Assembly: GCA_963422375.2 (NCBI GenBank)
Contig: OY729428.2
Coordinates: 640,001-704,000 of the forward strand
Direction: 5' to 3'
DNA from: Bryobacterales bacterium
GTDB lineage: Bacteria; Acidobacteriota; Terriglobia; Bryobacterales; UBA6623
Length of the DNA stretch: 64,000 nucleotides
In this document: piece by piece, positions 1-64,000 of the stretch
Layout of the letters: each line of letters begins with the position of its first letter
Position numbering within the stretch: the stretch's first letter is position 1
Translations under genes and position numbers: made by a program
The notes under the pieces: model-generated
Seen by the model: the letters and a program-made list of their open reading frames with translations, nothing else
What the model was told of the DNA's origin: nothing
The model's database searches: none

Positions 1-67
1 CGGACTTCGAGCAGACGCGGGCGGACCGCGAGGAGCTGGAGGTCGCCGAGTAGCGGCCCTGCGAGCC

Positions 68-1366
68 ATGAAGATCACCGGACTGCGCGTGCGCGACATC
101 CGCTTCCCGACCTCGCTCGACCTAGCGGGATCGGACGCCATGAACCCCGACCCCGACTACTCCGCCGCCTACGTGGTCCTCGAGACGGATACCGGCCCCA
201 GAGGCCACGGGCTCGCCTTCACTCTCGGGCGCGGCACGGAAATCGTCGTGACCGCCGCCGAGGCCATGCGCTCGCTGGTATGCGGCCGCTCGCTCGAGGA
301 GTTCGTCGCGGACATGGGCGCGTTCTGGCGCCGCGTGACCGGCGACTCGCAGCTGCGGTGGATCGGCCCCGACAAGGGGGCCGTCCACCTTGCCACGGCC
401 GCCGTGGTGAACGCCGTGTGGGACCTGTGGGCCAAGAGCGAGGGCAAGCCCGTGTGGCGCCTGGTCGCCGACCTGACTCCCGCGGAGTTCGTGCGGCTCG
501 TCGACTTCCGCTACATCACCGACGCGCTGACTCCGGAGGAGGCGCGGGACCTGCTCGAGCGCAGGGCCGACGGCAAGGCGCGTCGCGCCGCCCTCGTGGA
601 GCGCCGGGGCTACCCGGCCTACACGACCTCCGCGGGCTGGCTGGGCTATCCCGACGAGAAGATCCGCGCGCTCTGCCGCCAAGGGCTCGCGCGCGGCTGG
701 GACCGCTTCAAGATCAAGGTCGGCCGCGACCGAGCCGACGACCGGCGGCGCTGCGCCATCATCCGCGAGGAGATCGGCCAGGGCGGCACGCTGATGACGG
801 ACGCCAACCAGGTCTGGGACGTAGGCGAGGCGGTCGACTGGATGAGGGATCTAGCCCCGTACCGACCGCTCTGGATCGAGGAGCCGACCAGCCCCGACGA
901 CGTGCTGGGGCACAGGGCCGTGCGCGAGGCGCTCCGGCCCCACGGGATCGGCGTCGCCACGGGCGAGATGTGCCAGAACCGCGTCCTCTTCAAGCAGTTC
1001 CTGCAGGCCGACGCGCTCGACTACGTGCAGGTCGACGCGACCCGGCTGGGCGGCGTCAACGAGGTTCTGGCGGTCCTGCTGCTGGCGGCCAAGTTCGGCA
1101 AGCCGGTTTGCCCGCACGCGGGCGGCGTGGGCCTGTGCGAGCACGTGCAGCACCTGGCGCTGATCGACTACATCTGCGTGTCGGGCTCGCTCGAGGGCCG
1201 CGTGCTCGAGTACGTCGACCACCTGCACGAGCACTTCGTCGATCCGGTGGCGCTGCGCGAGGACAGCTACATGCCGCCAGCGGCCCCCGGCTACAGCATC
1301 GAAATGAAGCCGCGATCGCTCGACCGCCACGACTTCGCAAACCGGGCGGAATACGCTAGCCTGTAG
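68..1366 (+). CDS. L-fuconate dehydratase (enolase superfamily, ENOSF1/rTS-beta-like)
   Basis: 432 aa; DIRFPTS...GSDAMNPDPDYS N-terminus, KIKVG, DANQ, WIEEPTSPDD, TGE, CPHAGGVGLCE motifs. Confidence 0.9.
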   Translation: MKITGLRVRDIRFPTSLDLAGSDAMNPDPDYSAAYVVLETDTGPRGHGLAFTLGRGTEIVVTAAEAMRSLVCGRSLEEFVADMGAFWRRVTGDSQLRWIGPDKGAVHLATAAVVNAVWDLWAKSEGKPVWRLVADLTPAEFVRLVDFRYITDALTPEEARDLLERRADGKARRAALVERRGYPAYTTSAGWLGYPDEKIRALCRQGLARGWDRFKIKVGRDRADDRRRCAIIREEIGQGGTLMTDANQVWDVGEAVDWMRDLAPYRPLWIEEPTSPDDVLGHRAVREALRPHGIGVATGEMCQNRVLFKQFLQADALDYVQVDATRLGGVNEVLAVLLLAAKFGKPVCPHAGGVGLCEHVQHLALIDYICVSGSLEGRVLEYVDHLHEHFVDPVALREDSYMPPAAPGYSIEMKPRSLDRHDFANRAEYASL

Positions 1367-1368
1367 GC

Positions 1369-2799
1369 GTGGAGGGTCACGCTCCGATGAAGCCGACCGT
1401 TGCGTTGAACCGCAGAGAGCTGCTGAAGGTCCTAGGGGGCGGCCTCGCCAACGTCGGCTTCGCCGCGGTCCTGGCGGGCGACCGAGGGCTCGCCGCCACC
1501 GAGGGGACGGATCTGCCGGCCGCGCACTTCGCCCCGAAGGCTAAGAGCGTCATCTCGATCTTCTGCTACGGCGGCCCCAGCCAGGTCGACACGTTCGACC
1601 CCAAGCCGGAGCTGGCGCGGCACGCCGGCGAGGTGATGAGCGGCGTCGGAGAGGTCGTCGTCTCGCAAGGCAATCCAGGCGGGCTGATGCCCTCGCCGTG
1701 GAAGTTCTCCAAGCACGGGCAAAGCGCCATCGAGGTTTCCGAGCTGTTCCCGAGCGTGGCCGGGCACGTCGACGACCTGGCCGTCGTCCGGTCGATGCAC
1801 ACCATGTCGAACGATCACGGCCCGGCGCTGTACCAGATGAACACCGGCACCGTACTGGCGGGCCATCCGAGCGTGGGCAGCTGGCTGACCTACGGCCTCG
1901 GTTCGGAGAACCAGAACCTGCCGGGGTACGTCGTCTTCACCGATCACCGCGGCGGGCCCATCAACGGCCAGCCGAACTGGGGCGCGGGCTACATGCCCGC
2001 GGCCTTCCAAGGCACGCAGTTCCGCTCGACAGGCGACCCGATCGTCGACCTGCGGCCGCCGAAGGAGATCAGCCGGGAGCGCCAGCGCAAGTGGCTGGAC
2101 CTGCTCCGCGACCTGAATCGCGAGCACCTAGCGCTGAATCCGGAAGACAACGAGCTCTCGGCGCGGATCGAGTCCTACGAGCTGGCGTACAACATGCAGG
2201 TCCACGCGACCGAGGCGATCGATATCTCCAAGGAAACCGAGGGGACCCGCAAGCTCTACGGACTGGACGACGACCGCACGCGCTACTTCGGCCGCCAGGC
2301 GCTGATGGCGCGCCGGCTAGTGGAGCGCGGCGTGCGCGTGGTCCAGCTGTACTCCGGCGGCGGCAACCATGAGCCGACCTGGGACCAGCACTGGTCGCTG
2401 GAGCACTTCCACACGATGCATGCGGGCGAGACCGACGGCCCGATCGCGGGCCTGCTGACCGACCTCAAGCAGCGCGGGCTGTTCGAGGAGACGCTTGTGA
2501 TCTGGCACGGCGAGTTCGGCCGAATGCCGATCAGCCAGCGCCTGGACGGCAGGGACCACAATCCGTACGGCTTCACGGTCTGGCTGGCCGGAGGCGGCGT
2601 GAAGGGAGGCACCGTGGTCGGGGCGACGGATCACTTCGGGTACAAGGCCGTGGAGAACCCCAAGTCGGTGTACGACCTGCACGCGACGCTCCTGCACCTG
2701 ATGGGACTGGACCACGAGAAGCTGACCTATCACCACAACGGCCGCGACATGCGCCTCACGGACGTTCACGGGAACCTCATCCGCGAGATCATCGCGTAG
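1369..2799 (+). CDS. DUF1501 domain protein (sulfatase-like, Tat signal)
   Basis: NRRELL Tat motif; HFAPKAKSVI, GGPSQVDTFDPKP, ARRLVERGVR, GEFGRMP, RLTDVHG motifs; start is GTG 1369 or ATG 1387. Confidence 0.88.
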   Translation: MEGHAPMKPTVALNRRELLKVLGGGLANVGFAAVLAGDRGLAATEGTDLPAAHFAPKAKSVISIFCYGGPSQVDTFDPKPELARHAGEVMSGVGEVVVSQGNPGGLMPSPWKFSKHGQSAIEVSELFPSVAGHVDDLAVVRSMHTMSNDHGPALYQMNTGTVLAGHPSVGSWLTYGLGSENQNLPGYVVFTDHRGGPINGQPNWGAGYMPAAFQGTQFRSTGDPIVDLRPPKEISRERQRKWLDLLRDLNREHLALNPEDNELSARIESYELAYNMQVHATEAIDISKETEGTRKLYGLDDDRTRYFGRQALMARRLVERGVRVVQLYSGGGNHEPTWDQHWSLEHFHTMHAGETDGPIAGLLTDLKQRGLFEETLVIWHGEFGRMPISQRLDGRDHNPYGFTVWLAGGGVKGGTVVGATDHFGYKAVENPKSVYDLHATLLHLMGLDHEKLTYHHNGRDMRLTDVHGNLIREIIA

Positions 2800-2838
2800 G
2801 GCCCGCTGCCCGGCCGCGGGCGCGTCCCGCGAGCCGCG

Positions 2839-3609
2839 TCAATTCCCGCGAGACCGGCGCCCGTCCCGCGACCGGCGCTTGGCCTCCTCCTCGTCGATCA
2901 CGGTGAGGTTGAAGTTGACCTCGATCAGCGTGATGACCTCGACCTCCCGTCCGTTGAGCCTCGTCGGGCGGTACCTCCACTGGGCGACTGCCTGCATGGC
3001 CGCGAGGGCGAGCAGCGGGTGTCCGTCGATCAGCTTCAGGTCGCGCACGTTGCCGTCCACGGCGACGATCGCCTCCAGCCGGACCCTGCCGGAGACATAC
3101 TGCTCGACGGCCTCCGGCGGGTAGACCGGCTGGACCCTGCGCGTGAGGCGGGCATGCTGGACCTTGCCTCCGACGCGGACCGGCGGCGGCAGAGCAAGGC
3201 TCGCGGAGTCGATCGGGAACATGCCCAGCACGCCCTCGACGCCGGCCTTGCCGAGGCCGCCGTCGAGCCCCCGACCGGCGGGCAGGCTCGCGACCGGGGA
3301 GGCCGGGGCGCCGGTGTCGTGCAGGATCGAGACCTTGTCCGGTATCGCCGCGGGAGCCAGGAACTCGGCCTCGTAGCGAGCCCGCGGCGGACTCGGCGCG
3401 GGCGGAACGGCGGGAGGGGGCGGCGCCGGCGGCGGGGGGACCGCCAAGGCGATCGAGCCGCGCGGCCACATGGCGAGGTCGATCTCGTACGTGTTGACAA
3501 GCGGCGCCATGAGCAGGCCCGCGAGACCGAGAGCCTGGATCGCCAGGGACGCGGCGAAGCTCCACCCCTTGCGAGCGGCCGAATCCGAGAGAACCTGCTG
3601 TTCGAACAC
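2839..3609 (-). CDS. tonB: Energy transducer TonB
   Basis: GTG start (MFEQQ) after AGGAGGG; N-terminal TM helix, Pro-rich linker, C-terminal PVYPPEA...QWRYRP TonB_C domain. Confidence 0.85.
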   Translation of the reverse strand: MFEQQVLSDSAARKGWSFAASLAIQALGLAGLLMAPLVNTYEIDLAMWPRGSIALAVPPPPAPPPPAVPPAPSPPRARYEAEFLAPAAIPDKVSILHDTGAPASPVASLPAGRGLDGGLGKAGVEGVLGMFPIDSASLALPPPVRVGGKVQHARLTRRVQPVYPPEAVEQYVSGRVRLEAIVAVDGNVRDLKLIDGHPLLALAAMQAVAQWRYRPTRLNGREVEVITLIEVNFNLTVIDEEEAKRRSRDGRRSRGN

Positions 3610-3831
3610 GAACCCTCCTGCTTGTCTTGATTCAATCCCCGCGCGCTTGGTTACGGCCCTGGGCGTTCCTGGCAGCCTTCGACTCGCGATCGCGCATGGC
3701 GGAAGGGCGGTCACGCGCCGAGGGATACGCGGTGACGCGTTCACGCGCGGGCGGCCGACGATGGAATGTGCTGTACGGAACATCAAGAGAGGACATGATC
3801 CGTACGGGACCAGCTTACGCCGATATCCCTA

Positions 3832-4864
3832 CCTGATTACCAACGAACATCAGCCGAGGATATGCTATACTGGAGGAGGTCGGAAACCTCTGACAGGAAA
3901 GGGGATAGCTGATGAAACGCAATCGCGTGCAATTCCAGAAGGGACTCAGCCCGGGCAAGTTCCTGCAGCGCTACGGCAGCGAGGGGCAATGCGAGCACGC
4001 CGTCTTCAAGGCCCGCTGGCCGGACGGCTTCCGCTGCCCGGAGTGCGGCTCCCGGCGGCACTGCCGCATCCGCTCCCGCAAGCTCTGGCAGTGCCATGCC
4101 TGCCACCGCCGGACCTCCCTCGTCGCCGGCACGATCTTCGCCGCCACCAAGCTGCCGCTGACCGTCTGGTTCCTGGCGCTCCACCTGCTGACGCAGGGCA
4201 AGCACGGCGTTTCGTCGCTGGAACTGGCGCGGCAGCTGGGGGTCAGCCGGAATACCGCCTGGAAGATGAAGCACAAGCTCTTGCAAGTGATGAAGGAGCG
4301 CGACGAGCGCGTGCCGCCGGGCGGCATCGTGCAGGTGGACGACGCCTGCTGGGGCGGGGAGCGGAGCGGCGGCCAGCGCGGTCGCGGAGCGGCGGGCAAG
4401 ACGCCGTTCGTGGCCGCCGTGCAGGTCACCGCCGCCGGCCAGCCGGCAAGGATGCGCCTGAGCAGCGTGGCGGGCTTCCGCAAGAAGACGCTGGCAGCGT
4501 GGGCCGGGCGGCACTTGCAGCCCGGCACGAAGGTGCATTCCGACGGCCCGGCCTGCTTCCGGGGCGTGGCCGGCGCCGGCTGCGAGCACGTGCCGACCGT
4601 CACCGGAGGCGGGCAGCGGAGCTGCGGGGATTCCCGCTTCTTCCGGGTCAACACGATGCTGGGGAACGTCAAGCAGTCCCTGGCGGGAACCTGCCATTCG
4701 TTCGACGGCAAGCACCTGCCGCGCTACCTCGCCGAGTTCCGCTACCGCTTCAACCGCCGCTACGATCTCGAGGCGCTGGTCCCCCGCCTGCTCCACGCCT
4801 CCGTGCGCACCCCGCCCATGCCTTACCGCCTCCTAACCTTGGCTGAGTCTTGTGGGTAATCAGG
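3832..4864 (+). mobile_element. Complete IS1595-family element with 8-bp target duplication
   Basis: Imperfect terminal inverted repeats CCTGATTACCAACGAACATCAGCC and rc CCTGATTACCCACAAGACTCAGCC; flanking direct repeat TATCCCTA at 3824-3831 and 4865-4872. Confidence 0.95.
3912..4859 (+). CDS. IS1595-family DDE transposase
   Basis: RWPDGFRCPEC...WQCHAC zinc ribbon, GTIF...KLPL HTH, VQVDD, HSDG, YLAEFRYRFNRR; stop codon lies inside the right TIR. Confidence 0.95.
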   Translation: MKRNRVQFQKGLSPGKFLQRYGSEGQCEHAVFKARWPDGFRCPECGSRRHCRIRSRKLWQCHACHRRTSLVAGTIFAATKLPLTVWFLALHLLTQGKHGVSSLELARQLGVSRNTAWKMKHKLLQVMKERDERVPPGGIVQVDDACWGGERSGGQRGRGAAGKTPFVAAVQVTAAGQPARMRLSSVAGFRKKTLAAWAGRHLQPGTKVHSDGPACFRGVAGAGCEHVPTVTGGGQRSCGDSRFFRVNTMLGNVKQSLAGTCHSFDGKHLPRYLAEFRYRFNRRYDLEALVPRLLHASVRTPPMPYRLLTLAESCG

Positions 4865-5661
4865 TATCCCTATGATTTACTTGCCTATTGACAATTCAGC
4901 GAAGTCGGAATAAAGGTAGAAATAACGAGCCGATGTAATAGGGGCCAATTCAGTGATAATTAGTGTCAATAATCGTTTGTGAATCGGCCGCTATACTCTC
5001 ATTTTACGTACAGTTATCCTCAAGAATATAGGCAAATCGTTCTTGCGTGAAAGGACTGAGAATTTATGCAAGTCTACGGCTGATCAATTACCGATGACGG
5101 TTCCCATTTCCGCCGGTTTCTCCGTCTTGTACAAGCTTGCTATGACGGAACCTCCGGTGCCTATCCCTCGAACTTCGGACCGCCGTTCCTCTCCATCGGA
5201 ATATTGTCCTAGGAAGCTGGTCGCTAGGAATTCAATCCGCAGCAAACCAATCTGATACGCTTACCAGATCATCGTCTGCAGCTGCCTATCCACTAAAGGG
5301 TATCTAGCGATATCTCCGTACACCGATTATCGTCCAAGCACGCTTGCTTGAAGCCTTCTCCCGATAGGAACCTTGGATGGACACTCCTTTCGAATCGTGC
5401 AAGTCGTCCCTGCAATTCCCAACCGCGCAGCGATTCATGCTTGGTCGGGACGTTCATCCTCAGCCGCAGATCAACCTAGGCGTCGGTTCTCGATGAACTG
5501 CCGGGTCAACCCGGTCCGATGTCCCCCGGTCGCAGGCGGCGGCGAATTCCCGCCGTTACGCGCCGACGGCAAGGCCCCGATCCATGCGTCCGCGGCCGGT
5601 CGCCCCGGACACACCTTCGCGCTCTGACGCGAGCTTCCTGGCCACCCCGGAGCGGCCCGCG

Positions 5662-6450
5662 TCAGGTTCCGAGTTGGTCGGCCAGGTCCAGGAAGTCGCG
5701 CGCGTTCAGGTCGAACTTGTCTTCGAACGAGAGGTCGATCCGGCGGTTCGGCCGCTCCTCCGGCCGCGGCACGAAGGCGGTGCGCAGGCCCGCCGCCGCC
5801 GCGCCCCGCAGATCGCGCTTGTGCGCGGCCACCATCATGACCTCCCCCGGCGCCAAGCCGAGCAGGGCCGCCGCCTTCAGGTAGACCTCGCGGTCCGGCT
5901 TGTAGCGCCCGGCCAGCTCCGCCGACAGCACGGCGTCCCAAGGCAGGCCGGCGCGCTTGGCCATGTTGACGAGCAGGGCCACGTTACCGTTGGAGAGCGA
6001 CGCGATCACGTACTTGCGCTTCAGCCTGGCGAGGCCTTCGACGGCGTCCGGCCAAGGGTCGAGCCGATGCCAGACGCGATTGAACCGCTCCCGGTCCGAC
6101 TCGCGCAGCCCGGCGAGGCCGAAACGGTCGAGCAGCTCGTCTAGAATCAGGCGATGCAGCTCGTCGATCGTCTTCCACGGCAGATCGCCCCTCCGGACGC
6201 GGCCCATCGCGGGCCCGTAGCCGTCGCGCCAGGCATCGGCGAAGGCGGCCCAGTCGACCTGCAGCCCTCGCTCGCGCCCGAGCGACTCGCCCTCGCGGAT
6301 CACGGACGAGCGCCAGTCCACCACAGTGCCGAACACATCGAACGCCAGGGCGCCCACCTCGGGCGGCGGTCGGCCTTGCATGGAAGCGGATCCCGCGACG
6401 GCCAGCGCGAACGCCCGCCGCGTGAGGCCGGGGAGCGTCGAGAGGCCCAT
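5662..6450 (-). CDS. Haloacid dehalogenase type II (HAD superfamily) with Tat-like signal
   Basis: FDVFGTVVDW, LSNGN, YKPD, MMVAAH motifs; TRRAFAL near the N-terminus. Confidence 0.88.
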   Translation of the reverse strand: MGLSTLPGLTRRAFALAVAGSASMQGRPPPEVGALAFDVFGTVVDWRSSVIREGESLGRERGLQVDWAAFADAWRDGYGPAMGRVRRGDLPWKTIDELHRLILDELLDRFGLAGLRESDRERFNRVWHRLDPWPDAVEGLARLKRKYVIASLSNGNVALLVNMAKRAGLPWDAVLSAELAGRYKPDREVYLKAAALLGLAPGEVMMVAAHKRDLRGAAAAGLRTAFVPRPEERPNRRIDLSFEDKFDLNARDFLDLADQLGT

Positions 6451-6510
6451 CGCCAAGAGTATACTTCCGGGCGACGGGAGCGCTTCGCGGGAGGCGGGAG
6501 CGATCGGCGC

Positions 6511-6532
6511 GCTAGGCTAAAGCTAGGCTAAA
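6511..6532 (+). repeat. 11-bp tandem repeat GCTAGGCTAAA x2 in the mutL promoter region
   Basis: Directly visible; each unit contains a TAGGCT (TAnnnT) hexamer; ends 11 bp before the mutL ATG. Confidence 0.8.
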
Positions 6533-6543
6533 ACTGAGCGCTA

Positions 6544-8433
6544 ATGGGCCGGATCCGCATACTGCCCGACCGCGTCGCCAACCAGATCGCCGCGGGCGAG
6601 GTGGTAGAGCGCCCCGCCTCGGTCTGCAAGGAGCTGCTAGAGAACTCGCTCGACGCCGGCGCGACGCAGATCCAGATCGAGCTGCACGCGGGCGGTCGCA
6701 GCCTGATACAGGTGAGCGACAACGGCTCGGGCATGAGCCGCGACGACGCGATGCTCGCCTTCGAGCGCCACGCCACGAGCAAGCTGCGACAAGCAGACGA
6801 CCTGCTGGCCATCGCGACGCTGGGATTCCGAGGCGAGGCCCTGCCGGCGATCGCGAGCGTTTCCCGCCTGACCCTGCGAACCTGCGCCGCGGGCGACGGC
6901 TCCGGCACGGCAGTGGAGATCCAGGGAGGCCGCCTGAAAGAGGTGCGCGACGAGGCGGCCGCGCCCGGGACGACCGTCACGGCCCGCAGCCTGTTCTACA
7001 ACGTGCCCGCCAGGAGGAAGTTCCTGAGGACGGAGAAGACCGAGCTCGGGCACGCGCTGCGCACCGCGACGCACTACAGCCTGGCCCATCTGGACAAGTC
7101 GTTCCAGCTGCGCAACGAGCACGGCACGCTGCTGGGCGTGACGCCCGTCAAGACGCTGCGCGAGCGCGTGTACCAGGTCTTCGGTGGCGACGCTCTCGAC
7201 CGCCTGGTGGAGCTGCCGCCGGGCGAGGGCGGCGCGAGCGCGGGAAGCCTGCGCCTCGCAGGCTTCGTGTCGGAACCGCAGTCCCAGCGCTCGAACCGGA
7301 ATTCCACCTACACCTTCGTTAACCGCCGCCTCGTGCGGGACCCTCTGATGCAGAGGGCGATTTCCGCCGCGTACGTGAACCTGATGCCGAACGGCGCCTA
7401 CCCCATGGCGCTGCTGTTCCTCGAGCTGCCTCCGGAGGAGGTCGACGTCAACGTTCACCCCGCCAAGACGGAGGTTCGCTTCCGCAATCCGTCCGCCGTC
7501 TTCGAGTTCGTCCGGGAGACGGTTCGCGAGCGCTTGGTCGAGTCCAAGCCGGCGGCGAGCCTGCCGCACCCGACGGCGACCGCCGGGCACGCGCTGCCTC
7601 CGCAGGCCCCGGCTGGCGGCGGGTGTCCCGGCCCGACCCCGTCCGTCGGGCAGGGGGCGCGACGGCCGGAGCGTCGGCCCGGCCGCCTAGCCTTCCCGCG
7701 GGGCCCGGCCCCTGCCGCCGGCACCACGCAGGACTCCGCGCAGCGCGAGCCCGCTCTCTCCCGGCCCGCGAACCCGGCGGCGGACGGCACCGCCGCCGTC
7801 GACGGCCACAGCAGGTCCCCGCTGGTGGAGCGCGGCCCTTCGAATCTCGGCCGCATCGGCGGACTGGACCTGCTGGGGCAGCTGCACGACAGCTTCATCG
7901 TCGCGGCCGGCGACGACGGAATCTGGATCATCGACCAGCACGTCGCCCACGAGCGCATCCTGTTCGAACAGGTGCTCGCGGCGCGCCTGCACGGCAAGCC
8001 CCCGATGCAGGCCTTGCTCACCCCGATCGTGCTGACGCTCACCCCCGACCGCATGCTGGCCTACGACGAGCTCTCGGAGGAGTTCCGCGGGAACGGCTTC
8101 GAGATCGAGCCCTACGGCGGCCGCACGGTCGCGGTCACCGCCACCCCGATGGAGCTGGCGGCCCAAGACGTCGAAACCCTGATGCTCGAGATCCTCGACC
8201 ACGCCGGCGACGGCGGGCCGGCGCCCTCGCTGGGGGACGTGCGCAAGCGCATGGCCGCCACCATCGCCTGCCACGCGGCCATCAAGGTCAACATGCCGCT
8301 GACAACGGAGAAGATGCGCTGGCTCCTGGAGGAGCTGGCCCGGTCGGACTGCCCCATGTCCTGCCCCCACGGCCGGCCTATCGCGCTCAAGTACGGCATG
8401 CGCGACATCTTGAAGGCGTTTCACCGCATCTGA
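6544..8433 (+). CDS. mutL: DNA mismatch repair endonuclease MutL
   Basis: QIAAGEVVERP, GFRGEAL, DVNVHPAK, DQHVAHER and CPHGRP endonuclease motifs. Confidence 0.97.
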   Translation: MGRIRILPDRVANQIAAGEVVERPASVCKELLENSLDAGATQIQIELHAGGRSLIQVSDNGSGMSRDDAMLAFERHATSKLRQADDLLAIATLGFRGEALPAIASVSRLTLRTCAAGDGSGTAVEIQGGRLKEVRDEAAAPGTTVTARSLFYNVPARRKFLRTEKTELGHALRTATHYSLAHLDKSFQLRNEHGTLLGVTPVKTLRERVYQVFGGDALDRLVELPPGEGGASAGSLRLAGFVSEPQSQRSNRNSTYTFVNRRLVRDPLMQRAISAAYVNLMPNGAYPMALLFLELPPEEVDVNVHPAKTEVRFRNPSAVFEFVRETVRERLVESKPAASLPHPTATAGHALPPQAPAGGGCPGPTPSVGQGARRPERRPGRLAFPRGPAPAAGTTQDSAQREPALSRPANPAADGTAAVDGHSRSPLVERGPSNLGRIGGLDLLGQLHDSFIVAAGDDGIWIIDQHVAHERILFEQVLAARLHGKPPMQALLTPIVLTLTPDRMLAYDELSEEFRGNGFEIEPYGGRTVAVTATPMELAAQDVETLMLEILDHAGDGGPAPSLGDVRKRMAATIACHAAIKVNMPLTTEKMRWLLEELARSDCPMSCPHGRPIALKYGMRDILKAFHRI

Positions 8434-8445
8434 CGCCGCGGCCCG

Positions 8446-9957
8446 TCACCCGTAGGTCCCGAACACGTCCCGCAGGGCGTCCGAAATCTCGCCGACGGTC
8501 GCCCCCGCTTCGACCGCCGCTCGGATCGGCGGCAGGAGGTTCGCCTCGCCGGACGCCGCGGAGCGGAGCCTGTCGAGTGCCGCCTCGCTCGCCGCCCGGT
8601 CCCGGCCGGCGCGGAAGGCCTCCAGCTCGGCCGCCCGCTCGCGCTCCTCGCCCTCGCCGATCCGGAGAAGCGGCAAGGCCGCGGCCTCGTCGGACCGGTA
8701 GGCGTTCACGCCGACGATCACCTGCTCGCCGGACTCGACACGGCGCTGGAAGGCGTAGGCGCTCTCCTGGATCTCGCGCTGCACGTAGCCCTGCTCGATC
8801 GCGGCCACCATCCCGCCCATCCCGTCGATCACCCGCAGGTACTCGAGGGCCCGCTCCTCCAGCTCCGAGGTCAGCCCCTCGATGCAGTGCGAGCCGCCGA
8901 GGGGATCGACGGTCGCCGTGACGCCGGACTCGAAGGCGACCACCTGCTGGGTGCGCAGCGCGAGGGCGGCGGCCTGCTCGCTCGGCAAGGCCAGCGCCTC
9001 GTCGAGGGAGTTCGTGTGCAGGGACTGGGCCCCGCCCAGAACCGCGGCAAGGGCTTGGTACGCCGTGCGGACGACATTCACCCGGGGCTGCTGGGCAGTC
9101 AGGCTCGAGCCGGCGGTCTGGGCGTGGAAGCGGAGCTTCATCGAGCGGGGGTCGCGGGCGCCGAAGCGCTCCTTCATGAGCCGGGCGTACATGCGCCTGG
9201 CCGCCCGGAACTTGCCAATCTCCTCGAGGAAGTCGCGGTCGGCGCTGAAGAAGAAGGAGAGACTGGGGGCGAACTCGTCCACGTCCATACCGGCCCGAAC
9301 TGCGGACTCGATGTAGGCGACGGCGTTGCCGAGGGTGAACGCCAGTTCCTGGGCAGCGCTCGCTCCCGCCTCCCGCATGTGGTAGCCGCTGATCGAGATG
9401 CCGTTCCAGCGGGGAGCCTCGCGCGCCGCCCACGCCAGCAGGTCGGTCACGACCCGCATCGAGGCCTGCGGCGGATAGATGTAGGTCCCGCGAGCGACAT
9501 ACTCCTTGAGGATGTCGTTCTGGACGGTGCCGCGCAGGGCTGAGGTGGGCACCCCCGCGCGGTCCGCCGCCGCCGAGTACAGGGCGAGCAGAATCGCCGC
9601 CGTGGAATTGATCGTCATCGACGTAGACACCCTGTCCAGAGGGATGCCCCGGAAGAGCGCCTCCATGTCGGCCAGGCACGAGATCGCGACGCCGGCGCGC
9701 CCCACCTCGCCGAGCGCGAGCGCATGGTCGGAGTCGTATCCCATCTGGGTGGGAAGGTCGAAGGCCACCGACAGGCCGGTCGTGCCGCGTTCGATCAGAT
9801 AGCGGTAGCGCTCGTTCGACTGCCGGGCGTTGCCGTAGCCGGCGTACTGGCGCATGGTCCACAGGCGGTCGCGATACATCCCCGCGTGGATCCCGCGGGT
9901 GTAGGGGTACTCCCCAGGATCCGGCTGGGACGGCGGCGGCTCGTACAGGGGCTTCAT
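8446..9957 (-). CDS. Methylmalonyl-CoA mutase, large (substrate-binding) subunit
   Basis: [17 protein letters not shown] (Tyr), [12 protein letters not shown] (Arg), [19 protein letters not shown]; no B12-binding domain. Confidence 0.92.
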
Positions 9958-9974
9958 CTACCCGCGGGACTTCC

Positions 9975-10256
9975 CTAGCGCGCGCGGGCTATCTTCTTCG
10001 CCTTGCGGAACGAGTCGATTCCGAACCACGCGAACATGAGCGCGCCGACCCCCGACACGACGAGCCTAGTGAAGCTGTCGGGCAGCTGGCGGTACGCCTG
10101 GATGAACCCGAACGGGCCGAAGACGAAGAAGGCACCGAACGACAGGAAGACGAAGCCGACGATCTCGAGGCCCAGCTCGCGAGCGATCGACAGGAAGCGG
10201 GGCACCATCCTGCGGACGGCGTCGAGGCCCGCGCCGAAGGCCTTCGCGACCTGCAT
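9975..10256 (-). CDS. Small hypothetical membrane protein
   Basis: Two hydrophobic segments and a basic tail; ATG 10256 preceded by TAGCAT at 7 nt. Confidence 0.6.
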
Positions 10257-10347
10257 AACGAGAATGCTACCAGCAGCGGCGGCGTCGCGGCCGGGCGACC
10301 CGCTCGAGGCGGCCTGGGTCCGGCGAACCGAGACTATGCTGAGGCCC

Positions 10348-11403
10348 ATGGCAGGCTGTCACCGAGGTCGGTCCGCGATCTCGCTCGGTCGCGGCGCGCC
10401 GCGACCGCTGGCCGCCCTCGCCGCCTGCGCCGGGCTGCTCGCCGGTGTCGCGGGCGGCGGGGCGACGGAACGCGACTTCGAGCGACTGGTCGCCGAGGAG
10501 CCCCACATGGGGACTGTGGTGCGGATCGAAGCCTACATCCCCGGGGACGCGAGCGCTCCCAAGGCGTTCCGGGCCGCCTTCGACCGGATCGGATTCCTAG
10601 CGCGCAAGTTCTCGAGCTACCGGGAGGATTCCGAACTGCGGCAGGTCGAGAAGCGGGCGGGCCGCGCGCGGGTTTCCGTCTCCCACGAGTTCGCGTTCTT
10701 GCTCGGAGCGGCCCTGCGGATCGCTCGCGAGTCCGGAGGCGCGTTCGACCCCACGGTGGGCCGGGTGACCCGGCTCGCTCGCGCGGACGGATGGCGACGC
10801 GAGGGCCCGTCGGCGCGAGCCCTGCGCGAGGCGTGGCGGCGCACGGGGTGGCGGCGCGTGCGTCTTGACGAGACCAGCCGAAGCGTCCGCTTCGCCCGAC
10901 GGGGGATGCAGCTTGACCTAGGCGGAATCGCCAAAGGGTACATCGCCGACGAGGCGCTCGAGGCGCTCGCCAAGGCGGGGGCGCATCGGGCGATGGTTGC
11001 CGTGGCGGGCGACATCGCGGCGGGTGATCCGCCGCCGGGCGACTCCGGGTGGAGGATCGGCGTAGACGCCTCCGGGCCCGCCGGAAGCGTGGAGCGCCAC
11101 CTCCTGCTGGCCCGCCAAGCGGTGTCGGCGTCGGGAAGCCGGGAGCGACACTTCTACTCGGGCGGCCGCCGCTGCTCGCACATCGTCAACCGCAGGTCTC
11201 CCGAATGCACGGAGTCCCGGTCCGCGGTCAGCGTCGTCGCGCCGACCGGGCTGCTCGCGGACGGGCTGGCGACAGCCCTCGCCGCTCTGGGGCCGGACCG
11301 GGCCGAGCCGCTGCTGGCGAGGCATCCGGAAGTCGTCGCGTACTGGTCCGCCGACGGCCCCGGCGGGACCGAGGCAAGCGCCCGTTCGGGCCGGGAGCGA
11401 TGA
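10348..11403 (+). CDS. apbE: FAD:protein FMN transferase (ApbE family)
   Basis: Signal-like N-terminus, [36 protein letters not shown] motifs. Confidence 0.9.
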
Positions 11404-11811
11404 CCAGCGCTGCTGCGCCCGACATGGGTGACGCTCCTGCACGTCAGGCACGGGCCGCCTAGCTGCGCGAGCGCGGCGCACAAGCGAAGGGACACGGGGC
11501 CGCCGGCACCGGGGCCCGACAGGTCGGGCCGACCGGCAGTCCCGGCGGTGCGCGGCGACCACCGCAGACGCCAAGCGATCACGGACGGCCCACGCCCGCA
11601 ACGGTGCCGGGAGCAGAGACGGCCCTTCCGCCGCCGCGCGCTTCACTTGCTGCCACCTCGCGCGTCGCTGGCAGCCGGGATCATGGCAGCCCCGTCGCCG
11701 ATGTGCTCCCGGAGCTCGGGGGCTCAAGCGTCGGGGGAGCCAGCGTTCCGCCCCCGGGGCTGATGCACTTCCAGTGCGGCCAATGGATTCCTCGTGCTGA
11801 ACGCGTGATAG

Positions 11812-13020
11812 TCATCGCCAACTCAGACGTTTGCCGACGGTACCGCGGTCATGGCCGAGGTTCGAGGCTACCGCAAGCGCGTTGAGAGCCTGCAAGATGT
11901 TGATCGGGGCGATTGCGTCCGCATCGCCGGAGTAGCCGCAGAGCTTGCACGCGTACCTCTTGCTCTGGCGATGGCTCGCCTCCACCTCGGCGCAGCGATG
12001 GCACCGCCGCGACGTATAGGCGGGATCGACTTGCTCGAAGATGCGACCGGCCCGCTCTGCCTTGCATGCAAGCTGCCCTTGCGACAATCCACGGGACTGG
12101 CTCGGAATCGAGCGACTCAAGCCAGCCTTGTGCCTGACGTTCGATCCGGTCGCCTCGGCCGTGCCCTTCGGGGAACGAGTCATGGCGTTGATCCTCAAGT
12201 CCGCGGCAACCAGCGCGCCGTGCCGGTGGACCAGGCGCGTGGAGGCGCGATGGCGGGCATTGCGCTTCGACTCATGCCGCTTCCCATGCACCCTCGCCAG
12301 CGGGCGCACGCGCTTGCTGCGAGTCCGGCGGCCCTTCTTGCACCGCCCGACCGCCCGGCTGCGCTTGCGGATCGTCTGGCGTTGCTGCGAATCGTCCACT
12401 CTCGTGACCCGCTCGCCCTCGCGGGTGGCGAGTTGATCCGCCACGCCCAGGTCGATACCGATGGCCGGGCCGCTCGGCGCCAGCGGCTGCTCGTCCGCGC
12501 CGTCGAGCACGAGATCGACATTGATGCCGACATCCGTGCGAGTGGTGCGCACGAGCTTCGGCTCGAGAGTCGGAACCTCCCGCTGCGGCTCGACAGCGAC
12601 CCTTGGCAGACCCTTGATCCGCGGGACGTAGCGACCGTTGCCGCGTGCCCATAGCGTCGGAGAACGCAAGCACTCAATCGCGCGCAACCGGCTGGTCAGC
12701 TTGAATCGCGGAAAGCCCTGCTTCGCGCCGTCCCTGCGGGGCTGGAAGAAGGCATTGAACACCTTGTCCACGCGAGACGGCGTGGCTTCGAGCACATTCC
12801 CGTAGACGCTGCCGAGCTGGTCGAGCTCCGCCTTGCGAAGCTGGGGCAGGCATTCGGATTGGTCGAAGTACGTGACAGACTTGGAGCGCTCCTCCCAGGC
12901 CGCCTTCCTCCCGGCTAGCGCCGAGTTGTAGAGCCAGCGCAACCAGCCCGGCACGGCATCGATGCGAGCGCATCCGGACTTGCGACACTACCCGCGCTCT
13001 TGGATTGTGACCGTAGCGTA
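11812..13020 (-). pseudogene. tnpB: Degenerate IS200/IS605 TnpB RNA-guided nuclease
   Basis: RWLYNSAL, FPRFK, RuvC-I GIDLG, RuvC-II LVAADL (Glu replaced by Ala), YTSRRCHRC/CKLCG zinc finger, DADAIAPINI; in-frame TAG at 12988-12990 interrupts the N-terminus. Confidence 0.85.
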
Positions 13021-13155
13021 GCCGTCACTGGCTTCATCCTGTGGTCTGCAAGACGCCCCGTCAGCCGTCGGCACGGAATCGGTGCGACTACTGTCGACTC
13101 TCTCTGAAGCCGAGTGCCGGTCTAGACTAGTGGGGACCGGTACCGTCGCAAGTTC

Positions 13156-14843
13156 GTGCAGATCATCGCCAAGGACGACCGCATCTACGAGGCCGTAGTC
13201 GTCGGCTCCGGCGCGACAGGCGGCTGGGTGGCCAAGACGCTGGCCGAGGCCGGAATGCGCGTGGCCCTGCTGGAAGCCGGGCATCGCACGACCGAGGCCG
13301 AATTCACCGAGCATCTGCGGGCCTACGACCTCAAGTACCGAGGCAGGTCCCCGGAAATCGCCCGCAACCGTCGCATCCAAAGCATGAAATACGCCTGCCG
13401 GGAGTCGAACTTCGAATGGTTCGTCGACGACGTCAAGAATCCCTACACCTACCCCGAGGGCAAGCCTTCCAGTGGACCCGCGGCCGCCAGCTCGGCGGCC
13501 GTTCGCTGACGTGGGCCCGCCAGAGCTACCGCCTCTCCCCGCTGGACTTCTCCGCCGCGAGCCATGACGGCTACGGCGAGAACTGGCCGGTGACCTACGA
13601 GGAGATGGTCCCCTACTACGAGAAGGTCGAGCGCTACGCGGGAATCAGCGGCGAACCGCTCGGCTTGATGCAGTTCCCGGACAGCGTCATGCAGCCCCCG
13701 ATGGCGATGACATGCGGCGAGAGGCACTTCAAGGACCGAGTCAGCGCTCGCTTCGACCGGCATGTCACGATCGGCCGGAGCGCGGTCCTGACCAAGGCGC
13801 TCAACGGGCGGCAGCCCTGCCATTACTGCGGGCCGTGCGAGCACGGCTGCGTCACGCATTCCTACTTCTCGAGCCTCTGGACGACGGTCGCCGACGCCGA
13901 GAGGTCGGGGAACTGCGACGTCCTGACCGATGCCGTCGTCTCGCACGTAACCGCTGACAGGAACTCGGGTCTCGCGAACGGCGTCGCCTACTTCGACCGG
14001 CTGACGCGCGCTCCGAGACAGATTCGAGCGAAGGCGGTCGTCCTGTCGGCGTCCGCCTTGGAATCGACGCGCATCCTGCTGAATTCGGGCAAGGGCTTCT
14101 GCAATTCGTCCGGCGCTCTCGGCCGCTACGTGATGGATCACATGTACGGCGGGGTTTCGGGAGTCCTGCCCGTGAAGGAAGACAGGAGGTGGGCCGGCCC
14201 TCCGAGCCGCCCCAACGGGCTGTACCTGCCGCGCTACCTCAATGTCGACCGCTCCCACACTGACGGCATGATTCGCGGCTTCGGCGCCCAGATGCGCAAC
14301 GGCTCCAGCTACGGCTCCCCCGGCGCGATCACCCGCGTGCCCGGCTTCGGGGCCCGCTTCAAGCAGGCGGTGCGCGAGTCGGAGAACTGGTGGCGCTTCG
14401 GGATCAGCACGTCAAGCGAGTGCCTGGCCCGCCACGAGAACTACGTCGAGCTCGACCCTCATGTCAGGGACGCTTGGGGCATTCCGGCGCTCCGGATGAA
14501 CGTGACTTGGGGAGACAACGAGATACGCTTGTTCCGGTACTCGGCGGACGCCGGCGAGGAAATGCTGCGGGCCGCCGGCGCCCGTGACATCCGCAAGATC
14601 GAGACCCCGCGCTGGCCCGGCGGCGCCACCCACGAGGTCGGGGCGGCGCGCATGGGGAACGACCCGCGCAAGTCCGTCCTCAACAAGTGGAACCAAGCTC
14701 ACGACTTGAGAAACTTATTCGTGACGGACGGTGCCGCGTTTGTGTCGATCGGCTGCGTGAATCCGACGCTGACGATGATGGCCCTCGCCCTCCGAGCATC
14801 GGAGTACCTCGTGGACGCTGCCAAGCGCGGCGATCTAGGCTGA
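13156..14843 (+). CDS. GMC-family oxidoreductase, single frameshift near 13466
   Basis: VVVGSGATGG FAD motif in frame 1; RGRQLGGRSLTW, CHYCGPC, HEVGAARMG, NPTLTMMALA in frame 2; one added C gives GKPFQWTRG. Confidence 0.88.
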
Positions 14844-14903
14844 CGCCAACTGGCGGCGCAGCGCTATCGATGAGGCTCCGCGGGATGCTAGAGGGATATT
14901 CCA

Positions 14904-15191
14904 GTGAATCTAGGCGATCTAGAGCGTGTCGCTGCGGGCGGAGTGTCGGATCAGGTAGAATTCAAGAAATCGACTGCTCTTCTCAAGAGCGCATCTGAGA
15001 CAACCTGCGATTTCCTCCATGCAAATGGCGGCATAGTGCTGATCGGTGAAACGCTTGGCAGCAAGATTCTGGGCTAGGATGTCGGTTCGTTCTGCTTGCG
15101 ATTCCTCGCCCGAAATCATGTCACTCTCCTAGGTCTTACGTATCGCCTGACGGATCGGCAGCGTGAAATCTTGCGGCTCATCGCCCGGGGG
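14904..15191 (+). pseudogene. Remnant of AlbA_2 (Schlafen-like) domain ATP-binding/HTH protein
   Basis: 14904-15077 reads MNLGDLERVAAGGVSDQVEFKKST...ETTCDFLHANGGIVLIG*; 15141 onward reads YRLTDRQREILRLIARG (HTH-like). Confidence 0.65.
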
Positions 15192-16378
15192 CACAGACTT
15201 CCCGAGGTCGCGGAGCGGAGCGAGTCTCGGACCTGCCGAGAGTCCTGTTTTCACATGTAGTTTCCGGGATCGGCCGAATAAAGTCAGACTCATTCGTCCG
15301 GTCGCGGTCTTGAGACGGGTCCACTCGTCTGGAGCCCTCATCCTAGGCGTCGAAACTGTCACTGCCGGGCCGAGAGTCCGCGCCGGGGCTGTTGGACGCG
15401 GCGCGACGCGCCTCGACGGCGGCGATACCGGTCCGTCGTGATCCTTGCCGGGCCCGCTTGCGGCTGGTGCGCTGCTCCCGGTCCGTCGGAGCCGTCCCAT
15501 ATTGCGACATCGCTAACGAGACGACCACGGGACGTCCGGGGACAGGGCAACCCTGCGGTCCATCGTCCTAGGCTGGGCGAATGCCCCGGCAACGGCGACA
15601 GCCCGGAATGACCCGTACGGCTCGAAGCGACTCGGTCTCCATGTTTCCGGGGGCTACGGCCGCGGTGCCGCGTGGCACATCCGGCAGAGCGCCAGCAACG
15701 GGGGAGTTAGGCTGCCGACGTGCGGCAATGCGCGGATCCGGGCTTGGAACCATGTGCCAGATGGTTGCTGGATTCGGTGCCAACGGCTGGCGTTCTGGCT
15801 CGCGCTTGAAGCGTGGAACTCTTGTGACTCCCCGGTGCGCTTGCAGTCGAGCGCGTCGCCTGCTCCGGACCGGACTGGACCCCTTGGAGCCTCGGCTTCC
15901 AACCTTGGGTGGGAACGCTACCACCCGGCCCGAAGGGGCGGCGCTGGGGCTTGACGGCCCGAGTCAGCACTCGAACGGACCGCGCTTTCCCGAATCGATC
16001 TCTCGGGCGCCTCGGGACTCGGTGCGTCCCGTGAACCTGTCCCGTCCTCCGGCGAGGTCGCCGCGACAAGCCCCGAGGGAGCGAGCCCCTAGTTCGGGCC
16101 GTTCGCCGGCCTTGGACCGGCTTCGACGTACCGCTGCAGCGCGAACTTCACCGTGCGGCAGGATGAGCGCCGTTCCCTAATTCGCGGACTTCGCGGTGCC
16201 GATGGTGCTCGGCGCCCGCGGCGATGGCTCGACTCGGCTCCAGAAATAAGCTGGCAATAGGCTGGAATTCGACGATCCATCCTTGATTGCCACGTGGCTT
16301 CCCTACCTGCACGAAATCCAACTGTACCTATGCTAGCCAGCGTTCACTCTCGCAGATTCTTCGGGATCACCCTCCTCG

Positions 16379-17261
16379 CTACAAGCGGCCGGAGGGACCG
16401 CTGACAGGAGATCCGCCAGTGACCTGAAAGATGCCAAGGCCGAACATGCCGGGAATGGCAAACGGAAGAGCGCCGAGCTCCGCCCGCAGAGGAGCCTCCA
16501 AGTCCTTGAGACCGAAATTCTCTCGCGTCACCAGTCCCTGCCCCGCCATCAGATCGTCCATCCCGCGTACCGAGTACGCGCTGCGCATCGGCTCGTAGCA
16601 CGAGTCGACCAAGGCCAAGAGCGCTTCCCGAATCCGTCGGCAGCGCGGATCGGAAGAATCCTAGTCCAGCAAGTAGTCCACAGCCACACGTGTCCCGGGA
16701 GCCAGGCGCGTCGCGATGGAACTGGCGGCTTGCGCCAGCTCACCGGGCGTCAGGCAGTGGGCCACGCCCAGCATCGAGACGAGGGCGGGCTGCGAAGCGT
16801 CCAACGCCGAGCCGTCCATCGCATCGGCCACCGGGACGTCGGCCAGATCGGCCGCTACGGATGCGACCAAGCTTCCTTTCCTGCTCCCGCGGGCGGTCGA
16901 TCTCGAAGACGGCCGCGCGCCCCAGCGGGTCGGCCCGGCGCCAAGCGAAGGAATCCATGCCGGCACTCACGATGACGCACTGGGCCACTCCTTCCCGGAT
17001 CGCCTCTTCCAGCGCCTGCTCAACGTAGCGAGCCCGTACCACCACGCTCATGCTCGCCGGCACGATCAGGCCCAGCCAGTACCTCGTCACGAGCCACCCT
17101 AGTGAGCAGTACCGCAGCGCGAGGCCGAGCGCGGGCCCGCAGGGCAGCCTCGGGTACGGATCGCGCATCACGGGCGAGCGGTAGAGCAGGTGCCATGCCC
17201 GCTCGAATGCCACGAAGTCCGCCTTGGAAGGGGCCCAGTGCCTGCTGCCTGGCATTTGCAC
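16379..17261 (-). pseudogene. SAM-dependent methyltransferase (LCM/O-methyltransferase-like), multiple frameshifts
   Basis: VVRARYVEQAL, QCVIVSAGMDSFAWR, VFEID, VAADL, LGVAHCL fragments spread over several frames. Confidence 0.75.
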
Positions 17262-17458
17262 TCCCGGCTCGCTTCGGAGACCCGACGCGGTGCGCGAGCT
17301 TGCCTGAAGGCAGGGGCAGTCTCGCGGGACGGTTCGGTACTGGCGGCCCCGGGCAAGCCTGCGGGCGACTGGCGTGCCTCACGCCAAGGCCGCAGCCGGG
17401 GCGGCGCGCACGCCGCTAGCTGAAGCCGGAACCGAGCTCTCGAGACGCCCCGAGGCAA

Positions 17459-17533
<75 letters not shown>

Positions 17534-17565
17534 GATTTGCCGGACCTCCTAGCCCTTCGGTAGCT

Positions 17566-17641
17566 TGGAGCGGGAGACGGGACTCGAACCCGCGACATCG
17601 ACCTTGGCAAGGTCGCACTCTACCAACTGAGTTACTCCCGC
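17566..17641 (-). tRNA. tRNA-Gly(GCC)
   Basis: GCGGGAGTAACTCAGTTGGTAGAGTGCGACCTTGCCAAGGTCG...GTTCGAGTCC...CCCGCTCCA. Confidence 0.97.
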
Positions 17642-17822
17642 TGGCTAGATCTGAGTGTAGCCTAACACACGCGGTGCGTCAACACCCCGGCAACGGAATC
17701 CCGCCTGCCAACGCGTCCGATACCATCGACTGGCCCGCCCGCGGGGAATACACGCGGGGTATAATCGGGTCACGGGGACGGCTCGCAGCCGTTCCGGCGG
17801 GCCTTCCGGCGAGGCGCTTGCC

Positions 17823-18818
17823 ATGCCGAGCATGGAGTTCAGAATCCGAGTTCGTCGAGCGGCTCTGCGCCTGCACCGCTCGATCCGCGAGGCGCGGATG
17901 ATCGCCAAGGCGCTGGTGGACACCGACCATCCGGTGCTGGCGCACCTAATTCCTACCCGGCGCTGCAACATCGCTTGCGCGTACTGCAACGAGTACGACG
18001 ACTTCTCGCGGCCGGTGCCGATCGACGTCCTCTGCCGCCGGACCGACCGCCTCGCGGACCTAGGCGTCAGCGTCGTCACGCTCAGCGGCGGCGAGCCGAT
18101 GCTCCATCCGCAGCTCGACGACCTGATCCGCCGCATCCGGGAGCGCAGGATGATCGCTGGCCTGATCACCAACGGGTACCTGCTCGGGCCCCGTCGCATC
18201 AGGCAGCTCAACGACGCAGGCCTGGAGTACCTCCAGATCAGCATCGACAATGTCGTGCCCGACGAGACGTCCATGAAGAGCTTGCGCGTGCTGGACCAAA
18301 AGCTCGCCATGCTATCCGAGCACGCCGACTTCGACGTGAACATCAACTCCGTGGTGGGCGCAGGCATCCCGAATCCCGGGGACGCCTATGCGGTGGCTCG
18401 GCGGGCGCTGGATCTCGGCTTCACCAGCACCGTCGGAGTCATCCACGACAGCGACGGCCAGCTGCGGCCGCTAGGAAGGACCGAACGGCAGGTTTACAAC
18501 CAAGTCAAGGCCCTCTCCAAGCGCGGCTACAGCCGCCTGACTTTCTTCCAGGACAATCTCGTGGAAGGAAGAACGAACAAGTGGTCCTGCCGGGCGGGCG
18601 CCCGCTACCTCTACGTGTGCGAGGACGGCCTGGTCCACTACTGCTCGCAGCAGAGAGGCACCCCGGGCATTCCCTTGGAAGAATACGGCGTCGCGGACAT
18701 TCGCGGGGCGTACAAGACACCCAAGTCCTGCGCTCCGGCCTGCACGGTGTCGTGCGTCCACAAGGCGTCCGCCGTGGACTTCTGGCGGGATCACCACCGG
18801 CCCCCCGCCCGAGTTTGA
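17823..18818 (+). CDS. Radical SAM protein with Cys-rich C-terminal extension
   Basis: CNIACAYC, SGGEP, ITNG motifs; C-terminal CRAG...YC...CAPACTVSC; TATAAT upstream at 17760. Confidence 0.88.
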   Translation: MPSMEFRIRVRRAALRLHRSIREARMIAKALVDTDHPVLAHLIPTRRCNIACAYCNEYDDFSRPVPIDVLCRRTDRLADLGVSVVTLSGGEPMLHPQLDDLIRRIRERRMIAGLITNGYLLGPRRIRQLNDAGLEYLQISIDNVVPDETSMKSLRVLDQKLAMLSEHADFDVNINSVVGAGIPNPGDAYAVARRALDLGFTSTVGVIHDSDGQLRPLGRTERQVYNQVKALSKRGYSRLTFFQDNLVEGRTNKWSCRAGARYLYVCEDGLVHYCSQQRGTPGIPLEEYGVADIRGAYKTPKSCAPACTVSCVHKASAVDFWRDHHRPPARV

Positions 18819-18838
18819 GGCACGGGCCGCCCGGTCCG

Positions 18839-20170
18839 TCAATCGGTCGGCAGCCAGCCGCAGTCCCTGCCCTCCGCGCATAGAAACACGCGACCCCCGG
18901 GAATCGGGTGCGCCCGCGCCCAAGCCTCGCCGTTGACGAGCAGCGCCGTCGACCAAGCCTCCGTGTCGATGGCCAGCGGGGCGATAACAGAAACCGCGGC
19001 CACTCCGGCCGCGGGCCGCCCCGAGCGGGGATCGATAATGTGGCCGTATCGCTTCCCGCCCTTCTCGAAGAACGATTCGTACGACCCCGATGCCGAAAGC
19101 GCCTCGTCCCTTAGAGTCACGGTGGCCACCGGCCTGCCGTCGCTCCGCGGGCCGCGCAGGTCCAAGCTCCATCCCCCGCCGTCCGGAGGCGCCCCTAGCG
19201 CGAACACGCTGCTGCCGCCCGAGCTGACCAGCGCGGCCTCGATGCCCCGCGCGCGAAGAGCTGCGACCGCCCGGTCCACCGCGTAACCCTTCCCGATCCC
19301 GCCCGGATCCAGCAAAAGGCTCGACCGCCGGAATCGAACGGTGCGCTCGTGCCGGTTCAACTCGAGGTGGCGGTAGCCGCTGTTCCGCCGGGCCCGCCAG
19401 AGGGTCCAAGGCCACGGCATGACCCCATCGCCCTTGTAGAATCCCCACGCGCTGACCAAGGCCCCGACCGTGATGTCGAAGGCCCCTTCGGTTTCCCGCG
19501 CATAGCGCAGGCAGCGGTCGAGCAGGTCCGCCATCTCCGGCGAGATCTTGACCGGGCCGCGGGCCGCCTCGCGGTTGATGCGGCTGAGCTCGCTGTCCTG
19601 CTTGTAATTGCTCAGGAAGGCGTCCACGCGGCGGGCCTCGTCAAAGGCCGCGGTGACCGCGCCGGCCGCCGCGCTCTTGGTGGATGCGTAGCAAGCGATG
19701 CGGAACTCGCTGCCCATGATGGCCGACGACAACTCCAAGCGCTCCAACCCGAGCGCGTAGGCTGGCGAGGCGAACTGCAGGGCCGTCGCGGCCAAGACGG
19801 CAGCCAGTCCCTTGCGGATCCGCTTGCGGATCCGATCCAGCAGCTCGTCCATGCGCCGCGCATGCCGCTCTCCCAGGTCGAGCGCGAAGCGCAGCTCCGG
19901 GACGTGGCGCATGCGCAGGCTCTGCGCCAGCGCCTTGCGAATGAAGGGGGTGGCCCGCTCCAGCGCCTCCACCGGCCGCGGGTCCGCTTCCGCAGGGGTC
20001 GCCGGATCCCACGGCGCGACGAAGACGCGGGCGGAGCGCTTGTCCGGCGACAAGACAACCCGGCTTACACGCACGGCCGCCACGTCCGGGTCGCGAACTT
20101 CGCCCGCCACGATCCGCGTCAGCTCCCGCAGAAGCGTGCTCTCGGCGCGGTCGTGCCTGAACGACGGCAT
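18839..20170 (-). CDS. rbfA: RbfA (30S ribosome-binding factor A) fused to an ApbE-family flavin transferase
   Basis: aa 1-117: EVRDP...VSRVVLSPDKRSARVFV...FIRKAL...LRMRHVPELRFALD (RbfA); aa 115-139 signal-like segment; aa 140-443: MGS, GAFDITVG, LDPGGIGKGYAVD, HIIDPRSG (ApbE). Confidence 0.85.
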   Translation of the reverse strand: MPSFRHDRAESTLLRELTRIVAGEVRDPDVAAVRVSRVVLSPDKRSARVFVAPWDPATPAEADPRPVEALERATPFIRKALAQSLRMRHVPELRFALDLGERHARRMDELLDRIRKRIRKGLAAVLAATALQFASPAYALGLERLELSSAIMGSEFRIACYASTKSAAAGAVTAAFDEARRVDAFLSNYKQDSELSRINREAARGPVKISPEMADLLDRCLRYARETEGAFDITVGALVSAWGFYKGDGVMPWPWTLWRARRNSGYRHLELNRHERTVRFRRSSLLLDPGGIGKGYAVDRAVAALRARGIEAALVSSGGSSVFALGAPPDGGGWSLDLRGPRSDGRPVATVTLRDEALSASGSYESFFEKGGKRYGHIIDPRSGRPAAGVAAVSVIAPLAIDTEAWSTALLVNGEAWARAHPIPGGRVFLCAEGRDCGWLPTD

Positions 20171-21144
20171 TCCTCGTGCCCATCATGGCACAGGGCTTCC
20201 GGCCCGCGGGACGTAGGAACGGCGGGGAGCGCGGCGGGGAGACGCGGCGACAGGATCGAATCGGGCGGAAACCGAAGCGGATCGGAGTTGAGCGAATCCG
20301 GGCTCAAGCCAGATTCATCTGCCCCCAACACTTGGCGAGGAGCGGGCGGACTGGATGGCATGCAGGTACTCTTCGCCGGCCCGGTCAACCGGCCGCCGTA
20401 CTCCCGTGCGTGCGAATTCCGAGCAGTGCAGTGCGCAGGACAGGAAACCATCATGGCGGTCGGCTCGCCTTGCCCGCCGAAGGTGAGTTTCCGCCCTACC
20501 CTTCGCGCCTCTTGGACTCGATTACCGACACTATTCTTCGCAGAAATTCTTTGCAGAATGCGATCTCAACTAGAGGCACCAATAGGCTTCTACTTCGACT
20601 GACTCGTAGATTCATTGTCTTTCAGTCGTGACAGCCATCGCCGAAAGACTTCACCGAAATCGCTGGCGAGACCGTTCTGGGCGGGGTGGCGCCGGGCCGC
20701 CACTTGCCAGCGAAGCGCTGGATCGCCTGCCTGCTCGACGCCGGCACCGCGGTCACGCTTGCGCGGCGATCGACCGGCCCTCGAAGGGAAGGTCGCTCAA
20801 GCGTTCGAAGCGCGCGAGGGCCTTGGGCAGGGACACCGGGCGGCGGCAGTCCACGCGGGCCGCTCGCAGCAGCGTCACGCCGCAGAGCGCAGTAGCGCCC
20901 GAAGGGCCGCCTCCGGCTCAAGCGGACGACCGCCGGTCTGAGGCGGGACAGCGCACGGCGGTGACCGGGAAGGCATTCGCGTTGCCCCTGACGCCTGCCG
21001 ACATGTCCTCCGGCGCCAGCTCGTGCAGGCCTGGCACCGCGGGCGGCAGCGGCGGGAATCGCAGCGCGGTCCGCACACAAGCCGCGCGGCCGCGGACCGC
21101 CCCGCAGGGAGCCGGTGTGCAATTCTGAGAAGAGTGGGGCGTGC

Positions 21145-21816
21145 GTGGAGGAAGGCGGTTCGGGGGAGACGATCGCGCTCGCGCTAGAGGTCGCGGGGGA
21201 CGGAGACGCGCTGCGCTCCATCTCCGATGTGATCGCCAGACGGGGCGCTCGCGTCACGTGGATCTCGATACTTGACCCGCAGAAGGTCATCGAGACGATT
21301 CTGGTGGAGCTGGTCGGCGTGCCGGACCTGCCCAGCCTGGTCGCGGCGCTCCACGCGCTCGACTGCGTGCGCTCCGCGTCGAGGAAGCACGCGCTGCATC
21401 AGATTTTCGGCAAGCGTATCATCATCATCGGCGGCGGTTCGCAAGTGGGCCAAGTCGCCCTAGGCGCCGTGTCCGAGGCGGACCGGCACAACCTCCGCGG
21501 CGAGCGGATCTCGATCGACACGATTCCGCTGGTCGGGGAGCCGCGACTGGCGGAGGCGGTCCGCGCCACGGCGAGGCTCCCGCGCGTGGAAGCGGTCGTC
21601 CTGGCCGGAGCCCTGATGGGCGGAGAGATCACGGAGGCGGTGAAAGAAGTGCAGGCCAAGGGCCTGCTGGTGATCTCGCTCAACATGGCAGGCTCGGTGC
21701 CGGCCGCGGCCGACCTCGTCGTGACGGACCCGGTCCAGGCCGGCGTCATGGCGGTCATGGCGGTGGCCCACACCGCGGAATTCGACGTCCCGAGGCTCGG
21801 CGGACGCCGCTTCTGA
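21145..21816 (+). CDS. ACT-like + DUF5612 domain protein (archaeal-type putative metabolic regulator)
   Basis: IFGKRIIIIGGGSQVGQVALGAVSEADRHNLRGERISIDTIPLVGE...LAGALMGG...SLNMAGSV...VTDPVQAGVMAVM. Confidence 0.82.
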   Translation: MEEGGSGETIALALEVAGDGDALRSISDVIARRGARVTWISILDPQKVIETILVELVGVPDLPSLVAALHALDCVRSASRKHALHQIFGKRIIIIGGGSQVGQVALGAVSEADRHNLRGERISIDTIPLVGEPRLAEAVRATARLPRVEAVVLAGALMGGEITEAVKEVQAKGLLVISLNMAGSVPAAADLVVTDPVQAGVMAVMAVAHTAEFDVPRLGGRRF

Positions 21817-21864
21817 AGCCGGAGCGACGGCGCGGCACCGTGCCGCGAGTTGGTACACTTTGGC

Positions 21865-22872
21865 TTGCCCGCCAACCGGAGAATCGTCCTCGCATCCCGC
21901 CCCGTCGGCATGCCGACGCCGGACGACTTCCGCCTCGAGGGCAGGCCCGTGCGAGAGCCCTCCGACGGAGAATGCCTCGTGCGCGTGTCGTACCTTTCGG
22001 TCGACCCCTACATGCGGGGGCGGATCAGCGGCCGCAAGTCGTACGCCGCGCCCGTTGCACTCGGGCAGACGATCGTGGGCGCGGCCGTCGGGCGCGTCCT
22101 CCAATCCAAGTGCGAGGAATTCAAGGCCGGGGAGTACGTGACCGGCAACCTCGGCTGGCAGGAGTACGCCACCCCGAGGGCCGACATCCTGCGGCGCGTC
22201 GAACCCGATGCCGCGCCCCTTTCCGCTTACCTCGGCGTGCTCGGCATGCCCGGGCTCACCGCCTACTACGGCCTGCTCAAGGTGGCCGGCGTGTCGCCGG
22301 GCGAGACCGTATGCGTTTCCGGGGCGGCCGGCGCCGTGGGCTCCGCCGTCGGCCAGATCGCGCTTCTGAAGGGCTGCCGGGCGGTCGGCATCGCCGGAGG
22401 CCCGCGCAAGTGCGCGTGGATCGCCGAGAGGCTAGGCTTCGATGCGGCGGTCGACTACAAGGGAGAGGACGTCGGCAGGGCCCTCGCGAGCGCCTGCCCC
22501 GACGGCGTGGACGTGTATTTCGACAACGTCGGCGGCCCCGTGACCGACGCCGTGTTCCCGCATCTTAACGTCAGGTCCCGGGTGGCGATCTGCGGCCAGA
22601 TCTCCCAGTACAATGCCATCGACGCGCCGGTGGGCCCGCGGCTGCTGTGGCATTTCATCGTCAAGCGCATCCGGGCCCAAGGCTTTCTGGTATTCGACTT
22701 CCGGGAGCACGACCGCGAAGCGCTCGCCGAAATGGCCGCCTGGGTCCGCGACGGCCGCGTCAAGTACGCAGAGACCGTCGCGGAAGGCATCGCGAACGCC
22801 CCCGCAGCCTTCATCGGCATGCTCGGCGGCGCAAACACCGGCAAGCAGGTTGTGAAGATCTCCGACGCCTGA
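21865..22872 (+). CDS. NADP-dependent oxidoreductase (CurA/prostaglandin reductase-like MDR)
   Basis: LSVDPYMRGR, LGMPGLTAY, SGAAGAVGS, YFDNVGG, CGQISQYN. Confidence 0.92.
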   Translation: MPANRRIVLASRPVGMPTPDDFRLEGRPVREPSDGECLVRVSYLSVDPYMRGRISGRKSYAAPVALGQTIVGAAVGRVLQSKCEEFKAGEYVTGNLGWQEYATPRADILRRVEPDAAPLSAYLGVLGMPGLTAYYGLLKVAGVSPGETVCVSGAAGAVGSAVGQIALLKGCRAVGIAGGPRKCAWIAERLGFDAAVDYKGEDVGRALASACPDGVDVYFDNVGGPVTDAVFPHLNVRSRVAICGQISQYNAIDAPVGPRLLWHFIVKRIRAQGFLVFDFREHDREALAEMAAWVRDGRVKYAETVAEGIANAPAAFIGMLGGANTGKQVVKISDA

Positions 22873-22901
22873 CCGGCCCGCCAAGGACAAGAAACGAGGA
22901 A

Positions 22902-23330
22902 ATGCACATGACCAAGACCACGAAGGCGCTCCTGCCGCTGCTGCTCTTAGTGCCGCTCGCGGCCAGCGCTGACGATCACGAAGGCCGCGACGGCGACGGG
23001 CGCGTGTTCGAGATGCGCATCTACACCGCCGCCGAGGGCAAGCTGCCCGACCTGATGGCGCGGTTCCGCAACCACACCAACTACCTGTTCGTGAAGCACG
23101 GCATGGACCTGATCGGCTACTGGACGCCCACCGAGGGGGAGGAAGCGGGCAACACGCTGGTCTACCTCCTCGCCCACGACAGCCGCGAGGCCGCCAAGAA
23201 GTCCTGGGCCGGATTCGGATCCGATCCCGCATGGAAGAAGGCCGCGGCCCAATCCCGCCAGGACGGCAGGCTGGTCGCCAAGATCGAGAATCAGTGGCTC
23301 AGGGCCACCGACTTCTCGCCGCTCAAGTAG
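22902..23330 (+). CDS. NIPSNAP family protein, secreted
   Basis: GAGG RBS, signal peptide, FEMRIY, RFRNHT, LVYLLAH, TDFSPLK. Confidence 0.88.
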   Translation: MHMTKTTKALLPLLLLVPLAASADDHEGRDGDGRVFEMRIYTAAEGKLPDLMARFRNHTNYLFVKHGMDLIGYWTPTEGEEAGNTLVYLLAHDSREAAKKSWAGFGSDPAWKKAAAQSRQDGRLVAKIENQWLRATDFSPLK

Positions 23331-23352
23331 CGGGCGGGGCACCCACTCCGCC

Positions 23353-23871
23353 ATGGAATTCGGAGCCGAGTTGGTGCGCGTGGCCCGGCACGAGCTGCGG
23401 GAGGGCTGCGAGCGGATCGGCGCGTGCTTGGACAAGCTGACCGCTGAGCAGATCTGGCATCGCGACCACGCCATCGAGAACTCCGTCGGCAACCTCGTCC
23501 TGCACTTGGCCGGCAACCTCCGCCAGTGGATCGTCAGCGGCGTCGGTGGGGCGGAGGACGTCCGGCGGAGGGACTGGGAGTTCGAAACGCGCGTCCCTCT
23601 CTCGGCCGCTGTGCTCCGACGCAGCCTCTCCGCAGCGGTGGACGCGTCGGACGCGGTGCTTGCCGACCTAGATGCAGCGCGCTTCCTCGAAACGCGACGC
23701 ATCCAGATCTTCGAGGTGACGGTGCTGCACGCAGTCGTTCACGTGCTGACCCACTTCGCCGGGCATACGGGGCAGATCATCTGGGCGACCAAGCACGTCA
23801 CCGGCCAAGACCTCGGATTCTACGCGTACCTCAAGAAGGCCGGCGACAGAACCGTGGACCGCTCCCCCTGA
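23353..23871 (+). CDS. DinB/DUF1572-family protein
   Basis: NSVGNLVLHLAGNLRQW, RDWEF, HFAGHTGQI metal-binding His motifs. Confidence 0.85.
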   Translation: MEFGAELVRVARHELREGCERIGACLDKLTAEQIWHRDHAIENSVGNLVLHLAGNLRQWIVSGVGGAEDVRRRDWEFETRVPLSAAVLRRSLSAAVDASDAVLADLDAARFLETRRIQIFEVTVLHAVVHVLTHFAGHTGQIIWATKHVTGQDLGFYAYLKKAGDRTVDRSP

Positions 23872-23971
23872 ACCGCCGCGCACGGGGGCGCGCCGCCCCG
23901 GTGCCGGGCCGCCCGGCGGGCACCGGGCGCGGGACTACAATGGAACTCAGTTCCGGGAAGCGTTCGGACCG

Positions 23972-26753
<2,782 letters not shown>

Positions 26754-26767
<14 letters not shown>

Positions 26768-27803
26768 CCGGTCGGTTCCCCGGCACCGGGCAACCGGGGC
26801 GGCCGTTGCGGCGCTTGCGGCCGTGCTGGCACCGGCGCGGGGGGCGCTCCTGCACGAGGCGCTCGGGCCGTTCGAGCGGACGCAGGCGCGCCCGTACGAG
26901 ACGTCCGAGCCCGCCATCTTCGACGAGTTCGGCCTCGAGGAGTCCGAGGAAGCGGAGTACAGAACCGCGGACGGCCGCTCGCTGACGATGCGTGCGCTGC
27001 AGTTCTACGACGACACCGGAGCGTTGGCGGCGTTCTCGTGGCTCCGGCCCGCCGGCGCGACGGAAGTCGAGCGAGGCGAGCGGGCCGCGGAGAAGGGGCA
27101 CCTGATCCTGATCCACTTCGCCAACTACGTCGTGTCGATCGAGGGCGACACACCGGACGAGGAGGATGTCGAGGTCGCGCTCGCCTACCTGCCGCGTCCC
27201 AAGCCCACGGCCGACCCGCCGGTGCTGCAGTACGTGCCGGCCGACGCACTGGTTCCCGACAGTGGGCGCCACATTCTGGGTCCGGCCTCGCTAGAGCGGC
27301 TCGCGCCGCAGCTTCCGCCGTCGGTCGTCGGATTCCACTTCGGCACCGAGGGCTACTTCGGCCGCTACCGCATGCCGGGCGGCGAGACGCGCATGATCAT
27401 CTGGACCTATCCGTCCAACCCGATCGCCCGCGGCCAAATCGAGGAGTTTCGCGGGATCGGGAGCGTTGTCGCCAAGCTAGACGGCCCCCTGATCGCCGTC
27501 GTGCTGGACTCGGGCTCGCCGGACGACGCCCAGCAGCTTCTGGCGCGCGTGCGCTACCGAGCGGAGGTGACCCAGCACGTCGAGGAGCAGAAGCGGTACG
27601 ACAACCTGCGGAACATCATCCTCGACACGTTCATCCTGTGCGGCCTGCTCGCCACGCTCATGCTCCTAGGCGGAGTGCTCGTGGCCGGCACTCGCCGGCT
27701 GGCGGGCCGGTTCGCCCCGGACTCCATCCTCGCGCCCCCGCACGGGCCCGACATGCAGCGTCTGGGAATCGACGCCCCTCTCGGGCGCGACGAGCGCGAC
27801 TGA
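26754..27803 (+). CDS. Hypothetical exported protein with C-terminal TM helix
   Basis: Signal peptide, host-like codon use, GFHFGTEG, C-terminal hydrophobic helix; overlaps the secA stop. Confidence 0.7.
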
Positions 27804-27808
27804 CGGCG

Positions 27809-28462
27809 CTACGGCGACGAGCCGACCCCGTCGCCCGACGGGCGGGCACGGTTCCGACGGGCAGCCACGGCCAGCGACCGCGTCCGTCGGTAGGAGGCGA
27901 GCGCCACGGCGCGCATCGCCATGCGGCCGTACGACCAGCCCGAGCACAGGACCATGCCCGCCCCGACGTGCGTCATGAGCCCGAGCGGCAAGGCGGCCAG
28001 CCGCAGCAGCGTGGCGCCGAGAATCACCGCGAGCGCGGCGTCGGTCACCTTGCCGAGCTTGTTGGGCAGCAGCCTGACGCCGAAGCGCCTGTAGACCATC
28101 GTCCAGCCGAGAATGATCGCGCTGTCCCGCGCCACGACGAGCGTCGCGAACCAGTCCGGGAACTGGTCGGTCAAGGCCAGCGTCACGAACGCCGCGCCGA
28201 TGTACAGCTTGTCGGCGATCGGATCGATCATCTCACCGAAGTAGTTGCGGACCGCTAGCTTCCGGCTGCCCTTGCGCGCCAGGTAGCCGTCCAGCATGTC
28301 GCCGGCGTGGAGGAAGGCGACCAGCCAGAAGGCCGCGTAGCGGGACGAGTCGACCTCGGCCGCCCGCCAGATCAGAAACACGATGGCGGGCACGGCGAAT
28401 ACCCGGATCAGGCTGAGACCGTTGGCGAGGGAGACGAGCAGCGCTGCGGACCGCTTCGACAC
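27809..28462 (-). CDS. CDP-alcohol phosphatidyltransferase family protein
   Basis: ANGLSLIR and DMLDGYLAR...GEMIDPIADK signature. Confidence 0.9.
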   Translation of the reverse strand: MSKRSAALLVSLANGLSLIRVFAVPAIVFLIWRAAEVDSSRYAAFWLVAFLHAGDMLDGYLARKGSRKLAVRNYFGEMIDPIADKLYIGAAFVTLALTDQFPDWFATLVVARDSAIILGWTMVYRRFGVRLLPNKLGKVTDAALAVILGATLLRLAALPLGLMTHVGAGMVLCSGWSYGRMAMRAVALASYRRTRSLAVAARRNRARPSGDGVGSSP

Positions 28463-28533
28463 AACTTGGGATTATTATCTTACGACACGAGACCTCGTGC
28501 CATGCTACGGTGCCCGGCGCGGCGGCGGGGTAC

Positions 28534-29472
28534 TCAGCCGGTGCTCTTCGCGCGGCGGTCGCCCGCCCCCGCTGCCTCGTTGACGGCGACCCGCGCGAGA
28601 CGATCACAGCGCTTGGTGTCCGTGCGATCAGGCCCCTTGTTCGCGCCGTCCCAGGTCACGCGATGCCTCGCGACGGCGGATTGCAACTCCCGCCAGAGGT
28701 CCGCGTTCTTGACCGAATCGCCGGAAGCGGTCTTCCAGCCGCGGCGCTCCCAGCCGTGAATCCAGCTCGTGGCACCGTTCCTGACGTAATCGGAATCGAG
28801 CTCCACGGTGACGTTGCACGGTTTCCGTAGGGCCTTGAGGCCGGCGATCACCGCGGTCAAGTGCAGCCGGTTGCTCGTGGTCCGTCTCTCGGACCCGCAC
28901 AATTCCTTCTCGTCGGCTCCGTATTGCAGGATCGCCGCCCAGCCCCCCGGCCCGGGGCTGCTCGCACATGTGCCGCCCGCGATGATCCTGACCTGCTTGC
29001 CGGCATCGATGGCGTCCGGGGCCGCATGCTTCGCCTGCTTGGCAGCTGCGCGGGCAAGGCGGTCGCAGCGGTTGTTGTCCGCGTGGTCGGCATGACCTTT
29101 CACCCAAGTCCAAGTCACCTCGTGCGTCGCAGCCGCCGACAGAAGCTCCTGCCAGAGGTCCGCGTTCTTCACCGGATCGCCGGAAGCTTTCCTCCAGCCT
29201 TGACTTATCCAGCCATGAATCCAAGTCGTGACTCCGTTCCGGACGTACTCCGAGTCCAGCTCCACATTGACTCGGTGCGGCCCGGAAAGGCGCTTAAGCC
29301 CCTGGATGACGGCGGTCATCTCCATGCGATTGTTGGTGGTCCATTTCTCGGAACCGCTGAGCTCCTGCTGCCGGTCCTTCCCGTCCTTGCGGTCGCGCAC
29401 GATGGCCGCCCAGCCGCCCGGGCCGGGATTGCCGAGACAGGAGCCGTCCGTGATGATCTTGGCACGCTTCAT
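28534..29472 (-). CDS. rnhA: Ribonuclease HI with two tandem RNase H domains
   Basis: Domain 1: TDGSCLGNPGPGG, TNNRME, DSEY, WVKGH, NRCD; domain 2 is a homologous but degenerate copy. Confidence 0.92.
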   Translation of the reverse strand: MKRAKIITDGSCLGNPGPGGWAAIVRDRKDGKDRQQELSGSEKWTTNNRMEMTAVIQGLKRLSGPHRVNVELDSEYVRNGVTTWIHGWISQGWRKASGDPVKNADLWQELLSAAATHEVTWTWVKGHADHADNNRCDRLARAAAKQAKHAAPDAIDAGKQVRIIAGGTCASSPGPGGWAAILQYGADEKELCGSERRTTSNRLHLTAVIAGLKALRKPCNVTVELDSDYVRNGATSWIHGWERRGWKTASGDSVKNADLWRELQSAVARHRVTWDGANKGPDRTDTKRCDRLARVAVNEAAGAGDRRAKSTG

Positions 29473-29537
29473 GCCCAATTGGGAATTCTAACCAACGGCG
29501 AGATCCTAGCCGCGACGCCTTCCGCTACGCTGTTGGT

Positions 29538-30830
29538 TTGCCGCCCACACGGAGGTCGTTCCTAGCTGCGCCGTTCGCGCCGGCCCTCTCCAGCGGCGCG
29601 CTCGGCGAGCCCGCGGAGGCATTCGCAGAGCGGCGCCGCAGGCTGGCCGAACGTGTAGGCAGGGGCCTCCTGGCGCTGCTCGGACACGACGAGCACCGCG
29701 GGCGGTCCGGCTTCACGGGCTTCCGCCAAGAAAGCAACTTCCATTACCTCACGGGCCATGCCGAGCCCGGCGCGGCCCTGCTGATCGCACCTGCCCGGGG
29801 AAGGGATCCGTACCGGGAGGCACTGTACCTTCCGCGTCGGGACGCGGGCTCCGAGAAGTGGCTCGGACGCTCGCTGTCGCCCACCGACGCCGGGCACCTA
29901 GGCATTGCGCGGGCTGCCGGCGCCGAACGCCTGCGCCGGGACCTGCGGACTCTGCTGCGGGATCGCAAGATGCTCTTCGGGCTGCGACCGCGGGACATCG
30001 GAGAGACGGGCCGGGAATCCGACCCGCGGCTGGAAGAGCTGGCCGGAACGCGCGACATCCGGGACCTGTGGTCCGAGCTCGCGGCGATGCGCAGCGTCAA
30101 GTCCGAATCCGAGATCGCGCTGCTGCAACGAACGGTCGATGCGACCGCGGCCGCCTACCGCACCGCGTGGAAGGCGGTCGAGTCAGGGACCACCGAGCGC
30201 TCCGTCGTGGCCGAGTTCGTGTGCGGAGCGTTCCGCGCGGGCTGCGAGCGCCTGGCGTTCGCGCCCATGGCGGGAACCGGCGCGAATGCCGCGATCCTGC
30301 ACTATCGCAAGCACTCCTCCGTGCTGCGGGAGGGGCAGCTGCTCCTGATGGACGCGGGCGGCGAGCTCTCGCGCTACTCGGCCGACATCGCCCGCACGGT
30401 TCCGGTCGGCGGCAGGTTCAGCTCCGAGCAGCGCCGCCTGTACGAACTAGTGCTCGGCGCGCAGCACGCAGCGATCGCAGCGGCCGGGCCCGGCACGGTA
30501 CTGAACGGGCCCGGGCCGCGCAGCCTGCTGGCCGTCGCGGAGCGCTACATGCGCGAGCGCGCCCCCCGGGGCGTGGACACGCACCTGCCGCACGCGCTAG
30601 GCCACCACGTGGGCCTCGACGTGCATGATCCCGCCCCGCCCCGGGCCGTGCTGAAGTCAGGCATGGTGGTCGCAATCGAGCCGGGCATCTACCTGCCTAA
30701 GCGAGGAATCGGCATCCGGGTCGAGGACATGGTCGAGATTACGGCCGACGGCTGCCGCGTAATGAGCGGCGGGCTGCCCTCGTCGGTCGACGCGATCGAG
30801 AGGACGGTGCCGACCGCCGAGGCACCGTGA
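29538..30830 (+). CDS. Xaa-Pro aminopeptidase (M24B) with Tat-like signal
   Basis: FRQESNFHYLTG, DAG...ADIART, HHVGLDVHD, IEPGIY, GIRVED; TRRSFL N-terminus. Confidence 0.9.
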   Translation: MPPTRRSFLAAPFAPALSSGALGEPAEAFAERRRRLAERVGRGLLALLGHDEHRGRSGFTGFRQESNFHYLTGHAEPGAALLIAPARGRDPYREALYLPRRDAGSEKWLGRSLSPTDAGHLGIARAAGAERLRRDLRTLLRDRKMLFGLRPRDIGETGRESDPRLEELAGTRDIRDLWSELAAMRSVKSESEIALLQRTVDATAAAYRTAWKAVESGTTERSVVAEFVCGAFRAGCERLAFAPMAGTGANAAILHYRKHSSVLREGQLLLMDAGGELSRYSADIARTVPVGGRFSSEQRRLYELVLGAQHAAIAAAGPGTVLNGPGPRSLLAVAERYMRERAPRGVDTHLPHALGHHVGLDVHDPAPPRAVLKSGMVVAIEPGIYLPKRGIGIRVEDMVEITADGCRVMSGGLPSSVDAIERTVPTAEAP

Positions 30831-30836
30831 GCGCGG

Positions 30837-32030
30837 TCAGCCGAAGCGGCCGGGGGAGCTGTCGCGTCGCGGGGGATGCGCCCGGAGCGCCTCCTCGCGG
30901 GGTTCCGTGCCCCACCCCGGAGAGTCGGGAAGCGCGAGGCGGCCGTTCTCGAGGACGGGCTCGCGGGTGAAGATCTCCCCGTCCCACGGTATCCGGTCGA
31001 CGTCGATCTCCATGATCCGCAAGTTTGGAACGGCAGCGGCGAAGTGCGCGTTTATCATCGTCGCCAGATGCCCGTAAAAGTTGTGCGGAGCGACGTTCAC
31101 TTCGTACGCCTCGGCGCAGGCCGCGATTTTCAGGCTCTGCCAGACGCCGTTCCAGATCGCGTCGATGATCGCGACGTCGACGGCCTCCTCCTCGAAGTAA
31201 GGCAGGAAGCTGCGCATGCCGATCAGTGTCTCGCAGGAGCTCACCGCGCAGCGCGCCTGACGCCGGATATGCGCTAGGGCGCGAGGGTTGCACGTGTCGA
31301 TCTCGGCCCAGAACAGGTCGAATCCGCCGAGGTCGCGCAGAATCTTGAGGAAGCCTTCCGTCGCGCAGTTGAAGTTCAGATCGAGGAGAATGTCGATGTC
31401 CGGGCCCGCGCCGTCGCGCAACGCCTCCAAGTGAGCCCGCAGGTCGCGCAGGATTTCGCGTTCGACGTTCCGCCCCGGTTCAAACGGCGTGCCGAATCCC
31501 GGCCGCCAGCCGCGCGCCGCTGCGGCCCCGTACCGAAACACGTTGGTCTTGAGCGCCGTGAAACCGGCCTCTCGGACTTCCGCTCCGATCGCGCGCACGC
31601 CGGCCAGATCGGCGATGGGAGGCCCGTAGTGCTCCGGGTGGTTGATGCGCCAAGTGGCGCAGTGCGACCAGTACACGCGGATCCGCTCGCGAACCCGCCC
31701 TCCCAGCAGGACGCAGCAAGGCACGCCGAGCGTCTTGGCCTTGGCGTCGAGTAGGGCGTTCTCGATCGCGCCCAGCGCCTGCCCGATCACCCCCCCGGCC
31801 GCGGGCCGCGTCGCGCAGAACAGGTCGGCGCGAATCCGCTCGTGGTCACTTCCTTCGCGGCCCTCGACCCGCTGGGCGAGGCTCCGGATCGCGGCCGTGA
31901 CGCCGGGCGAGCCGAAGTCCTCGTCGTACTCGCTCCAACCCGTGACACCCTCGGCGGTGGTCAGCTTCACAAAATTGTAGTTGCGCCAGCCGGCGTCGCA
32001 ATGGCGGGTCTCGACGGAGACAACCTTCAT
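30837..32030 (-). CDS. Mandelate racemase/muconate lactonizing enzyme family protein
   Basis: MKVVSVET...GWR, AIENALLD, KTN, LDLNFN, APHNFYG, PGWG. Confidence 0.88.
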   Translation of the reverse strand: MKVVSVETRHCDAGWRNYNFVKLTTAEGVTGWSEYDEDFGSPGVTAAIRSLAQRVEGREGSDHERIRADLFCATRPAAGGVIGQALGAIENALLDAKAKTLGVPCCVLLGGRVRERIRVYWSHCATWRINHPEHYGPPIADLAGVRAIGAEVREAGFTALKTNVFRYGAAAARGWRPGFGTPFEPGRNVEREILRDLRAHLEALRDGAGPDIDILLDLNFNCATEGFLKILRDLGGFDLFWAEIDTCNPRALAHIRRQARCAVSSCETLIGMRSFLPYFEEEAVDVAIIDAIWNGVWQSLKIAACAEAYEVNVAPHNFYGHLATMINAHFAAAVPNLRIMEIDVDRIPWDGEIFTREPVLENGRLALPDSPGWGTEPREEALRAHPPRRDSSPGRFG

Positions 32031-32289
32031 TCGGCGTCCATCGTAGCAATGCACCGGGAGCCCGCCCCAAGGTCGATTCCATCTCGTTTGTGGGTCTACG
32101 CCAAGCGGGTCGTGTGTAGAGTCAGTGGACGCTTGGACCGCGCAGCGGCCGATTCTGCGCGGGAGGATGCGCATCGCCCCCGGAAGCGGCCCGTCCTTCG
32201 GGCCCGGGCAGGCCCTCCCGGCAGCACGCGCAAACCGGCCGTTTCCCCGCCCGGTCCCTTGCTGCGGGACCCGCCGGGCCGGCGTTCCA

Positions 32290-33420
32290 AGCTCCGGCCG
32301 ACCGCTCCGCGCGCTGCGGCGTCAGACCGGCGGCCAGTGGTTCGGGTCGGCTGCAGGATCGCCGCCAAGTCGTCCTCGCGCCGCACGCCGAAGTGGATCC
32401 GCGCCTGCGGCACCGCGTCGAATTCCTTGTCCCGGCGGCGCATGATCACCAGCACGAGGTGGCTCGGCGCCGCGGTCGCCAAGGGCCCGTTGCCGGTGCG
32501 GATGCGGCCGGGGTCCTCGCGGAAGGCCACGCCGCGCGAGTAGGGGTTCGCATCCTCCACCACCCGGCGGCCGCGCTGCAGCGTCAGCAGGCGCCGCGCC
32601 CCGACCTGCTCGCGCGTCAGCGACGTGATGCCGTAGAGCACCCCCTCGGTCACCGGCCGTCCTTGGTCTTACGCGTGGGGTGCGTCACGCGGATCGCCTG
32701 GCGCACGTGCCGGAACGCCAGCTCCCCGGGCTCCAAGTCCGCGACCTCGATCAGGTGCTTCTCCTAGCGCCCGAGCGAGCGCGTCCGGCGCTGTGCGTAG
32801 CGGTGCCCCCGCGACCAATCCCAAGCCACCAGCCGTGCCAGAGTGGCCTTGCAGTTGCCCTTGATCATCCGCAGGCAGTCCGCGCCGTGCCGGTCCGCCA
32901 GCGCGGCCTCCGTAGCGAACCCGGCGTGCCCCGCGTCCAAGGTCACTGCCAGCCCGCGCACGTCCACCTCCGCCAGCAGCCCCGGCTCGCCTGCGGGATG
33001 CCGGTCGCGTGGTCCACCAGCGTGACCGTCTCGCAATGCGTGCCTCCCGACGTGAGGCGGTTGGCCCCGCGGATGCGCCTGCCGTCCGCGGCCACGGCCT
33101 CGGGACGCTTGCAGCGCGGCTGCGTCCAGCGCTGGACGACGCGCTCCAGCTCCCCCGGTGCGAGCCGCTCCATGCAAGGAAGGCGGGTCTTCCGGGGGCC
33201 ATGCGAGCGGCCTGCGGGCCGTGGTCTCGTCGGCGACGGTCCCCGCACAGCCGGACCAGCACAGCTTGCCACGGCGTCGCGAGCGCATCCCAGCGATCCC
33301 GACCGACCCGGAGGCATATCGGCGCAGCCTCCATGCCTCGCGCCGGCACGCAACCTTTCGATCCGACGACACGCATGCCTCGAGCGCCCCGTGCCGCGGG
33401 CCGTACAAATACGGGCAGAT
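32290..33420 (-). mobile_element. ISAs1-family transposase pseudogene (boundaries approximate)
   Basis: Degenerate motifs VAADGRRIRGA, VTLDAGH, IKGN, YGITSL, RGRRVVED...VAFRED across several frames. Confidence 0.75.
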
Positions 33421-33488
33421 GAAGAGTCAGCCTAAGGGCCGGGGGCGAGGCGCGGGTCACGGCCGAGAAGGAGGCCGCACCCCGGCGC

Positions 33489-34490
33489 GTGGACTACGAC
33501 GGGGCCTGCAAGGTCCTCTTCTCCACGGCGCGGATGGTGGTCGACCTGGTGCGCGGCTACGCCAGGGAACTCGATCTCGACGAGATCGACTACACGACCT
33601 TGGAGCCCGCGAGCCCCTCCTACCTCGGCGCGGAGGCCGTCAAGCGCTACGGGGACCTGCTGTGGAAGGTGCAAACGAAGGGCGGGCGGCCGGTGTACGT
33701 CCTCGTGCTGCTGGAGTTCCAGTCGAGCGTGCAGGACTACATGGCGGTGCGCCTGATGACCTACGTGGGCCTGCTGTACGAGTCGCTGTGCCAGCGGCAG
33801 GGGTTCCCCCCGCTGCCCATCCTGGTGCCGGTGGCGCTGTACTGCGGCCGGGACAGGTGGACGGCCGCGGACAGCGTGCGCCCGCTGGTGCTAGCCGAGC
33901 CGGCGGCCCCGGCGGGCTTCGTGCCGGGATTCCGTTACATTCTGATCGACGAGCGACGCTGCGAGCTGCTGGGCCTGGAGCAGCGCAACCTGGTGGACGC
34001 GATGATTCGCTGCGGGCGGGCGGCGTCGGCGCCGGCGGCGTCGGAAGAGGTGCTGCGCCTGCAGGAGTGGCTGCGGGGGGACGCGAACGCCGCGCTGCGG
34101 CGGGCCTTCGTGACCTGGCTCGACATCGTGCTGATTCGGCCGCAGTTCCCCGAAGTGAAGCTGAAGGCCGGAGACGGCCTAGTGGAGGTGGCGAAGGTGC
34201 TGGGAAACTCTATGACTTGGATCGAGCAGGCGGAGACGAAAGGCCTCGAGAAGGACCGCGAGGAAGGCCGCGAGAAGGGCCGCGAGGAAGGCCGCGAGAA
34301 GGGCCGCGAGGAGGCGCTGAGGGACACGTTCGAGCGCGTGGTCCGAAACCGGTTCGGGGAACCCGTCGCCGAGGCCGTGGCTTCCCTGAGCCGACCGTTC
34401 GAGTCGGGCGAGACCTTCGCCCGAGCCCTGGACTGGGCCTACGGTTGCCGAAGCGAAGACGAGCTCCTGTCCAAGCTGGCCACCCTCTGA
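33489..34490 (+). CDS. Rpn-family recombination-promoting nuclease / YhgA-like PD-(D/E)XK protein
   Basis: DGACKVLFS, RYGDLLW, LLEFQS, MAVRLMTY, PVALYCG...W; C-terminal REEGREKG repeats. Confidence 0.9.
   Translation: MDYDGACKVLFSTARMVVDLVRGYARELDLDEIDYTTLEPASPSYLGAEAVKRYGDLLWKVQTKGGRPVYVLVLLEFQSSVQDYMAVRLMTYVGLLYESLCQRQGFPPLPILVPVALYCGRDRWTAADSVRPLVLAEPAAPAGFVPGFRYILIDERRCELLGLEQRNLVDAMIRCGRAASAPAASEEVLRLQEWLRGDANAALRRAFVTWLDIVLIRPQFPEVKLKAGDGLVEVAKVLGNSMTWIEQAETKGLEKDREEGREKGREEGREKGREEALRDTFERVVRNRFGEPVAEAVASLSRPFESGETFARALDWAYGCRSEDELLSKLATL
34256..34312 (+). repeat. 24-bp coding tandem repeat (REEGREKG) in the Rpn C-terminus
   Basis: CCGCGAGGAAGGCCGCGAGAAGGG x2 plus a partial unit. Confidence 0.9.
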
Positions 34491-34661
34491 GGCGGCGCGG
34501 GCGACTGTGCCTTCGCAGGCGGATCCGGTCCGACCTGCCTAGGTCGCACGCTCCCGGCAGCGTCGGCCTCGCCCAGGGAACGGGCGGATCCGGGGCCTTG
34601 CAATCGAGCGGGCCCGACGATCCGCCGGCCCCGGGCGGCTACTGCGTCAGTGTTAACGGAA

Positions 34662-35028
34662 CAGGCGCTGCATCCAGCGGAGTGGCTGCGGAGAGACGAG
34701 AGCATCGCATCCGGCGGGCCTTCGTGAATTGGCTCGATATCGTGGTGATTCGGCCGCGGTTCCGCGAATTGAAGCTGAGGGCCGGTGACAGCCTAGTAGA
34801 GGTGGCGAACGTGCCAGGAAACCCCATGACCTGAATCGAGCGGAGGCGAAGGGTCGCAGGGAGGGGTTCCAGCGACTCATCCGTCTCAGGTTCGGACAAT
34901 ACCTGGCCGAGTCCGTCGCTTCCCTGAACCGACCGTTCGAGTCGGGCTAGACGTTCGACCAAGCGGTGGAGTGGGCCCTCGACTGCCCAAGCGGCGACGA
35001 ACTCCTGTCCAAGCTGGCCGCGCTCCGA
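34662..35028 (+). pseudogene. Degenerate duplicate of the 3' part of the Rpn gene
   Basis: Aligns by eye to about 34047-34490 (RRAFVNWLDIVVIRP...LKAGD...MT*IE...DELLSKLA) with stops and indels. Confidence 0.85.
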
Positions 35029-35927
35029 CCGCCAAATCCGTTTCCGTCACGGCCGCGAGCGGGGAATGCGAGGCATCAAGGGCACTTCGCGAGTGGCGGC
35101 CGAGCCTCGCTCGTCGCGACGGCGGTCCCCACGCACGGGTTAGGCACAGCTCGCCCCGGTGGCACCCCGCTCCTTTCAGCGATCCCGATCGCCCCGGCCC
35201 GGGGTCATGCCAGTGCGGCTCCGTGGCCCCGAGTCACCACCAACCAAGCGCGTCGGAACGGCGCCACCCGCGGCACAATCCGCTTCGCCGCGACCGCGAT
35301 GCGCGACCCTGGCTTCAGCTGGTGCAGGCGTGACCCTGCCCCGTGGCGATTCCTCGTCGGCCTCTCCGGCGATTGACCTCCGCTATGCACCCCCGCAGGG
35401 AGTGGATCCCCTCGCGGGTGCGTTGCGGGCTCCCGCCCGGGTTCATCACGACGTAGCGCGGGTTCCACCTCGAGGCCCGCCCGGGTAAACCGGTCGCGGA
35501 CGCATTGACGATCACCCGTCGCGGCCGCGACGAAATGCCCGCTTGGTCGCCGAGCTGGTCCCAGACGGACTCCAAGCTGGACCGGCAGATGTTCTGCGGT
35601 CTTGCCCGGGCTCTCTCCCGTACGGGCCAGTCGCTAGAGGACGCGCGCCCGATGCAGGCGGAGGCCTCGGTGTCTCCAGGATTGTTGGCCGTCGCGTCCA
35701 CCTAGCTGGCTTCTCCGCCCGCAACGAATGCTGAGCAACTACCTTCGGAGGGTTGAGAAGAATCCACGGAGACCCCGTTCGAGCAATTGGCCTAGCCGAA
35801 TTCGAACGCGAAGCGGAGGAGCGGCGTAGGGCCGGACGGCGTCTGCGGCCAATCCGGATCGGGGAGGGCCGTCCACTTCAATTGCGTGCCGACGGCGGCG
35901 GACCGACAGAAGTCCGGACCGTGGAGA

Positions 35928-36530
35928 TTAGGTGCGGCCGCGACCGAGCGTCTCGAACGGCACGTCTGCCTCTCGGCGATCCTGTGGGCGACCCGATGCC
36001 ACCCATGATCGAATGATATCGGTCAAGGAAGCTACGATCAGGCCTACGCCGACCGCATCGGAACGCACAGCGGACCGCAAGAGATCGTCGTAACCGAATG
36101 TGCCGGCAGGCTTGAAGACTAAGTCGCGCCGACCCGCGGCTATTACCAAGTTCCAGATCCCGGCCCTTGCGAAGGTCTCGCCGGCACAGTCGAAGGCCAG
36201 ACCTTGAGAGATGCGGTGCGTGAACCCCCTCGCTTCGAGCTCTCTGAGGGCGGCCGCCAGCCGCATGAGGTTGGTCGAACCGGCCGATGGATTGATGTCG
36301 GCGTCCGCAGTGAGCCTCGGGAATGCTTGGAGGCGCGCTGCAAGAGCGCCTACCAGGATGTCTTCCACTTGGTGCTCTGCCAAGACCTGCACGATCCGCT
36401 GTGGGTCGAATGGGGCGTTCGCAGGCTGGTCGCTCGTCCGCAATGAAGCGTGAGAAATTCGCGACCTCGATGAGCCGCTACTCGGGCGAGAGAGAGAATC
36501 CCCGGCAGGTCATCCAGCGTGTGGGTACTG
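35928..36530 (-). pseudogene. Decayed nucleotidyltransferase gene plus the C-terminal remnant of an upstream partner (TA-like pair)
   Basis: FDPQRIVQVLAEHQV..LVGALAARLQ..PRLTADADI (G-x-DxD NTase-like), ASLTDIIRS, RPQD; upstream fragment SPE*RLIEVANFSRF. Confidence 0.6.
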
Positions 36531-36539
36531 AGGGGCGCA

Positions 36540-37123
36540 AAGGAGCGCGACGAGCGCGTGCCGCCGGGCGGCATCGTGCAGGCGGACGATGCCTGCTGGG
36601 GCGGGGAGCGGACCGGCGGCCAGCGCGGTCGCGGCGCGGCGGGCAAGACGCCGTTCGTCGCCGCCGTGCAGGTCAGCGCCGCCGGCCAGCCGGCAAGGAT
36701 GCGCCTGAGCAGCGTGGCGGGCTTCCGCAACAAGACGCTGGCAGCGTGGGCCGGGCGGCACTTGCAGCCCGGCACGGAGGTGCATTCCGACGGCCCGGCC
36801 TGCTTCCGGGGCGTGGCCGACGCCGGCTGCGAGCACGTGCCGACCGTCACCGGAGGCGGGCAGCGGAGCTGCGCGGATTCCCGCTTCGTCCGGGTCAACG
36901 TCCGGGTCAACACGATGCTGGCGCACGTCAAGCAGTCCCTGGCGGGAACCTGCCATGCGCTCGACCGCAAGCACCTGCCGCGCTACCTCGCCGAGTTCCG
37001 CTACCGCTTCAACCGCCGCTACGATCTGGAGGCGCTGGTCCCCCGCCTGCTCCACGCCTCCGTGCGCGCCCCGCCCAGGCCTTACCGCCTCCTAACCTTG
37101 GCTGAGTCTTGTGGGTAATCAGG
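36540..37123 (+). mobile_element. 5'-truncated IS1595 copy
   Basis: Near-identical to 4293-4864, including the right TIR GGCTGAGTCTTGTGGGTAATCAGG; 12-bp internal duplication near 36888-36911. Confidence 0.93.
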
Positions 37124-37799
37124 TATCGCTTTGAGCGAGTTTTGCGCGAAATATCGGAACCCAGAGCTGGCGCTGGAGATCTTGGATCTCGGACTCAGCC
37201 GCCTGCCGCAGTCCTGTCGCTTGCTGATCCAGAAAGGCATCACGCTTGGCCAAGGACAGAGGTACGAGGAGGCCCGGGGGGCGTTCTCGGAGGCGATGGG
37301 GTTGACACCGGATCACGCCATAGCGCTGACGGCGTTGGCCGTGAGCCTGATCCTATCCGAGGAAACACCGGAAGCCCTGAAGATTCTGGAGGCCGGAGTG
37401 GCGCGATTCCCGGATGACTTCTACGTGCACTACATGTACGGATTCGCGCTGGACAGGGCCCGGGTCGAGGGGGCGGGCCCGGACGGGCAGGAACTCGCGA
37501 AACGGCATTTCAAGCGATCGATCGAGCTGCATGACGGGTTTCCGTCGGCCTACTACCGGCTGGGGAAACTGCTTGCCGAGAACGACTTGGACGAGGCCAT
37601 GCTGAACTTGGAGATAGCCGTGCGGCTCGACCCGCAATTGACAGCTGCGAAGTATCAGCTCGGCCAGCTCTATTGGGACAGCGGCCGCAGTGAGGAGGAG
37701 GCGCGATTGATGCGAGAGGTCGGCGAGGCGAAGCAGCGCGAACTCGAAAAGGAGCAAACGCCGCAGTTCCGGGCCGTCAAGGCTCCCCCGTCGCGATGA
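37124..37799 (+). pseudogene. TPR-repeat protein, 5' end removed by IS1595
   Basis: TPR helices (AYYRLGKLL, AKYQLGQLY); frame begins at the IS end with no RBS or signal. Confidence 0.72.
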
Positions 37800-38092
37800 C
37801 CCAACCGCAAAGCGCCCGAGTCCAAGCGGGCATGCCCCAAGCACGCAGGCAGGGGATCCATGCGGACCGATTCTCGCGCTGCGGTGCTAATCGCATAGAG
37901 AGTTCCCAGTGATTCGGTCAGTCGATCACGTTCCATGGGGCGTTGAGCGGCTTAGTTTGCAATCGCATGGCAGAAGGGGCTAGAATCAGGACAGCAAGGA
38001 GGCGGGAGCACGAGCGCACTGTGCCGACTTCGCCCAGAACCGATGAGGCCTGGCAGGCACATAGCCTGACGCAGACGATCAGCCACGCTGCC

Positions 38093-38860
38093 ATGCCCTC
38101 CGCTGCACGTTTTCGACACCTCGCGAGCTTGGCGCTAGCCGCGGCGCTGCTGAACCTCGGCTTGGTCCCGAACCAGGCTCCGGGGCAGCAGCGCAACGCT
38201 GGCATCGAAATCTACGGGCTGGCCGGCATGTACTATTTCGGCAACGAATCCAACTTGCTAAAGGCTAGGCGGTGGGCACCCCAGTTCGGTGCCAGCATCT
38301 TCGTTCCTGTCTTTTCGAAATGGGGGCTGCTCGTGGACGGGATCGCAAGTCGGTTGGAGGTGGAGGAGGGTCCATTTGGCCCGCATGACGGCCATCCGCA
38401 TGTGTTTTTCTACCGAGCAAGGCCCGACCTCGCCGCTGAAGATGTAACGACGCAACAATTGTTTGCGATTCACCCGTCGTTCGTAAGGCGATGGAGAATG
38501 AATCGTGTTTCGATCTACGCTGGCGGTGGCTTTGCCTCCGAGCACCAACGCTGGACCAGCCGTTACCGACCGATCAACTCCTTTGAGGATTTCAAGCGCG
38601 AATCGGTGATCGAGAGCGGATTGCCCTATGTGAACGCGGCTGACTTCCCGGAAGCGGGGTGGACCGGCATCTATGCCCGGTCGGCGCAATTCATCGAATC
38701 GCACGATTCGGTTTCCGCGACGGGCTTGACGGCACGCGGCGGCATCTTGGTGGACGCTACCCCGCGCACAATCGTGAGAGCGGGATATTCGTACATCTTC
38801 ACGTACTTGGATTCGCCTCCTTCACAGGTGCTCGAGCTAGGTGTCGGATATCGATTCTAG
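38093..38860 (+). CDS. Putative outer-membrane beta-barrel protein
   Basis: Signal peptide, alternating beta-strand pattern, C-terminal LELGVGYRF. Confidence 0.7.
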   Translation: MPSAARFRHLASLALAAALLNLGLVPNQAPGQQRNAGIEIYGLAGMYYFGNESNLLKARRWAPQFGASIFVPVFSKWGLLVDGIASRLEVEEGPFGPHDGHPHVFFYRARPDLAAEDVTTQQLFAIHPSFVRRWRMNRVSIYAGGGFASEHQRWTSRYRPINSFEDFKRESVIESGLPYVNAADFPEAGWTGIYARSAQFIESHDSVSATGLTARGGILVDATPRTIVRAGYSYIFTYLDSPPSQVLELGVGYRF

Positions 38861-38982
38861 TTGGATTGCACGCCAGCGAGACATCTTCGCGCGCGTTCCG
38901 AAAATCGCGAGAGCGGGCACCCGGCGACCTTCGCTATCCGTCGGCAGCGCGCTGCCCGTTTCGCATGAACCCGAGGTGCGTC

Positions 38983-39260
38983 TCAGAGGCCGAGATCCTC
39001 GATGAGCTTTGTATCGTACCGGCCCTCGAGAAAAGCCGGCTCGGCGAGGATGCGTTGATGGAGCGGAATAGAGGTCCTGATTCCCTCCACGACGCACATC
39101 GAGAGCGCTCGGCTCATCCTTTCTACAGCGTTCTTGCGGGTGGGTGCATGCGCGATCAGCTTCGCGATAAGGGAATCGTAGTAGGGCTCTACCGTCGCGC
39201 CCGAGTACATGGCGCTGTCCACCCGCACGCCGGGACCGCCCGGAGGAGCGTATTTCTCAA
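38983..39260 (-). pseudogene. accC: C-terminal fragment of biotin carboxylase
   Basis: PGGPGVRVDS..YSG..V.PYYDSLIAKLI...GIRTSIP; truncated exactly at the IS1595 end. Confidence 0.88.
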
Positions 39261-40318
39261 CCTGATTACCCACAAGACTCAGCCAAGGTTAGGAGGCGGT
39301 AAGGCCTGGGCGGGGTGCGCGCGGAGGCGTGGAGCAGGCGGGGGACCAGCGCCTCCAGGTCGTAGCGGCGGTTGAAGCGGTAGCGGAACTCGGCGAGGTA
39401 CCGCGGCAGGTGCTTGCCGTCGAGCGCATGGCAGGTTCCCGCCAGGGACTGCTTGACGTTCGCCAGTATCGTGTTGACCCGGACGAAGCGGGAATCCCCG
39501 CAGCTCCGCTTCCCGCCTCCGGTGACGGTCGGCACGTGCTCGCAGCCGGCGTCGGCCACGCCCCGCAAGCAGGCCGGGCCGTCGGCATGCACCTCCGTGC
39601 CGGGCTGCAAGTGCCGCCCGGCCCACGCTGCCAGTGTCTTCTTGCGCAAGCCCGCCACGCCGCTCAGGCGCATCCTTGCCGGCTTGCCGGCGGCGGTGAC
39701 CTGCACGGCGGCGACGAACGGCGTCTTGCCCGCCGCGCCGCGACCGCGCTTGCCGCCGGTCCGCTCCCCGCCCCGGTAGGCCCCAGTAGGCATCGTCCGC
39801 CTGCACGATGCCGCCCAGCGCCACGCGCTCGTCGCGCTCCTTCAGCACTGGCAGGAGCTTGTGCTTCACCTTCCAAGCCGTGTCTTCCAGGCCGTGTTCC
39901 GGCTGACGCCCGGCTGCCGCGCCAGTTCCAGCGACGAAACGCCGTGCTTGCCCTGCGTCAGCAGGTGGAGCGCCAGCAACCGGACGGTCAGCGGCAGCTG
40001 GGTGGCGGCGAAGATCGTGCCGGCGACGAGGGAGGTCCGGCGGTGGCAGGCATGGCACTGCCAGAGCTTGCGGGAGCGGATGCGGCAGTGCCGGCGGGAG
40101 CCGCACTCCGGGCAGCGGAAGCCGTCCGGCCAGCGGGCGTTGAAGACGGCCTGCTCGCATGGCCCCTCGCTGCCGTAGCGCTGCAGGAACTTGCCCGGGC
40201 TGAGTCCCTTCTGGAATTGCACGCGATTGCGTTTCAGCTGCTAGCCCCTTTCCTATCAGAGATTTCCGACCTTCTCACAGTATAGCATATCCTCGGCTGA
40301 CGTTCGTTGGTAATCAGG
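39261..40318 (-). mobile_element. Full-length but inactivated IS1595 copy
   Basis: Both TIRs present; ATG changed to CTG; 14-bp and 10-bp internal duplications frameshift the transposase; flanks TTTCTCAA and AAGACTTT do not match (no TSD). Confidence 0.93.
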
Positions 40319-40934
40319 AAGACTTTTGCGCCTCTCAGTACGCTCGTTGGAGTCAGGGGCTGAACCTTCTTCCGTAGCGATGTTTCCGACATATCGCCGC
40401 AACTGTCCGAGGGCGTTTGGTCGCTGAGATCGGATGCAATTGTCATGCCTGTCACAACGATACGCAGCCGAGGGGATTGCACTTCCAGCGAAGTACGGGG
40501 CCGCAGCGCGAGTCGTCGGCACTACCAAGGTCAGTCTGGCCCGCCGGCACCCCGCGCTCCGGGTGCGCCTTGAATGAATGACCTAGTGAGGGGATCGAAT
40601 CTGGCGGCCGTAAGGTAGGGTCTCGGCGGTAACGCTGTTACCGGACCTGCTTCGAGAGCATGAGGATGCCCAAGTCGCACGCTCTTCGGGATTCGCGATT
40701 CCTTGACCCGTCGACTAGGAACCTCGGCGTGAACCTGCGTTAGCGCGAGAAGTGCTCGCTAGCACCATGCAGCTGACCAAGGTCGGAGTGCGCCGGCTGT
40801 GTCCCGACGAAGCGACGCGGCGGGTCGCGTTAACGGGCCGCTCCGACCGCGTCAGGTTGGAACCACAGCTAGCCTGGCGGGCTTCGCGCCCGCTGGAGGA
40901 AAGTGCCCTGGCACGGCGCACCGAAGAATCCGGC

Positions 40935-42134
40935 CTAGGACAACAAGTCCTCGACGATCCTGACCGCGAGATCCACGTGCTCGCGCTCGATGACGTACGG
41001 CGGCAGGAATCGCAGGACGTTTCCCGCGGTGCAGTTGATTAGCAGGCCCTGCGCCTGCGCCCGGCCGACGAATTCCGCGCCGGGCACGCTGAGTTCCAAG
41101 CCGACCATCAGGCCCCTGCCGCGCACGCGCACCGCAATCTCGCTCCGGTCGACGACGCGCTGCAGCCCCTCGCGAAAGTAGGCGCCGATCCCGCGCACGT
41201 GGGGCAGCATTTCTGGCAGGAGATCCAAGAACTCCATCGCGGCGCGGCAGGCGAGGGCACCGCCGCCGAAGGTGGAGCCGTGCATTCCGGCCCCCAAGAC
41301 GGCGGCAGCCGACTCCGTGCAGACTGCGGCACCGATCGGTAGCCCTGCACCCAGCGGCTTGGCCAGAGTGAGCACGTCCGGCGAGACGTCCGGCCACCGC
41401 TTGAACGCGAACGTCTCCCCCGTGCGGCCCAGACCGCACTGGACCTCGTCCAGCACGAGCAGAGCGTCGTGCTGGTCGGCGAGTTGCCTGGCCAATGTCG
41501 CGAACTTCCGCGTAATCGCCACGATTCCGCCCTCGCCTTGGATGGGCTCGAACAGGATGGCCGCCGTGTTGTCTCCCACGACCCTTTCGAGCGTCGCGGT
41601 GTCGTTGGGCGGAACGAACTTGACCCCGGGAATCAGCGGGGCGAACGGATCGCTGTACTTGGGCTGGCCGGTCACCGAGAGCGCGCCGAGCGTGCGGCCG
41701 GCGAACGAGTCCTGCAACGCGACGATCTCGTGCTTGCCGGGGCTTATCGCCCGTCCGCGGCCCTTGGCGATCTTGAGCGCCGCCTCCACGGCTTCTGCGC
41801 CGCTGTTGCAGAAAAAGGTCCGCTGCATGCCTGTGATCGCAGCCAAGCGCTCCGCAACCGCACCTTGGTGGGCGTGATAGTACAGATTCGAGCAATGCAC
41901 GAGCTGGCCCAGCTGGTCGGTAAGCGCGGCGACGATCCGCGGATGGGCGTGGCCCAGCGCCATCACCCCGATGCCTGACATGAAATCGAGGTACCGTCGG
42001 CCGTCGTTGCCGTGAATGTAGACGCCCTCGGCCCGTCGGACCACCAAGGGATAGCGTCCGTAGTTCCGGACGACGTACTTGTGATCCCGCGAGACAACAG
42101 GTCCCGATTCAAAGTGTTGGCTACCTGCGGCCAT
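40935..42134 (-). CDS. argD: Acetylornithine/succinylornithine aminotransferase (class III PLP)
   Basis: NSGAEAVEAALK, EPIQGEGG, DEVQCGLGRTG, TLAKPLG, HGSTFGG. Confidence 0.92.
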   Translation of the reverse strand: MAAGSQHFESGPVVSRDHKYVVRNYGRYPLVVRRAEGVYIHGNDGRRYLDFMSGIGVMALGHAHPRIVAALTDQLGQLVHCSNLYYHAHQGAVAERLAAITGMQRTFFCNSGAEAVEAALKIAKGRGRAISPGKHEIVALQDSFAGRTLGALSVTGQPKYSDPFAPLIPGVKFVPPNDTATLERVVGDNTAAILFEPIQGEGGIVAITRKFATLARQLADQHDALLVLDEVQCGLGRTGETFAFKRWPDVSPDVLTLAKPLGAGLPIGAAVCTESAAAVLGAGMHGSTFGGGALACRAAMEFLDLLPEMLPHVRGIGAYFREGLQRVVDRSEIAVRVRGRGLMVGLELSVPGAEFVGRAQAQGLLINCTAGNVLRFLPPYVIEREHVDLAVRIVEDLLS

Positions 42135-42216
42135 CTCAGTTTCAGCCTACCACCATGCGAAGGAGCCGGCCCACGGGAACGGGAGTGAACAGCCGCCTGG
42201 ACTACGCTGGAACAAG

Positions 42217-42978
42217 GTGCCCGAACCGCTGATCCTGATTACCAACGACGACGGAATCGACGCGCCCGGCCTCAAGGCTCTGGAGCGCGGCCTTGCCGGC
42301 TTGGGCCGCACTTGCACGGCGGCCCCGCTGACCGAGCAGAGCGGAGCCGCCAGGAGCATCACCCTGCTCCGGCCGATCCGCCACGTGTGTAAGGGTCGCG
42401 ACCGGTACGGCATCGACGGCAGCCCGAGCGACTGCGTGATGATGGCCGTCGCGCTGCTGCTCGAGTCCGCGCCCGCTCTAGTGGTCTCCGGGATCAACAG
42501 CGGGCCGAACCTCGGCGAGAACATCTACTACTCGGGCACGGTTGCCGCGGCCGCCGAGGGAGCGAAGCACGGCATCCCGGCCATTGCCGTCTCGGTGAAC
42601 CAGCGGACCGACATCGACTTCGGTCCCTCCGCCAAGGTCGCGGCGGCTCTGGCGGCGCGAGTCCTCGCGAACGGACTGCCCGGGAACGTGGTGCTCAATG
42701 TCAACGTGCCGGCCGGAAGCGTCTCCGGCGCGGAGGTCACTCGGCAGTGCCGCAAGATATCGCGCAACCTCATGGTCGAGGCCCGCGACCCGCGGGACCG
42801 CCTCTACCACTGGATGCACGAGGACGTGCCGATCCACGAGGCCGAGCCGGGCAGCGACTACGCCGCCGTGCGCGAGGGGCGCATTTCGATCACGCCGCTG
42901 CGCTTCGATCTGACGGACGAGGGCGCCCTCGAGATCCTGCGCCGGGATCTGCGCGAATTCGATCCGGCAGCGGGCTGA
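42217..42978 (+). CDS. surE: 5'/3'-nucleotidase SurE
   Basis: ILITNDDG, SGINSGPNLG, YSGTVAAA. Confidence 0.95.
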   Translation: MPEPLILITNDDGIDAPGLKALERGLAGLGRTCTAAPLTEQSGAARSITLLRPIRHVCKGRDRYGIDGSPSDCVMMAVALLLESAPALVVSGINSGPNLGENIYYSGTVAAAAEGAKHGIPAIAVSVNQRTDIDFGPSAKVAAALAARVLANGLPGNVVLNVNVPAGSVSGAEVTRQCRKISRNLMVEARDPRDRLYHWMHEDVPIHEAEPGSDYAAVREGRISITPLRFDLTDEGALEILRRDLREFDPAAG

Positions 42979-42985
42979 TTCCAGC

Positions 42986-44437
42986 TCAGGCCAGCAGCGG
43001 CCGGACGACCCTGCCATGCACGTCGGTAAGACGGAAGCGACGGCCTTGGAACTTGTAAGTCAGCTTGGTGTGGTCCACGCCCAGCAGGTGGAGCATCGTC
43101 GCGTGCAGGTCATGCACGTCCACCGGATTCTCGGTGACGTTGTAGCTGAACTCGTCCGTGACGCCGTAGGTCTGCCCCCCGCGGATCCCCCCGCCGGCCA
43201 TCCACATCGAGAAGCAGCGGGGATGGTGGTCGCGCCCGTACTCGGAAGCGGTCAGCGTGCCTTGGCAATAGACGGTGCGCCCGAATTCCCCGCCCCAGAT
43301 CACCAGCGTCTCGTCCAGCAGGCCCCGCTGCTTGAGATCCGCAACCAAGGCGGCCGACGCCTGGTCGGTTGCCTGCGCCTGCCGCTTGATGCCGGCGACC
43401 AGCCCGCCGTGCTGGTCCCAGCCGCGATGATAGAGCTGGATGAAGCGCACGCCTCGCTCGGCCAGACGCCGGGCCAGCAGGCAGTTGTAGGCATACGATC
43501 CGGGACGCCGGGCGTCCTCGCCGTACAGGTCGAAGACCGACTGCGGCTCGCCGGAGAGGTCCGTCAGCTCTGGGACGGACCGCTGCATACGGAATGCCAT
43601 CTCGTACTGCGCGATGCGCGTGACGATTTCCGGGTCGCCGTACTCCTCGTACTGCATCCGGTTGAGACCGCCCAGGACGTCCAGAAAGCTCCTACGCTGC
43701 GACCGCGAGAAGCCCGCGGGATCCGAGAGATACAGGACGGGATCTCCCACGGAGCGGAACTTGACGCCCTGGTACCGCGTGGGCAGGAAGCCCGATCCCC
43801 AGAGCCGGTCGTAGAGCGGCTGGCCGCCGGTTCCCTGCGTGACCATGACGACGAAGCCGGGCAGGTCGCTAGACTCGCTGCCGAGGCCGTAGCTTAGCCA
43901 CGCCCCCACGCTCGGCCGACCCGCGATCTGCGCCCCGGTCTGCAGGAAGGTCACGGCCGGGTCGTGGTTGATGGCGTCCGTGTGCATCGAGCGCACGATG
44001 CAGAGTTCGTCAGCCACGTTCGCCGTGCGGGGCAGGATCTCGCTGAGCCAGGCGCCGGACTCCCCGTGCTGCCGGAATTCGTAGGCGGATTCGACCATCG
44101 GGAAGCTGGCCTGCGAGGCCGTCATGGTGGTCAGGCGCTGCCCCTTGCGCACGGACTCGGGCAGGTCCCGGCCGCGCAGCCGGGCGAGCCCGGGCTTGGG
44201 ATCGAGCGTCTCCAGCTGCGACGGCCCGCCCGACTGGAACAGCCAGATTACTCGCTGCGCCTTGGGCGGGAAGTGCGGCAGCCCGTCGAGTCCGCCGTTC
44301 GCGGCGTCCGGCCCCGCCGCCTGGCCGAGATCCCGGCCCAGCAGGTGGGCCAGAGCCACTGAGCCTAGGCCGGCCGCGGAGCGGCCGAAGAAATGGCGGC
44401 GGGTCTCGTCCTGCGGGCAGCGCGCGCGAGGTGTCAT
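42986..44437 (-). CDS. DUF1501 domain protein
   Basis: TRRHFF Tat motif, GGPSQ, ARRLAERGVRF, GEFGRT, RLTDVHG. Confidence 0.9.
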   Translation of the reverse strand: MTPRARCPQDETRRHFFGRSAAGLGSVALAHLLGRDLGQAAGPDAANGGLDGLPHFPPKAQRVIWLFQSGGPSQLETLDPKPGLARLRGRDLPESVRKGQRLTTMTASQASFPMVESAYEFRQHGESGAWLSEILPRTANVADELCIVRSMHTDAINHDPAVTFLQTGAQIAGRPSVGAWLSYGLGSESSDLPGFVVMVTQGTGGQPLYDRLWGSGFLPTRYQGVKFRSVGDPVLYLSDPAGFSRSQRRSFLDVLGGLNRMQYEEYGDPEIVTRIAQYEMAFRMQRSVPELTDLSGEPQSVFDLYGEDARRPGSYAYNCLLARRLAERGVRFIQLYHRGWDQHGGLVAGIKRQAQATDQASAALVADLKQRGLLDETLVIWGGEFGRTVYCQGTLTASEYGRDHHPRCFSMWMAGGGIRGGQTYGVTDEFSYNVTENPVDVHDLHATMLHLLGVDHTKLTYKFQGRRFRLTDVHGRVVRPLLA

Positions 44438-47400
44438 TGCTTCGTCACGGCCTCGTCCAGGTTGAGCACGAGGCTGGCGATGCCGGCATAGGCCGCCAGC
44501 TCACGCGGGTTGGCGGCGGCGTCCCGAGGCGACGCGCCCACGGCGAGGAGGGACTCGGCGGCGTCCAGGCTCGCCTCGTATTCCGTCCGGTACGAATCCA
44601 GGAGACGCGCGAGCACGCCGACCTCGTCCCGCGACGGAGGCCGCCCCAGAACCCGCAGGTAGACCGCCCGGATACGCTCGCTCGCGGAGCGCGGCCCGTC
44701 TCGCAGGACGCGGCCGGCCAGATGCCGCGCGGCCTCGACAAACGTGGTGTCGTTCATCAGGTTCAGCGCCTGCAGCGGTGTGTTGGTGCGCTTGACGTTG
44801 ACGGTGCAGACCTCGCGATCCGACGCGTCGAAGTTGACCATCGAGGGCGGTGCGACGGTGCGCTTCCAGTACGTGTAGAGGCTGCGCCGGTATAGATCCC
44901 GGCCCCTGCCGGTGTCGTAGGCGGTTCCCGAGAGCTCCTCCCAGAGGCCCGGAGGCTGGTACGGCCTCACCGACGGCCCCCCGAGCCGCTCGTGCAGGAG
45001 GCCGGAAGCGGCTAGGGCCTGGTCGCGGATGGCCGCCGCCGGCAAGCGGAAGCGCGGACCGCGAGCCAGCAGCCGATTCTCCGGGTCGCGCTCGAGGAGC
45101 GCGGGATCCACCTTGGACGACTGGCGGTAGGTCGCGCTCAGCATGATCGTCTTCAGCAGCTGCTTGACGTCCCACCCCGATTCGACGAACTCGACCGCCA
45201 GCCAGTCCAGCAGCGCCTGGTTGGACGGAGCCTCGCCCTGGGACCCGAAGTCGTCCACTGTCTTGACCAGGCCGACGCCGAACAGCATCTGCCAGAAGCG
45301 GTTTACAGTCACGCGGGCCGTCAGGGGGTTGGACGGGCTCGCGATCCAGCGCGCGAGCTGCAGCCGGTCGCTGGCGCCTGCCGCCCCCGGGCCGGCGACG
45401 GCCGCGGGCAGCCCCGCCTCGACCGGCTCTCCGTGGGCGTCGTAGCGGCCCCGCTCCAGCACGTACGCCTGGCGCTTGGGCCCCTCCTTCATCACCATCG
45501 CGGTCGGCAGGGAGTCCGCGAAGGCCTGCAGCCGGCGGCGCGCCTCGCGCGCCTCGCGCAGGGCGTCGCGGACGGCGGGCGAGGCGCCCGCCGCGAGGAA
45601 GGCCGCGCGCAGCTTGTCGCGCTGGGCCGCCGTGCGGGCCGCAGCCGGGAGGGCGGCCAGCTCCGCCAGCGTCTCGGGCACGGCCAGCGAGCGCGCCTCC
45701 GCGGGAGACAGGTCCCGGCTGTAAACGCGCACTTCGTCGATGCGGCCTCGGAAGCGATGATCCACACCGCCCCCGCCGCCGACCTTGAGGGTCGCGTCGC
45801 TCCGGCTGGGCCAGTCGAGGTTGTCGAACAGGACCTCCGTCTCCTGCTCCGCGCCGTCGATGTACAGGCGGATGCCCTTGGCCTTGCGCTTGCCGTCGTA
45901 GGCCACAAGGACGTGCTGCCACCGGCCGGGCTCGATGGCCCGCTTGGTCCTCAGCCGCACGCTGAGATCCGTCCAGCGCTGCGACATGTGCCACCAGAGC
46001 CGGCCGTCGCGGACGAACAGCCCCCAGCCGCTCCCGATGGGGTTCTCACCCATCGAGGCCACGATGGAGCTGTCCGCGTCGCTGTCCGGGTAGATCCACG
46101 CCGAAACGGATAGCGGGTCCGTGTAATTGAACACGCCGACCTTGCCAAGGTCGGCGTAGCGCGTGCCGTCGAACTCCCCCGCCGAGCCGACGCGCCCAGG
46201 CCCGTAGCGCGTTCCTGCCGGCTCTGTCTGGCTGGAGCCGTCGATGGAGCCGCCGGTCTTCGAGGCGACCTGCATGCGCCCGTCGAAAGGCACCCGCGCC
46301 GCGAGACCGCGAGCCGGCGCCCAGTCCGTGCCGGCCGCGGCGCCCAGCGCAGCCTCCCACGCCGCCCGCTCCCTGCGGACGCGGCCCGCTAGGGCGCTCC
46401 AGCGCCTCTCGGCTGCCTCCAGCTCCCGCTCGAGCCGACCGAGCTGGTGCTCTTGCTCCGGCAGCGGAGCGCGGATCAGGGGATCCTCGTTGCCGAAGTT
46501 CCAGACCATCCCCTTCTCCTCGACGTTGTTGAAATAGGCGAAAAAGCGGTAGTAGTCGGCCTGGGACAGCGGATCGAACTTGTGGTCGTGGCAGCGGGCG
46601 CAAGCCAGCGTCAGGCCCAGCCAGACGGTCGCCGTCGTTTCGGCCCGGTCGGCCACGTACTCGACCCGGAACTCCTCGTTCACCGAGCCGCCCTCCGCCG
46701 TGGTGCGGTGGTTGCGGTTGAATCCGGTCGCCAGCACCTGCTCGCGCGTCGAGCCCGGCAGCATGTCGCCGGCCAGCTGCTCGATGGTGAAGCGGTCGAA
46801 TCCAAGATTGGAGTTGAACGCGTCGATCACCCAGTCGCGCCAGCGCCACATCGAGCGCGTGCCGTCGGTTTGGTAGCCGTTCGTGTCCGCGTAGCGCGCC
46901 GCGTCGAGCCAGAGCCCGGCGAGGTGCTCGCCGTAGCGCGGCGAAGCGAGCAGCCGGTCAAGGAACCGCTCGTAGGCGGCCGACGACGCGTCGGACACGA
47001 AGGCCTCGGACGCCTCGGGAGAGGCGGGAAGCCCGGTCAGGTCCAAGGCGGCCCGGCGCGCCAGCTCCCGCCGCGGCGCGGTCGGCGCGAGTCGCAGGCC
47101 CTCGGTCTCGAGGCGGGCGAGCACGAGAGAGTCGATCGCGCCGGTGACCCGCTCCGCGCGGCGGACGCGGGGCGGAGGCGCGCTGGAGGGAGGGCTGAAG
47201 GCCCAGTGCCCCTCCCACTCGGCCCCCTGCTCGATCCAGCGGCGCAGGACGTCGATCTCGCGCTGGCCGAGCGGGTCGTGGCCCATGTAGGCGGGAGGCA
47301 TCCGCAGCGCCGGGTCGCTGCTGGCCACGCGCTGCACGAGAGCGCTCTCGGCAGGCCGACCCGGCACGACGGCGCGCCGGCCGCCGGCCAACGGGGCCGC

Positions 47401-47580
47401 CGCCGGCGGCGGCCGGTCCAGGCGCAGTCCCGCCTGGCGCTGTCCGGCGTCGGGCCCGTGGCAGGCGTAACAGCGGTCGGAGAGGATCGGCCGGACGTCG
47501 TCGTTGTAGTCGACCCGCTCGGGCAGAGCAGGCGCGGCCGCCGCGAGCCAGCAGAGCACGGGCGCGAACGCTCGCAACAC
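44434..47580 (-). CDS. Planctomycete cytochrome c / DUF1549 / LamG / DUF1553 protein
   Basis: CYACHG and CARCHDHK heme motifs, WLDAARYADT, LamG (WQHV...GRIDEVRVY), NPLTARV, TNTPLQAL; GTG start 6 nt after TACAAT. Confidence 0.9.
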   Translation of the reverse strand: MLRAFAPVLCWLAAAAPALPERVDYNDDVRPILSDRCYACHGPDAGQRQAGLRLDRPPPAAAPLAGGRRAVVPGRPAESALVQRVASSDPALRMPPAYMGHDPLGQREIDVLRRWIEQGAEWEGHWAFSPPSSAPPPRVRRAERVTGAIDSLVLARLETEGLRLAPTAPRRELARRAALDLTGLPASPEASEAFVSDASSAAYERFLDRLLASPRYGEHLAGLWLDAARYADTNGYQTDGTRSMWRWRDWVIDAFNSNLGFDRFTIEQLAGDMLPGSTREQVLATGFNRNHRTTAEGGSVNEEFRVEYVADRAETTATVWLGLTLACARCHDHKFDPLSQADYYRFFAYFNNVEEKGMVWNFGNEDPLIRAPLPEQEHQLGRLERELEAAERRWSALAGRVRRERAAWEAALGAAAGTDWAPARGLAARVPFDGRMQVASKTGGSIDGSSQTEPAGTRYGPGRVGSAGEFDGTRYADLGKVGVFNYTDPLSVSAWIYPDSDADSSIVASMGENPIGSGWGLFVRDGRLWWHMSQRWTDLSVRLRTKRAIEPGRWQHVLVAYDGKRKAKGIRLYIDGAEQETEVLFDNLDWPSRSDATLKVGGGGGVDHRFRGRIDEVRVYSRDLSPAEARSLAVPETLAELAALPAAARTAAQRDKLRAAFLAAGASPAVRDALREAREARRRLQAFADSLPTAMVMKEGPKRQAYVLERGRYDAHGEPVEAGLPAAVAGPGAAGASDRLQLARWIASPSNPLTARVTVNRFWQMLFGVGLVKTVDDFGSQGEAPSNQALLDWLAVEFVESGWDVKQLLKTIMLSATYRQSSKVDPALLERDPENRLLARGPRFRLPAAAIRDQALAASGLLHERLGGPSVRPYQPPGLWEELSGTAYDTGRGRDLYRRSLYTYWKRTVAPPSMVNFDASDREVCTVNVKRTNTPLQALNLMNDTTFVEAARHLAGRVLRDGPRSASERIRAVYLRVLGRPPSRDEVGVLARLLDSYRTEYEASLDAAESLLAVGASPRDAAANPRELAAYAGIASLVLNLDEAVTKQ

Positions 47581-47785
47581 GCAAGCATTGTAGCAGGGAG
47601 GCTGGCGGAGCTGGGTCCGGGCCGCGGCGAGCGGGTTATACTCTGTAATCGGAAATCTATGCGGCTCGCGACGGTTCACGAAGCGGCGACGCAGCCGAAA
47701 CAACCTCGGTCTGGCGGAGGCACGGACGCGTGCGGTGCCGGCCCGGAGGCTTGGGGGGATCTTCCCTGACAGGGCAAGCGAGGAT

Positions 47786-48703
47786 ATGAATAGGCACCAG
47801 TCCAAGCCGCGGTGGAGCGTGAGGCGCCGGTTCGAGTTCATCGAGTTCCGCCTTTACTGGGAGGGCAAGATCAACCGAGGCCACTTGAAGAACACTTTCG
47901 GGATTTCGGTGAACCAAGCCTCCACCGACCTGAACAATTACCTCCGCTTGGCGCCGGAGAACATGGTCTACGACAAGAGCGCCCGGGCCTACGTGCGCTG
48001 CCCGATGTTCACGCCGCTATTGCTGAAGCTGGACGCCGACCGCTACCTGATCCACCTGCGAGACGTCACTTCCGGCATCATCAGCGCCGAGGATTCGTGG
48101 CTCAACCACTACCCGGACTACGACGGGCCGAAGGCCCCGACGCGGCTCGTCAACCCGCACACGCTCCAGGTCGTGCTCGAGGCCCTGCGCGCCGGGAACG
48201 CGCTCAATGTGCGCTACCAGTCGCTCGAGAACCCCGCACCCTGCTGGCAGTGGATCGCCCCGCACGCACTCGCCTCCGACGGCCTCCGCTGGCATGCCAG
48301 AGCTTTTTGCCTGCGGAACCTCAGGTTCCGGGACTTCCTGCTAGCCCGCATCATCGAGACCGGAAGCATGCGGGCGAGCGAGCGAAGCCCCGAGCAGGAC
48401 AGCGAGTGGCAGCAATACATCGATCTGGAAATCGGGCCGCATCCGGCCCTGTCGGACTCGCAGCGCCGGGTGATCGCCCTGGACTACGGGATGGAGGACG
48501 AGCGAGTCTCGCTGCGCGTCCGCAAGGCCTTGGCCGTCTGCACTCTGCGCCGCCTCGGCCTGGAGGACGCCCTGTTGCGGAACAGGTCCGACCAGGACAT
48601 CGTGCTGCTGAACACAGAAGAGGTGCGGCGGAGCCTAGAGGAGCAGGTCGAGCCGGGAGGCCAGCTCGGACTGGAGGAGCAGGTCGAAACCGAGGGCGCC
48701 TGA
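47786..48703 (+). CDS. WYL-domain transcriptional regulator, CapW/BrxR-like
   Basis: wHTH RFEFIEFRLYWEGKINR...FGIS..QAS.D, WYL YQSL...WIAPHAL..DGLRWHARAFC...FRDF.L.RI, C-terminal LDYGM. Confidence 0.87.
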   Translation: MNRHQSKPRWSVRRRFEFIEFRLYWEGKINRGHLKNTFGISVNQASTDLNNYLRLAPENMVYDKSARAYVRCPMFTPLLLKLDADRYLIHLRDVTSGIISAEDSWLNHYPDYDGPKAPTRLVNPHTLQVVLEALRAGNALNVRYQSLENPAPCWQWIAPHALASDGLRWHARAFCLRNLRFRDFLLARIIETGSMRASERSPEQDSEWQQYIDLEIGPHPALSDSQRRVIALDYGMEDERVSLRVRKALAVCTLRRLGLEDALLRNRSDQDIVLLNTEEVRRSLEEQVEPGGQLGLEEQVETEGA

Positions 48704-48857
48704 TCTGAGCCCAGGCAGCGTTCCGCACGGGGAGGCATCGACTTCGGCCCGTCTCTGCCCGGAAACCGGGTGCTTCCCGCCGCCCGGCCGCCGCGGCGAC
48801 CGTATAATGCTATGGGGTGTGCCGTGAGCACCGGCCGCCCCCAGAGATCGTAGCCCC

Positions 48858-50258
48858 ATGCCTCCTCAAGCGCCTCTGCCGGTTCCACCGGAGGACCCGC
48901 AGCCCGTAGTCCGCCCCGTCCCGCCGCCGCCCCGCCGAAGGCTGCCGGAGCGGCCGGGTGTCGGACTGACCGCCGCCCTGTGCGTCGTTGGGGTCGCGGC
49001 CACGGCGCTGCTGGTATGGGCCGCTTCGGGGCGGTCACCGGTCAACCAAGGGGCGCGGGAATCGGCCCAAATCCGCAGCGCGGTCGCCAGCGTCGGCGAG
49101 CTCGTGAAGTCGCTGCGGGTGGGCGGTACCGTCGCCACGCTTGACTACGCCTCTATCCGCGCGCCTCGGATGCGGGGCCCTCGCGATTCCGGCCGGGCCG
49201 ACCTGACTCTGGCGAAGCTGGCGGAGCCGGGCACGGTCGTGCCGGTGGGAACTGTCGTCGCCGAATTCGAGCTGAGGTGGCTGGAGGACCACATCGCGGA
49301 CCGCGAGTCGGTGGCGAACGCGGTCAGGTCGAACCTGCGCAAACGCGAGGCAGACATTCTGATCCTGAAGGAAACCGAGCGGCAGGGACGGGTCGCGGCC
49401 AAGGCGGAGTACGGCAAGGCGCTGCTTGACGTGCGAACCGCGGAAGTGCGATCGGAGATCGAAGCGGAGGTCTTGCGCAACGTCTCGGAGGAGGCGCGCG
49501 CGACTTGGCAGCAGCTCGAGACGGAAGGGCAGCTCATGGAGCGCGTGCACGCGGCCGACCTGCGAGCGAAGGAGCTGGAAGTCCGGAAGGAGGAGCTCCA
49601 TACCGAGCGCCATGAGCGCGACTACGAGCGGCTGCGGATCAAAGCGCCGATCGGCGGGATGATCGTCCTCGAGACCATGTTCAACCGGAGCGGCCAGTTC
49701 GCCCAGACCAAGCCGGGCGACCAGGTGTACCCCGGCGCCCTGATCATGCGCGTGGTGGACGTCTCCAGGATGGTGGTCGATGCGGCCGTCAACCAAGTCG
49801 ACGCGCAGGCGATCCGCATCGGCGACCGCGCGGTGGTGGAACTGGATGCGTATCCCGGCGTGCGTTTCCAGGGGCGTGTTGAGGCCATGGGAGCGCTGGC
49901 GAGCTCCGGCGGGGAGGGACGGTTCAGCCGCGGCGGCGGCGGCAAGTTCATCAAGCACATCCAAGTGCGCATCCTGATCGAGGAACAGGACGAGCGCATA
50001 TTGCCGGATCTGTCCGCCAGCGTAGACGTGCTCGCCTCCAGGCCGTCTAGGGGAGTGATCGTGCCCAGGGAAGCGGTCCGGGAGGAGGACGGCAGGGGCG
50101 GGGCCATCGTGCATGTCATCGAGGGCGAGTCGCTGCGTCGGCGGAGGGTCTCCGTTGGCGATGCCAGCAACACCCACGCACTGGTCGCGACGGGCCTGCG
50201 CGACGGCGAGGAGATCCTGCTCGGCACCCCGCCCGCGGACATGGCGATCGTCGGCTAG
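48858..50258 (+). CDS. Efflux RND/MacA-type periplasmic adaptor subunit
   Basis: N-terminal TM, lipoyl/hairpin pattern, IKAPIGG, LDAYPG, GLRDGE; TATAAT at 48803. Confidence 0.85.
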   Translation: MPPQAPLPVPPEDPQPVVRPVPPPPRRRLPERPGVGLTAALCVVGVAATALLVWAASGRSPVNQGARESAQIRSAVASVGELVKSLRVGGTVATLDYASIRAPRMRGPRDSGRADLTLAKLAEPGTVVPVGTVVAEFELRWLEDHIADRESVANAVRSNLRKREADILILKETERQGRVAAKAEYGKALLDVRTAEVRSEIEAEVLRNVSEEARATWQQLETEGQLMERVHAADLRAKELEVRKEELHTERHERDYERLRIKAPIGGMIVLETMFNRSGQFAQTKPGDQVYPGALIMRVVDVSRMVVDAAVNQVDAQAIRIGDRAVVELDAYPGVRFQGRVEAMGALASSGGEGRFSRGGGGKFIKHIQVRILIEEQDERILPDLSASVDVLASRPSRGVIVPREAVREEDGRGGAIVHVIEGESLRRRRVSVGDASNTHALVATGLRDGEEILLGTPPADMAIVG

Positions 50259-50609
50259 CGCCGGGGTCCGAGCCTCGGGTCCCGCTGGAAGGCGCAACCT
50301 GCCTCCGCCTCGAGCCATTCGCTTCGCCACATCACGGGAGGGCCCTGAGCCTGCGGGCCCGCAACTTCCGGACCGCTCGACGGTCGAAAGGACGGCGAGA
50401 GCACCTCCTGACGACTCCCACGAGGGGCGCTGACGACGACCGGGACGGCCGCAAGCCCCTTGCTATACTGAGGCTCGAGGGGGATTCGCGCACGGCTCGG
50501 ACCTGTTCGCGGCAGGCTGCTGGCACGCGGTGCCTATTGGGCGGGGTCGCGAACCACCAAGGTTTTGAGGTCCGGCGGCTTGCGAGGCCCGCGGCCCGCA
50601 TCACCCTGA

Positions 50610-50683
50610 TGGCCGGTCGTCTAACGGTAGGACGCGGGCCTTTGGAGCCCGTTATGGAGGTTCGAATCCTCCCCGGCCAGCCA
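50610..50683 (+). tRNA. tRNA-Gln(TTG)
   Basis: TGGCCGGTCGTCTAACGGTAGGACGCGGGCCTTTGGAGCCCG...GGTTCGAATCC...CCGGCCAGCCA. Confidence 0.96.
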
Positions 50684-50709
50684 CTTCCCCCGGTCGCGGC
50701 ACGAAGTCG

Positions 50710-51339
50710 ATGCTGAGAGTCGGCCTGACCGGCGGCCTCGCCAGTGGCAAGAGCTTTGTCGGGAGGGAGCTAGGGCGCCTGGGGTGCGCCGTCCTGCAGG
50801 CCGACCGGCTCGGGCATCGCGTCTTGGCGGATGACCCCGCGGCCGTGAGCGAAGTCGCCAAAGCCTTGGGCCCGAGCGTGCTGGATTCGAGCGGCGCGGT
50901 GAATCGCAGAGCCTTGGCGTCCGCCGTCTTCTCCGACGCGAGCAAGCTGGAGCTCCTCAACGCCATCGTCCACCCGCGGGTCTTCGAGCGCATGGAGCGC
51001 TTCTTCCGGGAAGCCGAGGCCCGGGAGCCGCAGGGCGTGGCGGTAGTGGAGGCAGCCATCATGATCGAGACCGGAAGCTACAGGCGCTACCAGCGGCTCG
51101 TCCTGACCGCCTGCCCCGAGAGCATGCAAGCCGCCCGCTACGTCGAGCGCGCCGGCGCGAGCGCGGAGGACGCCCGGAAGCGCATCGCCCGCCAGATGCC
51201 GCTGGCGGACAAGAGGCGCTACGCCCACTTCGTGATCGACACGTCGGGCACGGAGGACGAGACGCTGCGCCAGGCGCGCGAGGTCTACCGCCAGCTCGCG
51301 ACGGAGGCGGCGCGGGGCGGAGCGGTCTCCGGAGCTTGA
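50710..51339 (+). CDS. coaE: Dephospho-CoA kinase
   Basis: VGLTGGLASGKS, LNAIVHP, RIARQMP. Confidence 0.95.
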   Translation: MLRVGLTGGLASGKSFVGRELGRLGCAVLQADRLGHRVLADDPAAVSEVAKALGPSVLDSSGAVNRRALASAVFSDASKLELLNAIVHPRVFERMERFFREAEAREPQGVAVVEAAIMIETGSYRRYQRLVLTACPESMQAARYVERAGASAEDARKRIARQMPLADKRRYAHFVIDTSGTEDETLRQAREVYRQLATEAARGGAVSGA

Positions 51340-51344
51340 AGGCC

Positions 51345-52499
51345 ATGCCCGGATCGAATCGCACCGTTCCTCGCGGAGTCACCGCCGCCCTCGCCGTCCT
51401 GCTGGGCCTGCTGTGCTGGTCCTTCTGGCCTGAGCATCTGGGCCGGGTTGCCCCTGTCGTCTTCGACGAGCCGTTCTGGACCGAGGCGGACTCGGCGCTG
51501 ACGACGGACGAGCTTTCGAACATCGACATCTACAGCCGGGCCAGCCCCGCCACGGTGCATATCACCAGTACGGTGCTGCACAGGAACTGGTTTCTCGAGA
51601 TCCTGCCCAGCGAGTCCACCGGATCAGGCTTCCTGATCGACCGGGACGGACACATTCTCACGAACGCGCACGTGATCCAGGGCAGCGCGGAACTGGAGGT
51701 GACGCTGCTGGGCGAGGAGGACAGCGGAAACCGCTACAGCGCTGAGGTCCTAGCGGCCGACGCAGCCAACGACCTGGCCCTCCTGCGCATCCGCCCTTCC
51801 GCTCCGACGCCGTTCTTGGCGCTAGGCGACTCCGACGCGGTGCAGGTCGGCCAGAAAGTGCTGGCTATCGGGAATCCGTTCGGCCTGAACGGGACGCTGA
51901 CGACCGGGGTCGTCAGTTCGACGGGGCGGTCGATCCAAGGCCGACGCGGTATTCTCCGGGACTTGATCCAGACCGATGCCGCGATCAACCCCGGCAACAG
52001 CGGCGGCCCCCTGCTGGACTCGAGCGGACATGCGATCGGCGTAAACACCGCGATCTACGGCCCGAACGGGAATATCGGCATCGGCTTCGCGATGCCCATC
52101 GGCCGCGCCAAGGCGCTGCTGCGCTTCGTCAAGGGCGGCGCGCGGCCGGCTCGCGACATCGGCGTTGTCGGCCTCTTCCTGTCGCGACGTTGGGCGCGCG
52201 CGCTGCAGCTCCCGACCGTCGGCTACCTCGTGACGGAGGTCGAGGACGGTTCCGCCGCCGAAGCCGCGGACCTGCGCGGGGCGCGACGGGAGCTGATCCT
52301 CGGCAACTACCGGATCCCGTGGGGCGGCGACGTGATCATCGCCGTCGACGACACCGCGGTCACGGACAGGACCGCGATGCGCGAGGCCCTGGCCCTCAAG
52401 CTCGCCGGGGACACGGTGACGCTGAAGATCATTCGCGACGGCAGCGAAATCGACGTCCAAGTCACTCTGCAAGGCCAGGGCCTCGGCGTACGCCTTTAG
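51345..52499 (+). CDS. HtrA/DegP-like trypsin serine protease with PDZ domain
   Basis: TGSGF, LTNAHV, DLAL, IQTDAAINPGNSGGPL, C-terminal PDZ (GDVI). Confidence 0.93.
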   Translation: MPGSNRTVPRGVTAALAVLLGLLCWSFWPEHLGRVAPVVFDEPFWTEADSALTTDELSNIDIYSRASPATVHITSTVLHRNWFLEILPSESTGSGFLIDRDGHILTNAHVIQGSAELEVTLLGEEDSGNRYSAEVLAADAANDLALLRIRPSAPTPFLALGDSDAVQVGQKVLAIGNPFGLNGTLTTGVVSSTGRSIQGRRGILRDLIQTDAAINPGNSGGPLLDSSGHAIGVNTAIYGPNGNIGIGFAMPIGRAKALLRFVKGGARPARDIGVVGLFLSRRWARALQLPTVGYLVTEVEDGSAAEAADLRGARRELILGNYRIPWGGDVIIAVDDTAVTDRTAMREALALKLAGDTVTLKIIRDGSEIDVQVTLQGQGLGVRL

Positions 52500-53451
52500 G
52501 CCGCCGGACTCACGCGGGTCCATCCCCTGCCCGCACGGCCGAAGCGGAGACTCGCGGGGTGCAGGACTTCGGCGAGGATCTCGAGCGATTCGGCCAAGCG
52601 CGGGCCGGTCCGGTTGAAGAACTGGTTGCCGTCGGCAGCGAACACCCGGCCCGAGCGGACGGCACTCAAGCACGACCACCCGGCTCGCGCCTGCAGGATA
52701 GGAACGTCCTGCAGAGTCCGGTCGATACCGAAGCCGCACGGAGCGAGTACGATCACGTCGGGATCGGCGGTCACGAGGTTCTCGAATCGCAGCCTCGGGA
52801 ATGCTTGCCGGCCGCGCCGAAGAGGCAGCGCCCGCCGGCCATGTCGATCAGCTCGGGCATCCAGTTCCCGCCCGCCATCAGCGGGTCGACCCACTCGACA
52901 AACGCCACGGTCGGCTTGCCGGAGGCTTCCTCCGCCGCCTCGGCAACCGCTGCCATGCGGGCCTTCAGGGACGCGACCAATTCGGCACCCTCGCGCGGCA
53001 CCCCGAGCGCGGAGGCGACGCGTCGCATGTCCTCCCACACGTCCGCCAGCCGGAGGGGCCGCAGAGAGACGATCTCGGTGTCGCACTGGGAAATGCGGGC
53101 GACGGCAGCCCCGACGTCCCTCTCGCTGACCGCGCAGACATCGCACTGCGACTGCGTGACGATGTGCGTAGGGCGGACCTTCCGCAGCACGTCGGGAAGG
53201 ATCGCGTAGACCCCTAGCGCTTCCAGCGCGCGAGCTTCGCGAGCCAGCTCCCCGACATGGCGGTCAATCGCCCTGCTCGACGCGCTCACATCGAATCGCG
53301 GGACCGTGGCTCGAGGCAGTGACCGCACGTCCGCCGGGAAGTCGCACTCATGGGAGCGGCCGACCATTCGGTCTCGCAAGCCGAGCGCGCAGACGATCTC
53401 CGTCGCGCTAGCGATCAAGGAGAGAATGCGGACGGACGTTCTGTCGGTCAA
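52496..53451 (-). CDS. Cobalamin/siderophore-type ABC substrate-binding protein (BtuF-like), single frameshift near 52798
   Basis: RILSLIASATEIV, GRSHECDFP, QSQCDVCAV, EWVDP; continues in another frame as DPDVIVLAPCGF, DGNQFFNR.GPRL. Confidence 0.85.
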
Positions 53452-53493
53452 TTTGCTAGGCTGACCTATGCTGACAGGGCACTTGGCAGCGCC

Positions 53494-54441
53494 ATGCATC
53501 CCATCAATCGTTCGGAATTCCTGCGCCTATTGGCACTCGCCTCGGCCGCCCCGGCCCTCGCTCGGCGAGCGCTCCGAGGCGCGGACAGGCCGCGCAAGCT
53601 GGTCCTGATCGCCGGCAGTCCCAGTCACCCTCCCGGCATGCACGAATTCCGGGCCGGCACGCTGCTGCTGGAGAGGCGGCTGTCGCAGGTGCCCGGCCTG
53701 GCCGTGGAGCGGCACGACAACGGCTGGACGGCCGACGAAGAGACGCTCGAGGACGCGGATGCGATCGTGATCTACGCCGACGGCGGGCGGAAGCACCCCC
53801 TCGCGGACGAGCGCCGTCGCGCCTTGGTCGGTCAGCAAATCGGGCGCGGCGCGAGCCTGGGCTGCATGCACTACGGAGTCGAGGTACTCAAGGACGATGC
53901 CGGCACCGAGTTCAAGGATTGGCTCGGCGGGTACTACGAGCACGAGTGGTCGTGCAACCCGATATGGAGCCCGTCCTTCGAGAGCTTCCCGGACCATCCC
54001 GTGGCCAACGGCGTGCGGCCGTTCGCGGTCGAGGACGAGTGGTACTTCAACATGCGCTTCCGGGAGGGATTCCATGCGTCGGGTCCGAAGCGGATCGACG
54101 GCATGGCGTTCACCCCGATTCTCGTGGCCAAGCCGAGCGACTCGACGCGGGACGGGCCGTACGTGTATCCCAAGGGCCCCTACGCGCACATCCAAGCGGC
54201 CAAGGGGCGCGAGGAAACGATGCTCTGGGCGGTCGAGCGCGAGGACGGCGGACGGGGGTTCGGGTTCACCGGCGGGCACTTCCACCGGAATTGGAAGAAC
54301 GACGAGTACCGCAAGGTCGTGATGAACGCGATCTGCTGGCTGGCCGGTCTCAAGGTGCCCGCGCTCGGGGTAGGGTCGTCGACCGTCCGTGACGAGGAGC
54401 TCTCTCGCAACCTCGACCCCAAGCCGGCTAGGAAGGGCTGA
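53494..54441 (+). CDS. ThuA-like domain protein, exported
   Basis: LIAGSPSH...HEF, IYADGG..HP, DEWYF, GFTGGHFH.NW. Confidence 0.85.
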   Translation: MHPINRSEFLRLLALASAAPALARRALRGADRPRKLVLIAGSPSHPPGMHEFRAGTLLLERRLSQVPGLAVERHDNGWTADEETLEDADAIVIYADGGRKHPLADERRRALVGQQIGRGASLGCMHYGVEVLKDDAGTEFKDWLGGYYEHEWSCNPIWSPSFESFPDHPVANGVRPFAVEDEWYFNMRFREGFHASGPKRIDGMAFTPILVAKPSDSTRDGPYVYPKGPYAHIQAAKGREETMLWAVEREDGGRGFGFTGGHFHRNWKNDEYRKVVMNAICWLAGLKVPALGVGSSTVRDEELSRNLDPKPARKG

Positions 54442-54461
54442 CCGTCACACGGACAGGCGGC

Positions 54462-56135
54462 CGGAGGGATTCGAAATCCCGGCAGGACCTCAGCACCGGT
54501 GGCGGGCGACACGCCCGGCGTTCGCAGGCGTCGGCCAGCGGCCGTGACAGACTATCTCCTGTCCAACCGAATCACGAGGACACCAGGCGGATCGTGGCCG
54601 TGACGCGCCTAGGCGCACATACTGCCTTGAATACAATGATCTTTCTCTGGGGCCTCGATCTGTTTACTCCACCCTGCCTTGCATCCGAGGAACAGTGCTA
54701 AAATTTCTACCAAATGTTGCATTGGTATCACCTCTCGAGATTCACATGGCTCGCCCTACCGTCGTCATCACAAGGACTTAAGGGAGAGATTGCCGCCTGA
54801 CACTGGTGGCGTTACCAAAGCGCATGTCAATACCAGATCGTCGTTGATCAATCCTTGGAGAGCTCACTAGGAGCTTCGCAGAATACCGTAACGTGCTCGA
54901 GTAAGTCCGACGAACTCGTAATCGATGGCACTAATATGAAGGCAGTTCACTCTCTGCCACACGCCCTCCGGTAGTCTGTTGTCCTACAGCCCGACGGAAT
55001 CGAACTGTACCAGCAGGTTGGCGCTCGTGCCGACAGATTTCAAGCGATTCCTTGCGCGCTCGATCACGGCATCACAACCGCAGTCAGGGCCGATCGAGAT
55101 CAGGCAGTTACGGTCACTAATGCCGCGGGTGAAGTCGAGTGCCGTCTGTTGTTCCGTATAGGCAAAGGCCCGACCGGAGAAGGACTCAGTGCCATCTCTC
55201 CGGAGCTATCGGACGATCTTGCGACAACATCATCCATTCGCGCGTTACATGGATTCGCGGAAAGGTCCCTGAACAGCACTGTGACTGTCTGGTCAGCCGC
55301 TGCGCTGGCCGGGGCGTCTCGTGCGCCTCGTCCGTTCATTGTCGGCCACGATGTACCGCGATCTAGCTGAAGATCCGTAGGATTCTGCACTGCTCATCTT
55401 CTCGGAGAAGCACAATCGCTTCCGTGATCGCTTCACTATCAACAACAGGAAAGGCTCGAACTGCGCCCGGTGCCAACCGGTCGCTCTAGCCGTTGACCAT
55501 CTCGAGACGGAATTGGCCTTCGAAGACCTGATTGGCGAGGGTACCCAACTCTTCGCCCGGAACTGCATGGCCGCTCGCGAGGCGCACTCCGGAATCTCTA
55601 GGGTACCGGGGTGTAGGTGCTTGAGACATGCATCGTAGTCTTGGCGTTGAACTGCGCCCCGCCAAGAGTCGAGAAACGATTGTAGGGAATTCTCGAACTG
55701 CAAGCGACCCCGTAGATTGCGCGTGCGCTTGTCGAGGCAGTCTCGCGAGGATAAACGCAGCCAATAGTGCTACAAGAGGGAAGTTCCTTGCGTTGACGAT
55801 CACGGGAATTCAAGGTGGGAGATCATCTCAAGCCTCACGATCGCTTGGTAGCTCAAATGGATGCAGGCGATGCCTGCGTTAGTCCTTTTGGGGAGCGCAT
55901 GCACATTCATGAATGGATCCGGCATAGGCAGGCATTCATCGGCAACAGCGCCCACTCGCTTGCGGGATCGCCGTCGGTGCTCCGCATACCACGACACTCT
56001 TCAATCGAGAATAAAATACTCCGAAACGAGAGTCGCTGTCCCCGAACGGCCCGACAGGGACATCGTGACAATCCCGGTACCCGACACCCAAGCCGCTGCC
56101 GACGTGGTCGGGGCGGAGGGATTCGAACCCCCGGC
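54462..56135. mobile_element. Relic low-GC genomic island bounded by tRNA-Pro and a degenerate att-like repeat
   Basis: CGGAGGGATTCGAAATCCCGGC (54462-54483) vs CGGAGGGATTCGAACCCCCGGC (56114-56135), 20/22 identical; interior is visibly AT-richer with only broken ORFs. Confidence 0.6.
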
Positions 56136-56181
56136 TTCCTGCTCCCAAAGCAGGCGCGCTACCAGACTGCGCCACGCCCCG
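56105..56181 (-). tRNA. tRNA-Pro(TGG)
   Basis: CGGGGCGTGGCGCAGTCTGGTAGCGCGCCTGCTTTGGGAGCAGG...GGTTCGAATCC...CCCCGACCA. Confidence 0.97.
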
Positions 56182-56201
56182 CCAAGCTCATTCTAGGCCC
56201 G

Positions 56202-57884
56202 CTAGCGGAAGTCGACGCGGATACCGCGCTCCTTGAGCAGCTCGCCGGTCACCTGCAGTAAAGTCACCATCGCCTGGCGGTAGCCGATCGACTCCTGCAG
56301 GAGGTCCGCCTGGCTCTGGACCAAGTCGTCCTGGGCGTCGAGGACGAGGAACGCCGTGCTGACGCCGAGGTCGTACTTCTGCTGCTCCGCGTCCAAGCGC
56401 CTCTGGGAGTAGTCCAGCGCGACGGCGGCCTGCTGGATGGCCGCCTTGCTCAGTTCCACCCCCGTGATCGCGTTGAGCACCTCCAGCCGGATCTGCTGCT
56501 CCAATGATCGCAGCTCGTACATGTCGCGCTTCTTCTGCAGCACCGAATTCGCGAGATCCACCGCGGCCCGCCGGTTCCGCAGCGGCAGATCCAGCGTGAT
56601 GCCCATCGAGTAGGTGGGAAAGGCGAACTGCAGCAACTGGTTCATCGCCGCCGGGAAGCCGCCAGCTTCCAGCAGGCGCGTGCTGCCCGCGCCGAGAAGC
56701 GATCTCTCGTACATGTTGCCGCCCAGGCCGGTGGCGCTGTAGGAGGCCGTCACCGACAGGTCGGGGCGCTGCTGGTTCGTGAAGCGCTTGATGTTGTAGT
56801 CGTCGATCTCGATGTTCTTCCGCCGCATCCGCACCTCCGGCCGCCCGGCGACCGCCTGCAGGATCGTTTCCGTCGGATCGAAGCTGGGCATGTATATCGG
56901 CGGGTCGGCGGATTCCGTCAGCACGAGCGGGAGATTGCGGATTTCGGGATCCAAATCGGCCCCGATCTGGCGCCGCACGCGGTCCTCGGCCTGCTCGAGC
57001 CGGTAGCGGGCGCGCGTGACGCTCACCTGGGCGTTAGCGAAATTCTGTTCGGGCTGGTAGATGTCCAGCCGCGAGATCGCGCCGAGCTCCAGCTCGCGCC
57101 GCGAGCGCTCGAGAAACTTCCGCCGCAACTCCAGGTTGTTCTCCTGCACGGCCAGCACCTCGCGGTTCGACACCACCTGCCAGTACGTGTTCTCGGCCTG
57201 CGCAGCCAGCTGGATGATGCGGTCGAGCGCCTGCGACTGGCTGATGTCGTAGCGAGATCGCGCGATCAGAATCGGAATCCGCTGGATGCCGCGCCCGCGG
57301 TTCCGCAGCAGCGGCTGCGTGACGCGGAACTGCAAGGTATCCTGGATCGACGGATTGAACGTGCGAAAGGTGCTGCTGCTCGCGTTCTTGAGGCCGGTGA
57401 AGCCGACGGAATAGTTCATGCCGGTGTCGAGCGTCTGGCGGTAGGTGAAGCCGCCTGTCTGCCGCAGGGTGCTCACGACGTCGCCGCCCTGCAGCACGTC
57501 CTGGGACGGGTTCGTGCCGCGATTGGCATTGAAGTTGAGCGCGAGATTGGGGTCGAAGGGACTGAACGCCCGCTCGATCGAGTTTTCGGACTCGAGCACA
57601 TTGAGCACTTGGATCTGCACGTCCGGGTGGTTGGCCATCACGAGCTCCAAGTAGGCTCGCAAGCTCAGCTCGAGCTTCCCGTCCACCACGTGCTCCTCGA
57701 GGTTCGATACGGTATCGATCTCGACCGAGTACGGAGCGCCCTGCCACATCTCGCGGAAGTAGGCGCCGTCCGGGAACGTCGCGAGCTGCCCCGCGAGGGG
57801 GGCAGCGGCAAGCAGCAGCGTCGCGACCGGAACCAGCGCGAGACGGTTCGCCCGGTAGGCGGGAGCTGTGGGAGCGCTATTCAT
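56202..57884 (-). CDS. TolC-family outer membrane efflux protein
   Basis: Signal peptide, TQPLLRNRG, AENTYW, LPLRNR, KYDLGVST OEP repeats. Confidence 0.9.
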   Translation of the reverse strand: MNSAPTAPAYRANRLALVPVATLLLAAAPLAGQLATFPDGAYFREMWQGAPYSVEIDTVSNLEEHVVDGKLELSLRAYLELVMANHPDVQIQVLNVLESENSIERAFSPFDPNLALNFNANRGTNPSQDVLQGGDVVSTLRQTGGFTYRQTLDTGMNYSVGFTGLKNASSSTFRTFNPSIQDTLQFRVTQPLLRNRGRGIQRIPILIARSRYDISQSQALDRIIQLAAQAENTYWQVVSNREVLAVQENNLELRRKFLERSRRELELGAISRLDIYQPEQNFANAQVSVTRARYRLEQAEDRVRRQIGADLDPEIRNLPLVLTESADPPIYMPSFDPTETILQAVAGRPEVRMRRKNIEIDDYNIKRFTNQQRPDLSVTASYSATGLGGNMYERSLLGAGSTRLLEAGGFPAAMNQLLQFAFPTYSMGITLDLPLRNRRAAVDLANSVLQKKRDMYELRSLEQQIRLEVLNAITGVELSKAAIQQAAVALDYSQRRLDAEQQKYDLGVSTAFLVLDAQDDLVQSQADLLQESIGYRQAMVTLLQVTGELLKERGIRVDFR

Positions 57885-59133
57885 ATCGGATGGCCTCAAT
57901 GGGATCGAGTCTGGCCGCCTGCATGGCGGGATAGATGCCGAACAGCAGCCCGATGAATACCGAGACGCCGAACGAAACCACGATGGAGATGGCGGTAACC
58001 ACCGTCGCCCAGCCGGCGATAGCGGCGATCACCCTGGAGCCGCCGAAGCCCGCGGCGATGCCGATCAGGCCGCCGAGGATCGAGATCATGACGGCCTCGA
58101 TCAGGAACTGGCGCACGATATCGCGCTGCCGGGCTCCGATCGCCCGCCGGATGCCGATCTCGCGGGTGCGCTCGAGCACCGTCGCCAGCATGATGTTCAT
58201 GATTCCGATCCCGCCCACCAGCAGCGAGATGCCCGCGATGCAGATCATGACGATCTGAAACACCAGCTGCTGCTGCTCGCGCTGCGCGAGCAGGTCGGCG
58301 GGCACGAGCACGGAAAAGTCGCTCGCGCCGTTGTGCGTGGTGTTGAGGATCGCACGCACGATCTGGGACGTCTCGATCGGATCGGCCTCCGGCTCGACGC
58401 GCAGGAATATGCCGTCGATCTCGTCCTTCAGGTAGCTATTGTTGTCCTCGAACCGTCGCATCACGGCATTCAGGGGAGCGAGGATGAGGTTGCTGCCCTC
58501 GTCGGCTTCCAAGCCCTCGACCTCCGATTCGGCGGTCGCCTGCGAGGCCGCTACGCCGATCACGTGCAGCCAGACCTCGTTGACCTTGACGTACTTGCCG
58601 ACAGCGCTGCCGTAGCCCAGAATGCTGATCTTGGCGCGCTCCCCGAGCACGCAGACCGGCGCGGACCGGGCCTGCTCTTCCTCGGTGAAGAAGCGGCCCT
58701 CGATCAGCGACAGACTGTAGATGTCCGTGTAGTTCGGCCGGACGCCGATCAGCGTCGGCAGGTCGCCGTCGATGCTAGGCAGCAGGCTGGTCGGGTTGAA
58801 CGTCTTGCGCTCCGACAGGCTCGCGATGTTCGGGGTGTTCGCGGCGATCGCCCGGGCGTCGCGGAAGGTCAGGCCCGGGGACACCTGGCGCACCTCGATC
58901 AGCGTGTCGCGATCGGGGGCCTCGGCAGCCTCGACGACGATGTTGTTCACGCCGAGCAGGTCGATGTAGCGGATCATCTCCTGCCGCGCGCCTTCGGTGA
59001 TCGACAGCATCGCCACTACTACCGCGCCCACGCCGAAGATCATGCCGAGCATCGTCAGGAGCGTGCGCAGCTTGTGCGCCAGCAGGCTCCCGATCCCCAT
59101 CTGGAGCTCGGGCAGGACGTTGGGAAGCTGCAT
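57877..59133 (-). CDS. MacB/FtsX-like ABC transporter permease
   Basis: KLRTLLTMLGMIFGV, GGIGIMNIML, ERTREIGIRRAIGA, AARLDPIEAIRYE. Confidence 0.93.
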   Translation of the reverse strand: MQLPNVLPELQMGIGSLLAHKLRTLLTMLGMIFGVGAVVVAMLSITEGARQEMIRYIDLLGVNNIVVEAAEAPDRDTLIEVRQVSPGLTFRDARAIAANTPNIASLSERKTFNPTSLLPSIDGDLPTLIGVRPNYTDIYSLSLIEGRFFTEEEQARSAPVCVLGERAKISILGYGSAVGKYVKVNEVWLHVIGVAASQATAESEVEGLEADEGSNLILAPLNAVMRRFEDNNSYLKDEIDGIFLRVEPEADPIETSQIVRAILNTTHNGASDFSVLVPADLLAQREQQQLVFQIVMICIAGISLLVGGIGIMNIMLATVLERTREIGIRRAIGARQRDIVRQFLIEAVMISILGGLIGIAAGFGGSRVIAAIAGWATVVTAISIVVSFGVSVFIGLLFGIYPAMQAARLDPIEAIRYE

Positions 59134-59136
59134 CGG

Positions 59137-61116
59137 TTACCGGCCCCTGCCCGCGCCCGGGAAGGACGGGCCGCCCCCCGGTTCGGGCGTCTTGGAGCGA
59201 GAGGCCGGAGCGGAGTCCTCGGGACGGTACAGGGAAATCAGCTCGCCTTCATCCAAGCCGTCGACCACGGCGACCTGCGACTCGGAGCGCCGGCCCAGCC
59301 GGACCGGGCGGGCCTGCAGCCTGCTCCCGTCCGCGACGTAGACCACGGTCTGCGCGCCCTGCTCGAACACGGCCTGGTAGGGGATGTAGAGCGTGTCGCG
59401 GATATGCTCGACCGTCACTTCCGCGTCCGCCAGCAGACCCGGACGCAGCAGCACTTCCACGTCGGAACCCTGCTGCGGAGGTGACGGCAGCCTCGCGGCC
59501 GTGCGCTCGGACTCGGAGAATTCGGAGGTCGGCTGGGATACCGCCGCAAGACCGGGACTCCCCTCGCCGGGGCCGCCCGGTCTCGCACCGGCCCCCGGCC
59601 CCCGGCCCCCTTGGCCGCCGACCCCGGCCTGCATGAGCTGGCGGAACTGCTGCCGCTCGTCGCCGCTCAGGTCCCGCGGACTGCGCCCCTTGAGCAGGGC
59701 CTCCGCCTTCTTCCGGGACTCTTCGGGCAGCCGCTCGAGGATTGCCGACATGTCGCGGGGGCCCTGGCCCCCTTGGCCGCGCGGACCCTGGCCCTGGGCT
59801 CCCCCCTGCCCCTGACCGCCTGGCCCTTCGCCGCGCTGGCCTTGGGCTCTCTGGGCTTGGCCGCGCTGGCCCTGGGCGTCCTGCGCCAGCTGCCGTTCGC
59901 CTCCGTCGCGCCGCCCGCGCCCCTGGCCGCCGGCGGCGTCACGGCCTCCGCCCTGCGAGGGGGCGCCGGCCGCCGGGGCGGAGGCGGCACGCTGCGAGCG
60001 GCTGGACTGTCCGCCGTAGCCGACGGCGGCGTTCTGCCGCGCGGTCGCCATGATCCGTTCCACCCGCGCCGGATCCGCGCCGACGTTCTCCAGCAGCTGC
60101 TGCATGTCGATGGAAATGACGCACTCGAACTTCTTCGTCGCCTCGCCGGCGAAGATGTTCGCCGACGCCGTGTTGCCGAGGCGCTTGATCTGCCCAGGGA
60201 CGGTCTTGTCCGACAGGGCGTCGAGCCGGATGACGACGTCCTGGCCCTCGCGCAGGTTGGCGCGCTCCGACTCCTCAACCCGCGTGAGGAGTTCCATCTC
60301 CGACAGATCCAGCAGCTGCGCCACCGCCATGCCCGGGTACACCTGGTCGCCTTCGCGAATCTCCGGGAGCGACTGCCCGAAGCCTCCGCGGCCTCCCGAC
60401 CGGTTCTGCTGGATGGCCACCAGCCCGGTCAGCGGGGCGAGCTTGCGCGACTCCGCGATCCGCCGCCGGTCGCGGGTAACGTCGAGCTGCGCCTTGTTGA
60501 GCTGCTCGCGCAGCACCGCCAGCTCGGCCTCCCTCTGCTGGAGCCGGTTCTTGATGTCCTCCTCCAGCTTCTGCTTGCGCCGCTTGGCCTCCTCGAGCGT
60601 CAGCTCGTTCTTGCGCGCGTCGATCGCTGCGAGCAGCTCGTTCCGGCGCACTTCCAGCTCGGCCCTGCGCACTTGGAAGTTCGCCTGCACGATCTCGACC
60701 TCGTCCTGGCTCTTGCGGATTTCCAGCTCGGCCTCCGCCTTCTTCAGGTTCTCCTGAATCTGCTCCACCGAGAGCAGGCTGTCCTCGAGGGCCGCCACGC
60801 GCTCGGAATCGTCGACCTCGAAGATCAGGTTGCCCCGGTGCGCGAGCGCCCCGGTGGGCGCAAGCTGCGTGACCTGCGACATCGATCCGATGTTCGGCGC
60901 CGTCAGGGTCAGCGAGCGCACGGCGCGCAGCTCGCCCCGGAGATGGGTCTTCACCACCAGGTCCCCGCGCTTCACCTCGGCAAGAGCTAGATCCTGCCGC
61001 GCTTCGGGAAGCTGCTCCACGGCGTAGTAGCCGCCGTATACGAGTGCCCCCACAACCAGGACCGCAGCGATCCGAATCAACAGCTTGGTCATACCTTCGG
61101 CCTTTCCCTTGGTCAC
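59137..61116 (-). CDS. MacA-type periplasmic adaptor with Gly/Gln-rich insertion
   Basis: TM anchor, coiled hairpin, APLTG, LRPGL, GLDEGE; low-complexity insert near 59500-60010. Confidence 0.85.
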   Translation of the reverse strand: MTKGKAEGMTKLLIRIAAVLVVGALVYGGYYAVEQLPEARQDLALAEVKRGDLVVKTHLRGELRAVRSLTLTAPNIGSMSQVTQLAPTGALAHRGNLIFEVDDSERVAALEDSLLSVEQIQENLKKAEAELEIRKSQDEVEIVQANFQVRRAELEVRRNELLAAIDARKNELTLEEAKRRKQKLEEDIKNRLQQREAELAVLREQLNKAQLDVTRDRRRIAESRKLAPLTGLVAIQQNRSGGRGGFGQSLPEIREGDQVYPGMAVAQLLDLSEMELLTRVEESERANLREGQDVVIRLDALSDKTVPGQIKRLGNTASANIFAGEATKKFECVISIDMQQLLENVGADPARVERIMATARQNAAVGYGGQSSRSQRAASAPAAGAPSQGGGRDAAGGQGRGRRDGGERQLAQDAQGQRGQAQRAQGQRGEGPGGQGQGGAQGQGPRGQGGQGPRDMSAILERLPEESRKKAEALLKGRSPRDLSGDERQQFRQLMQAGVGGQGGRGPGAGARPGGPGEGSPGLAAVSQPTSEFSESERTAARLPSPPQQGSDVEVLLRPGLLADAEVTVEHIRDTLYIPYQAVFEQGAQTVVYVADGSRLQARPVRLGRRSESQVAVVDGLDEGELISLYRPEDSAPASRSKTPEPGGGPSFPGAGRGR

Positions 61117-62372
61117 AGCCTCCGGCCCCGCGCGAGCGCGAGTTCCGGATTCTCGAGCGCGATCACGTCGCCATGCTCAAGGCCGGACGCCACCACGATC
61201 TCGGTGCCGTTCGTCGCGGACACCTCGATCTGGGCGCGGCGGTAGCCCGCGCCCTCCTTGACGAACACGGTCGGCTTGCCGTCGATCTGAGTCGACGCCT
61301 TGCTGGGGATCACCAGCACGTCCGCGATCCGTTGCACAATCGTCTCCACGGTCACGCTCATGCCGGGCCTGAGGCGATCGTCCCGGTCGAGGATGTCGGC
61401 GTAGGCCGGGAAGTTCTTTTCAGGGGGCAGGCGGTTGAAGAGCAGCGTCGCGATCGGACTGAGCCAGCCCACACTCCCCTTCAGCACCGCGTCCGGCACG
61501 GCGTCCACGCGGATGAGCGTGTCTTGGCCCTCGGCGACCCGCCCCCGGTCGACCTCGTCGACGCGAAACTCGACGCGCAGCGACTCGAGGTCGGGGATTT
61601 CGGCGATAGCCGCCCCGGTCCACACCGTGTCGCCCTCCTGGAACGGCGGCCGCGCCGTGCCGAAGGAACCTTGGGCCCGGTTGTTGGACAGGACATGGAC
61701 GATGCCGTCGCGCGGCGCCCGCAAGACCATGCTCCCTAGGTAGGTCCTCGCTAGGCTCAGATCCCGCACCGCCTTGTTCTTGCGCTCGGTCAGTCGCTCC
61801 ATGTCGGCCGCTTGGGACATGTCGCTCGCCTCGGCGTTGGTCTCGGATTTCTTGAGCTCGCCCTCGGCGATGACGACGTCGATCTTGGCCTTCTCGGCTT
61901 CGATCTCCGCCAAGATCTCCTGTTTGCTGGCCTCGAGCCCCGCCCGCTCCAGGTTGTACGTCGCCTGCATCACCATCATCTCGTTGCGCTCGTCCGTGAT
62001 GGCATGCTGCGCCTCGGCCTGCTCGATCTCGCTGTCGACCTGGCGCACTTGGGTCTGCCGCTCGATCAGGTTGTCTTCCTGGGCAGCCTCGTCGAACCGC
62101 ACCACCACATCGCCGGCGGCTATCGGCCGACCGTTCTCGGCCAGCTCGACGATCTTCAGGTCAGGCGTCTGCGGGGCGACCACCTGCACCGACAGGGCGC
62201 TCTTGAGCTCGCCGCGGCTGGTGACAGTCCGCAGGAAGTCGCGACGCTCGACCTGCGCCGTCGGCAGGTCGGGCGGCGCGGGGCCGTAGAGCATCATCCC
62301 GGCCGCCGTCAGGCCGGCCGTCCCCGCCACGACTAAGGCGGAACGCAACCAAGAGAGTTTCCGAATCGGCAT
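61113..62372 (-). CDS. MacA-type periplasmic adaptor
   Basis: TM anchor, LRAPRDG, LRPGMS, GLEHGD. Confidence 0.87.
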   Translation of the reverse strand: MPIRKLSWLRSALVVAGTAGLTAAGMMLYGPAPPDLPTAQVERRDFLRTVTSRGELKSALSVQVVAPQTPDLKIVELAENGRPIAAGDVVVRFDEAAQEDNLIERQTQVRQVDSEIEQAEAQHAITDERNEMMVMQATYNLERAGLEASKQEILAEIEAEKAKIDVVIAEGELKKSETNAEASDMSQAADMERLTERKNKAVRDLSLARTYLGSMVLRAPRDGIVHVLSNNRAQGSFGTARPPFQEGDTVWTGAAIAEIPDLESLRVEFRVDEVDRGRVAEGQDTLIRVDAVPDAVLKGSVGWLSPIATLLFNRLPPEKNFPAYADILDRDDRLRPGMSVTVETIVQRIADVLVIPSKASTQIDGKPTVFVKEGAGYRRAQIEVSATNGTEIVVASGLEHGDVIALENPELALARGRRL

Positions 62373-62469
62373 CGTCTGGAGCCGCCTGCGCAACGGCAGC
62401 TACCGATATTGGCGAATTTTCGGGGCCTCAGGTTATTCCCGGCCCGGGCTCGGCGCGCTTTTGCGCCGG

Positions 62470-63606
62470 TTAGCGGAATAGCAGGGGCGCCATGCGCGCG
62501 AGGTAGCCGCGCCAGACGGGCCAGCTGTGCCCGCCGTCGGTGAGCCGGTACACGTGCCGGATCCCCGCCGTCTCGAGGCGCGCCTTGAGGGCCTCGTTGC
62601 GCTCGAGGAGGAAGTCGTCGCGGCCCACGGCGATCCACAGGAGCCTGAGACGCTCGTTGGCCCGCTGCGGATCCCCTAGGAAGGCCCGCGCGGCGGGGTC
62701 GCCGTCCGGGTTCGGAGCGGCGGCCGAGAACGCGCCGACCCACGCGAAGCGGTCGAGGTTGCCGGTCCCGGCGCGCAGGGCCTGCCCACCGCCCATCGAC
62801 AGGCCCGCCACCGCCCGGCGCTCGCGGGACGGGTCGGCTCGGTACAGCGACTCCACCAGCGGGACCGCGCCTTCCAGCAGGTCCGCCACGAACGCGTCGC
62901 TGTTGCCCGAGGCGAGCCCCCGGCGCCGCGCGCTCCACGGCACGGGATGGCCGTTGGGCATGACGAGGAGCATCGGCTCCGCCTCGCCGGCCGCGATCAG
63001 GTTGTCTAGGATCAGGTTGGCCTTCCCGACCTCGGTCCAGGCGGTCTCGTCGTCCCCGGAACCGTGCAGCAGGTACAGCACCGGGTAGCTGCTGCCGGCA
63101 TCGCTCTCGTAGCCCGGAGGCGTGTACACCACCAGGCGGCGATGCGGACCGCCCGTCGACGAGGAGTAGTAATGCACGTGCAGCGCGCCGTGCGGCACGT
63201 CGCGCAGGTCGTACGGGCGCGGGTCGGAGGACCTGACCTCGACGAGGCTGGCGTTGCCTCCGCTCCAGCGCTTGACGGCGGCGTTGTGCGGATCGAGCAC
63301 GCGGACCCCGTCGAGGAGCAACGCGTAGCTGTAGATCGCGGGCGGCACGGGCCCCACGGTCAGCGACCAGAGGCCGCCCGGCCCCTTCTCCAGCGGGAGC
63401 CGCCGCCCGCCGGCCCACGGAGCGGCGAGTTCCACGCTCCCGGAGGCGGGGGCGCGGACGCGGAAGGTCACGCGGCCGTCCTCGTGGACGGTCGGCGACT
63501 CGACGGGCGCGGGGCCGCGCTGGGCGTGCAGCGCGCCGGCGAGGGCGAGCCAGGCAAGAGCGCCCGCCGCCGCGACGCGAAGTGGAGATCGGAGGGGTTC
63601 AGGCAT
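62470..63606 (-). CDS. Exported esterase (alpha/beta hydrolase with N-terminal CBM48-like domain)
   Basis: VTFRVRAP, VYTPPGY, YPVLYLLHG, AGLSMGG nucleophile elbow, GGHSW. Confidence 0.9.
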   Translation of the reverse strand: MPEPLRSPLRVAAAGALAWLALAGALHAQRGPAPVESPTVHEDGRVTFRVRAPASGSVELAAPWAGGRRLPLEKGPGGLWSLTVGPVPPAIYSYALLLDGVRVLDPHNAAVKRWSGGNASLVEVRSSDPRPYDLRDVPHGALHVHYYSSSTGGPHRRLVVYTPPGYESDAGSSYPVLYLLHGSGDDETAWTEVGKANLILDNLIAAGEAEPMLLVMPNGHPVPWSARRRGLASGNSDAFVADLLEGAVPLVESLYRADPSRERRAVAGLSMGGGQALRAGTGNLDRFAWVGAFSAAAPNPDGDPAARAFLGDPQRANERLRLLWIAVGRDDFLLERNEALKARLETAGIRHVYRLTDGGHSWPVWRGYLARMAPLLFR

Positions 63607-64000
63607 CGGGGCACTCCAGGGCCTTGCGGAGATTGTCGCCGCAGCGGGACAGGAGGCTCCGAGCCTCGGCGAGTCCCGTCTCTCGCTGCAGCATCAGGAT
63701 AGCGAGGCGCACGTTCTGGCCGGCCTCGGCCAGGCACCGCCGGGCCTCGCCCGGCCCGCATCCGGTCACCTCGGCGACGATTCGCTCGGCCCGGCGCGCC
63801 AGCTTGCGGTTCTTCACCTGCACGTTGACCATGAGGTTGCCAAGGACGCACCCGGTGCGGATCATCAGCCCCGTCGAGAGCATGTTGAGAACGAGCTTCT
63901 GCGCCGTGCCGCTCTTCATGCGGGTCGAGCCGGTCACGACCTCCGGCCCGACGGCCGGGGTGATCGGGAAGTCCACCGCCCTCTCCAGGGCGGAGCCGCG
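63599..64000 (-). CDS. murQ: N-acetylmuramic acid 6-phosphate etherase, 3' part (runs off the window)
   Basis: GPEVVTGSTRMKSGTAQKLVLNMLST...GNLMV. Confidence 0.93.
   Translation of the reverse strand, partial: RGSALERAVDFPITPAVGPEVVTGSTRMKSGTAQKLVLNMLSTGLMIRTGCVLGNLMVNVQVKNRKLARRAERIVAEVTGCGPGEARRCLAEAGQNVRLAILMLQRETGLAEARSLLSRCGDNLRKALECPDA

Follow-up and report, generated by a model that had tools for sequence, protein, structure and literature searches.

A fused rbfA–apbE gene with an internal signal-like segment supplies the only RbfA of a Bryobacterales bacterium

How can a ribosome maturation factor that must work in the cytoplasm share one polypeptide with an enzyme of the ApbE type, which follows a signal-like segment? 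To our knowledge, a fusion of an exported enzyme with a soluble factor of the cytoplasm is normally considered unworkable. Yet a gene of this kind lies in the 64,000-nucleotide stretch of DNA analyzed here (the window), which comes from a Bryobacterales bacterium. The earlier note on this DNA had described the gene as an uninterrupted 443-residue frame composed of RbfA, a signal and ApbE, and this is confirmed by the frame itself, both domain assignments, and the junction. Residues 5–111 match the RBFA family (PF02033) with 79 bits against a cut-off of 34.7, the TIGR00082 rbfA model is passed as well (69.8, cut-off 51.15), and residues 152–418 match ApbE (PF02424) with 243 bits. Between the two domains lies a basic, hydrophobic and Ala-rich segment (residues 113–139), and the junction reads RIRKRIRK-GLAAVLAATALQF-ASPAYA/LGLERLE, where the slash marks the predicted cut. 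An AlphaFold model built from a 36-row alignment (mean pLDDT 84.9, pTM 0.67) contains two confident domains, and residues 119–139 are modeled with low confidence. The features are listed in Table 1.

Table 1. Positions of the fused gene and its parts in the window.
Feature	Positions	Strand	Remarks
rbfA::apbE fused gene	18839..20170	minus	Single open frame, 443 codons
RbfA part, residues 1–120	19811..20170	minus	KH-II domain (Pfam 5–111) and C-terminal helix 100–119
Basic tail of RbfA, residues 113–120	19811..19834	minus	Putative n-region of the internal signal
h-region, residues 121–131	19778..19810	minus	Hydropathy kept in 37/37 fusions
c-region, residues 132–139	19754..19777	minus	Last residues A137-Y138-A139; signal peptidase I predicted to cut before L140
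ApbE/Ftp-fold domain, residues 140–443	18842..19753	minus	Glu404 in place of the Mg ligand Asp284; Cys pair at the C-terminal end (C431, C437)
Extended −10-like motif	20182..20192	minus	11 nt before the start codon; putative promoter
In-frame ATG (M107)	19850..19852	minus	Suggested second start; not conserved among relatives

Errors of sequencing or assembly could in principle produce such a frame, as could a stop codon lost recently in a single strain, and related assemblies do show single-base frameshifts (G119, where the shift falls late in ApbE, and G188; truncated proteins P0020, P0185, and P0186). At the junction, no indel or stop was found: assembled contigs from runs X1 and X3, both of one study that is possibly the source of this DNA, cover positions 18600–20500 with zero differences, and a contig from X5, of a second study, covers 19656–20257 including the junction, again with zero differences. 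Furthermore, the architecture recurs in every locus read from two families, as described below, and this conservation across genera refutes an artefact, to which we attach practically no weight.

Three Bryobacterales families, an order within Acidobacteriota, were compared: the family of the organism itself (f1), its sister family (f3), and a third family (f2). When loci were read directly, rbfA and apbE stood in one frame in 31/31 loci of f1 and 6/6 of f3 but in 0/30 of f2. Further fused loci are four from f1 and one full-length Bryobacterales relative (70% identical). In total, 35/35 f1 and 6/6 f3 loci, i.e., all 41 read from these two families, are fused. Both Pfam domains are present in 34/34 full-length matches, one being the query and the rest 59–73% identical to it over the N-terminal 150 residues, and the co-occurrence of RBFA and ApbE in one frame is far beyond chance. 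Frame lengths divide the families in the same way. In a survey of 61 genomes, 57 of them with RBFA (58 frames), RbfA-bearing frames span 380–535 aa in f1 (35/35), 436–503 aa in f3 (6/6), and 118–194 aa in f2 (17/17). In a larger survey of 251 genomes, among 150 of the 242 frames, all 40 from f1 and f3 have at least 440 aa and all 110 from f2 have at most 318 aa; the f2 count includes an unpublished genome, G215, used for that number only.

Outside Bryobacterales, 14 loci were read, 13 of them informative, and in none is rbfA followed by apbE. Among 148 frames of a class-wide sample, long ones occur only in G000, G061, and G304, the last of which is a false case: its 536-aa frame is open upstream of rbfA, and the contig ends within the gene. 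A profile of the full-length fusion has no match in 120 other genomes of the phylum. Among the best 150 matches from 1.84 billion 50%-cluster representatives, four match this profile end to end, and these group with f1 in the ApbE tree; a word-based locus search returned a single true relative. Stand-alone short forms were represented by two matches among 116 shorter-protein candidates, both of them truncated fusions. Collectively, these comparisons indicate that the fusion is real, old, and, in the genomes searched, confined to part of one order.

The fused gene supplies the cell's only RbfA. It is the single RBFA match in the genome (5,995,950 bases, 96% complete), which contains no second rbfA near infB and has three ApbE matches. 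The elements of the AlphaFold model and Foldseek matches to 1jos, 8bxa, and 2dyj agree with an RbfA fold. The domain resembles known RbfA proteins (PF02033, TIGR00082; PDB 1jos, 8bxa, 8byv) in its KH-II fold, core residues, C-terminal helix, and presence as a sole copy, and most fused lineages also keep the usual place behind infB-DUF503. It differs in being the N-terminal part of a 443-residue precursor, whereas known RbfA is described as a single-domain protein of 13–15 kDa in PMC9032327.

Both halves are evidently maintained. In a codon set of 36 sequences, from which G119 was dropped, dN/dS is 0.09–0.24 for RbfA and 0.10–0.25 for ApbE in 11 close pairs, and pN/pS over 136 pairs within the organism's own genus (g1) is 0.37 for RbfA, 0.70 for the linker, and 0.32 for ApbE. 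These ratios indicate that the RbfA and ApbE domains are both under purifying selection. Relative to InfB, RbfA evolves 2.8 times as fast in f1, 2.0 times in f3, 2.5 times in the unfused f2, and 1.9 times outside the order; since fused and unfused proteins have similar ratios, there is no clear relaxation upon fusion. Differences from known RbfA were nevertheless found in g1. The AxG kink motif reads A-T-P in the fused protein, with Pro in 16/17 members of g1, while the Gly is kept in 16/18 other f1 sequences; unfused f2 proteins also vary at this position (His 13, Gly 7, and Pro 3 of 30). In the D-P-R loop, D27 and P28 are kept, and the Arg is kept in only 1/17 of g1 but in 6/6 of f3. The core residues are conserved, and F76, which corresponds to Phe78 in E. 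coli (PMC8177701), is retained in 17/17 of g1. Because the two altered motifs contact the 3′ end of 16S rRNA, according to PMC9917171, the activity of RbfA itself is not certain in this genus.

The segment between the domains has the build of a signal peptide. Its best 11-residue Kyte-Doolittle mean is at least 1.97 in 37/37 fusions, and the mean h-region hydropathy is 2.49 in these fusions versus 2.89 in 22 unfused orthologues. Such hydropathy is reached by 1–13% of control windows, the controls being 40 residues long and the test window 70 residues, mostly RbfA. The eight residues before the h-region carry a net positive charge in 36/37 fusions; in four relatives, little of the basic tail is left. 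The median distance from the start of the h-region to a conserved ApbE Arg is 21 residues in fused and 21.5 in unfused proteins, the uncharged run is 18.5 versus 18 residues, and Ala makes up 32% versus 27% of the c-region. Since hydrophobicity is kept in every fusion while the linker sequence changes fast, these data support an internal signal. As for a cut, a relaxed (−3, −1) rule is satisfied by 34/40 sequences against 29.4 in shuffles (p about 0.03, for sequences that are related and not independent). The strict A-x-A motif is no commoner than in shuffles (15/40 versus 13.8) and was discarded as evidence of cleavage; lipoprotein and Tat signals were likewise rejected, with a lipobox-like motif in 1/40 sequences and a Tat-like motif in 0/40. 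Judged by its 19-residue hydropathy mean of 1.57, with values below 1.6 in 20/37 fusions, the segment is weak as a permanent anchor. It looks like a retained Sec signal, with a predicted cut site at A139.

The unfused loci of f2 suggest where this signal came from. There, the gene that adjoins rbfA on the 3′ side and the same strand is, in 23/30 loci, an apbE from the same subfamily whose product begins with a signal peptide of its own; the order is infB-DUF503-rbfA-apbE-hemE. These loci resemble the fused ones in ApbE subfamily, in their order behind infB-DUF503, and in the build of the signal. They differ in that rbfA and apbE are separate genes, the rbfA stop often being overlapped by the start of apbE (commonly a GTG within the final codons of rbfA), and in hemE, which directly follows apbE in 20/22 such f2 loci and in none of the fused loci. 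The order infB-DUF503-rbfA::apbE is retained in f3 and in most f1 genera. In the genome under study, infB and DUF503 lie on a separate contig (C1) with no rbfA behind them, and in loci read from g1 and another genus, g29, no infB stands beside the fused gene. Given the adjacent genes of f2, gene order indicates that the fusion arose from the neighboring rbfA and apbE of the infB operon and that the infB-free context here is secondary. The earlier note was right that the context is unusual in this genome, but this reflects a later move, seen in two genera among the fused lineages read. The extended −10-like motif stands 11 nt before the ATG in 17/17 g1 genes, and genome-wide, TG-n-TAnnnT sites show peaks 6–7 and 11 nt before long ATG frames; a sigma-70 consensus scan found no full promoter for the fused gene. 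The motif may be a promoter that the gene acquired on leaving the infB operon.

Whether the fusion occurred once was judged from trees, all of them quick searches without bootstrap. With 13 genomes from other orders as the root, the InfB tree joins f1 and f3 against f2 (SH-aLRT 95), which fits a single fusion. The ApbE trees place f3 beside f2 instead, with support of 99 when unrooted, 87 when rooted, and 50 in a thinned set, and the ApbE data are compatible with the grouping of f1 and f3 (p-AU 0.5). A single event would be the simplest reading; alternatively, there may have been two fusions, or an older fusion may have split again in f2.

The second half is best classed as an ApbE-fold variant and putative transferase. 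Foldseek relates it to Ftp with an E-value of 1e-25, and the target TM-scores to the best Ftp/FmnB structures are 0.80–0.87, while the narrow NCBIfam ApbE equivalog scores 159.6, below its cut-off of 498. It shares with characterized members of the family (PF02424; T. pallidum TP0796, E. coli Ftp, Listeria FmnB) the fold and the equivalents of six residues: Y189, K294, S361, E365, H377, and T408 map to T. pallidum Ftp Tyr55, Lys165, Ser240, Glu244, His256, and Thr288. The roles of these Ftp residues are taken from PMC4436053, where D284A is reported to abolish Ftp activity. Position 245 (Arg in Ftp) is Ser in the fused protein and Lys or Arg in 33/34 f1 fusions. The principal difference lies at the Mg ligand Asp284, which is Glu (E404 here) in 72/72 members of the subfamily, fused or unfused, whereas Asp is found in 119/143 other ApbEs and in both paralogues of the same genome. 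Furthermore, Thr at position 288 is retained in 34/34 f1 fusions but replaced by Lys in f2, f3, and a clade without RbfA, and the fused protein has no lipobox, no neighboring substrate gene, an internal signal, and an extra Cys pair. The pair occurs in 40/40 fused proteins and in 10/10 of the RbfA-less clade; among unfused proteins, the first Cys is present in 22/22 and the second in 17/22. Such a pair would suit an oxidizing compartment. A link to NQR flavinylation was rejected because the nqr operon, on contig C3, already carries its own canonical apbE, together with the only FMN-bind match of the genome. Since Glu occupies the Mg site throughout the subfamily and no substrate gene is adjacent, the fused ApbE appears to be an orphan variant whose altered site predates the fusion.

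The clade without RbfA separates the two halves. RBFA is not matched in 12/74 f1 genomes. Ten of the twelve, four of them single-contig, read infB-DUF503-apbE and keep the hydrophobic signal and ApbE behind a new start codon; in the other two (G021 and G130), the orthologue of the fused ApbE is absent altogether. No RbfA remnant was found in the four loci of this clade that were closely scanned. The ten form one clade (support 97–99). The loss of RbfA with retention of the rest implies that signal and ApbE stand as a unit, and the genomes indicate that RbfA is dispensable in this lineage. The Lys at position 288, common to this clade, f2, and f3, suggests an early branch of f1; whether the clade passed through the fused state would hinge on the base of f1.

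Taken together, the basic n-region and the position of the segment, which matches that of the unfused signal peptide, make a membrane-straddling, processed precursor the best reading, with a probability of about 0.55. The RbfA part would fold in the cytoplasm, and its basic tail would fix an N-in orientation. The internal signal, which is probably the former signal peptide of ApbE, would insert via Sec with RbfA inside and ApbE exported; signal peptidase I would then likely cut near A139 and release ApbE outside. Finally, an intramembrane protease such as RseP could trim the signal remnant and free RbfA for 30S subunits. Signal peptidase I is encoded twice in the genome and RseP once. According to PMC10470546, RseP clears away the remnants of signal peptides and also cleaves N-in/C-out spans, and in RsiV, signal peptidase followed by a site-2 protease acts behind a cytoplasmic domain (PMC6066255). 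The case for release comes from the model, where RbfA's C-terminal helix (residues 100–119) continues straight into the h-region. The corresponding helix of S. aureus RbfA docks on uS7 of the 30S head, as described in PMC9917171; thus, a lasting tether without a linker would be sterically awkward. We infer topology, cleavage, and release from these features of the sequence and the model. The idea of the earlier note that the RbfA tail acts as the n-region of a polyprotein is borne out as far as charge and position go, while the cut itself stays a prediction.

Two proteins could also arise with no protease involved, if translation started internally or if programmed frameshifting or slippage occurred, but we regard this as highly improbable. 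The in-frame ATG does lie upstream of the basic tail here, and in 20/37 fusions some ATG, GTG, or TTG occurs no more than 20 codons from the h-region. The candidate start codons occur at varying places, however, and 17/37 fusions have none within this distance. Codon 107 is ATG in 3, ATC in 20, GTC in 5, GTG in 5, ATT in 2, and ATA in 1 of 36 relatives. Shine-Dalgarno pairing is stronger at random internal sites (−4.1 kcal/mol) than at M107 (−2.6), and the junction shows no A+T enrichment (GC −0.02), in contrast to real apbE starts (GC −0.17). No slippery site or stop in other frames is shared across the fusions. The second isoform that the earlier note had proposed from this ATG is therefore dropped, and internal initiation would in any case yield no free RbfA. 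In the unfused f2, +1 frameshifting was considered for apbE frames that overlap the rbfA stop and was rejected: an ATG, GTG, or TTG stands close enough to the h-region (20 codons or fewer) in 20/22 unfused apbE genes for the overlap to be accounted for by ordinary overlapping starts. It is very unlikely, too, that the buried signal is dead and the whole protein stays in the cytoplasm, where ApbE would be a passenger or act as a flavin enzyme. Its position 120 residues in, after a folded domain, its hydrophobicity below that of unfused orthologues, and the canonical Mg ligands of the two other genomic ApbEs would fit such a protein; against it, the hydrophobic core persists in all 37 fusions and two families despite sequence turnover, the Cys pair is kept, and the RbfA-less clade retains the signal.

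The remaining alternatives concern what follows insertion. Tethered domains often have Pro/Ala-rich spacers, and many ApbEs are lipid-anchored. The segment could be an uncleaved signal-anchor that replaces a lipid anchor, so that the whole protein stays N-in/C-out with RbfA tethered inside and ApbE in the periplasm. This possibility, which we consider unlikely but not negligible, is favored by the lack of A-x-A enrichment, by 19-residue means that reach 1.6 in 17/37 fusions, by a spacer of about 50 Pro/Ala-rich residues after the h-region in the relative G044, and by the near-absence of a lipobox in the subfamily. It is weakened by a hydrophobic core that is short, broken by Gln, Pro, or Gly, and weaker than unfused N-terminal signals, and by the missing linker between the uS7-binding helix and the span. 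Rather unlikely is a protein in which signal peptidase frees ApbE but RbfA stays on the signal remnant, working or idle at the membrane. RseP has no sequence consensus, according to PMC10470546, so that release cannot be read from sequence, and RbfA is dispensable in one clade; on the other hand, remnant signal peptides are described there as normal RseP substrates, and selection on RbfA is as strong as that on ApbE. Accepting the processed precursor, one may further ask whether the arrangement is regulatory. By analogy with lysozyme and RsiV, the supply of RbfA might be gated by the envelope, since release would need Sec, signal peptidase, and RseP, and the non-canonical ApbE might sense flavin or redox conditions outside and thereby control access to the cut site; 30S maturation would then follow the state of the envelope. 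We consider this a doubtful proposal. The coupling of ribosome biogenesis to export or flavinylation advanced in the earlier note finds no support: the genes were already neighbors, one clade dropped RbfA and kept ApbE, and nqr has its own ApbE. The fusion would rather be a tolerated merger of overlapping operon neighbors that fixed 1:1 synthesis than a regulatory link.

The mechanism has precedents, and it is the pairing of partners that is odd. The FbcH protein of Bradyrhizobium japonicum is a cytochrome b-c1 precursor with an internal signal sequence that is cut into two proteins. FbcH also unites operon neighbors in one frame and keeps the signal peptide of the downstream gene inside, but its products are two subunits of one membrane complex, whereas the present gene combines a soluble ribosome factor of the cytoplasm with an exported enzyme unrelated to it, and its product is predicted to be cleaved. 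Bacillus subtilis RsiV, with a signal peptidase site at the internal residue A66 (PMC6066255), likewise has a cytoplasmic N-terminal part and a single span and is cut by signal peptidase and then by RasP, a site-2 protease, the sequence of events proposed here. Cleavage of RsiV is ligand-gated and destroys an inhibitor; here, it would be constitutive and leave RbfA intact, and no gating element was found in the fused protein.

Full-text searches, which cover few subscription papers, returned no published RbfA–ApbE fusion; in PMC3899948, the two are co-mentioned as unrelated table rows. The combinations of "ribosome-binding factor" with "flavin transferase" and of ApbE or flavinylation with Acidobacteria gave no paper in full text, and a literature search for bacterial polyproteins with an internal signal gave nothing relevant. 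The accessible text of the flavinylation survey PMC8238504 has no mention of fusion, fused, or Acidobacteria, and its large gene-cluster table may list these loci. Precomputed Pfam columns show RBFA together with ApbE, so domain-architecture databases probably hold the pairing silently.

The significance of the locus lies in an unusual supply route for a ribosome assembly factor: the single RbfA of the cell is part of a fusion that has become fixed in two bacterial families. Surveys restricted to genes for which an N-terminal signal is predicted, such as PMC8238504, could miss such proteins, which makes them a blind spot. As by-products, the comparison yielded an ApbE subfamily with an altered metal site and no neighboring substrate, and a clade of near-complete genomes without detectable rbfA. 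The fused protein itself offers a natural test of three questions. Is a signal that follows a folded domain of 120 residues usable for Sec and signal peptidase? Can cleavage by RseP yield a functional protein instead of a piece destined for degradation? And can RbfA bear a membrane tether on its uS7-docking helix?

In the family with an unfused arrangement (f2, where rbfA is followed by a separate apbE), the apbE start is often a GTG that arises within the final Arg-Gly codons of rbfA. The signal-coding region of these genes is A+T-rich and has a common extended -10-like stretch (e.g., loci L009, L010, L021, L067, L068, and L075); an internal promoter could account for these features, as could a compositional bias of start regions. 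Across the whole genome of the fusion-bearing bacterium (G000), the motif TG-n-TAnnnT peaks 6–7 nt and 11 nt upstream of long ATG frames, which suggests that many genes are leaderless or have short leaders. Further peaks at 23 nt and 40 nt probably originate from repeats.

A search for rbfA returned no match in 10 near-complete genomes, four of them single-contig, which form one clade with the operon order infB-DUF503-apbE. Among the relatives, the RbfA frame occurs in two equal-scoring copies in G003 (contigs C1 and C3) and G145 (twice on C5), representing either duplication or assembly redundancy. One fusion of family f3 (G044, loci L013/L065) has a Pro/Ala-rich insertion of approximately 50 residues separating the hydrophobic core of the signal-like segment from ApbE. 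Genome G122 (locus L050), labelled as genus g31, is almost the same as G077 of genus g4 in both the InfB and ApbE trees. It may be a mixed bin or mislabelled and, therefore, provides no evidence that both states occur within g31.

Features of the fusion, its surroundings, and related loci (coordinates refer to the window unless a contig is given)
Feature	Location	Strand	Remarks
ApbE domain of fusion	18842-19753	-	Orthologues in f1 (own family), f2, f3
Second ApbE	10003-11403	+	7 kb from fusion
IS605-type TnpB/Cas12f1-like ORF	11812-12954	-	Pfam PF07282, PF01385
tRNA-Gly + tRNA-Cys pair	17459-17641	-	
Radical SAM gene	17823-18818	+	Convergent with fusion; beside it in several relatives of the same genus (g1) too
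DUF5612 gene	21115-21816	+	Divergent from fusion; also in several g1 relatives
Zinc-binding dehydrogenase-family gene	21850-22872	+	With DUF5612 gene; also in several g1 relatives
nqr (Na-NQR) operon with own canonical apbE	G000:C3:324000-331500		L121
rbfA-less loci	L086-L089, L095-L100		G036, G032, G065, G105, G086, G108, G098, G114, G112, G116

The second ApbE in the window retains the canonical Asp and Thr ligands, and part of its long N-terminal open frame is probably non-coding. The ApbE of the fusion and its orthologues constitute a subfamily in which the Mg ligand Asp284 (Treponema pallidum Ftp numbering) is replaced by Glu, position 288 is occupied by Lys or Thr, and a C-terminal Cys pair is present; in f2, hemE lies immediately downstream of the gene. 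This subfamily may possibly have an altered activity or an altered substrate.
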